The notes beneath the pieces were generated by a model. The model searched no databases. It was not told the DNA's origin and saw only the letters and a program-made list of their open reading frames with translations. A program made the position numbers and the translations under genes. A stretch of DNA of 38,052 nucleotides from Gemmatimonadota bacterium (lineage in GTDB: Bacteria > Gemmatimonadota > Gemmatimonadetes > Gemmatimonadales > Gemmatimonadaceae). The stretch covers positions 1-38,052 of the forward strand of contig JANMLN010000112.1 of the NCBI GenBank assembly GCA_031372565.1, given 5' to 3'. This document shows, piece by piece, positions 1 to 38,052 of the stretch; within the stretch, counting starts at the first letter, position 1, and every line of letters starts with the position of its first letter.

Positions 1-66
1 CCTTGCGGACCGCGCAGCTGGCGGACCAAACTCCAGAGCACGCCCACGCCGTCGATCCCCTCGTAA
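1..66 (+). CDS. istB: 3' end of IS21-family helper ATPase IstB (partial, runs off window start)
   Basis: Frame 1 reads PCGPRSWRTKLQSTPTPSIPS-stop. CGPRSWRTK matches the GxS(Y/W)R C-terminal motif of IstB and is followed by IS21-like end repeats. Confidence 0.7.
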   Translation, partial: PCGPRSWRTKLQSTPTPSIPS

Positions 67-141
67 CCAGTCTCAGCCTGCGGCCGTGGTGGCCGGATTT
101 GCGGTGTCGATTGGTGGCCGGATTTGGGGTGTCCACTGAGG
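1..141 (+). mobile_element. Right end of an IS21-family insertion sequence
   Basis: Two 22-bp direct repeats, TGGTGGCCGGATTTG(C/G)GGTGTC, at 87-108 and 112-133 (1 mismatch, 25-bp period), ending ...GTCCACTGAGG. Reiterated subterminal sites are typical of IS21 ends, and the istB tail lies just upstream. Confidence 0.75.
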
Positions 142-190
142 GTCACGGCAGACCAAGACGATCGTCAACGCGTACGACGCCGAGCGCCGG

Positions 191-1285
191 ATGATCTCCT
201 CGTACTTCCTCCTGGACTCGACGCCCCGGCCGCGCCTCCCGTACGTGGCCTACAGCCGCATGGAGCGGTACCGCTACGATCCGCTCGGCCGCCGCGTGTG
301 GCGCGAGATGATCCGGGACACCCTGAACGGCATCTGCCAAGCGCAGGACAAGTCGAGCGGCTGTCGGAACGAGGTGACGCGCACGGTGTGGGACGGCGAC
401 CAGGTGCTGTGGGACATCCGCGCGACGGCGGACACGGTGGGGGAGTCCAGCGAGGGGTACCCGACCGGCTCGACCTTCACCGGGCGGGTCGGCTACACGC
501 ACGCTGGCGGGATCGACACGCCGCTCGAGATCAACACGCCGAGCGGCGTGGTCCTGCCGATCGCGGACTGGCGCGGGCAGTACGCGGCGGGGACGTGCCC
601 GGGGACCAAGTGCGATCCGAACAGCTACTACTTTCCGGGGGCGCAGGGCAGCGCGTTCGAGGAGCCGGTGCCGCTACCGACCGGGCCGCCGCGGTGGATC
701 GGTGAGCTGGTCACCGGGATGGCAGATGGAAGTGGATATCAGTACAAGCGGAACCGGTACTTCAGTCCGAGCAGTGGGCGGTTCACGCAGGAGGATCCGA
801 TTGGGCTGGGCGGCGGGCTCAACTCTTACGGCTTCGGAGGAGGCGACCCGATCAGCTTCAGTGATCCATTCGGACTTTGTGGACCGTTCATGCCTGTATG
901 TGTCGCTGCCGCGGCTATCGGACCGGCGGTCGGGACCGCGGTTGTTCGAGGATCGCAATTAGTTCGGAATCTGGCGGCAAGCGGTGCGGTGCGGCAAGCG
1001 GGCGAGGCCGCACACCATATCGTGGCGCGTGGCGCTCGGTTGGCTGAGCCTGCGCGTGCAAAGCTCGCCGAAGTGGGAGTCGGAGTCGATGAGGCAGTAA
1101 ATGGAGTAATCCTTCCAGCGGTTCGCAACTACGCCGGTGCGGCAGCGAACCATTTGACTCTCCACACGAAGGAGTACTACTCTGCGGTGAACAATGCCCT
1201 CCAGAACGCGAACACAAGGGAGCGGGCGCTCGAAGTACTCAGTGAACTTGCTGCGCAACTCAAGAACGGAACGATCAAGAAATGA
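191..1285 (+). CDS. 5'-truncated Rhs protein: RHS-associated core plus C-terminal AHH (HNH/EndoVII-fold) nuclease toxin
   Basis: YD-type repeats (YRYDPLGRRV, VWDGDQVL), core motif RNRYFSPSSGRFTQEDPIGLGGGLNSYGF...PISFSDPFGL, then AAHHIV...NGVILP...HLTLHTKEYY. The frame stays open back to 140 (…NAYDAERRM). Confidence 0.85.
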   Translation: MISSYFLLDSTPRPRLPYVAYSRMERYRYDPLGRRVWREMIRDTLNGICQAQDKSSGCRNEVTRTVWDGDQVLWDIRATADTVGESSEGYPTGSTFTGRVGYTHAGGIDTPLEINTPSGVVLPIADWRGQYAAGTCPGTKCDPNSYYFPGAQGSAFEEPVPLPTGPPRWIGELVTGMADGSGYQYKRNRYFSPSSGRFTQEDPIGLGGGLNSYGFGGGDPISFSDPFGLCGPFMPVCVAAAAIGPAVGTAVVRGSQLVRNLAASGAVRQAGEAAHHIVARGARLAEPARAKLAEVGVGVDEAVNGVILPAVRNYAGAAANHLTLHTKEYYSAVNNALQNANTRERALEVLSELAAQLKNGTIKK

Positions 1286-1818
1286 TGACGCATCCAGGGA
1301 TCTACTCTCTTCGCGCGGACTCTCGTGGCGCTTGGTTTGCATTCGGCAATGACGAGGTCGCGAAGCTGTACGCGAGGTTCAACGGTCAGTCGCTTGCCGA
1401 GTCGTGGCGGGAACTCCCGGTCGTCCGGGTTGAGGGTGACGAGAAAGCCGCGAAATTCGACTGTGCTGCGTTGGGAACGCTAGTCTTGCTGAGTGCGCGG
1501 GCGCGCGAGCACCTCGATGAAGTGCTTGGCGCAACCTGCGAATTCCTGCCCGTTCTCGCGGACAGCGAGCGCATGTTCGTGATGAACGTGACGACGGTCA
1601 TAAACGCCCTCGACGAGGAACGCTCATCAATTCGTCGATTCGCGGATGGCGGCGTACGCGAGGTCCAGCGGTACTCGTTTCGATGGGCCCTCCTCGAGGA
1701 GGCTCGGGCCTTTCGACTTCCCCAGCTGCTTGGACCCAGCTTCTTCCTCACGCAGACGGTGCACGATACGGTGGAACGCGAAGGGCTCAGCGGCTTCGTG
1801 TTCGAACGGGTCGGGTGA
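1282..1818 (+). CDS. Putative cognate immunity protein (Imm11/DUF1629-like)
   Basis: Start overlaps the toxin stop (ATGA). 178 aa with LLSARARE...EFLPV...NVTTVINALDEERS...FRLP...GLSGFVF, a pattern recalled for the Imm11 family that accompanies AHH toxins. Confidence 0.7.
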   Translation: MMTHPGIYSLRADSRGAWFAFGNDEVAKLYARFNGQSLAESWRELPVVRVEGDEKAAKFDCAALGTLVLLSARAREHLDEVLGATCEFLPVLADSERMFVMNVTTVINALDEERSSIRRFADGGVREVQRYSFRWALLEEARAFRLPQLLGPSFFLTQTVHDTVEREGLSGFVFERVG

Positions 1819-1898
1819 ACGTCGGTAGGGCCGCCTGATGCCGGACTGCAATCCCGTCGCTGAATCGACGTTCAATCAAGGTTGTTCTTACTGTGCAT

Positions 1899-2130
1899 TG
1901 ACCGCCCTCCGGTTGGGGCCCAATCAGCATCGGAGGGTGTCGGTGGAAGGCCTGGTCCCCCGGTTCTCCTCCAGCCGTCACCGCGAGTTGATCACCCGTA
2001 CGGTCCGAGGTTCGAAGATGCCAGCGCGTCGGTAGACGGTCGGCGGTTGGAGCCCCATCGTCGTGTGGGGCCGGTGATCGTTGTAGTCGTTCCGCAAGGT
2101 CTCGAGGATTCTCAGTTGCGAGAGAGCTTC
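1899..2130 (-). mobile_element. IS3-family remnant: transposase C-terminal fragment plus terminal inverted repeat
   Basis: 2130->1978 translates as EALSQLRILETLRNDYNDHRPHTTMGLQPP, matching the IS3 integrase tail (WRxDYNxxRPHxxLG..P). A 5'-TGACCGCCCTCCGGTTGGGGCC end starts at 1899. Confidence 0.7.
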
Positions 2131-2294
2131 TAACGCTTCCCCGTCAACCGCCCGACCAGGCGCAGGACCAGCGTGCCCGCGATGCAGCCGAGCCCGACCC
2201 ACCGGAGCGCATCGTTGCCCTGCCGGATGCCCAGGCCGAAGAGCAGCATCCCGGACACGAGCAACAACAACCGGAAGAGGACGAACCCGTTCAC
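2130..2294 (-). CDS. Small 2-TM membrane protein (54 aa)
   Basis: GTG start overlaps the upstream stop (GTGA, 2291-2294). Two hydrophobic stretches, FVLFRLLLLVSGMLLFGLGI and WVGLGCIAGTLVLRLV, and a basic C-terminus. Confidence 0.65.
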   Translation of the reverse strand: MNGFVLFRLLLLVSGMLLFGLGIRQGNDALRWVGLGCIAGTLVLRLVGRLTGKR

Positions 2295-2644
2295 GGTGCG
2301 GCCGGAAGCCCGAGACGCCGGGCCTCCTCGTCGGGCACGTCGAGCACGATGCGCAGCATGGACGTCGAGAACACCTTGCCCTGGGCATCGGTGCGCAGCG
2401 ACAGCGTGCCGCCGCCATCGAGGGCGCCGTGCAGCAGGAAGTTCAGCGCGTGCAGGTTTTCGAGTTCGAAGCGCTCGACCCTGCCCGTCAGCGCGCCTGC
2501 GTAGTGGGCCGCCACGCGCTCGGCCGTGAGCTCCCGTGCGATGGGCGCGTACCAGGCGGGCGTGAGCGCGATCACGCCGACGTTGGCGATGTTCCCCTTG
2601 TCGCCGCTCCGCGCGTGCGCGATGTCCACGAGGCGCACCTTCAC
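2291..2644 (-). CDS. AtuA-related small protein (stand-alone AtuA C-terminal-type domain)
   Basis: LVDIAHARSGDKGNIANVGVIA...ALDGGG...LRTDAQGK motif; coupled to the AtuA-family gene. Confidence 0.8.
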   Translation of the reverse strand: MKVRLVDIAHARSGDKGNIANVGVIALTPAWYAPIARELTAERVAAHYAGALTGRVERFELENLHALNFLLHGALDGGGTLSLRTDAQGKVFSTSMLRIVLDVPDEEARRLGLPAAP

Positions 2645-4008
2645 GAGAGCACCTCGACGGCGACCTGCACCGCATCGCGCCGGATGAGCGCCGGCCAGAA
2701 GGCGACGACTTCTTCCACCTTGCCGCGCGCCTGTGCGTAGCCCGTGACGGACGGCGGGCCGTTGAGCACGAGCGGCGCGACCTCGCGCGTGAAGCGCTCG
2801 ACGGCCGCCTTGTTCGTGGACCGAACGCCCACGCGGTACATCACCTCGGGCGCGTCCAGGCCGGCGCCGGCAGGCGTCACCACGCCGTGCGCCGCGCCTG
2901 CGCCCACGAGCTCACTCACGACTTCGTCGAAGCGGAGTCCCAGCCGGTCGAGCCGCTCGCGCAGGATGCGATCCGCCATGCGCGCCTTCTCGGCCGCATC
3001 GGGCCACGCATACGTGAGCGTGCCGAACGCCTTCCACCCCGCTTGGTAGGCGACCGACACCTTGAGCATCTCGGGCGCCGGCGTGCCGCGTGCGCCGGTC
3101 ATGCGCACCCGGTCGGGCGCGGTCTGCTCCAGGTGCAACCCGGTGAAGTCGCACACCACATCCGGCGTCATGTACGCGCGCGGGTCGCCGATTTCGTACA
3201 CGAGCTGTTCCGTCACGCTGGGCACGCTCACCCGGCCGCCCGTGCCAGCGGGCTTGGTGAACACCACGGACCCGTCGTCGCTCACCTCGGCGATCGGGTA
3301 TCCGATGTTCGCCAGGTCGGGAATCGTGCGCCAGTCGTGCAGGCAGTTGCCCCCGGTGCACTGGGCGCCGCACTCGATCACGTGGCCGGCGATCATCCCC
3401 GCCGCCATCCGTGTCCAATCATCGGCCGCCCATCCGAACGCGTGGCGGAGCGGTGCCAACGTGAGCGAGGCATCGGCGCAACGACCCGTGATCACGACGT
3501 GCGCGCCCTGCGCGAGCGCCGCGAGCGGTCCCTCGGCGCCGATGTACGCATTGGCCGCCACGACCCGGTCGCGCACGGACGCGAGCGGCGCGCCGGTTTC
3601 CATGTGGGCGAGCGCGTGACCCGACGCCAACAGCTCGTCGAGGCGCGGCAACAGGTCATCGCCACTCACGACGCCCACGCGCAGCCGACCCGCCGCACCA
3701 GCCTTGGCCGCGGCCGTCAGCGTTGCCTCGGCGCAGCCGCGTGGGTTCACGCCGCCCGCGTCGGCCACCACCTTCACGCCGCCATCGAGAATCGGCCCCA
3801 GGATCCCGGCGATCGTTGCGGGAAAGTCGCGCGCATAGCCCGCCGCCGGGTCCCGCGATCGCTGCTTCTGCAGGATCGACATGGTCACCTCAGCCAGATA
3901 GTCGAGCATGAGGTAGTCGAGGTGCCCGCGCTCGGCCAACTGCCGTGGGGCATCGAGATCGTCGCCCCACATGCCGGCCCCGCACCCCACGCGCACGGTG
4001 CGACTCAC
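2641..4008 (-). CDS. Acyclic terpene utilization AtuA family protein (DUF1446)
   Basis: VRVGCGAGMWGD, DYLAEVTM, ANAYIGA, VITGRCAD, GHVIECGAQCTGGN, EQLVYEIGDP, TPDV motifs. Confidence 0.88.
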   Translation of the reverse strand: MSRTVRVGCGAGMWGDDLDAPRQLAERGHLDYLMLDYLAEVTMSILQKQRSRDPAAGYARDFPATIAGILGPILDGGVKVVADAGGVNPRGCAEATLTAAAKAGAAGRLRVGVVSGDDLLPRLDELLASGHALAHMETGAPLASVRDRVVAANAYIGAEGPLAALAQGAHVVITGRCADASLTLAPLRHAFGWAADDWTRMAAGMIAGHVIECGAQCTGGNCLHDWRTIPDLANIGYPIAEVSDDGSVVFTKPAGTGGRVSVPSVTEQLVYEIGDPRAYMTPDVVCDFTGLHLEQTAPDRVRMTGARGTPAPEMLKVSVAYQAGWKAFGTLTYAWPDAAEKARMADRILRERLDRLGLRFDEVVSELVGAGAAHGVVTPAGAGLDAPEVMYRVGVRSTNKAAVERFTREVAPLVLNGPPSVTGYAQARGKVEEVVAFWPALIRRDAVQVAVEVLS

Positions 4009-5624
4009 CGATCGACGCCCATCGTCAGCGAGGGCGGCAGCACGAAGGCGCCGAGATGCGGTCCGCGATTCTGCATCGTCGCCCGCAGCGCCATCGCGAG
4101 CACGTCGCGCGTCTCCTCCGGGTACACAATGGCATCGATGAACCCGCGCGCGCCCGCGTGGCGTGCATCGAGCGCGGCCTCGTAGTCGGCCCGCATCTCG
4201 TCGGTCGCGGCGATCAGCTCTGCCGAGGGCTTCTTGCCGGCCGCCTTCGCCTTCTCGAGCGCGGGGCCGTGCACGGCCTGCACGGCCGATTCGCCCTCCA
4301 TCACCGCCATGCGACCGGTCGGCCAGCTGAAGATGAAGTCAGGGTCGAAGCCCTGCCCCGCCATCGCGTAGTAGCCAGCCCCGGAGGCATGATTGACCGT
4401 CAGCACGATCTTCGGCACGGTCGCCGTGGCCATCGCTTCCACGAAGCGCGCGCCCGCGCGAATGATGCCGTCGTGTTCGGCGTCCTTGCCGACCATGAAG
4501 CCCGAGACGTCCTGCACGAAGAGGAGCGGAATCCCCTGCCGATCACAGCGGTCGATGAAGAAGGCGACCATCTCCTCACTCTCGGCGTAGATGATGCCGC
4601 CGAAGCGCGGCTGCGAACCATACTTCGGGCGCACCAGACCGCGCTGATTGGCGATGACGCCAACGCTCAGCCCCTCGATGCGCGCGTCCCCGCAGATCAT
4701 CTCGGCGGCCAGGTGCGGCTGGAACTCGTCGAGCGCGCCGTCATCGAGCATCGCCTTGAGCACGGTGTGCATGTCATACGACATGCGATGGTCGGCGGGC
4801 AACAGGTCGTAGAGCGACTCGGGGTCGGGCGCATGCTCGGCATGATAGAACCCCGCCTCCACACCGGTGCGCGGCAACCGATCGACCTGATCGCGGAGCA
4901 GGCGCAGCGCGTGGTCGTCGTCGTCGGCCATGTAGTGCGCGACGCCCGAGAGTTCGGTGTGCGTGGCGGCACCGCCGAGCGTTTCGCCGTCGATGACCTG
5001 CCCCGTGGCCCCCTTCACGAGGTTTGGGCCACCTAGGCCCATGAAGCTCGTTCCCTTGACCATGATGATCGTGTCGGACAGCGCCGGCAGGTACGCACCG
5101 CCGGCGATGCACGGGCCCATCACGGCGGACAGCTGCGGAATCCGCAGGTGGCGCCGCATGATCGAGTTGTAGTAGAAGATGCGCGCTGCCCCGTACTGTC
5201 CCGGGAAGACCCCTTCCTGGTAGGGGAGGTTCACCCCCGAGGAGTCGACGAGGTAGACGATCGGCACGCGGCAGCGCATGGCGAGCTCCTGCGCGCGGAG
5301 GATCTTGCGGATCGTCTCGGGCCACCACGAGCCCGCTTTCACGGTGGCATCGTTGGCGACGATCACCACCTCGCGGCCATGGATCTGTCCGAGCCCGGTG
5401 ACGACACCGGCGGCGGGCGCCTGGCCGTCGTATTGGTCATGGGCCACGAGCAGCCCGATCTCGATGAAGCGCGAACGCGCGTCGGTCAGGCGCTCGATGC
5501 GCTCGCGGGCGGTGAGCTTGCCCTGGGAGTGCTGGCGCTCGACCTTGTCCGGGCCACCACCCAAGCGGAGCCGGGCCTCAAGCGCGCGCACCTCCTCGCT
5601 GAGGGCGCGCAGGCGTGACGTCAT
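4005..5624 (-). CDS. Acyl-CoA carboxylase carboxyltransferase (beta) subunit, MCC/PCC family
   Basis: [55 protein letters not shown] at 5624 overlaps the upstream stop, with a GGAGG RBS. Confidence 0.9.
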
Positions 5625-6034
5625 GCCTCCTGTCGCTCCTTGGCGAACCACTCGCGAATGTAGGCGATCAGGTCGCCCGTGCTCGTGCCTGGGCCGAACA
5701 GCTTGCCGATCCCCTGCGCCTGCAGCGCCTCCATGTCTTCCTTGGGGATGATGCCGCCCCCCGTGAGCAGAATGTCCTCGCGCCCCTCGTTCTTCAGCAA
5801 GGCGTAGACACGCGGAAAGAGCGTCATGTGTGCGCCCGACAGGATCGAGAGGCCGACCACATCGACGTCTTCCTGAATCGCAGCGGTGGCGATCATCTCC
5901 GGGGTCTGGTGGAGCCCCGTGTAGATGACTTCCATCCCGGCGTCTCGCAGGGCAGCGGCGACGACCTTGGCGCCCCGGTCATGGCCGTCGAGGCCGGGCT
6001 TGGCGACGAGTACGCGGATCGGGCGATCAGTCAT
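5621..6034 (-). CDS. Acyl-CoA mutase small (cobalamin-binding) subunit
   Basis: [13 protein letters not shown] (DxHxxG base-off/His-on motif), SILSGAH, GGGIIP, FGPGT. Confidence 0.92.
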
Positions 6035-6097
6035 GGCGTCAGGTGCGTCGGTCAGGGAAGGTGCAAACTACCCAGTCGGGCAGGAGGGCCACAACGG

Positions 6098-6859
6098 CTA
6101 TCCCTGCTTCTGGAAGACGAGCGTCATCTCGCTCGACCGGCGCTTGACCGGCCGATCCGTCCAGCCGTCGAACGCGCCGACGAGGGTGAGGCCGACCTGA
6201 GCTGCGAGCGAGGCCAACCCGGTCGGCGTGTACAGCCGGATGCGATGCGTGCGCTCCCCGCTCCCCTTGGGCCCGCGCCAGGTCGAACGCACGGTGAGAA
6301 TACCGGAGACGGCATCGAAGGCGCGCTCCTGGCCGATCATCGTGCCGGCGTCCGACAGCCACCAGTCGCGCTTGAGCAGTTTGGCCGCGACGCCATCGCG
6401 GTCGCCCCCGTTCCAGACCAGCACCCCTTCGGGGGCGAGCACGCGCGCCATCTCGCGCATCGCCCTCAGGTCATCGGAGGGCGTCAGGAAGAAGCCGAAC
6501 GAGGTGAAGAGGTTGACGACCGCGTCGAAGCGTCCGGTCCATCGCGTCGGCAACTTGCGCATGTCGCCTTCGGTGTACCGCAGATGCGTGCCGGTACCGC
6601 GCGCGCGCGCCGCCTTGAGCAGGTCGGCCGAGAAATCCACGCCGTCCACATCGAAGCCGGCTTCGGCGAGGAGGTGCGCATGCCGCCCCTGGCCGCAGGC
6701 GACGTCCAGCACGCGCGCCCCCGACGGGAGCTCGAGCAGCTCGAGCAAGCGCGCGACCTCGCTGCGACTTGTGGCGAGCCCCTGCACCGGCGCCCACTCA
6801 CGCAGGTACGTACCGTCGAAGTGGTCGGTCCACCACTCGGTGGTTGCGCGGCGCTTCAT
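6098..6859 (-). CDS. Class I SAM-dependent methyltransferase
   Basis: VLDVACGQGRHA motif I, GVDFS, GDMR, FDAVVNLFTSFGFF, LAPEG. Start taken at MKRRATTEWW. Confidence 0.88.
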   Translation of the reverse strand: MKRRATTEWWTDHFDGTYLREWAPVQGLATSRSEVARLLELLELPSGARVLDVACGQGRHAHLLAEAGFDVDGVDFSADLLKAARARGTGTHLRYTEGDMRKLPTRWTGRFDAVVNLFTSFGFFLTPSDDLRAMREMARVLAPEGVLVWNGGDRDGVAAKLLKRDWWLSDAGTMIGQERAFDAVSGILTVRSTWRGPKGSGERTHRIRLYTPTGLASLAAQVGLTLVGAFDGWTDRPVKRRSSEMTLVFQKQG

Positions 6860-6900
6860 GGTGGGCACGGGAGGGGGATGGAGATGGGGAGAGGTGCGGA

Positions 6901-7134
6901 TTGGGAGACACCGAGCACACCGAGGGGCACAGAGAACGGCGCTGGATAAGAGGTCGCGAGCACGGGCGCGGTTGTGGGCGATGGTCGCTCCGCAGAACGC
7001 AGCTGAAAGAACTGAAAACTTGGATGCGACATCGGCGTCACGACGCAGTTCGCGCAGCAGCATGGGTCTTCGGGTGTGTCCGCCCGCCCGCACCTGCCTT
7101 CTCTGCACTCCTCCGTGTGCTCGGTGTCTCCCAA
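6901..7134. repeat. 36-bp imperfect inverted repeat pair enclosing 162 bp (REP/MITE-like element)
   Basis: 6901-6936 TTGGGAGACACCGAGCACACCGAGGGGCACAGAGAA matches the reverse complement of 7099-7134 at 32/36 positions. Confidence 0.85.
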
Positions 7135-7173
7135 CCCCGCCCTTCTCTGCGCCCTCCCTTCCCCTCCACGAAG

Positions 7174-8867
<1,694 letters not shown>

Positions 8868-8871
<4 letters not shown>

Positions 8872-9986
8872 GTCGTCCCCCGGGTCATGAGCTCGCCGCT
8901 CGCGGCGAGGAGCTCGTCCGCCACTGCGAAGGGCGTGCCGCCCCCCGTTTCGAGTCTCGGCAACTGCGCGTCGAGCCACGCACTGGTGGCCGCGTCGCGC
9001 CATAGCCGCCGCTTGAGCTTGTCCTCGACGATCTCGACGACCCGTTCGCGCAATCGGCTCAGCCGGCGTGAGCGAAGCGTGCCACTCCGCTCAAGATAGG
9101 CGAAATGCCGGTCGAGTGCGTCGAGCAGTTCGGTCACCCCTTCATCCTTTGCGCCGATCGTCCCGAGCACGGGGGGTGTCCAGTGCTCCGCATCGTCGCG
9201 CTGCGCCGCTGCGCGGGCGGCCTTGGCCGGCTGCATGGCCTCACGCACCGCGTCGCGATCCGCGATCGCGCGGAGATCCACGCCGTGGTGCGCCGGCACG
9301 TTGTTCGCGGCGCCCATGCGCAGTCCCAACATCAATTCGATCTCGTTGCGCAGCCGGTCGGCGCCCGGGCGGTCGGCCTTGTTCACCGCATAGAGGTCGG
9401 CAATCTCCATGAGCCCGGCCTTGAGCGTCTGGATCGAGTCGCCGCTCTCCGGCACCAGCACCACGAGCGTCGTGTCCGCCGTGCGCGCGATGTCGAGCTC
9501 GCTCTGTCCCACACCGACCGTTTCGATCAGGATCAGGTCGAAGCCGAAGGCGTCGAGCACGTCCGCTGCCTCACGCGCCGCGGCCGCGAGCCCTCCGAGC
9601 GAGCCGCGCGTGGCCATGGAGCGGATGAACACGCCGGGATCCAGCGCGACCTGCTCCATCCGGATCCGGTCGCCGAGCAGCGCGCCGCCCGTGAACGGCG
9701 AGGTGGGGTCGATGCAGAGGATGCCGACCTTGCGTCCGCGTGCACGCGCGTGCCTGGCGAGCAGCGTGGTGAGGGTGCTCTTGCCGGCGCCCGGAGGACC
9801 CGTGACGCCGATGCGTCGCGCGCGCCCGATGCGCGGATGCAGGTGCGCGAGCAGCGCGTCGAACCCGACCCGATGGTTCTCGACGATCGAGACGGCGCGC
9901 GCAAGCGCGGCCGACTTGCCCGCCTCGAAGTCGGCGATGAGTCGCGCCAACGCAGGCGCCAGCGGAGTCGTCGCGGAAGCGGTCAT
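8868..9986 (-). CDS. meaB: MeaB/ArgK family G-protein chaperone of acyl-CoA mutase
   Basis: GPPGAGKST P-loop, DPTSPFTGGALLGDRIRM, FIRSMATRG, ETVGVGQSE, NKAD; adjacent to the mutase. Confidence 0.92.
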
Positions 9987-9998
9987 GACGAAGCGAAG

Positions 9999-10985
9999 TT
10001 AGTCGCCCGCGCCGCCGCCGGGACGCGTCGGCGGCTCGTCGTGCTCGTCGCGGATCTCCCCGACCAGCTCCTCGATCAGGTCTTCCAGCGTCACCACGCC
10101 GGCCACGGTACCGCCCGGTTCGCGCACGATGGCAAAGTGACGGCGCGCGCTGAGCATGCGCGACAGCAGCGTCTTGCAACGATCCGTCGTGATCGCTTCC
10201 GCCACGGGCCGCAGCGGGGGCAAGGCGTCGCCGTCGCCCTTGAGCACGTCGAAGGCGAGGATCATCCCCGCGATGTCATCGAGGGAGCCGCGGTAGACGG
10301 GCACGCGGCTGTAGGCCGCCTGCGCAATGCGGGCGGCGGCGGTTGGCGCTGGCGTGGCCTGATCCAGCGCGAAGATCTCCGCGCGGGGGGTCATGACATC
10401 GCCCGCAATGCGATCTGCGAATTGCACCACGCCCGAGATGAGCGCGAGCTCGTCCTTGCGTCCAACCCCCTCGAGTTCCCCTTCGCGCAGCACGGCGGCC
10501 AGTTCGTCGGGCTCCGGCGCGCCCTTCAGGCGCCGCTTGCGGATGGGTGCCACCAACGGCACCACGAGCCAGCGCACGGGTCGACCGAGGTCCAGCAGCG
10601 CCGCAATGAGCGGCGAGAGGGGCGGCACCACCACCGTGGGCCAGCGACGCCCGATCGCGCGTGGCACGAGCTGGCCGAACAGCACGAAGACCACCGCCCA
10701 CGCGAGCACGCGGACCGCGACCCACCATCCGGGCTGCAGTTCGGTGTCGACACCGATGTCGGCGACCAGCGCGCCCGTCGTGAACGCGGCTGCGGCGACC
10801 GCCGCCCCCGCCGCGACGTTCACGCGCTGCGGCCCCTCGAGGTACTGCCTGGCCACGATGCTCCCGCGACCGTCCATGTCGGATCGGTGGCGCAGCCAGA
10901 TGCGGCTCACGTTGGCGAAGCCGCCCAACACCGCATTCACGCTGGCCACGAGGACGAGGGCGAGGAGCAGCAGCAGATACGTCAC
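9999..10985 (-). CDS. CNNM/DUF21-CBS domain membrane protein (hemolysin/CorB family, lacking C-terminal CorC domain)
   Basis: N-terminal TM helices, FGQLVPRAIG, VMTPR, YSRVPVY, GVVTLEDLIEELVGEIRDEHD. GTG overlaps the upstream stop. Confidence 0.85.
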   Translation of the reverse strand: MTYLLLLLALVLVASVNAVLGGFANVSRIWLRHRSDMDGRGSIVARQYLEGPQRVNVAAGAAVAAAAFTTGALVADIGVDTELQPGWWVAVRVLAWAVVFVLFGQLVPRAIGRRWPTVVVPPLSPLIAALLDLGRPVRWLVVPLVAPIRKRRLKGAPEPDELAAVLREGELEGVGRKDELALISGVVQFADRIAGDVMTPRAEIFALDQATPAPTAAARIAQAAYSRVPVYRGSLDDIAGMILAFDVLKGDGDALPPLRPVAEAITTDRCKTLLSRMLSARRHFAIVREPGGTVAGVVTLEDLIEELVGEIRDEHDEPPTRPGGGAGD

Positions 10986-12247
10986 GCGGTCTCTGCCTCC
11001 ACGTCGTCGTCGGGTTCGGGCGCGAGGCGCGCAATGTGCACGCGCGCGACCGCCCGGCGCCGTACCTGCTCGACCACGATCAGGAACCCCTCGAGCTCCA
11101 GCTCCTCCCCCGGCTTCGGCAGGCGACCGAGCGCCTCCATCACGAGACCGCCAATGGTCGCGACCGACACGCGTTCCCACCGGTGCCCGGTGAGCTCCGA
11201 GAGGTCGTCCAGCGAGCAGCGTCCCGGTACCCAGAACCGGCCGCCGTCATCGCGGCGCACCTCCGGCTCGGCGTCGTCGTACTCGTCGCGAATCTCCCCC
11301 ACGATCTCCTCGAGCACATCCTCGATCGTGACCATGCCGGCCGTGCCACCGAACTCGTCCACGACGATCGCGATGTGCGTGCGGCTCGCGCGAAACTCGC
11401 GCAGCTGCTCGTCGATGCGCTTGGTGGTTGGAATCAGCAGCGGCGCGCGGGCCAGTTGCTCCCAGCCGCCCGCCGGTTCCTCGTCGGCCAGCACGGCGGC
11501 GAGCAGGTCTTTCGCGTACAGCACGCCACGAATGTCGTCGATCGTTTCGAGGTACACCGGGAGCCGTGCGTGCTCCGAACGGCGCACCGTCTCGAGCACC
11601 GTGCCCCACGGGGTACCCGACTCGACGCCGAGGATGTCCACGCGGGGCACCATGATGTCGCGCACCTCGATCTCGCGCAGGTGGAGAATGCGCTTGAGCA
11701 GTTCCTCCTCTTCCTCGCTGACCTCGGCTTCCGCGGCGACCACCTCGCTGAACTGATCCACCTTCTGGTCGCGCGACTCGCGATCGGCGGGCGGCGGCGG
11801 CAAGAGCTCGAGCAGCACGCGGTCCACCCACCGTGACAGCGCCAGCGCGGGCAGTGCCGTGACTTCGAGCGCCATCACGACCGGCTCGATCGCGCGGAGC
11901 CCGTCGACGCCCACCGCATCGCCGAGGGCGAGCGAGAATCCTTCGAGCACCACCACCGCAACGACGGCGCCGGCGAGCGCCACCAGGAGCGCGGGGAGTG
12001 TCGGCCGATCCGCCAGGGCGAGCGGCACGGCCATGGCCGCCCCCGCCGCCAACTGCAGCAGCCGCCGCGAGAACACGAGGGCGCGCTGCACCGGCTCCCG
12101 TCGCGAGAGCAGCGCGCGCAGGCGCGGTGGCGCGCTGGGCGCCGGCACATGGTCGAGCGGCACCGATTGCAGGGCGCCGTCGGCGATGGCGCTCAGCATC
12201 GCCAACACCGCAGCGGTGAGGGCGATCGCGAGCACGAGGGGGGTCAT
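10982..12247 (-). CDS. Hemolysin/CorB-CorC family protein (TM + CBS pair + CorC_HlyC)
   Basis: IMVPRVD, HARLPVY, AIVVDEFGGTAGMVTIEDVLEEIVGEIRDEYD, TIGGLVMEALGRLPKPGE. Confidence 0.9.
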   Translation of the reverse strand: MTPLVLAIALTAAVLAMLSAIADGALQSVPLDHVPAPSAPPRLRALLSRREPVQRALVFSRRLLQLAAGAAMAVPLALADRPTLPALLVALAGAVVAVVVLEGFSLALGDAVGVDGLRAIEPVVMALEVTALPALALSRWVDRVLLELLPPPPADRESRDQKVDQFSEVVAAEAEVSEEEEELLKRILHLREIEVRDIMVPRVDILGVESGTPWGTVLETVRRSEHARLPVYLETIDDIRGVLYAKDLLAAVLADEEPAGGWEQLARAPLLIPTTKRIDEQLREFRASRTHIAIVVDEFGGTAGMVTIEDVLEEIVGEIRDEYDDAEPEVRRDDGGRFWVPGRCSLDDLSELTGHRWERVSVATIGGLVMEALGRLPKPGEELELEGFLIVVEQVRRRAVARVHIARLAPEPDDDVEAETA

Positions 12248-12684
12248 CGCGAGGTCCGGCCCCACAGGCGCGCGAGGAGCCGCTCCTGCCGCTTCCACAT
12301 GGGCGACGTGAGCCGGGCCTCGCCATCGGGATGATCATGCCCGAGCACGTGCAACGTCCCGTGCACGATCAGGCGCGCCAGTTCCTCGCGCACCCCCACG
12401 CCGAACGCCTTCGCGTTCGCACGTGCCACGCCGGGCGCGATGTAGATGTCGCCGACCAGGCGCGGGCCGTCGCGAAACGCGAACGAGATCACGTCGGTCG
12501 GACCGGGGTGACCGAGGTGCTGCTGGTTGAGGGCGGCGATCGCGCGATCGCTCACGAGGGCAATCGACAGGAAGGCTGCGCGCGCCTTCTCGGCCGTCAG
12601 CACCCCGCGCGCGAGCTGGACAATCAGCTCGCGGCGCACCCCTGCGCGCACGCCATCCACGGTCACATCGATCACGAGCGGCAT
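12244..12684 (-). CDS. ybeY: rRNA maturation endoribonuclease YbeY
   Basis: PTDVISF, GDIYI, HGTLHVLGHDH (H3xH5xH); lies in the phoH-ybeY-corC context. Confidence 0.93.
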   Translation of the reverse strand: MPLVIDVTVDGVRAGVRRELIVQLARGVLTAEKARAAFLSIALVSDRAIAALNQQHLGHPGPTDVISFAFRDGPRLVGDIYIAPGVARANAKAFGVGVREELARLIVHGTLHVLGHDHPDGEARLTSPMWKRQERLLARLWGRTSR

Positions 12685-12688
12685 CGGC

Positions 12689-13642
12689 TTAGCGCTCGGC
12701 ATCCGCCGCATACGCCTTGATGATGTTGCGCACCAACCGGTGGCGCACCACGTCGGTGTCGTCGAAATAGTGGATGCCGATGCCGTCGATGCCCTTGAGG
12801 ATCCGCTCCACCTGCAACAGCCCGGAATCCTCACGCTTCGGCAGGTCCACTTGCGTCGTGTCGCCGGTGATCACCGCACGCGAGTTGGCCCCGAGTCGCG
12901 TGAGGAACATCTTCATCTGCAGCTCGGTCGCGTTCTGCGCTTCGTCGAGGATCACGAACGCATCGCCCAGCGTGCGCCCGCGCATGTACGCGAGCGGCGC
13001 GATCTCGATGGTGCGCGACTCGAGGGCGCGCTGCATGCGCTCCAGCGGCATCATGTCCTCGAGCGCGTCGTACAGCGGCCGGAGGTACGGATCGACCTTC
13101 GCCTGCATGTCGCCGGGGAGGAACCCCAGGCTCTCGCCCGCCTCGACGGCCGGCCGTGCCAACACGATGCGCCGGACGCGCCGGCGTGCGAGGGCGTCCA
13201 CCGCCGCCGCCACCGCGAGGTACGTCTTGCCCGTGCCGGCCGGTCCGATCCCGATGACGATGTCCTGCTCCTGCAGCATGCGGAGATACGCGGTCTGACC
13301 CGGCGTCTTGGGCTGGATGACCTTGCGGACGCCCGGCAGCACGATGCGCGCTTCGCCATCGGGCACGCCGCCATCACGCTGCACTTCGAGCGTCAGGCGC
13401 AACACGTCATCGGCCTCGAGCGGAATGCGCTGACGGGCGGCATCGATCATCCGCTGCGCAACCGGTGCGGCGCGCTCCACCGCCTCGGCCGGACCGGCCA
13501 GGGTCATGGCATCGCCACGGAGGGAGACGCGGGCACCGGTCTGGCGCGTGAGCTCGATCAGGTTCGAATCGTTGACGCCGGCGAGCGTCAACGGATCGGC
13601 GCCCTCGGCGGACAGGCGGTGCGTGGTCTGGACGTCGGCCAT
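12689..13642 (-). CDS. phoH: PhoH-family ATPase (YbeZ)
   Basis: [53 protein letters not shown]. Confidence 0.95.
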
Positions 13643-13671
13643 CAGTCGGCGATCGGGGCGATGTGGAGCGG

Positions 13672-15432
13672 CTAGAGGTCCGCCGCCGCGATCGGCGTGG
13701 GGGCACCCTCGAACAAGGCGCGCGCTGCCGTCGTCTTTGGGAACGCGATCACGTCACGCAGCGAACTGGTGCCCGAGAGCAGCATCGCGATGCGATCGAA
13801 GCCGAGCGCGAAGCCGCCGTGCGGCGGCGCACCCGCAGCGAGACCATCGAGCATGAAGCCGAAGCGCTTCTGTTGATCGGCATCGCTGATGCCGAGCAGC
13901 CGGAACACCGTCCCCTGCAGCACGGGATCGATGATGCGAATGGAGCCGGAGCCCAGTTCGTTGCCGTTGTAGACCGCGTCGTAATGCAGCGCACGGCAGC
14001 GGTCGGGTTCCGTATCGAGAAACGACCGATCGTCCGGATGCGGCGACGTGAACGGGTGATGCGCGAAGACGCGCGCCCCCGTGTCGGGATCGGGCTCGAA
14101 GAGCGGAAAGTCGACAATCCAGCAGAAGGCGTGCTTCGCTTCGGGCTCCACGCCCGGGCGCTTGATGGCCAGCATGCGCACGTTGTGCAGCGCAGGACTC
14201 GTGATGTGATCGGGCCCGCTCACCGCGAGCAGCAGGTCGCCCGCGCTTCCGCCGATCGCGTCCAGCGCCGACGCACCGATCGCCTTGACGCCCTGCCCCT
14301 CCCATCCGGTGTCGGTCCGCTTCGCCCAGATGAGTCCGCCCGCCTTGGCCTCCTTGGCCGCGGCGGCCATCGCGTCGATCTCCTTGCGCGAGACGTCGGC
14401 TGCGTTCGACACCCGTAGCGCGCGCACCCGTCCGCCGACCGTGATCGCGTCGCGCACGAAGCTCGCCGCGTCGTCGCCCACGTGCGCCGTCACGTCGGTG
14501 ATCTTGAGCGACGCGAAGCGAAGATCCGGTTTGTCGACGCCGTACGCTTCCATCGCGTCGTGCCACTTCATGCGCAGGAAGGGCGCGCTGACGCTCTCGC
14601 CGGCTTCGGCCCACAAGTCGACCAGGACCTGCTCGACGACGCGTTGCACGTCGCGTTGATCGACGAAGCTCATCTCGAGGTCGATCTGCGTGAATTCGAG
14701 TTGGCGGTCCGCACGCAGGTCTTCATCGCGAAAACAGCGCGCGATCTGGAAGTAGCGGTCGAAACCCGCCACCATCAGCATCTGCTTGTAGATCTGCGGC
14801 GACTGCGGCAGCGCATAGAACTCGCCCGCATGCACGCGGCTCGGCACGAGGAAGTCGCGCGCCCCCTCGGGGGTGGGCTTGGTGAGAATCGGGGTCTCGA
14901 TCTCGAAGAACCCCATGCCGGTCATGCTCGCGCGCGCGCGCTGCAGCAGCCGATGGCGCAGCATGAGATTGGCCTGCAATTCCGGGCGGCGAAGGTCGAG
15001 CAGTCGGTGCTTGAGGCGCAGTTCCTCGGCCGGCAGCTGCGACCCCTTGCCGCGCGCAACCGGAATGGCCGGCGTCACCGCGGGGCCGACAACGCGGATC
15101 GACGAGGCCTTGAGCTCGATGTCGCCCGTGGGCATGTCGCTGTTGCGCATCTCGCTCGGCCGGAGCGACACGGTGCCTTCGACAATGACCGTGCTCTCGA
15201 GTCCGGCGGCCTGCGCGCCGGCGATCACCTCGGGCGCGGCGAACTTCGGGTCGAACGAGACTTGGACGAGCCCGAGCCGGTCGCGCAGATCGAGGAACAC
15301 GATGCCGCCCAGGTCGCGACTGCGATGTACCCATCCGCCGAGAACAACGGTCTGTCCGTCATGTTCGGCGCGGAGTGCGCCGCAGAGATGGGTGCGGAGC
15401 GACGTGGCGAGCGGATCGGGTGAGTCGGGCAC
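13672..15432 (-). CDS. aspS: Aspartate--tRNA ligase
   Basis: [66 protein letters not shown]. Start placed at GTG 15432 because the longer ORF runs through REP repeats. Confidence 0.95.
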
Positions 15433-15452
15433 GGTGGGCGGCGGAGGTGGGC

Positions 15453-15531
15453 GACGACGTTGTGAAGCAGGTCCTTCGCTACGCTCAGGACGACGTGGTG
15501 AAGCAGGTCCTTCGCTACGCTCAGGACGACG
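15453..15531. repeat. Tandem REP-like repeat, 36-bp period, 2 copies
   Basis: GTGAAGCAGGTCCTTCGCTACGCTCAGGACGACG at 15462-15495 and 15498-15531 (identical), each with an internal GTCCT...AGGAC stem. Confidence 0.9.
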
Positions 15532-15605
15532 GGCAGGAATCCGATCAGGATGCCGGAAAACGTGGAAATCTATGTAGGACAGCGACTTACGGCTAGCGGC
15601 TGTCA

Positions 15606-15634
15606 TTGACTCTGCCCTCGGTCTCCGCTAGACT
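15606..15634 (+). promoter_or_regulatory. Sigma70-type promoter for rlmN
   Basis: TTGACT-N17-TAGACT, about 90 nt upstream of the rlmN ATG in an otherwise GC-rich region. Confidence 0.65.
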
Positions 15635-15723
15635 TAACTTCAAGTGGGACTTTGGGTTGCGCGTTCGCGTGGCCTGCCGGCTGGGCCGGCGTTCCCGTCA
15701 CATCTCTGCATCCTTCGGGTCTT

Positions 15724-16782
15724 ATGTCCGCTCGCGCCAACCTCCTCGACTTCACCCCCGCCGAGGCCACCGAACGCCTCAAGGCGTGGTGCGCCGAGCG
15801 GGGCGAGGCGGCGTACCGGGCCGATCAGGTGGTGCGACACCTCTGGGTGCAGCCAGCCGCAGACTTCGAGGGTATCACGACGCTGCCCAAGGCGCTCCGC
15901 GGCAAGCTCGCTGAAGACTTCTACATCGGTCGTCTGGAGCTCACGGCGCGGCAGAAGTCCGAGGACGGCACGCAGAAATTCCTGTTCAAGCTGTTCGATG
16001 GCGAGCAGATCGAGACCGTCGCCATTCCCGACGGCGATCGGATGACGCTCTGCATCTCGTCGCAGGCCGGCTGCGCGCTCAAGTGCGCCTTCTGCGCCAC
16101 GGGTGCCATGGGCTACGTGCGCAACCTGACGGCGGGCGAGATCGCAGGCCAGGTGCGCGAGTTGCGCCTGCTCGCCGACGGCCCCATTGCCGCCACCAAC
16201 ATCGTCTTCATGGGCATGGGCGAACCGCTCATGAACTGGAAGGCGGTCGAGAAGGTGCTCACGATCCTCAACGATCCGCTCGGGCTCGGCATCGGCGCGC
16301 GTCACATCACGCTCTCCACGGTCGGGGTGCTGCCCGGCATCGTCGCGTTGGGCAAGCGACCCGAGCAGTTCCGCCTGGCCATCAGCATTCACGCGCCAAC
16401 CGATGATCTCCGCGCGCGGCTCATGCCGGTGAACACCAAGTATCCGCTGGAAGATGTCATCAAGGCGGCCAAGGTGTTCGACCGTCGGGTGACGTTCGAG
16501 TACGTCATGTTGGGCGGCGTCAACGACGGCCCGGAGCACGCGCTGCAGCTCGCCAACCTCGCGATCGAGTGCGCGGCATTCGTGAACCTGATTCCGCTCC
16601 ACCCGGGCGGCAGCCAGGGGTTCAAGGCCACGAGCCGCGACGAGATCGTCAAGTTCGCGCGTGAGCTGCGGAAAGCCGGGGTGGAAACGGCCATCCGCAA
16701 GAGCCGCGGCATCGACATTGCAGCGGCGTGCGGGCAGCTCAAGACGGAGAAAGTGACGAAGCGCGAGAAGGCGCCGGCGTAG
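15724..16782 (+). CDS. rlmN: 23S rRNA (A2503-C2) radical-SAM methyltransferase RlmN
   Basis: CISSQAGCALKCAFC (CxxxCxxC), VFMGMGEP, ITLSTVG, GIDIAAACGQL. Confidence 0.95.
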   Translation: MSARANLLDFTPAEATERLKAWCAERGEAAYRADQVVRHLWVQPAADFEGITTLPKALRGKLAEDFYIGRLELTARQKSEDGTQKFLFKLFDGEQIETVAIPDGDRMTLCISSQAGCALKCAFCATGAMGYVRNLTAGEIAGQVRELRLLADGPIAATNIVFMGMGEPLMNWKAVEKVLTILNDPLGLGIGARHITLSTVGVLPGIVALGKRPEQFRLAISIHAPTDDLRARLMPVNTKYPLEDVIKAAKVFDRRVTFEYVMLGGVNDGPEHALQLANLAIECAAFVNLIPLHPGGSQGFKATSRDEIVKFARELRKAGVETAIRKSRGIDIAAACGQLKTEKVTKREKAPA

Positions 16783-16888
16783 CGCCTCGCGGGACACCGT
16801 CGGACCTGCGGCTTGCCGTCCCAGGCGAGCGGGCGGACATTGCACCCACCCGGTTCGCCCTCCCGCACGCCACTCCTCGCCGAGGCTC

Positions 16889-17290
16889 GTGATGTCCTGG
16901 CTCCATCGCTCGATCAAGTGGATCATGATCGTCGCCGGCGTGCTCACGTGCACCATGTTCCAGGCGGTGCTCGCGCCGCAGGCCGTGCTGCAGTCCTTCT
17001 TCGGCGAGACGGTGCCGGGCGCCGCTGCCGACGTGGTCGTCCGCAACTGGGGGGCGCTCATCGGCGTGACCGGGCTCGGCTTGCTGTACGGCGCCTTCAA
17101 CGTGAAGGCGCGCGCCACCTGCCTGCTCTTCGCGACCACCAGCAAGGTGGTGTTCATCGCGCTCGTGCTCGGGCTCAACCGAGCCGCGACGGCGCATCAG
17201 GCGGGGGTGGCCGTCGTGGCCGATGCGGTCATGGTCGTGCTGTTCGTGGCGTATCTGCTCGCCAACGCCACGTCGTCGGCCGCGTCGTGA
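16889..17290 (+). CDS. Hypothetical 4-TM membrane protein
   Basis: Four hydrophobic segments, VRNWGALIG motif, coding-like GC3 pattern; fills the gap between rlmN and the convergent yqeK. Confidence 0.7.
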   Translation: MMSWLHRSIKWIMIVAGVLTCTMFQAVLAPQAVLQSFFGETVPGAAADVVVRNWGALIGVTGLGLLYGAFNVKARATCLLFATTSKVVFIALVLGLNRAATAHQAGVAVVADAVMVVLFVAYLLANATSSAAS

Positions 17291-17369
17291 CGTAGGAGAA
17301 CGCGTCGTTGCGATCGCTCGGGATCACGAGATCAGCGCGCGACACCGTGTCGGTCTCGGGCGACGCGCC

Positions 17370-17942
17370 CTACCGCACCGCGTTCCACATCGCGACCGTC
17401 TGCGGGAAGAGCGCCTTCCCCTCCCGCAGCGTCCACTCGAACCGGTGGCGCACCACTTGCCGGAAGACACCGTGGAAGTCCAGTACCACATGCTGCGCGA
17501 GAAAGCCGCGATCAGCGACAGCAAACGGACGCCCCGGTTCGAGATAGTCCGCCATGTATAGCGCCTGACCTGTCCGGCCCCATGTGCCAGAGCCGGTGGT
17601 ATGCCAGCGAATCGCATCAAGCACGTCGCCACGCAGCTCGCCCTGCTGCGCCAGCCGATTGGCGGCGGCGGGCCCGTGCAGCGTACCGAAGGGACTCTCC
17701 ATGTCGCCGGTCGCGGCTCGCAGCGTTGGCTCATCACAGTCCCGCAGGGCGTCGTGCCATCGCCCTGCATCGTGCCATGCCTGGCGTTCCGCGTCACCCA
17801 GGCGCAGTGCACCGGCCCACAGGTCGAGCAACTGCGTGACGCGCTCGATGTGCGCGCGCCGCTTGGACGAGACCACGGCCCAGTCGGGTAGCACCACGGG
17901 CGGCGCTGGAGGTCCCGACTCCGGCAGCGGCATTCCCGTCAC
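17370..17942 (-). CDS. yqeK: YqeK-like HD-domain hydrolase (putative Ap4A symmetrical hydrolase)
   Basis: [38 protein letters not shown] follow the YqeK motif order. Confidence 0.78.
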
Positions 17943-20023
17943 TGCGCCTCCGTGATGCGCCGCGCAAGATCCTCGAGCGTGTGCGCCACCTCGCGCAACT
18001 CCTGCGTCGCGCCCTCCATCTCGCGCATCGCCTGCGCCTGCGCGCGGGCACCCTCGGTCACCGACTCCGCACTATCCTGATTGCGGCGGGAGATCTCGGT
18101 GATGCGCGCGACCCGGTCGCGCAGTCGCCCGAACTGTTCCTCCTGATCCCGCGACGTGACCGCGATGCGCTGCACCCCCTCGGCGCTCGACCCCGTGGCC
18201 TCCAGGATGCCCTGCAGGGCGGTTTGGGCTGATGCGGCCAGCGACTCGACGTCGCGCACCATGACCTCCCCGCGCTCCATCTGCCGTGCCACGAGCCGCG
18301 TCTGCTCGCTGAAGCCGTACACCAACTCGCCGACCTCCGCCGTCGTCTTCGCGCTGGCGGCTGCGAGCTTGCGGACCTCGTCGGCCACGACGGCGAAGCC
18401 CTGCCCTTCCGCCCCCGCGCGTGCGGCCTCGATCGCGGCGTTGAGCGCCAACAGGTTGGTCTGGTCCGCGAGTTCGCGGATGTCGCCGATGAAGTCGGTC
18501 ACGCGCTGCGTGCTCTTGGTCAGCTCGTGCACGTGCGTGGCGCTCTCCGAGATGAACCCCTTGGCGCCGACCAGCCGCTCGAGGGCCACGCCGATCGTGT
18601 CGCGATGCTCGAGGGCCGACTCGCGCGCGCGCACGGCCGCGCCCGCGGCAAAGCTGCCTTCGCGCACCACCTGATCGGTCGCATGGGCCATGTCACGCGT
18701 GACGTCGAGGGCAGAGAGCAACTGCTCCCCTTCCTCGCCGATCGCGCGCGTGATCTCACCCACGGTGCGTGCCACCGCCTCGCCGCCGGAGCGCAGCTGC
18801 CGGGCCGAGTCCGCGAGCGTCGTGATCTGCTTGCCCAATCGCACCACCGCGTCCAGCAGCGGCTGGCGCAGATCGTGGATGTGGAGCGTGGTGGCCAGCT
18901 GCGTGCTGAAGCGCCGCACGAGGTCCAGCTCCTTGTCGCGATACATCGACGGCTTCACGTGCTCGATCTCGAGCAGGCCCACGTTGCGGTCGCCGAAGCG
19001 GAGCGCGGCAAAGGCCATCGAGCGCACGTCGTCCGAGCGGCCGCGCACGCGAGGATCGCGCCGGGCGTCGTTCACGGCAATCGGCGCGGCCGATTCGAGC
19101 GCCTGACGGCGGAGTTCGCGCCCTGCCTCCGGTTCGGCAAAGGCGACGCTCACACTCTGGCCGCCGCCCTCGTACAAGAGCGTCAGTTGGTCCCCCGTCA
19201 CGCGCCAGATGCGCAGCGACGTCCAGTCGACCAGGCGGCGTGCCAGTCCCTCGATCCGGCCGAACGCCTCCTCGAGCGTCGCATCGGACGCGACGACGAG
19301 CTCCATCGCGAGGATCTTGTTCAGTTCTTCCGCCGCGATCGATTCTTCGAGAATGCGCTTGAGCAGCAGCCCGGAGAAGCCGAGGACCAGCGATGCGACG
19401 AGCGCGCCCACCCATCCGACCGACTGGATCGCGACGAGGGCAATCGTGACGGCGGCCGTGCCGGCGCCAAACGTGATGACCTCGTAGCGCAGGATGAGCG
19501 AGCGCTCCTCCGGGTAGAGCTTGTCGCGTGCGATCAGCGTGAAGTACAGCAGGCCGCGGCTGAGCAGGAAATGCGTGAAGGTGAGCAGCGCGAACCCCGG
19601 CAGCGTGTCGGCGGACAATCCGCTGAAGCGTGCCGTACCGGTGGCCGCGGCCGACGCCGCATAGAAGCCGAACGACGCCATGAGCGCCACGACCTCGCGA
19701 CCGGCATTGATGAACGACGGCCGCGTCGGCTTGCCGAGCACGAACCGATCCGCGACGAGCACTCCGGCATACAGCGCGAGCGCCGTCCCGGCCGCCCCGA
19801 GCACGAACGTGCCGCCGACGGCCACCATCGAGAGCAGGTTGAGCGCCGAGTACTTGGTCGTGGGAATCTGGAAGGCGCGCAGCGCGGCCGTCGCGATGAA
19901 GAGCAGCAGGACGCCGTATCCGGCTTCGAGGCTCCAGTGCGAGGACGTGAGCACGGCGCCCACGAGCAGCAGCATGCCGCCGATCGTGACCGAGCTCGGA
20001 TACCAGGCGAGGAGCCGGCCCAC
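17939..20023 (-). CDS. Methyl-accepting chemotaxis protein with multi-TM sensor and GAF domain
   Basis: About 220 aa of hydrophobic helices, a GAF region (VNDARRDPR...RSMAFAAL...VGLLEI...ATTL), and the MA signature [31 protein letters not shown]. Confidence 0.9.
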
Positions 20024-20025
20024 GC

Positions 20026-20826
20026 CTAACCCTCGTCCAGCGCCAGGCGCAACGAGCGAACGAGTGCGATGGCCTCGTCCACGGAGCGGCCGGCGGCGGC
20101 CACGAGCGCCGAGCCGACGACGACGCCATCGGCGAGACGCCCCACGTCGCGCGCCTGTGCCGGCGTCGAGATGCCGAAGCCGACACAGACCGGCAGCGTC
20201 GTCGCGGCCTTGAGGCGGTCGACGGTCGCGGGAAGGTCGCGGGAGACCGTCGCGCTCGCGCCGGTCACGCCCAACCGGCTGATGAGGTACACGAAGCCGC
20301 GGCCGTGTCGACCGATCACCGCCATCCGGTCGCTCGGTGTCGTGGGTGCCACGAGCCGGACGAACGCGAGCGGACCGTCTCCGATCCAGCGTTCGCGCTC
20401 GGGATCGGCACCCACCGGCAGGTCGGTGAGCAGGAGGCCACTGATGCCGGACCGCGCCGCGCGGACGAGGACGTCGGGGCCCGCCGCGATCAGCGGGTTG
20501 AGATAGGTGAAGAGCACGAGCGGCACGTCCACGCGCGCGTCGCGGGCCAGCGCGAGCGTGCCGTCGAGCGTCATGCCCTGGTCCAGGGCGCGCTGCGAAC
20601 TCGCCTGGATGACGGGACCGTCCGCCAGCGGGTCGGAGAACGGCACGCCCAGCTCGATCACGTCGGCCCCGGCCGCCGCCACGCCGCGCACGAGCGCCAG
20701 CGACGTCGCGGGGTCGGGATACCCGGCTGTGAGGTAGCAGACGAGGGCGCGGCGGTGCTGGCGGCGGAGCGCGTCGAAGCGCGCGGTCAGGGCATCAGCG
20801 GAAATAATCACCGATGCGGATGCCAT
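20026..20826 (-). CDS. trpA: Tryptophan synthase alpha chain
   Basis: [49 protein letters not shown]. Start uncertain; it overlaps the upstream gene by 32 bp. Confidence 0.95.
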
Positions 20827-22324
20827 AGCGCTCCGGATTCTCCGTCTTGATGATCGTGCGTGGGAAGGTGCCGTCGGGGGACTGCTCGGCGAGCGAGACC
20901 TCGAGGCCGGGATAGAGCACGTTACCCTGGGCGTCGCTCACGATGAGGACCGATGGTCGCGATGCCATGTCGGGTGCCGGGTCGGCGGCCTGCACAATGG
21001 CCATTTCGAACGTGTCGAGCATGACGAGCGTGCCCACCGGGTAGATGCCGAGCATGGCGACGAACGCCTTGACCAGCGTGGGGTCCATGCCTCGCCGCGG
21101 ATTGTCCCGCATCTCCTGCAGCACGATGGCGGGGGCCACCGGATTGGCATACGCGCGCTGCGTCGTCGCGGCGTCGAAGCCGTCGGCGATCGCCACGATC
21201 TTGCTGAAGATCGACAGCTCGCGTGGCCGCAGGGCGCGCGGGTAGCCCGTCTGGTCGAAACGCATGTGATGCTCGTATGCCACCACCATCGACCGGTAGG
21301 GCATGTCGGTGATGTTCTTGAACTGCAGCAACGAGAGGAGCCCGCGCCAGGTGTGCGTCGTGAGCAGGCGCCACTCCTCCTCGGAGAGCTGCTCCGACTT
21401 GTTGAGCACATCGAGCGGAATGCGCGCCTTCCCGATGTCGTGGAAGAGCGCGGCCATCCCCAGGTCGTACAGCTGCAACTTGTCGAGCAGCAGCCGGCGG
21501 CCAAGCGCCACCGAGAAGATGCAGACGTTGAGCGAGTGCACGAAGGTGTACTCGTCATAGTCGCGAATCGTCGTGAGCCCGACGAGCGACGTTTCGTCGG
21601 CCAGGATCTGGTCGACAATCGTCTGCACGACGCGCTTGACGCGCTTGAGTCCCGAGGCGCGCCCCATGCGCACCGAATTGACCACGTCCTTGGTCACCGC
21701 GATGCCCTGCGCGTACACGCGCTTGGCCGCCTCCTTGGTCTGCGCCTTGCTGCGACGCTCGTCGCCCGACTCGGACGGCGCCCCCAGGTGGAAGGTGCCC
21801 ACTCCGGCGTCGCTCAGTCGCACCAGCAGCCACTCGAGCCGCTCGTCCGGCACGCGCGGACCCTGTCCGTCGAGCTGCAGCGACGACAACAGGACGATGT
21901 AGTCGCGCGGCAGCGGTGGTGCCTCGAGGTGCAACTCGCCGACGCCGCAGGCGCGCAGCTTGTCGCTCACCCCCTTGAACGCCGCAAAGTTGTCGGCCTC
22001 GAGCCGCAGCTGCGATCCGTTCATGAAGAGCGCATCGCCCGAGAGGCGCAGATCGAGCTCCTGCGCGACCCGCAGGATCTCCGACGTGACGTTCACGAGG
22101 TCGAGCACGGCCTTCTGCACGGCGGCATTCTCGACCGGATACAGCTTGACCGCCCGCATGGCGCCAAAGAACGCCAGCACGTACAGCCGTCCGAGCCGCT
22201 TGAGGTCGCTTCCGTCGGGTGCGTCCTGAATGGCCGAGAGGAGCTGCGACATGCGCGGACCCGCCGGTGCCTCGAGCGCGCGCTGGGCCTGCGTCGGCCG
22301 AGGTGGGGGCGAGGATTCGCTCAT
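20795..22324 (-). CDS. HD-GYP domain phosphohydrolase (putative cyclic dinucleotide phosphodiesterase) with unnamed N-terminal domain
   Basis: YTFVHSLNV, FHDIGK, EHHMRFDQTGYP, IVAIADGFDA, GIYPVGTLV tail. ATG 22324 overlaps the HEAT gene stop. Confidence 0.9.
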   Translation of the reverse strand: MSESSPPPRPTQAQRALEAPAGPRMSQLLSAIQDAPDGSDLKRLGRLYVLAFFGAMRAVKLYPVENAAVQKAVLDLVNVTSEILRVAQELDLRLSGDALFMNGSQLRLEADNFAAFKGVSDKLRACGVGELHLEAPPLPRDYIVLLSSLQLDGQGPRVPDERLEWLLVRLSDAGVGTFHLGAPSESGDERRSKAQTKEAAKRVYAQGIAVTKDVVNSVRMGRASGLKRVKRVVQTIVDQILADETSLVGLTTIRDYDEYTFVHSLNVCIFSVALGRRLLLDKLQLYDLGMAALFHDIGKARIPLDVLNKSEQLSEEEWRLLTTHTWRGLLSLLQFKNITDMPYRSMVVAYEHHMRFDQTGYPRALRPRELSIFSKIVAIADGFDAATTQRAYANPVAPAIVLQEMRDNPRRGMDPTLVKAFVAMLGIYPVGTLVMLDTFEMAIVQAADPAPDMASRPSVLIVSDAQGNVLYPGLEVSLAEQSPDGTFPRTIIKTENPERYGIRIGDYFR

Positions 22325-24117
22325 CGCGTCGGGTCTCCCCGCAATGCGCGATTGACCGCCGTCCGCACGACGACGTCCTTCTCGTCCACTGCCTTGCGCA
22401 GCGCCTCTTGCGCCTTGGGCGTCCCGGCGCGGCCGAGCCCGGCGGCGGCACAGACGCGCACCTCGGCGTCCTCGCGGCGGCCAAGGAACCCTTTGCTGTT
22501 CAGCAGACCGTCGAGCACCGGCACGGCCTGTTCGCCCCCCGTTGCACCGTAGGCCTCGAAGATGGCCATCATCTCGGTCTTGTCGCGGTCGCGGAGCTCC
22601 TTGCCCTTCACGATGCTGTCGAGTCGCGCGAATGCCGTGCGGTACTTGGCCGCCGTCACTGCGCGCGCGGCCCCCACGCGAACATCGCGATCGGTATCGG
22701 TCAGGGCGCGCTCCAGCAGCTGCATCGCGCCCGCCGACCCGATCTCGGCCAGCGCCAGCACGCAGGCCGCGCGCGTGTCGGCCGTCCCCTCGCTCAGCAG
22801 CTTGCCCATGGGCGCCACGGCCGCCGCGGTCTTGAGCGCGCCCGAGCGACGGATGGCCTCCATGGCCACGACAGGATCGGCGCTGCCGATGAGCCGCACG
22901 AGCTCGATCGTGTTCGTGCGCGCGATCCGGTCGGCGGCGGCCTCGAGCATCGTCTTGAGCGACGCCTGCTCGAGCTTGTGCAGCCACGCGAGCACGGTGC
23001 CCAGCGCGGTCACGCGCAACTGATCGAACAGCGCGAGGATCTCATCCTGCGCCGGCAGCTGATGGGCGAGATCGAGCCCTTGCAGCACCTGCGCGAGGGC
23101 GGCGGGTTCGCTCAGCCGGTCGGACAACCGGGTGAGGCGATCGCGGTGCTGCGGCAGGAGGACGGGCGCTCGGCCGGCCGCCACGGCGGACTCGTGCAGC
23201 AGGTAGGCGACGGCCTTGAGATCGCCCACGGTGAGGAGCGTCAGCACGAACTGCTCGAGCAGCTCGCACACCTCGTCGCGCACCTCGGGCTCGAGCTGCA
23301 ACTCGAACGTGTCCAGCAGCATCGTGATCACCGTTGCGCGATGATCACCCGCGTACTCGTGCGCGAAGGCACGTCGCAGGGTCTCGAGTTCGGTGTCGTC
23401 GAGGAAATAGAGCGAGCTGTCGAAGTCGGCGAGGTTGACCACGCCGCTCTTCCGTTCTTCCTCGCTGTCGCCGTCGCCGCCGCCGCCGCCAGCGGCCGTC
23501 CCGGTCCCACCTCCGGTCCCGGTGCCTTCGCCCTCGTCGTCCCCTGCACCGCCGCCGGCCGCACGCGCACGGCGGCCGTTCACGTCGTCGCTCCACCGCG
23601 CGGGCGGTCCCATCTGGTCGTCGAACGCCGGGCCGTCACCACCGATCTCGACGTAGCGATACTTGAGGTATCCGAACGCGGACTGCCAGAGCAGCGTCAA
23701 CAAGTCGTCGTCATCGGGACCGCCGCGACGAACCCGGGGGAGCAGTTCGATGACCTTGACCCACTCCTCGACCTCGACCCCGCGCACGAGCGTCAGGGCC
23801 CGCACGCCATCCTTGTAAAACAGCCACGCGAGCGAGTCGTTGCCCTTGCCCTCATCGGCATACACGACGTGCGGTCCGTAGCGGATCTCCGTCTCGCTGA
23901 TCGCGAGCGTGACGTCATCCGCATGCGCCCAGACCGCCGTGAACGCACCCTGCACGACCTCGACCGCCTTGAGCCAGGTCGGGTTGTTGCCGGGGTAGAG
24001 CTGGCGCGCGCGCAGCGCCTTGGTGGTACTGCGCAGCAGCTCTTCGAGTGCCGCCGGCGGCACGCGTCCGTCGAAATCATCGTCCACGGCAGGCATCGAC
24101 GTGGAGGGGTGCGTCAC
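22321..24117 (-). CDS. HEAT-repeat protein with unnamed N-terminal domain and Gly/Asp/Glu-rich linker
   Basis: Repeats such as [57 protein letters not shown] overlaps the trpB stop. Confidence 0.85.
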
Positions 24118-25322
24118 GGCGTGAAGCCCTCGAGCGCGTTCATCTGCGCAACGTCCTTGTCGCCCCGTCCGCTCACGCAGAGCAGCACCACATCGTCTGC
24201 AGACCAGCGACCCGCGGACCGGGACAACCAGGCCACGGCGTGCGCCGTTTCAAGCGCCGGAATGATCCCCTCGAGGCGCGACAGGATCCGGACGCCCTCG
24301 AGTGCCTCGGTGTCGTCCACCGCCGCGTACTCCGCGCGCCCCGACGTCTTGAGCCACGCGTGCTCCGGGCCGACGCCGGGATAATCGAGCCCGGCCGAAA
24401 TCGAGTGCGCCGGGTGCACCTGCCCCGCCGCGTCCTGCAGCAGCAGCGAGAGCGCGCCATGCAGCACGCCGGGGGTTCCGGCCGCCAGCGTCGCGCTGTG
24501 CATGCCGGTGGCGATCCCCTCCCCAGCGGCCTCGACGCCCACCAGTTCGACCCCGGCATCACCGACGAACGGATGAAAGATCCCCATCGCATTCGAGCCG
24601 CCACCGACGCAGGCGATCACCGTACGCGGCAGCCGGCCCGTGCGGGCAAGTACCTGGGCGCGCGCCTCGTCGCCGATGACGCGCTGGAAGTCGCGCACCA
24701 TGCGCGGGTACGGTGCCGGCCCGACCACTGATCCGATGATGTAGTGCGTGCCCTCGACGTTGGTGACCCAGTCGCGGATCGCCTCCGTGGTGGCGTCCTT
24801 GAGCGTCCGTGTGCCGGTCGTGACGGGTACGACCGTGGCGCCGAGCAATTGCATCCGGAAGACATTGAGCGCCTGCCGGCGCATGTCTTCCTCGCCCATG
24901 TACACCACGCACTCCAGCCCGAACTTTGCGCAGATCGTGGCCGTCGCGACGCCGTGCTGGCCGGCGCCGGTTTCGGCGATGATCCGGCGCTTGCCCATGC
25001 GCCTGGCCAGCAGCGCCTGTCCGATCGTGTTGTTGATCTTGTGCGCACCGGTGTGGTTCAGGTCTTCGCGCTTGAGCACCACGCGCGCACCGACCTGCAC
25101 GGAGAGCCTCGGCGCATCGGTGAGGGCACTCGGGCGTCCCACGAAATCGCGCAGCAACCCGTCGAGCTCCGCACGATAGACCGGATCAGCCATCGCCGTC
25201 GCGTACGCGGCTTCGAGCTCATCGAGCGCGGGAATCAGCGTCTCGGGGACATACCGCCCACCGAACGGGCCGAATCGACCGGAGTCGACGGAGATCGAAG
25301 AGTCGGGCAGCACTGCAGTCAT
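24114..25322 (-). CDS. trpB: Tryptophan synthase beta chain
   Basis: [26 protein letters not shown] (PLP Lys), [34 protein letters not shown]. Confidence 0.97.
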
Positions 25323-25975
25323 GTGCTGAACTTCGGGATCGGGGAAGCAACGGCCAAGGCAAAGCGTCGCATCTTCGCGGGTGACTTGAGGGCGGGCGCA
25401 TCCTCGACCCCCGACGAGACATCCACCACGTCGGGGCCGAGCACGCGCACCGCCTCCGAAATATTGTCTGCGGTGAGGCCGCCAGCCAGCACAATCGGTG
25501 TGCGGGCTCGAGCGGTGGCCAACAGCGGCGCGTGGCGCTCCCAATCGAACGCGTGGCCCGACCCACCCAGCCCACCGGGCACGAGGGTATCGACCACCAC
25601 GGCGTCCGCCGCAGCGAACAGTGCGCACAGCGTTTCAGCGTGCGGAGTTGTTCCAAGGCGCGCCACGGCCCAGACGCCACCGTCCCAGAGAGTGCGCAGC
25701 TCGGCGAGCTCTGCCGGTGTGGGATCTGCGTGCACCTGCAGGATGTCTGCACCGACCGCTCGGCCCAATGCCGCCATCTGGGCCGCCGCCGTCCGCGGCA
25801 CCACGGCCACTCGGCGCGGGCCCGTGGCCGCCTGCAGCACCTCCTGCGCGACCGTCGGCGTCAGCAGCCGCGGACCGCCCACCAGAATCACCCCGACGTA
25901 GCTGGCGCCAAGTGCACTCGCCAGCTCGGCGTCCACCGGGCGCGTGAGCCCACAGAACTTGACCTCAGGTGGCAC
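25319..25975 (-). CDS. trpF: Phosphoribosylanthranilate isomerase
   Basis: [36 protein letters not shown]; sits between trpC and trpB. Confidence 0.92.
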
Positions 25976-26795
25976 GGCCCTGCCGGGCGACCCCGGTGAG
26001 GGCGCGGACGGCGATGGTCGGTTCTGCGGCGGCTGAGATACTGCTGCCGACCAGGACCGCGTCTGCTCCCCGCGCGGCCGCCGCCTCCACCTGGGCGTGC
26101 TCGGCGATGCCACTCTCATGAATCGCGATCCGATCCGCTGGAATCAACGGGAGGAGCCGCTCGGCTGTGGAAGGCGTTACCACGAGCGTTTCCAGGTTGC
26201 GGTTGTTGACCCCGATCATCGGCGCGGCCGCAGCGGAGAGCGCCACGGCGCGGGCCAGCTCCTCCTCATCGCGAATTTCCACGATGACATCGAGGCCCCA
26301 CTGATACGCCTCGCCCGCGAGGTCCTCGAGGCGGGATGGTTCCAGCGCCCGGGCAATCAGCAGGAGCGCACTTGCACCGATCGCCCGCGCTTCGAGCACC
26401 TGAATGGCGTCGACGTGGAAGTCCTTCTTGAGGGTCGGCAAGTCGACCCGTCGGCGAATATCGACGAGGTCCTGCACCGAGCCCTTGAAGGCGTCGGGTT
26501 CGGTCAGGACCGAGAGCGCCACGGCACCGCCATCGGCGAAGGCACCGGCGAGGGCCACGGCGCTCACCCCGGGGTTGATCGGCCCCTTGGAGGGCGAGGC
26601 ACGCTTGACCTCGGCGATGACCGCGACGAAGTGGCCCGCCAACGCTGCCGCGAAGGGACGCCCTGCCGGGGTATCGGCGGCCAGCGCCTTGAGGTCGGCG
26701 CGACGCCGTTCGAGGTGTTCGGCCCGCTGACGAGCCTCGTCCACCAATTTGCCAAGAGTCCCGCTCGGGGGACGCCATACGCGGGGAGCTTGCAC
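25965..26795 (-). CDS. trpC: Indole-3-glycerol phosphate synthase
   Basis: IAEVKRASPSKG, SVLTEP..F.GS, LKKDF, IGVNNRNL, HESGI, LVGS. Start GTG 26795 is inferred. Confidence 0.93.
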   Translation of the reverse strand: MQAPRVWRPPSGTLGKLVDEARQRAEHLERRRADLKALAADTPAGRPFAAALAGHFVAVIAEVKRASPSKGPINPGVSAVALAGAFADGGAVALSVLTEPDAFKGSVQDLVDIRRRVDLPTLKKDFHVDAIQVLEARAIGASALLLIARALEPSRLEDLAGEAYQWGLDVIVEIRDEEELARAVALSAAAAPMIGVNNRNLETLVVTPSTAERLLPLIPADRIAIHESGIAEHAQVEAAAARGADAVLVGSSISAAAEPTIAVRALTGVARQGRAT

Positions 26796-26867
26796 TTCGG
26801 GGTTCGTTCGGTTACTGTGGGGAAGATTCGGGAAACGTTCGGGAGCACCGAATCGTCTTGGTAACGT
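26795..26867 (+). promoter_or_regulatory. Candidate LexA operators (two TTCGG-N6-TTCGG direct repeats) and extended -10 of lexA
   Basis: TTCGG at 26796/26807 and 26827/26838 (11-bp period in both pairs), an inverted CCGAA at 26848, and TGgTAACGT at 26859-26867. Confidence 0.55.
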
Positions 26868-26894
26868 ACGCATCCGCCACCTCAGGGGCCACCC

Positions 26895-27503
26895 ATGCCG
26901 CTTACCCGGCGCCAGCGCGAGATCCTCGACTATCTCAACGACTACTCCGCCGAGCGGGGGTACGCCCCCAGCTTCGATGAGATTGCCGAGAAGTTCGATT
27001 ACGCGTCCCTTGCGACGGTGCACGAGCACCTGAGCAATCTGGAGCGGAAGGGGTACATCAAGCGCAGCTACAACGAGAGCCGCGCCATCGAGATCTTGCC
27101 GTCCGATGTCTTCCCGAAGGCGGTGGAACTCCCGCTGCTCGGATCGGTGGCGGCGGGCTTGCCGCTGGAGTCGCAGACGACAGGTGAGACGGTGAGTGTG
27201 CCGGACTCCTTCGTGCGGCGCACCGGCAACCACTACGTCCTCAAGGTCCGCGGCCAGTCGATGATCGACGCGCAGATCGCCGATGGTGACTTCGTCGTTG
27301 TTCAGGACAAGCCGAGCGCCGATAACGGCGAAATGGTGATCGCCATGATGGCGGACTCGACCGCCACCGTGAAGCGTTACTATAGAGAGCGTGATGGTCG
27401 GATTCGCCTGCAGCCCGCGAACGACAGTATGCAGCCGATCTATGTCAACGAGAACGAGATCTCCGTCCGGGGCGTCGTCGTTGGGGTTCTGCGTCGCTAC
27501 TAG
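26895..27503 (+). CDS. lexA: SOS repressor LexA
   Basis: LTRRQREIL..GYAPSFDEIA wHTH, VAAG cleavage site, VRGQSM catalytic Ser, ATVKR catalytic Lys. Confidence 0.96.
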   Translation: MPLTRRQREILDYLNDYSAERGYAPSFDEIAEKFDYASLATVHEHLSNLERKGYIKRSYNESRAIEILPSDVFPKAVELPLLGSVAAGLPLESQTTGETVSVPDSFVRRTGNHYVLKVRGQSMIDAQIADGDFVVVQDKPSADNGEMVIAMMADSTATVKRYYRERDGRIRLQPANDSMQPIYVNENEISVRGVVVGVLRRY

Positions 27504-27511
27504 GGGGAGAT

Positions 27512-27874
27512 ATGCTCGGCGTTCGCACTGTTGTGTACCCCGCCCCGGATCTCGCCAAGGGCAAGGCGTTCTACGCGGCCGTTCTGGGACATGCGCCCTA
27601 CTTCGACGAGCCGTTCTATGTGGGGTTCGAGGCGTTCGGGTTCGAACTGGGCCTCGTGCCCGACGCGGTGCCGGGCAGCTCGGGCGCGTGCGCCTACTGG
27701 GGCGTTGACGACATCGTCGCCGAGCATGCCCGACTCCTGAGCGTGGGCGCGCGCCCGCACGAGGCGATCACCGAGGTGGGCGACGGGATCACGACGGCCT
27801 CGGTGGTCGACCCCTTTGGCAATGTCTTCGGCATCATCTGCAACCCACACTTCAAGCTCGACCGCGTGCGGTAG
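27512..27874 (+). CDS. VOC/glyoxalase family protein
   Basis: VYPAPDLAKGKAFY..VLG, YWGVDDI, DPFGNVFGI; GGGGAG RBS. Confidence 0.88.
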   Translation: MLGVRTVVYPAPDLAKGKAFYAAVLGHAPYFDEPFYVGFEAFGFELGLVPDAVPGSSGACAYWGVDDIVAEHARLLSVGARPHEAITEVGDGITTASVVDPFGNVFGIICNPHFKLDRVR

Positions 27875-27899
27875 CCGCAGCGGGCCCGGCACGAACGGA

Positions 27900-27931
27900 A
27901 CGGGGAGCATGCGACGCGGCATGCTCCCCGT
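27900..27931. terminator. Hairpin between convergent genes (possible bidirectional terminator)
   Basis: ACGGGGAGCATGC-gacgcg-GCATGCTCCCCGT, a perfect 13-bp stem with no clear U-tract. Confidence 0.6.
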
Positions 27932-27957
27932 GTGCGTTCATCGCCCACCGATGGCCG

Positions 27958-28983
27958 TCAGGCGGTCGCTGCCCGAAGCCGCCCGAGCACTGCCAGCGCG
28001 GCCCCATCGTCGATCGACCGGTTGGCGAGGGACACGCCGTGCGCAAAGTCCTTGGCCAGCGCTCCCACGTACAACGCTGCCGCCGCGTTGAGCACCACGG
28101 CGGCCCGGGCCCCGCGCGGGCCACCGCCGCCAAGGACCTCGACGATCACGCGCGCATTGTCCGCGGGTTCGCCGCCGACCAGGTCATCCGCCTTGGTCCC
28201 GCCGAAGCCGAAGGCGGTCGGGTCGATCGTCCAGTTCCGACGTCGTCCCTTCACAATCTCGATGACCTTGGTGGGGCCAAGTGGCGATACCTCATCGAGT
28301 CCCGGCTCCCCGTGCACCACAACCGCATGCACGCTGCCGAGCGAGAGCAGCGCCCCGGCGATGAGCGGCATGCGGGCGGCGTCCGCGACGCCGATCACCT
28401 GCCGCCCTGCGCCGGCCGGGTTGGCCAGCGGGCCCACGATATTCATGACCGTCGGTATTCCCAGTTCGCGACGCACCGGACCCACGTGTCGCATGGCCGG
28501 ATGCATGAGCGGGGCGAACATGAAGACGATGCCGGCATCGCGGAGCGACCTCGACATCGTGTCGGCATCCACGTCGATCCGCACGCCAAGCGCCTCCAGC
28601 ACGTCGGCGCTGCCCGAGCGCGACGTGAACGATCGGTTCCCATGCTTGGCGATGCGGGCGCCGGCCCCCGCAGCCACGAGCGCGGCGGCCGTGGAAATGT
28701 TGAAGGTCGTCACGGTGCCGCCACCCGTGCCGCACGTGTCGATCAGTGTCGATGGATCGGGTGCCGGGAGGCGAACCATCGCGTTGCGGAGCGCGCGCGC
28801 GGCCCCGGCGACTTCGTCGGGCGTCTCGCCCTTGACCCGAAGCGCGGTCAAGAGCGACGCCACCTGGACGACGGTCGCGTCGCCGCGCATCACGTCGCCG
28901 AACGCCGCGGTGGCCTCATCCGCGAGCAACTGTCCGCCGTGCGCGAGCTTCTTGATGGCCGCGCTGATCGCGTCAGCGGGCAC
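27958..28983 (-). CDS. trpD: Anthranilate phosphoribosyltransferase
   Basis: KGET, DTCGTGG, FNIST, AKHGNRSFTSRSGSADVLE, GPLANP, GLDE, LNAA. Confidence 0.96.
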   Translation of the reverse strand: MPADAISAAIKKLAHGGQLLADEATAAFGDVMRGDATVVQVASLLTALRVKGETPDEVAGAARALRNAMVRLPAPDPSTLIDTCGTGGGTVTTFNISTAAALVAAGAGARIAKHGNRSFTSRSGSADVLEALGVRIDVDADTMSRSLRDAGIVFMFAPLMHPAMRHVGPVRRELGIPTVMNIVGPLANPAGAGRQVIGVADAARMPLIAGALLSLGSVHAVVVHGEPGLDEVSPLGPTKVIEIVKGRRRNWTIDPTAFGFGGTKADDLVGGEPADNARVIVEVLGGGGPRGARAAVVLNAAAALYVGALAKDFAHGVSLANRSIDDGAALAVLGRLRAATA

Positions 28984-30283
28984 TCAGCGTCTCCAGCAGC
29001 CGTTCCGGCAGGTGGCTGTGGACCGCGATCAGGGACATGACCAAGGCCAGAATCCGGACACGCTCGACGTCATCCTCCACGAAGACGCCGAAGCGGGCGC
29101 GGTTCGTGAGGTTCATGACGCCGACGAGTTCGCCGCGATACACCAGCGGGGTGCAGATGAACGACCCTGTCGTGAAGAACTCGTCCTGCAGCAACGCGTG
29201 TGCCTTGGCATCGTTCACGTCCTGCACCAGCAGCGTTTCGCGCGTGCGGGCAACCTTTCCGGCCACGCCCGTGCCAAGGGGGACGCGCTGCCCGACCTCC
29301 ACACTGGGAGCCACGCCGCGCAAGGCGGCGAGGTAGAGCATGTCGGTCCCCGGCTCGACGAGCATGAGCGACGAGCGCTGCGCCTGCATGTCGTCGCCGG
29401 CCAGATTGAGCAGTCCCTCGGCCAGGCTGCGCGGATCTTCGGCTTCGGCATCGAGGCCGAGCATGCGGTCGATGAGGTAGATCGTGCGCGTCTTGGCGCG
29501 CAGTGACTCCGTTCGCCGATGCAACTCGAGGTGGACCTGCTCGAGTTGTCCGACAGCGGCGGTCACCTGCTGCTCCACCTTCTCGGCCCGTCGGGCCGTC
29601 TTCCGCGCTTCTTCGCGGGCGCTGGCTGCCTCGCGCTCGACGTGCACCAGTTGGGAGGCGTCCACCGTGCCACTCTTGCGAACTTCGTCGCGCGCCTTGG
29701 TCAGCTCGTCCTCCATCCCGGAGAGCCGCCGATCGTACTCGCTGTGGACGCGCTGCATCACGGTTTCGAGCGTCTGCACGGCCTCGTCCTTGGCCTCCCG
29801 CTCGAGGTACCGCCAGAGCGCCAGTTCGAACAGGGCCACACTCGGCGCGAACCGCTCGGCGGTGCGCGATCCGAAGATCCGGCGCGACTCCTGGAGCGCG
29901 AGCACGCCGACCAGCATGCCGTCATGGCGCAGGCCGCGGAGCGAGAGGAGGCCGCCGTCAGGGAATGGCGTGAACCCCAGCAGTCGCAGGTACTCGGTGG
30001 ACTTGTCCCCCAGATCGACGAAGGACCCGCCGGTCTCGAGGGCTGGCCGAGCCGTGGCCGGGATATGATCGAAGGTCGTCTCGAGGGGAATGGAGTCGAC
30101 GACCAGTCCATGCACGTGCAGCCCGTCGGCGAGCATCTTGCGCTTCCCGTCGAGCCGAAGGAATGCGACCTGGGCGGCGCGATCGACGTCGGCGAGCGAC
30201 TCCCCGAGCGCCACGAGGGCAGCGTCGAGGTCATGGGCAACGCTGAGCGCGTGGGCGAGGCTGGCGAGGGTCTTTGGAGCCAT
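28973..30283 (-). CDS. GAF-domain protein (GAF-like + coiled coil + GAF), no output domain
   Basis: C-terminal GAF (RSSLML...GVAGKVARTRETLLVQDV...SFICTPL...VGVMNL), a central E/R/A-rich heptad region and an N-terminal GAF-like segment. Start at MAPKT. Confidence 0.82.
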   Translation of the reverse strand: MAPKTLASLAHALSVAHDLDAALVALGESLADVDRAAQVAFLRLDGKRKMLADGLHVHGLVVDSIPLETTFDHIPATARPALETGGSFVDLGDKSTEYLRLLGFTPFPDGGLLSLRGLRHDGMLVGVLALQESRRIFGSRTAERFAPSVALFELALWRYLEREAKDEAVQTLETVMQRVHSEYDRRLSGMEDELTKARDEVRKSGTVDASQLVHVEREAASAREEARKTARRAEKVEQQVTAAVGQLEQVHLELHRRTESLRAKTRTIYLIDRMLGLDAEAEDPRSLAEGLLNLAGDDMQAQRSSLMLVEPGTDMLYLAALRGVAPSVEVGQRVPLGTGVAGKVARTRETLLVQDVNDAKAHALLQDEFFTTGSFICTPLVYRGELVGVMNLTNRARFGVFVEDDVERVRILALVMSLIAVHSHLPERLLETLSAR

Positions 30284-30398
30284 GGGTAGGTACGTGACGA
30301 CAGCAGTCCCCGCCAAGCTCGGATGCCGGAGAGTTCTTGGGACGCAATGTCGATGGCTACGTGACGACGTGTCAATGTGTTCCGTCACTTTGCATTGC

Positions 30399-30426
30399 TT
30401 GACCCGGGGGGGGCTGCGGCTAGATT
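30399..30426 (+). promoter_or_regulatory. Sigma70-type promoter for truA operon (likely leaderless)
   Basis: TTGACC-N16-TAGATT, with the ATG at 30434 only 7 nt past the -10. Confidence 0.55.
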
Positions 30427-30433
30427 TCCGGAG

Positions 30434-31210
30434 ATGACGCCTCGCCCTGTGCAGCTCGTGGTGCACTACGACGGGGCGGGGTTCGCCGGTTGGCAGGTGC
30501 AGCCCGGCCAACGGACGGTGCAAGGGGTGATCGAGGCCGCCATGGAGCGCCTGACACAAGCCCCCATGCGGGTTCAGGGGGCCGGCCGCACCGATGCTGG
30601 CGTCCACGCACGAGGACAAGCGGTTGGGGTGAAGGTGGCCGAGCGCTGGGCGCCGACCGAACTCCGCCGGGCCCTCAACGCGATCCTGCCGCACGACGTC
30701 TGGGTCGCCGCGGCGTTCGAGATGAAGCCGGAGTTCCATGCCCGATACAGCGCCACCGCTCGTCGCTATTCCTATCGCATCGCCGCGGGTCCCGACGCGG
30801 CGTCACCCTTCCGCCGCCGCTGGTCATGGGATGTGCAGCGGGAGTTGGACGTGACCCTGCTCCAAGAGTGCGCCCTCACCATTCGCGGTGAGCATGCGTT
30901 CTTCGGCTTCGCGGTCCGCGGTACGGCCCCGGCGACCGATGACCATCGATGTCTGGTGACGGAGGCCTCGTGGACCGCACGGGATGATGGCTACGTATTC
31001 GACGTGACCGCGAACCGATTTCTGCATCACATGGTGCGCTTTCTGGTCGGCACGATGGTGGCGGTGGCGTCTGGGCGCCGCCCGATCGAGGACGTGCCGG
31101 GGTTGCTGTTGGCGTCCACCAACGATGACGTATCCCCGCCGGCCCCGCCGCACGCCCTGTTCCTCGAACAGGTGACGTATCCGAGCGACCTCTACCTTGC
31201 CCCTGCATGA
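30434..31210 (+). CDS. truA: tRNA pseudouridine(38-40) synthase TruA
   Basis: YDGAGFAGWQ.QP..RTVQ, GRTDAGVHA, FHARYSA..RRY.Y, FLHHMVR. Confidence 0.95.
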   Translation: MTPRPVQLVVHYDGAGFAGWQVQPGQRTVQGVIEAAMERLTQAPMRVQGAGRTDAGVHARGQAVGVKVAERWAPTELRRALNAILPHDVWVAAAFEMKPEFHARYSATARRYSYRIAAGPDAASPFRRRWSWDVQRELDVTLLQECALTIRGEHAFFGFAVRGTAPATDDHRCLVTEASWTARDDGYVFDVTANRFLHHMVRFLVGTMVAVASGRRPIEDVPGLLLASTNDDVSPPAPPHALFLEQVTYPSDLYLAPA

Positions 31211-31869
31211 AGCTGCTGGTTGCGTCCGCTGACTTGGCCGAGATCGCCGCGCTTTGCGACGCGGGACTCGCCGATGGTGTCTACACCACCCCGGGCCTGC
31301 TCGCCGCCGCCGGTCCGGGCGGCGATCCCTTCACGCGGCTCGACGAGCTGTGCCGGCTGGCCAATCGGCCGGTGTACGCGATGGTGGGAGCCGCCACGAC
31401 CAGCGATCTGATCCGGGACGGGCGCGACTTGGCGCGGCTCTCCGACCATATCGTCGTTCGCATACCGTTCGTCGAGGACGCGGTCCCGGCCATCCGGCGG
31501 CTGTCGGCCGAAGGCGTGCGCGTGTGCGCCACCTTCGTGTTCAACGCGGCGCAGGCGCTGCTGGCGGCCAAGGCGGGCGCCAAGGCTGTCTCGCTGCAGA
31601 TCGACGCGCTGGAAGCGCATGGCGAGGATGGCGCGGCGGTGCTCGGCGGGATTCACGCACTCTTTGCGCGCTATCAGATCCCGTGTGACGTGGTCGCCGT
31701 GCCAGTGACCACGCCGGCGCGACTGCTCGCGCTGGCGAGCGCGGGTGCGGACGTGGGCGCCGTGAGCGCGCCGGACCTGCGCGCCATGCTCCTCCATCCG
31801 CTCACCGACCGCGGCATGGACCAGCACTTGAGCGAGATCGCGCGACAGCGTTCGGGAGGGGGGGCGTGA
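31207..31869 (+). CDS. Transaldolase/fructose-6-phosphate aldolase family protein with degenerate active site
   Basis: Length 220 aa and scaffold motifs (DGVYTTP, IVVRIP, QALLAAKAGA, AGAD, HPLTDRGMDQ) match small TalC/FSA proteins, but catalytic residues are substituted. Confidence 0.8.
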   Translation: MKLLVASADLAEIAALCDAGLADGVYTTPGLLAAAGPGGDPFTRLDELCRLANRPVYAMVGAATTSDLIRDGRDLARLSDHIVVRIPFVEDAVPAIRRLSAEGVRVCATFVFNAAQALLAAKAGAKAVSLQIDALEAHGEDGAAVLGGIHALFARYQIPCDVVAVPVTTPARLLALASAGADVGAVSAPDLRAMLLHPLTDRGMDQHLSEIARQRSGGGA

Positions 31870-33272
31870 GCGTTCGGTCCCTGCTCCTCGTCGGCATGCT
31901 CGGTGCGTGCGGCGGTGGTGATTCCGCCTCGCTCGCAGGTGGTGGACTCGCCGTGCCCTCCGCCACGGCGCAGGGCGCGCTGCCGACCACCTCGCCGCGC
32001 CGCACCGTGATCACGGACGCGGTACAGAAGATCGCGCCGGCAGTGGTGACCGTGCAGACGGAGGTTGTCGAGCGCGCGCCCATCGACCCCTTCGAGCGGT
32101 TCTTCGGCGGCCGAAGCGGCGAGCGATCGAGCTCCGGAATCGGCTCGGGGTTCATCACGCGGTCGGATGGCATCATCGTCACGAACGCGCACGTGATCGC
32201 GGGCTCCACGAAGGTGTCGGTCGCCCTGCGCGATGGCCAGACGTACCAGGCCCGCGTCCTCGGTTCGGACGAAGTGAACGACCTCGCGGTCCTCAAGATC
32301 GATGCGCGCAATCTTCCCACCGTGAAGATGGGGACGAGCGATGACCTGCTCGTCGGCGAGTGGGTCATCGCCATCGGCAATCCGTACGGCTTCCTGCTCG
32401 GCAACACGGAACCAAGCGTCACGACGGGCGTCGTCAGCGGCGTGGGTCGCAATCTGGTGGGTCAGGGTCAGGGCAGCGGCGTGTACGTCGACATGATCCA
32501 GACCGATGCGGCCATCAACCCCGGCAACTCCGGTGGACCCTTGGTGAACGCCAACGGCGAAGTGATCGGGGTGAACTCCTCGATCTACTCGCCGACGGGA
32601 TCGTCCATCGGGCTTGGCTTCGCCATTCCGATCAATCGCGCGAAGCGAGTCACCGAGGATCTGCTCGAGCACGGCGCGGTGCGCCGTCCGTGGGTGGGGA
32701 TCAAGCCGGCGATTGCGGCGCAGGCCGAGGGGGCGCGCGCGGGACTGACGCGCGGCTTCACCGTGCAGACGGTGGTCCCGGGGTCACCCGCGGCCAAGGC
32801 AGGGATTCGCGCGGGCGACCTCATCGTGAAGTCGCGCGCACGCTCGCTGCGCAACGCCTACGACTGGGATGCCGAGCTGCTCGAGCTGCGGGCCGGCGAG
32901 AAGATGACCGTGATCGTGCGACGCGAGGGGCGCGACATGCCCATCACGCTGACGGTCGCCGACCTGCCCGAGATCAGCGCACCCAAGGTGCAGGTGCTGC
33001 GCGAGCTGGAACTCGTGACGCTCACCCCGGCGATCCGCACGGAGCGCGGCATCCGCAGCGCGCGCGGCGCGGTGGTGTTCAAGGTGTCGGATCGCGTCGC
33101 CGAGGAGCTGGGATTGCAGCCGGGCGATGTCATCGTGCAGATCAACCGGACGTCGATCGAGGACGCATCGGCGGTCGAAAAGGCGATCACGTCACTCGGG
33201 GGCCGCGGCGCCTTGCGGCTCTTCTTCGAGCGCGGCGGCCAGGTTTTCTCCTCCGACTTCATGGTGCGATGA
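31866..33272 (+). CDS. HtrA/DegP-family serine protease with two PDZ domains, probable lipoprotein
   Basis: GSGF, TNAHV, DLAVLK, IQTDAAINPGNSGG triad; PGSPAAKAGIRAGD and GLQPGDVI PDZ motifs; N-terminal LLLVGMLGA-C lipobox. Confidence 0.93.
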   Translation: MSVRSLLLVGMLGACGGGDSASLAGGGLAVPSATAQGALPTTSPRRTVITDAVQKIAPAVVTVQTEVVERAPIDPFERFFGGRSGERSSSGIGSGFITRSDGIIVTNAHVIAGSTKVSVALRDGQTYQARVLGSDEVNDLAVLKIDARNLPTVKMGTSDDLLVGEWVIAIGNPYGFLLGNTEPSVTTGVVSGVGRNLVGQGQGSGVYVDMIQTDAAINPGNSGGPLVNANGEVIGVNSSIYSPTGSSIGLGFAIPINRAKRVTEDLLEHGAVRRPWVGIKPAIAAQAEGARAGLTRGFTVQTVVPGSPAAKAGIRAGDLIVKSRARSLRNAYDWDAELLELRAGEKMTVIVRREGRDMPITLTVADLPEISAPKVQVLRELELVTLTPAIRTERGIRSARGAVVFKVSDRVAEELGLQPGDVIVQINRTSIEDASAVEKAITSLGGRGALRLFFERGGQVFSSDFMVR

Positions 33273-34696
33273 GCGCGCAGTGGACTTCCCCGCTCTCCGA
33301 GCGGTACGCATCGAAGGCGATGCTCGAGCTCTGGTCGCCGGCGTTGCGGCACGGACTCTGGCGTCGCCTCTGGCTGGCGCTCGCGGAAGCCGAGCAGGAG
33401 CTCGGCGTCGCGATCCCGGACGAGGCGATCGCGCAGATGCGCGCACATCTGGACGACGTGGACTTCGAGGCGGCCGCACGGTACGAGAAGCGGTTTCGCC
33501 ACGACGTGATGGCGCACGTGCATGTCTTTGGTGATGCGGCGCCGGCGGCCAAGGCGTTCATCCATCTCGGTGCGACCAGCGCGTTCGTCACGGACAACGC
33601 CGACCTGATCCAGATGCGGCGCGGGCTGGTCCTGCTGCGCGACAAGGTGGCCGACGCGCTCAAGGCCCTCGGCGGCTTTGCCCGCGAGTGGCGCCATGAG
33701 CCGTGCCTGGGATACACGCACCTCCAGCCGGCCCAGTGCACCACGGTGGGCAAGCGCGCGGCACTCTGGATGCAGGACCTGCTGCTCGACCTCGATGATC
33801 TGGAGCACCGGATCGCGACGCTGCCCTTCCGCGGGGTCAAGGGCACGACGGGGACGCAGGCGAGCTTCCTCGAACTGTTCCACGGGGACCACGCGAAGGT
33901 GCGCGAACTCGATCGCCGGGTGTGCGCCAAGCTGGGGTTCAGCGAGTCGATTCCGGTGAGCGGGCAGACTTACTCGCGCAAAGTCGATGCCCAGGTGCTC
34001 GGCGTGGTGGCGGGGATCGCGGCGAGTGCGGCCAAGCTGGCGTCCGACCTGCGGGTGCTGCAGGCATTCGGCGAGATCGAGGAGCCGTTCGAGAAGGAGC
34101 AGATCGGGTCGAGCGCGATGGCGTACAAGCGCAATCCGATGCGCAGCGAGCGGATCAATGCCCTCGCGCGCTTCGTGCTCTCGCTCGAGCCCAACGCGAA
34201 CCAGACCCACAGCGTGCAGTTCTTCGAGCGCACGCTCGACGATTCGGCCAATCGCCGACTGGTCATTCCCGAGAGCTTCCTCGCCACCGACGCCATCCTC
34301 GTGCTGGTGGGCAACATCGTCCGCGGTCTCGAGGTGCACCCGGCCCGCATCCGCCGCCGCCTGATGGACGAGCTTCCATTCATGGCGACCGAGGAGCTGA
34401 TCGTGCGCGCCGTGCGCGCCGGCGGTGATCGGCAGGTGGTGCACGAGATCATTCGCCGTCACGCGATCGAGGCGGCGCGGGCGATGAAGGACGAGGGCAC
34501 GCCGAATGACCTGCTGGAGCGGCTCGCGAAGGACGCGGAGCTGCAGGTGAGCGTGACCGATCTGGCCGCCGTGCTCGATCCCAAGCGGTTCGTGGGCCGC
34601 GCGCCCGATCAGGTCGAGGAGTTCCTCGCGGAGGCGGTGCAACCACGCCTGGCGCGGCTCACCACCGTGATCGAGCCCGAAGAGGTGCGCGTCTGA
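33269..34696 (+). CDS. purB: Adenylosuccinate lyase
   Basis: [55 protein letters not shown]. Confidence 0.95.
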
Positions 34697-35616
34697 TGGC
34701 GATCGCCACGACGGCGCTTCCCCTCCCGCTGGAACGGCGGGGCAAGGTGCGGGACGTCTACCGCGTGAACGACGCGCAGCTCCTGCTCGTCGCGACCGAT
34801 CGCGTGAGCGCGTTCGACGTGGTGATGCGCGAGGTGATTCCCTTCAAGGGCGCGGTGCTGACGCAGGTGACGGCCTGGTGGCTGTCGCAGTTCGAGGGTC
34901 AGGTCGCGCACCACCTGCTGAGCGCCGACGCCGATGCGATTGCGCGCGAGGTCCCGGCGCTGGACGCGCACCGTGATCTGCTGCGCGGCCGCGCGATGCT
35001 CTGCCACAGGACGACCGTCTTTCCGGTGGAATGCGTCATCCGCGGGTATATCGCCGGCTCCGCGTGGAAGGAGTATCAGGCGAGCGGCACGTTGGCCGGC
35101 GAGCCGATGCCGGCGGGATTGACGGAGAGCGCCCGCCTCGATGATCCGATCTTCAGCCCGGCGACCAAGGCCGAGACCGGACACGACGAGAACATCACGA
35201 TCGCCCAGATGCGCACCATCGTGGGCGAGGCCACCGCCACGGAGCTCGAGCGCCTGACGCGCCTCATCTATGGTCGCGGCCGCGAGATCGTGGCCGCGCG
35301 AGGCATCCTGATCGCCGATACCAAGTTCGAGTTCGGACATGATGGCGAGCGCATTCGCCTCATCGATGAGGTCATGACCCCCGACAGTTCGCGCTTCTGG
35401 CCGGCCGACGGCTACGCGCCCGGGCGGTCGCAGCCCTCGTTCGACAAGCAGCCGCTGCGGGACTGGCTCGACGCCGAACGGCGCGCGGGCCGCTGGAACG
35501 GCGATGCGCCCCCGCCGACACTTCCCTCCGAGGTGGTGCAGGCCACGTCGGCTCGCTATCTCGACGCATACCGGCGCGTGACCGGTCACGCACTGGACCT
35601 TGGAGGACTGACCTGA
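34696..35616 (+). CDS. purC: SAICAR synthase
   Basis: [48 protein letters not shown]. Confidence 0.96.
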
Positions 35617-36260
35617 TGGTTGCTCGTGAAGGCATTCCGTTCATCCTCATCGCGGCCGCGATCGAAGCGCTGGCGCTCCTGGCGCTGGTCATGCGTCCGG
35701 GCGGCTTCACGGCGGTCACCGCCCTCATCTGCGCCGTCCTCACCGTCTGGGTGATCTGGTTCTTCCGCGATCCGGAACGGACCGGACCACGCGGCGCGAC
35801 GGTCGTCATCGCTCCTGCGGACGGACGCGTCGTCCAGGTCATGGAAGTCGACGAACCGGCGTACATGGGCGGTCGCGCGATTCGCGTGGCCATCTTCATG
35901 AATGTCTTCAACGTGCACGTGAATCGGTATCCGGTGTCGGGGCGCGTCGCCTATCGCCATTACAATCCCGGCAAGTTCATCAACGCGGCCGAGGACAAGG
36001 CGAGCCTCGACAACGAGCAGGCATCGGTGGGCATCGAGACCGGTGGCCGCAAGGTGCTCGTGCGGCAGATCGCCGGCTTGATCGCGCGGCGCATCATCAC
36101 CTATTCGAAGGAAGGTGACGCCGCCACGCAGGGCGATCGCTTCGGCATCATCCGGTTCGGCTCGCGTGTGGACGTCTACCTCCCGCTCGGCACCGACGTG
36201 AAGGTGAAGGTTGGCGAGACGACATCGGCCGGAACCACCTTGCTCGCGGAGTTCCGGTGA
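35616..36260 (+). CDS. psd: Phosphatidylserine decarboxylase proenzyme (short type)
   Basis: FFRDPER, APADG, IFMNVFNVHVNR, QIAGLIARRI, RFGSRVD autocleavage site. Confidence 0.94.
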   Translation: MVAREGIPFILIAAAIEALALLALVMRPGGFTAVTALICAVLTVWVIWFFRDPERTGPRGATVVIAPADGRVVQVMEVDEPAYMGGRAIRVAIFMNVFNVHVNRYPVSGRVAYRHYNPGKFINAAEDKASLDNEQASVGIETGGRKVLVRQIAGLIARRIITYSKEGDAATQGDRFGIIRFGSRVDVYLPLGTDVKVKVGETTSAGTTLLAEFR

Positions 36261-37156
36261 ACGACGTCCCGCACCGTCCCGGCGTCCGGCGCGCGGTCGT
36301 GCTGCTGCCGAACGGGTTCACGCTGCTGAACCTGTTCTTCGGCATCTTTGCGATCGTGGCAGCGGCGCGGGGCGAGTATGTGGATGCCGGGCAGTACATC
36401 GTGTGGGGCGGCATGGCCGATGCGCTCGACGGTCGCGTGGCGCGTGCGACGCGAAGCGGCACCCGGTTCGGTTCGGAACTGGATTCGCTGGTCGACGCCA
36501 TCTCGTTCGGCCTCGCGCCGGCGATGATCATGTACTTCGCCGTGCTCAACCGGAGCGGATGGGACTGGATCTTCGTCTGGCTCTACACCGCCTGCGCCGT
36601 GATGCGCCTCGCGCGCTTCAATGTCGAGCAGGCGGGCCGCGCCAAGACCTACTTCCGGGGGCTCCCGAGTCCGGCCGCGGGACTCACGCTGGCCACCTAC
36701 TACTGGTTCAGCCAGACGCCGCTGTACTACAGCACGATCCTCGGTGCGTTGCCGTGGGGCACCGTGCTGCGCTTCCTGATGATCGGGCTCTCGTTCCTGA
36801 TGATCAGCAACGTGCCGTACCTGGCCGTCCCGAGGGTCGGACTCAAGTCGATGCGCGAGATCCTCGGCACGATCGCGCTGCTGGCGTCGATCATTGGCGT
36901 GATCTTCCTGCCCAAGGAGTTCATCTTCCCCGCGTGCGTGGGATATGTGCTGCTCGGATTGGCGAACGCCGCCGTGCTCGGGCTGCTCGACCGTTTGCCC
37001 GGTACCTTCGAGGAGGGCGACGATGCGGAGCGCGGTGATGACGCCGACGCCCTCGAGACCGAGGCGGCGTTCGGGGCGCGTCGTCGTCGTCGTCGCCGTC
37101 GCCCGGCCCGTTCTGCTCCCCCAACCACTTCCACGTCCCCGGAGGACGTCGCGTGA
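36257..37156 (+). CDS. pssA: CDP-diacylglycerol--serine O-phosphatidyltransferase
   Basis: PNGFTLLNL, DALDGRVAR...FGSELDSLVDAISFG (CDP-alcohol motif), RLARFN, FRGLPSP; adjacent to psd. Confidence 0.92.
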   Translation: MNDVPHRPGVRRAVVLLPNGFTLLNLFFGIFAIVAAARGEYVDAGQYIVWGGMADALDGRVARATRSGTRFGSELDSLVDAISFGLAPAMIMYFAVLNRSGWDWIFVWLYTACAVMRLARFNVEQAGRAKTYFRGLPSPAAGLTLATYYWFSQTPLYYSTILGALPWGTVLRFLMIGLSFLMISNVPYLAVPRVGLKSMREILGTIALLASIIGVIFLPKEFIFPACVGYVLLGLANAAVLGLLDRLPGTFEEGDDAERGDDADALETEAAFGARRRRRRRRPARSAPPTTSTSPEDVA

Positions 37157-37410
37157 CCCGTTTTCGCGTTGCCGTGCACATCGTGCCCCGTCGCGGGCTG
37201 CTCGATCCCCAAGGCAAGGCCGTCGCCGACGCGCTGCGCTCCCTGGGCTTTCCGGGCGTCGACGACGTCCATGTGGGCCGTCACCTGGTCGTCGAGGTGC
37301 AAGGGGCCGATGCCGTCGCAGCCGAGGCCTCGGTGCGCGCCATGTGCGCCAAGCTGCTCGCCAACCCGGTCACCGAGGATTTCGAGATCGCGGGAGTGCA
37401 CGCCGCATGA
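37153..37410 (+). CDS. purS: FGAM synthase subunit PurS
   Basis: LLDPQGKAV, LLANPVTEDF; 85 aa immediately upstream of purQ. Confidence 0.93.
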   Translation: MTRFRVAVHIVPRRGLLDPQGKAVADALRSLGFPGVDDVHVGRHLVVEVQGADAVAAEASVRAMCAKLLANPVTEDFEIAGVHAA

Positions 37411-38052
37411 AGATCGGCGTCGTCACCTTTCCGGGGTCCAACTGCGACGAGGATGCCGTCCTCGCGGTGGAGCGCGTCGGCGCGACCCCCATCCGGTTGT
37501 GGCACACGGCGCACGATCTCGAGGGGGCGGACCTGATCATCCTCCCGGGGGGCTTCAGCTACGGCGACTACCTCCGCGCCGGCGCGATCGCCCGGTTCAG
37601 CCCGATCATGCAGGAAGTGGTCGCGCACGCCAAGGCGGGGCGCCCGGTCGTGGGCATCTGCAACGGCTTCCAGATCGCCTGCGAAGCGGGCCTCCTGCCC
37701 GGCGCGCTGCTGCGCAATGACTCGCTCAAGTTCGTGAGCGACACGGTCCGGCTGCGCGTGGAGAACGCCGACACGATGTTCACCAACCGCTACGAGGCGG
37801 GTCAACTGCTCCGCATTCCCGTGGCGCACGGCGACGGCCGCTACACCGCCGACGCGGATGTGCTCGAGCGGCTCGAGGGAGAAGGCCAGGTCGTGTTCCG
37901 CTACGTGAACGCCGCTGGTACCCCGGACGCCGACAGCAATCCGAACGGCGCCATGCACGACATTGCCGGCATCGTGAGCGATCGGGGGCACGTGCTCGGC
38001 ATGATGCCGCATCCCGAGCGTGCGCTCGATCTGGCGCTCGGTTCCACCGACG
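37407..38052 (+). CDS. purQ: FGAM synthase subunit PurQ (partial, runs off window end)
   Basis: Hand translation from ATG 37407: MKIGVVTFPGSNCD...PGGFSYGDYLRAG...GICNGFQ...NPNG...GMMPHPER. Confidence 0.95.
   Translation, partial: MKIGVVTFPGSNCDEDAVLAVERVGATPIRLWHTAHDLEGADLIILPGGFSYGDYLRAGAIARFSPIMQEVVAHAKAGRPVVGICNGFQIACEAGLLPGALLRNDSLKFVSDTVRLRVENADTMFTNRYEAGQLLRIPVAHGDGRYTADADVLERLEGEGQVVFRYVNAAGTPDADSNPNGAMHDIAGIVSDRGHVLGMMPHPERALDLALGSTD

Follow-up and report, generated by a model that had tools for sequence, protein, structure and literature searches.

A HEAT-repeat protein and an HD-GYP protein encoded by overlapping genes share an uncatalogued N-terminal domain

Less is understood about HD-GYP enzymes than about the other class of c-di-GMP phosphodiesterases. 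PmGH serves as the structural reference for c-di-GMP hydrolysis, and the N-terminal domains of other HD-GYP families are thought to promote enzyme dimers. According to excerpts of the Galperin and Chou preprint (10.1101/2021.11.05.467447), many HD-GYP proteins carry unrecognised N-terminal domains; the same excerpts describe DUF3391, the N-terminal domain of the Bd1817 family, as having four strands and, after them, two long helices. Here we define one formerly unrecognised HD-GYP N-terminal domain, which likewise stands at the start of a separate HEAT-repeat protein, the product of the gene immediately upstream. In the literature searched, we found no description of such a HEAT and HD-GYP pair.

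The pair lies in a window of 38,052 nucleotides of contig JANMLN010000112.1 from a Gemmatimonadota bacterium, in the following setting:

20026..20826, minus strand: trpA, directly downstream of the HD-GYP gene, its first ATG 32 nt inside the HD-GYP gene end
20795..22324, minus strand: HD-GYP phosphodiesterase gene, 509 aa, ATG start
22321..22324, minus strand: ATGA overlap of the HEAT stop and HD-GYP start codons, translational coupling
22321..24117, minus strand: HEAT-repeat protein gene, 598 aa, GTG start overlapping the trpB stop (GTGA)
24114..25322, minus strand: trpB, directly upstream of the HEAT gene, start read from the ORF translation, overlapping the trpF stop

The coordinates and the coupling of the HEAT and HD-GYP genes are as the initial annotation had claimed, the ATGA overlap being present in the sequence. 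The place of the pair inside the trp operon, flanked by trpB and trpA, was absent from that annotation. Every junction of the trpB-HEAT-HD-GYP-trpA block in the window is an overlap. As neighbouring frames overlap and leave no intergenic space, we infer that the cassette is co-transcribed with trpB and trpA in Gemmatimonadota. This arrangement is an unusual operon architecture of itself, and no description of an HD-GYP gene between trpB and trpA was found in the literature searched.

The HEAT and HD-GYP proteins have homologous N-terminal domains of about 140 aa each, delimited by hhalign and AlphaFold2:

23650..24060, minus strand: shared N-terminal domain, HEAT copy, aa ~20-156, with R36, L40, Y41, N45, A51 and G104
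21782..22222, minus strand: shared N-terminal domain, HD-GYP copy, aa ~35-181, with R57, L61, Y62, N66, A72 and G127

A segment of 19 residues had initially been reported as identical at ten positions between the two proteins, and a direct count bears this out (10/19). Pairwise BLASTP of the two N-termini yielded 13/41 identities at E=0.005, which is merely suggestive. Profile-profile comparison by hhalign gave a probability of 92.9% and E=3.8e-7 over 103 columns for 119 versus 120 homologues. With broader alignments (47 versus 21 sequences), these values improved to 96.8% and E=2.8e-10 over 143 columns, and the latter alignment matches up exactly the segments listed in the initial annotation. 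As controls, a reversed alignment reached E=0.37 and the best of 20 column shuffles E=0.0025. The homology was replicated in an independent set of pairs from low-G+C contigs (E=7.7e-15). Together with the same predicted topology of both copies, these data confirm the proposed shared domain, while its proposed size of ~120 aa has to be corrected to about 135-145 aa. Inside the genome, HMM-versus-sequence scores of E=0.1 and 6.6 are marginal. When the genome's 39,432 six-frame ORFs were searched, the HD-GYP N-domain profile ranked the HEAT protein second after the HD-GYP protein itself (E=0.1), and no further copy of the N-domain was found.

AlphaFold2 models of the two N-domains (pLDDT 87.4, pTM 0.78 and pLDDT 88.2, pTM 0.81) follow one order of elements, namely two long helices, a three-strand β-meander, a helix, a strand, two helices and a strand. 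The third meander strand of the HD-GYP copy is only a 2-residue bridge. The VIA tables of the two models have 14 entries in common among the best 50 of each, with an identical top entry. Conservation falls on the same few residues of each copy, which form an R-x3-L-Y-x3-N pattern at the turn between helix 1 and helix 2 plus one Gly. The initial annotation could not assign the domain to a named family, and our searches agree: neither copy matched Pfam at E≤10, none was found in NCBIfam, and searches of both against PDB sequence profiles returned chance-level matches only. Foldseek gave best E-values of 0.63 and 0.17 and no convincing structural match, and the best VIA-align hits (Z 6.0 and 5.7) cover 64-65 residues of the helical hairpin only. 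The nearest clusters in the ESM Atlas, which we regard as leads only, are unnamed (scores 0.92, 0.90 and 0.89, and at most 0.78), Thermodesulfobacteriota and Gemmatimonadota being their commonest taxa. DUF3391 was considered and rejected as the shared domain. PF11871 scores 12.6 bits, below its cut-off of 27.8, and covers the linker only (model positions 92-131), a DUF3391 cluster in the ESM Atlas scores 0.75, under any useful level, and the Bd1817 structure 3TM8 is absent among the structure matches listed for either model. The shared N-domain is an uncatalogued α/β domain with the signature R-x3-L-Y-x3-N ... G.

Beyond the N-domain, the HEAT protein comprises three regions:

23443..23625, minus strand: Gly/Asp/Glu-rich low-complexity linker, aa ~165-225, weakly conserved among relatives
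23398..23427, minus strand: motif DFDxSLYFLD, aa 231-240, strongly conserved in 119 homologues
22339..22896, minus strand: C-terminal HEAT repeats of PBS-lyase / alphaRep type, aa 408-593, PF13646 at 9.1e-16

The AlphaFold2 model drops to a pLDDT of ~50 from aa 161. The DFDxSLYFLD motif marks the start of a helical middle region (aa ~226-405); its L236 is conserved at 90% or more and its L239 is invariant. No Pfam family matches before aa 408. The repeats score above the gathering threshold of HEAT_2 (PF13646; 58.4 bits versus 27.7, aa 408-590), reaching 63.6 bits when the C-terminal part is searched alone, and their PDB profile matches are alphaRep proteins, deoxyhypusine hydroxylase, CpcE and MTH187. 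Two full-length NCBIfam equivalogs were rejected, the NblB-type HEAT protein (35.2 bits, cut-off 300) and the CpcE phycobilisome lyase (13.5 bits, cut-off 330). The notion that the middle region is a decayed HD domain was likewise dropped, as the full-length HEAT and HD-GYP profiles align in their N-termini only.

The linkage of the two genes is conserved. In 30/30 Gemmatimonadota loci the gene directly upstream of the HD-GYP gene is the HEAT gene, and the same holds for 20/20 loci that cover nine family labels of this phylum and for 65/65 judgeable loci from named MAGs, these three sets overlapping. Of 20 related loci, 15 have a junction between -14 and +1 nt. Among 21 judgeable loci on metagenome contigs with 32-53% G+C, 16 encode both N-domains in tandem, three the upstream N-domain only and two neither; here HEAT_2 exceeds its cut-off in 10/12 upstream proteins and HD_5 is present in 10/10 downstream proteins. 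A locus search with the HD-GYP alignment returned best 80 loci that are nearly all labelled Gemmatimonadota, three being labelled only 'bacterium'. The most divergent HEAT N-domain retrieved 15 matches as a query; Pfam recognises a HEAT domain in 13, and the two that bear a name come from Gemmatimonadota. Searching protein cluster representatives with the HD-GYP N-domain profile yielded 1,524 clusters at E≤0.001, of which the best 150 are mostly fragments. A tree of the N-domains, which contains several long branches, parts HEAT-type from HD-GYP-type copies with moderate support (86/71), and the same two subclades recur in each half (100/98 and 99/99; 94/84 and 95/88). The split by protein type and the mirrored halves fit one old duplication followed by joint inheritance. 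Joint inheritance of the pair extends over bacteria from 32% to 70% G+C.

Because very different bacteria inherit both genes together, the HEAT and HD-GYP proteins probably form a two-protein signalling unit. Our best explanation of the whole, which we advance tentatively and with nearly even confidence, is a self-contained two-gene signalling cassette in which an apparently active HD-GYP enzyme and a HEAT regulatory or targeting subunit are paired through their N-domains. Following a single old duplication, the two N-domain copies would have been inherited jointly ever since and, as we infer, would pair with each other. In such a pair the HEAT protein would serve a binuclear phosphodiesterase as a stoichiometric subunit that regulates or targets it, and the overlapping stop and start codons might keep the amounts of both proteins in balance. 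Physical contact is poorly predicted by gene adjacency or translational coupling. A wider version is possible and more doubtful: a class of two-subunit cyclic-dinucleotide phosphodiesterases in which the HEAT-borne paralogous domain would pair with the input domain of the enzyme, gating or targeting it, and which would be wired into the Gemmatimonadota trp operon so that messenger turnover follows the expression of amino-acid biosynthetic genes.

The shared domain might instead bind the same small molecule in each protein separately, with the enzyme responding in its activity, the HEAT solenoid in how tightly it holds other partners, and no mutual contact. We consider such parallel sensing rather unlikely. 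The common conserved residues cluster at the helix 1/2 turn and one Gly and could line a pocket; residues identical in both copies are as compatible with a shared ligand pocket as with an interface. The two copies have also stayed distinct since the old duplication, and excerpts of the Galperin and Chou preprint present HD-GYP N-terminal domains generally as sensors. Against this, no ligand is suggested by any Pfam, PDB-sequence or structure match, and strict adjacency with overlapping codons exceeds the needs of two independent sensors. The data fit docking and a shared sensor equally well, and docking is favoured. Ligand binding and pairing by the same N-domain are compatible with each other.

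Downstream of its N-domain, the HD-GYP protein is organised as follows:

21560..21772, minus strand: linker into the catalytic domain, aa ~185-255, predicted helix aa 187-199 (AlphaFold2 model to aa 200)
21035..21556, minus strand: HD-GYP catalytic domain, aa 257-430, PF13487 at 1.5e-20
20798..21034, minus strand: conserved C-terminal tail, aa 431-509, no Pfam match at E≤10

Pfam recognises only HD_5 and HD in this protein and nothing at E≤10 within aa 1-195. The catalytic residues are H263, H295-D296, K299, H324, H352-H353, D357, G360-Y361-P362, D381, D384 and R390-A-Y392-A393. H263, H295, D296, H324, H352, H353, D381 and the GYP are kept in 120/120 homologues; in PDB alignments, the metal ligands correspond to H189, H221, D222, H250, H276, H277 and D305 of PmGH. 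The canonical motif given in excerpts of the Galperin and Chou preprint is HHExh[D/N]GxGYP. The loop here reads EHHMRFDQTGYP. It retains HH, D and GYP and has Met for Glu (HHM for HHE, 120/120 homologues) and Leu or Gln for Gly (111/120). The motifs, initially described as intact, are so for HD, HH, GYP and the Asp ligands, and altered in HHM, the replaced Gly and RxYA in place of RxxK. Tyr259 occupies the position of PmGH Glu185, with Tyr in 120/120 homologues and no acidic residue, which places the protein in the binuclear subgroup as defined in those excerpts (10.1101/2021.11.05.467447). The enzyme is apparently active and would most probably cut a cyclic dinucleotide open, giving the linear dinucleotide.

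Hydrolysis of cyclic dinucleotides had been assumed from the HD-GYP class, and the substrate now needs refining. The specificity motif of the window's protein is RxYA (R390-A-Y392-A393), a version of the guanine-recognition motif RxY[K/R] that lacks Lys/Arg. At the fourth residue, 120 homologues have Q (106), A (10) or another residue (2), the motif not being found in 2; RxYA is carried by the window's protein and its nearest clade. The Wright et al. preprint (10.1101/600031) gives Rxx(Q/N) as the signature of cGAMP-selective HD-GYP enzymes, a signature absent from the window's protein (Ala) and present as RxYQ in 106/120 relatives. In line with a signalling cassette, the genome also codes for GGDEF cyclases whose GG[DE]EF motifs are intact; the four intact domains all have the canonical Asp (GH..GD), and no cGAMP (Hypr-type) signature occurs among them. 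This Asp is a mark of c-di-GMP rather than cGAMP synthases.

The altered loop could mean that the HD-GYP protein is a receptor or adaptor whose HHM / D[L/Q]xGYP sequence lowers catalysis, so that the pair would be a cyclic-dinucleotide-binding complex. The consistency of both replacements speaks for this, as do the inactive HD-GYP proteins acting by protein contacts that a published passage on RpfG, HnoD and ECA3548 describes. The inactive examples in that passage, however, lost HD or HH residues, and the retention of the metal ligands and GYP in all 120 homologues points to selection for metal binding and catalysis. We therefore regard a non-enzymatic role as improbable.

The trp setting raises the question of whether the pair serves tryptophan synthesis, sensing indole or tryptophan or regulating the TrpA-TrpB complex. 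Such a role would explain its position between trpB and trpA, found in 15/20 Gemmatimonadota loci, with trpB upstream in 57/58 and trpA downstream in 65/66 judgeable named MAG loci, and would agree with the overlaps at all junctions in the window. Yet in 5/20 Gemmatimonadota loci the pair is retained although trpB and trpA do not flank it, no trp gene lies within 4.5 kb in any of 43 low-G+C contigs bearing the enzyme motif of the cassette, and the enzyme is an ordinary HD-GYP of the cyclic-dinucleotide type. Lying between trpB and trpA is a trait specific to the Gemmatimonadota lineage, and a dedicated tryptophan role appears highly improbable. That the N-termini resemble each other by chance or composition in mere neighbours is scarcely credible: pairwise BLASTP and the in-genome scores are weak by themselves, but two independent profile-profile data sets lie far beyond the best control and the predicted topologies agree.

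If the complex of HEAT and HD-GYP proteins forms, it would represent accessory-subunit control, which is not described for HD-GYP enzymes in the portions of the literature consulted. In this family, moreover, HHM forms an unusual active-site loop and the specificity motif is non-canonical, making its substrate a testable question.

How does the pair relate to known systems? The HEAT protein shares its repeat type, within the C-terminal 190 aa, with PBS-lyase HEAT-like and alphaRep proteins (MTH187, 1TE4; CpcE/F, 5N3U; NblB; designed alphaReps), which lack its N-terminal domain, the DFDxSLYFLD region and the link to an HD-GYP gene. Among HD-GYP proteins, both the RpfG family, with REC-HD-GYP, and the PmGH family, with GAF-HD-GYP, were rejected as homes for the enzyme, REC and GAF both being absent. 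The Bd1817 family (DUF3391-HD-GYP; Bd1817, 3TM8; PA4108; VC2497), as described in excerpts of the Galperin and Chou preprint, resembles it in that the HD-GYP domain is preceded by a long connecting helix and a cytoplasmic domain of about 120-140 aa that is uncharacterised, and the catalytic domain finds 3TM8 as a distant match by sequence (4.3e-6). Unlike DUF3391 in that published description, the shared domain opens with two long helices and has its strands after them. The excerpts mention no paralogous partner protein, and 'HEAT' occurs 0 times in the main text. PmGH (4MCW/4MDZ) matches the catalytic domain at 5.6e-19, with His, Asp, Lys and GYP aligning one to one; it differs in Glu185, a third-metal ligand that is Tyr here, in HHE versus HHM, KPG versus KSE and RxYK versus RxYA, and in its GAF input domain. 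The best sequence match of solved structure is V-cGAP3 of Vibrio cholerae (5Z7C; 9.6e-22), a 3',3'-cGAMP phosphodiesterase that also has Tyr at the Glu185 position. It matches the HD-GYP protein twice, weakly with chain residues 26-79 and strongly with 291-459, but keeps RxYR and has neither the shared N-domain nor a HEAT partner. Finally, the cGAMP-selective Rx(x)Q/N enzymes PmxA, Bd2325 and Gmet_3476 (10.1101/600031), of which PmxA is a Cache-TM-HAMP-HD-GYP membrane protein, differ from the window's own RxYA protein and resemble most of its closest homologues in their specificity motif.

The HEAT-repeat and HD-GYP genes are embedded in a tryptophan operon, with trpD, a divergent lexA, trpC, trpF and trpB on one side and trpA on the other. 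On the minus strand, trpD, trpC, trpF, trpB, HEAT, HD-GYP and trpA form a chain of overlapping or abutting frames (20026-28983). Named homologues place the organism in the Gemmatimonadota, and the G+C content of the window is 64-71%. The features are as follows:

26895-27503, plus strand: lexA, divergent, between trpD and trpC
22321-24117, minus strand: HEAT-repeat gene, 598 aa; its GTG start overlaps the trpB stop; HEAT repeats at aa 408-590 (Pfam PF13646, 9.1e-16), confined to the last 190 residues
23443-23625, minus strand: HEAT-protein linker of 60 residues, rich in Gly/Asp/Glu, between the N-terminal domain and a DFDxSLYFLD motif
20795-22324, minus strand: HD-GYP gene, 509 aa; its ATG overlaps the HEAT stop as ATGA; HD-GYP-type domain at aa 257-430 (Pfam PF13487, 1.5e-20)
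17939-20023, minus strand: membrane protein of 694 aa (GAF-MCP), hydrophobic in its N-terminal half and carrying GAF and MCP signalling domains, directly after trpA
17370-17942, minus strand: ORF of 190 aa following the GAF-MCP gene, conserved nearby in many relatives; no Pfam match at E≤1e-4

Judging from the overlapping codons, the HEAT and HD-GYP proteins are translated together. The HEAT-protein linker varies among relatives, and the DFDxSLYFLD motif is nearly invariant.

Direct counting confirmed ten identities in the 19-residue strings from which the initial annotation had deduced a common N-terminal domain (N-domain), and BLASTP of the two N-termini returned 13/41 identities (E=0.005). 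Profiles of 119 HEAT-type and 120 HD-GYP-type homologues, trimmed to their N-termini, aligned over 103 columns (Prob 92.9%, E=3.8e-7). Broader alignments drawn from loci across the phylum (47 HEAT and 21 HD-GYP copies) matched over 143 columns (Prob 96.8%, E=2.8e-10) and paired the same segments that had been listed at the outset. As controls, a reversed alignment gave E=0.37 and the best of 20 column-shuffled alignments E=0.0025; with full-length profiles, the alignment was confined to the N-termini. Among 39,432 six-frame ORFs of the organism's own genome, the HD-GYP N-domain profile ranked its own protein first and the HEAT protein second (E=0.1), and no third copy of the N-domain was found. 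At the sequence level, the family profiles thus settle that the common domain is real; its proposed size of ~120 aa did not hold, as it spans about 135-145 residues.

AlphaFold2 predicted both N-domains with confidence (pLDDT 87.4, pTM 0.78 for HEAT; 88.2 and 0.81 for HD-GYP). The element order is the same in both models, i.e., two long helices, a three-strand β-meander, a helix, a strand, two helices and a strand, with the third meander strand being a mere two-residue bridge in the HD-GYP model. Six positions are conserved in both copies as judged from a merged alignment (R36/R57, L40/L61, Y41/Y62, N45/N66, A51/A72 and G104/G127). In line with the earlier failure to assign a named family, neither N-terminus matched Pfam even at E≤10, NCBIfam matched the HEAT and HD parts only, and sequence-profile searches of the PDB with both N-domains returned chance-level rows. 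Foldseek against the PDB yielded nothing at E≤0.001 (best E 0.63 and 0.17 for the two models). VIA-align against 48,161 representative chains reached top Z-scores of 6.0 and 5.7 over 64-65 residues of a helical hairpin, below the background that the tool gives for models of this kind. The two VIA tables had the same top entry and 14 entries in common, which fits two models of one shape.

The HEAT N-domain is present in 300/401 sampled genomes of the phylum, a tally that counts the genome of this window plus four unpublished ones (G157, G182, G057 and G097). Two or three matches occur in some Gemmatimonadota genomes (G224, G295, G051, G085 and others), with an internal TAG in one of the G085 copies. 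An HD-GYP N-domain begins just after the HEAT gene in all 30 best loci. The conserved linkage expected by the initial annotation was borne out in 20 larger loci picked to cover nine family labels: the HEAT-then-HD-GYP order is kept in 20/20, and 15 of them have the pair flanked by trpB and trpA. The exceptions to this flanking are L032, L034, L035, L043 and L044, in three of which lexA still adjoins upstream. The HEAT/HD-GYP junction measures -14 to +1 nt in 15/20 loci by a crude first-start-codon rule, which made no call in the other five, where the upstream frame is open. The HD-GYP protein retrieved 80 named MAG loci; all 65 that had enough flank carry a HEAT N-domain gene immediately upstream, and trpB precedes the pair in 57/58 and trpA follows it in 65/66. 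These sets of 30, 20 and 80 loci overlap and contain close kin, so that their counts are not independent. The phylum repeatedly shows the order trpD, lexA, trpC, trpB, pair, trpA. The GAF-MCP gene holds the same place in 10/20 of the diverse set and in the majority of the 80 MAG loci, and its product may belong with the signalling pair.

Because HHM replaces the family HHE in all 120 close HD-GYP homologues, metagenome contigs were scanned for EHHMKxD..GYP, written in A/T-biased codons to avoid high-G+C Gemmatimonadota. This gave 117 stretches, of which 80 were retrieved; 43 had a G+C content below 0.56 (range 0.26-0.53). With at least 3.3 kb of upstream sequence at hand for 21 low-G+C loci, tandem N-domains in the HD-GYP gene and the gene upstream were found in 16, an upstream N-domain only in three (E≤0.01) and no N-domain in two. 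None of the 43 had a trp gene within 4.5 kb. The 37 higher-G+C loci showed tandem N-domains in 18/18 and trpA or trpB nearby in 31/37. In 12 low-G+C loci, the upstream protein carried HEAT_2 above the cut-off in ten, at 27.1 bits in one and not at all in one; the downstream protein carried HD_5 in 10/10 tested. As an independent set, the low-G+C N-domains are homologous to each other (E=7.7e-15), and both match the Gemmatimonadota profiles (4.7e-24 to 7.9e-11). They carry YPxxHP in place of the Gemmatimonadota LYPxxN.

In a maximum-likelihood tree of 64 N-domains, of which Gemmatimonadota supplied 21+21 and the low-G+C contigs 12+10, the HEAT-type and HD-GYP-type copies form separate halves (support 86/71); support for this central branch is only moderate, and some branches are long. 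Each half contains one subclade of L136, L158, L168, L198, L205 and L211 (94/84 and 95/88) and another uniting the Gemmatimonadota with L155, L170, L183 and L190 (100/98 and 99/99). These mirrored subclades fit a single duplication before these lineages diverged, after which the two copies were passed on together. The low-G+C cassettes also fall into two size classes that correspond to the two subclades: 690-740 aa plus 365-385 aa (L136, L146, L158, L168, L198, L205, L208 and L211, the last departing with 557 aa and a 292-aa ORF), and 550-560 aa plus 390-480 aa (L155, L170, L183 and L190).

By sequence, the best solved relatives of the enzyme are V-cGAP3 (5Z7C, 9.6e-22), PmGH (4MCW, 5.6e-19) and PA4781 (4R8Z), with Bd1817 (3TM8) more distant. 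Residues were mapped onto the GAF-HD-GYP protein PmGH using the roles set out in the Galperin and Chou preprint (10.1101/2021.11.05.467447). Of the HD-GYP motifs, described earlier as intact, the His/Asp ligands, Lys299 and GYP all occur in the protein and are kept by 120/120 homologues, with HHM standing where the family has HHE. The position of the third-metal ligand Glu185 is Tyr in 120/120, which places the family in the binuclear group. According to the same preprint, closely related Tyr enzymes are, with exceptions, unable to take pGpG to GMP. The organism's genome holds seven GGDEF matches (contigs C30, C149, C58, C106, C110, C131 and C196). In four of them GG[DE]EF is intact and the GH..GD residue canonical; the motif is missing from the C110 copy, and the one on C196 seems degenerate. 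With four intact GGDEF domains, the organism probably makes c-di-GMP.

Taken together, our sequence comparisons show an active-looking HD-GYP protein that has an old paralogous domain in common with a HEAT solenoid, the two being inherited as a pair. We tentatively propose that the two N-domains pair with each other, which would make the HEAT protein a subunit with a regulatory or targeting role. The main alternative is a sensor function, with the N-domain of each protein binding the same ligand and no contact between the two; we consider this less likely, and it is compatible with pairing. We regard a function in tryptophan synthesis as unlikely, since the pair is also kept where trp neighbours are absent.

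In the literature searched, we found no description of a HEAT plus HD-GYP pair, including in Gemmatimonadetes and in the trpB/trpA setting; the word HEAT is absent from the main text of the Galperin and Chou preprint, whose supplements may list unassigned architectures. DUF3391, the N-terminal domain of the Bd1817 family, was rejected as the identity of the N-domain: in a family search of the organism's genome it scored 12.6 bits, the cut-off being 27.8, and its alignment falls on the HD-GYP linker (aa ~185-224, model positions 92-131), off the shared domain. That preprint gives DUF3391 as four strands and then two long helices, an element order that differs from that of the N-domain. The enzyme also departs from the guanine-recognition motif RxY[K/R], reading RxYA in the window (10/120 homologues) and RxYQ in 106/120 relatives; Rxx(Q/N) is given as the signature of cGAMP-selective HD-GYP enzymes in the Wright et al. 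preprint (10.1101/600031).
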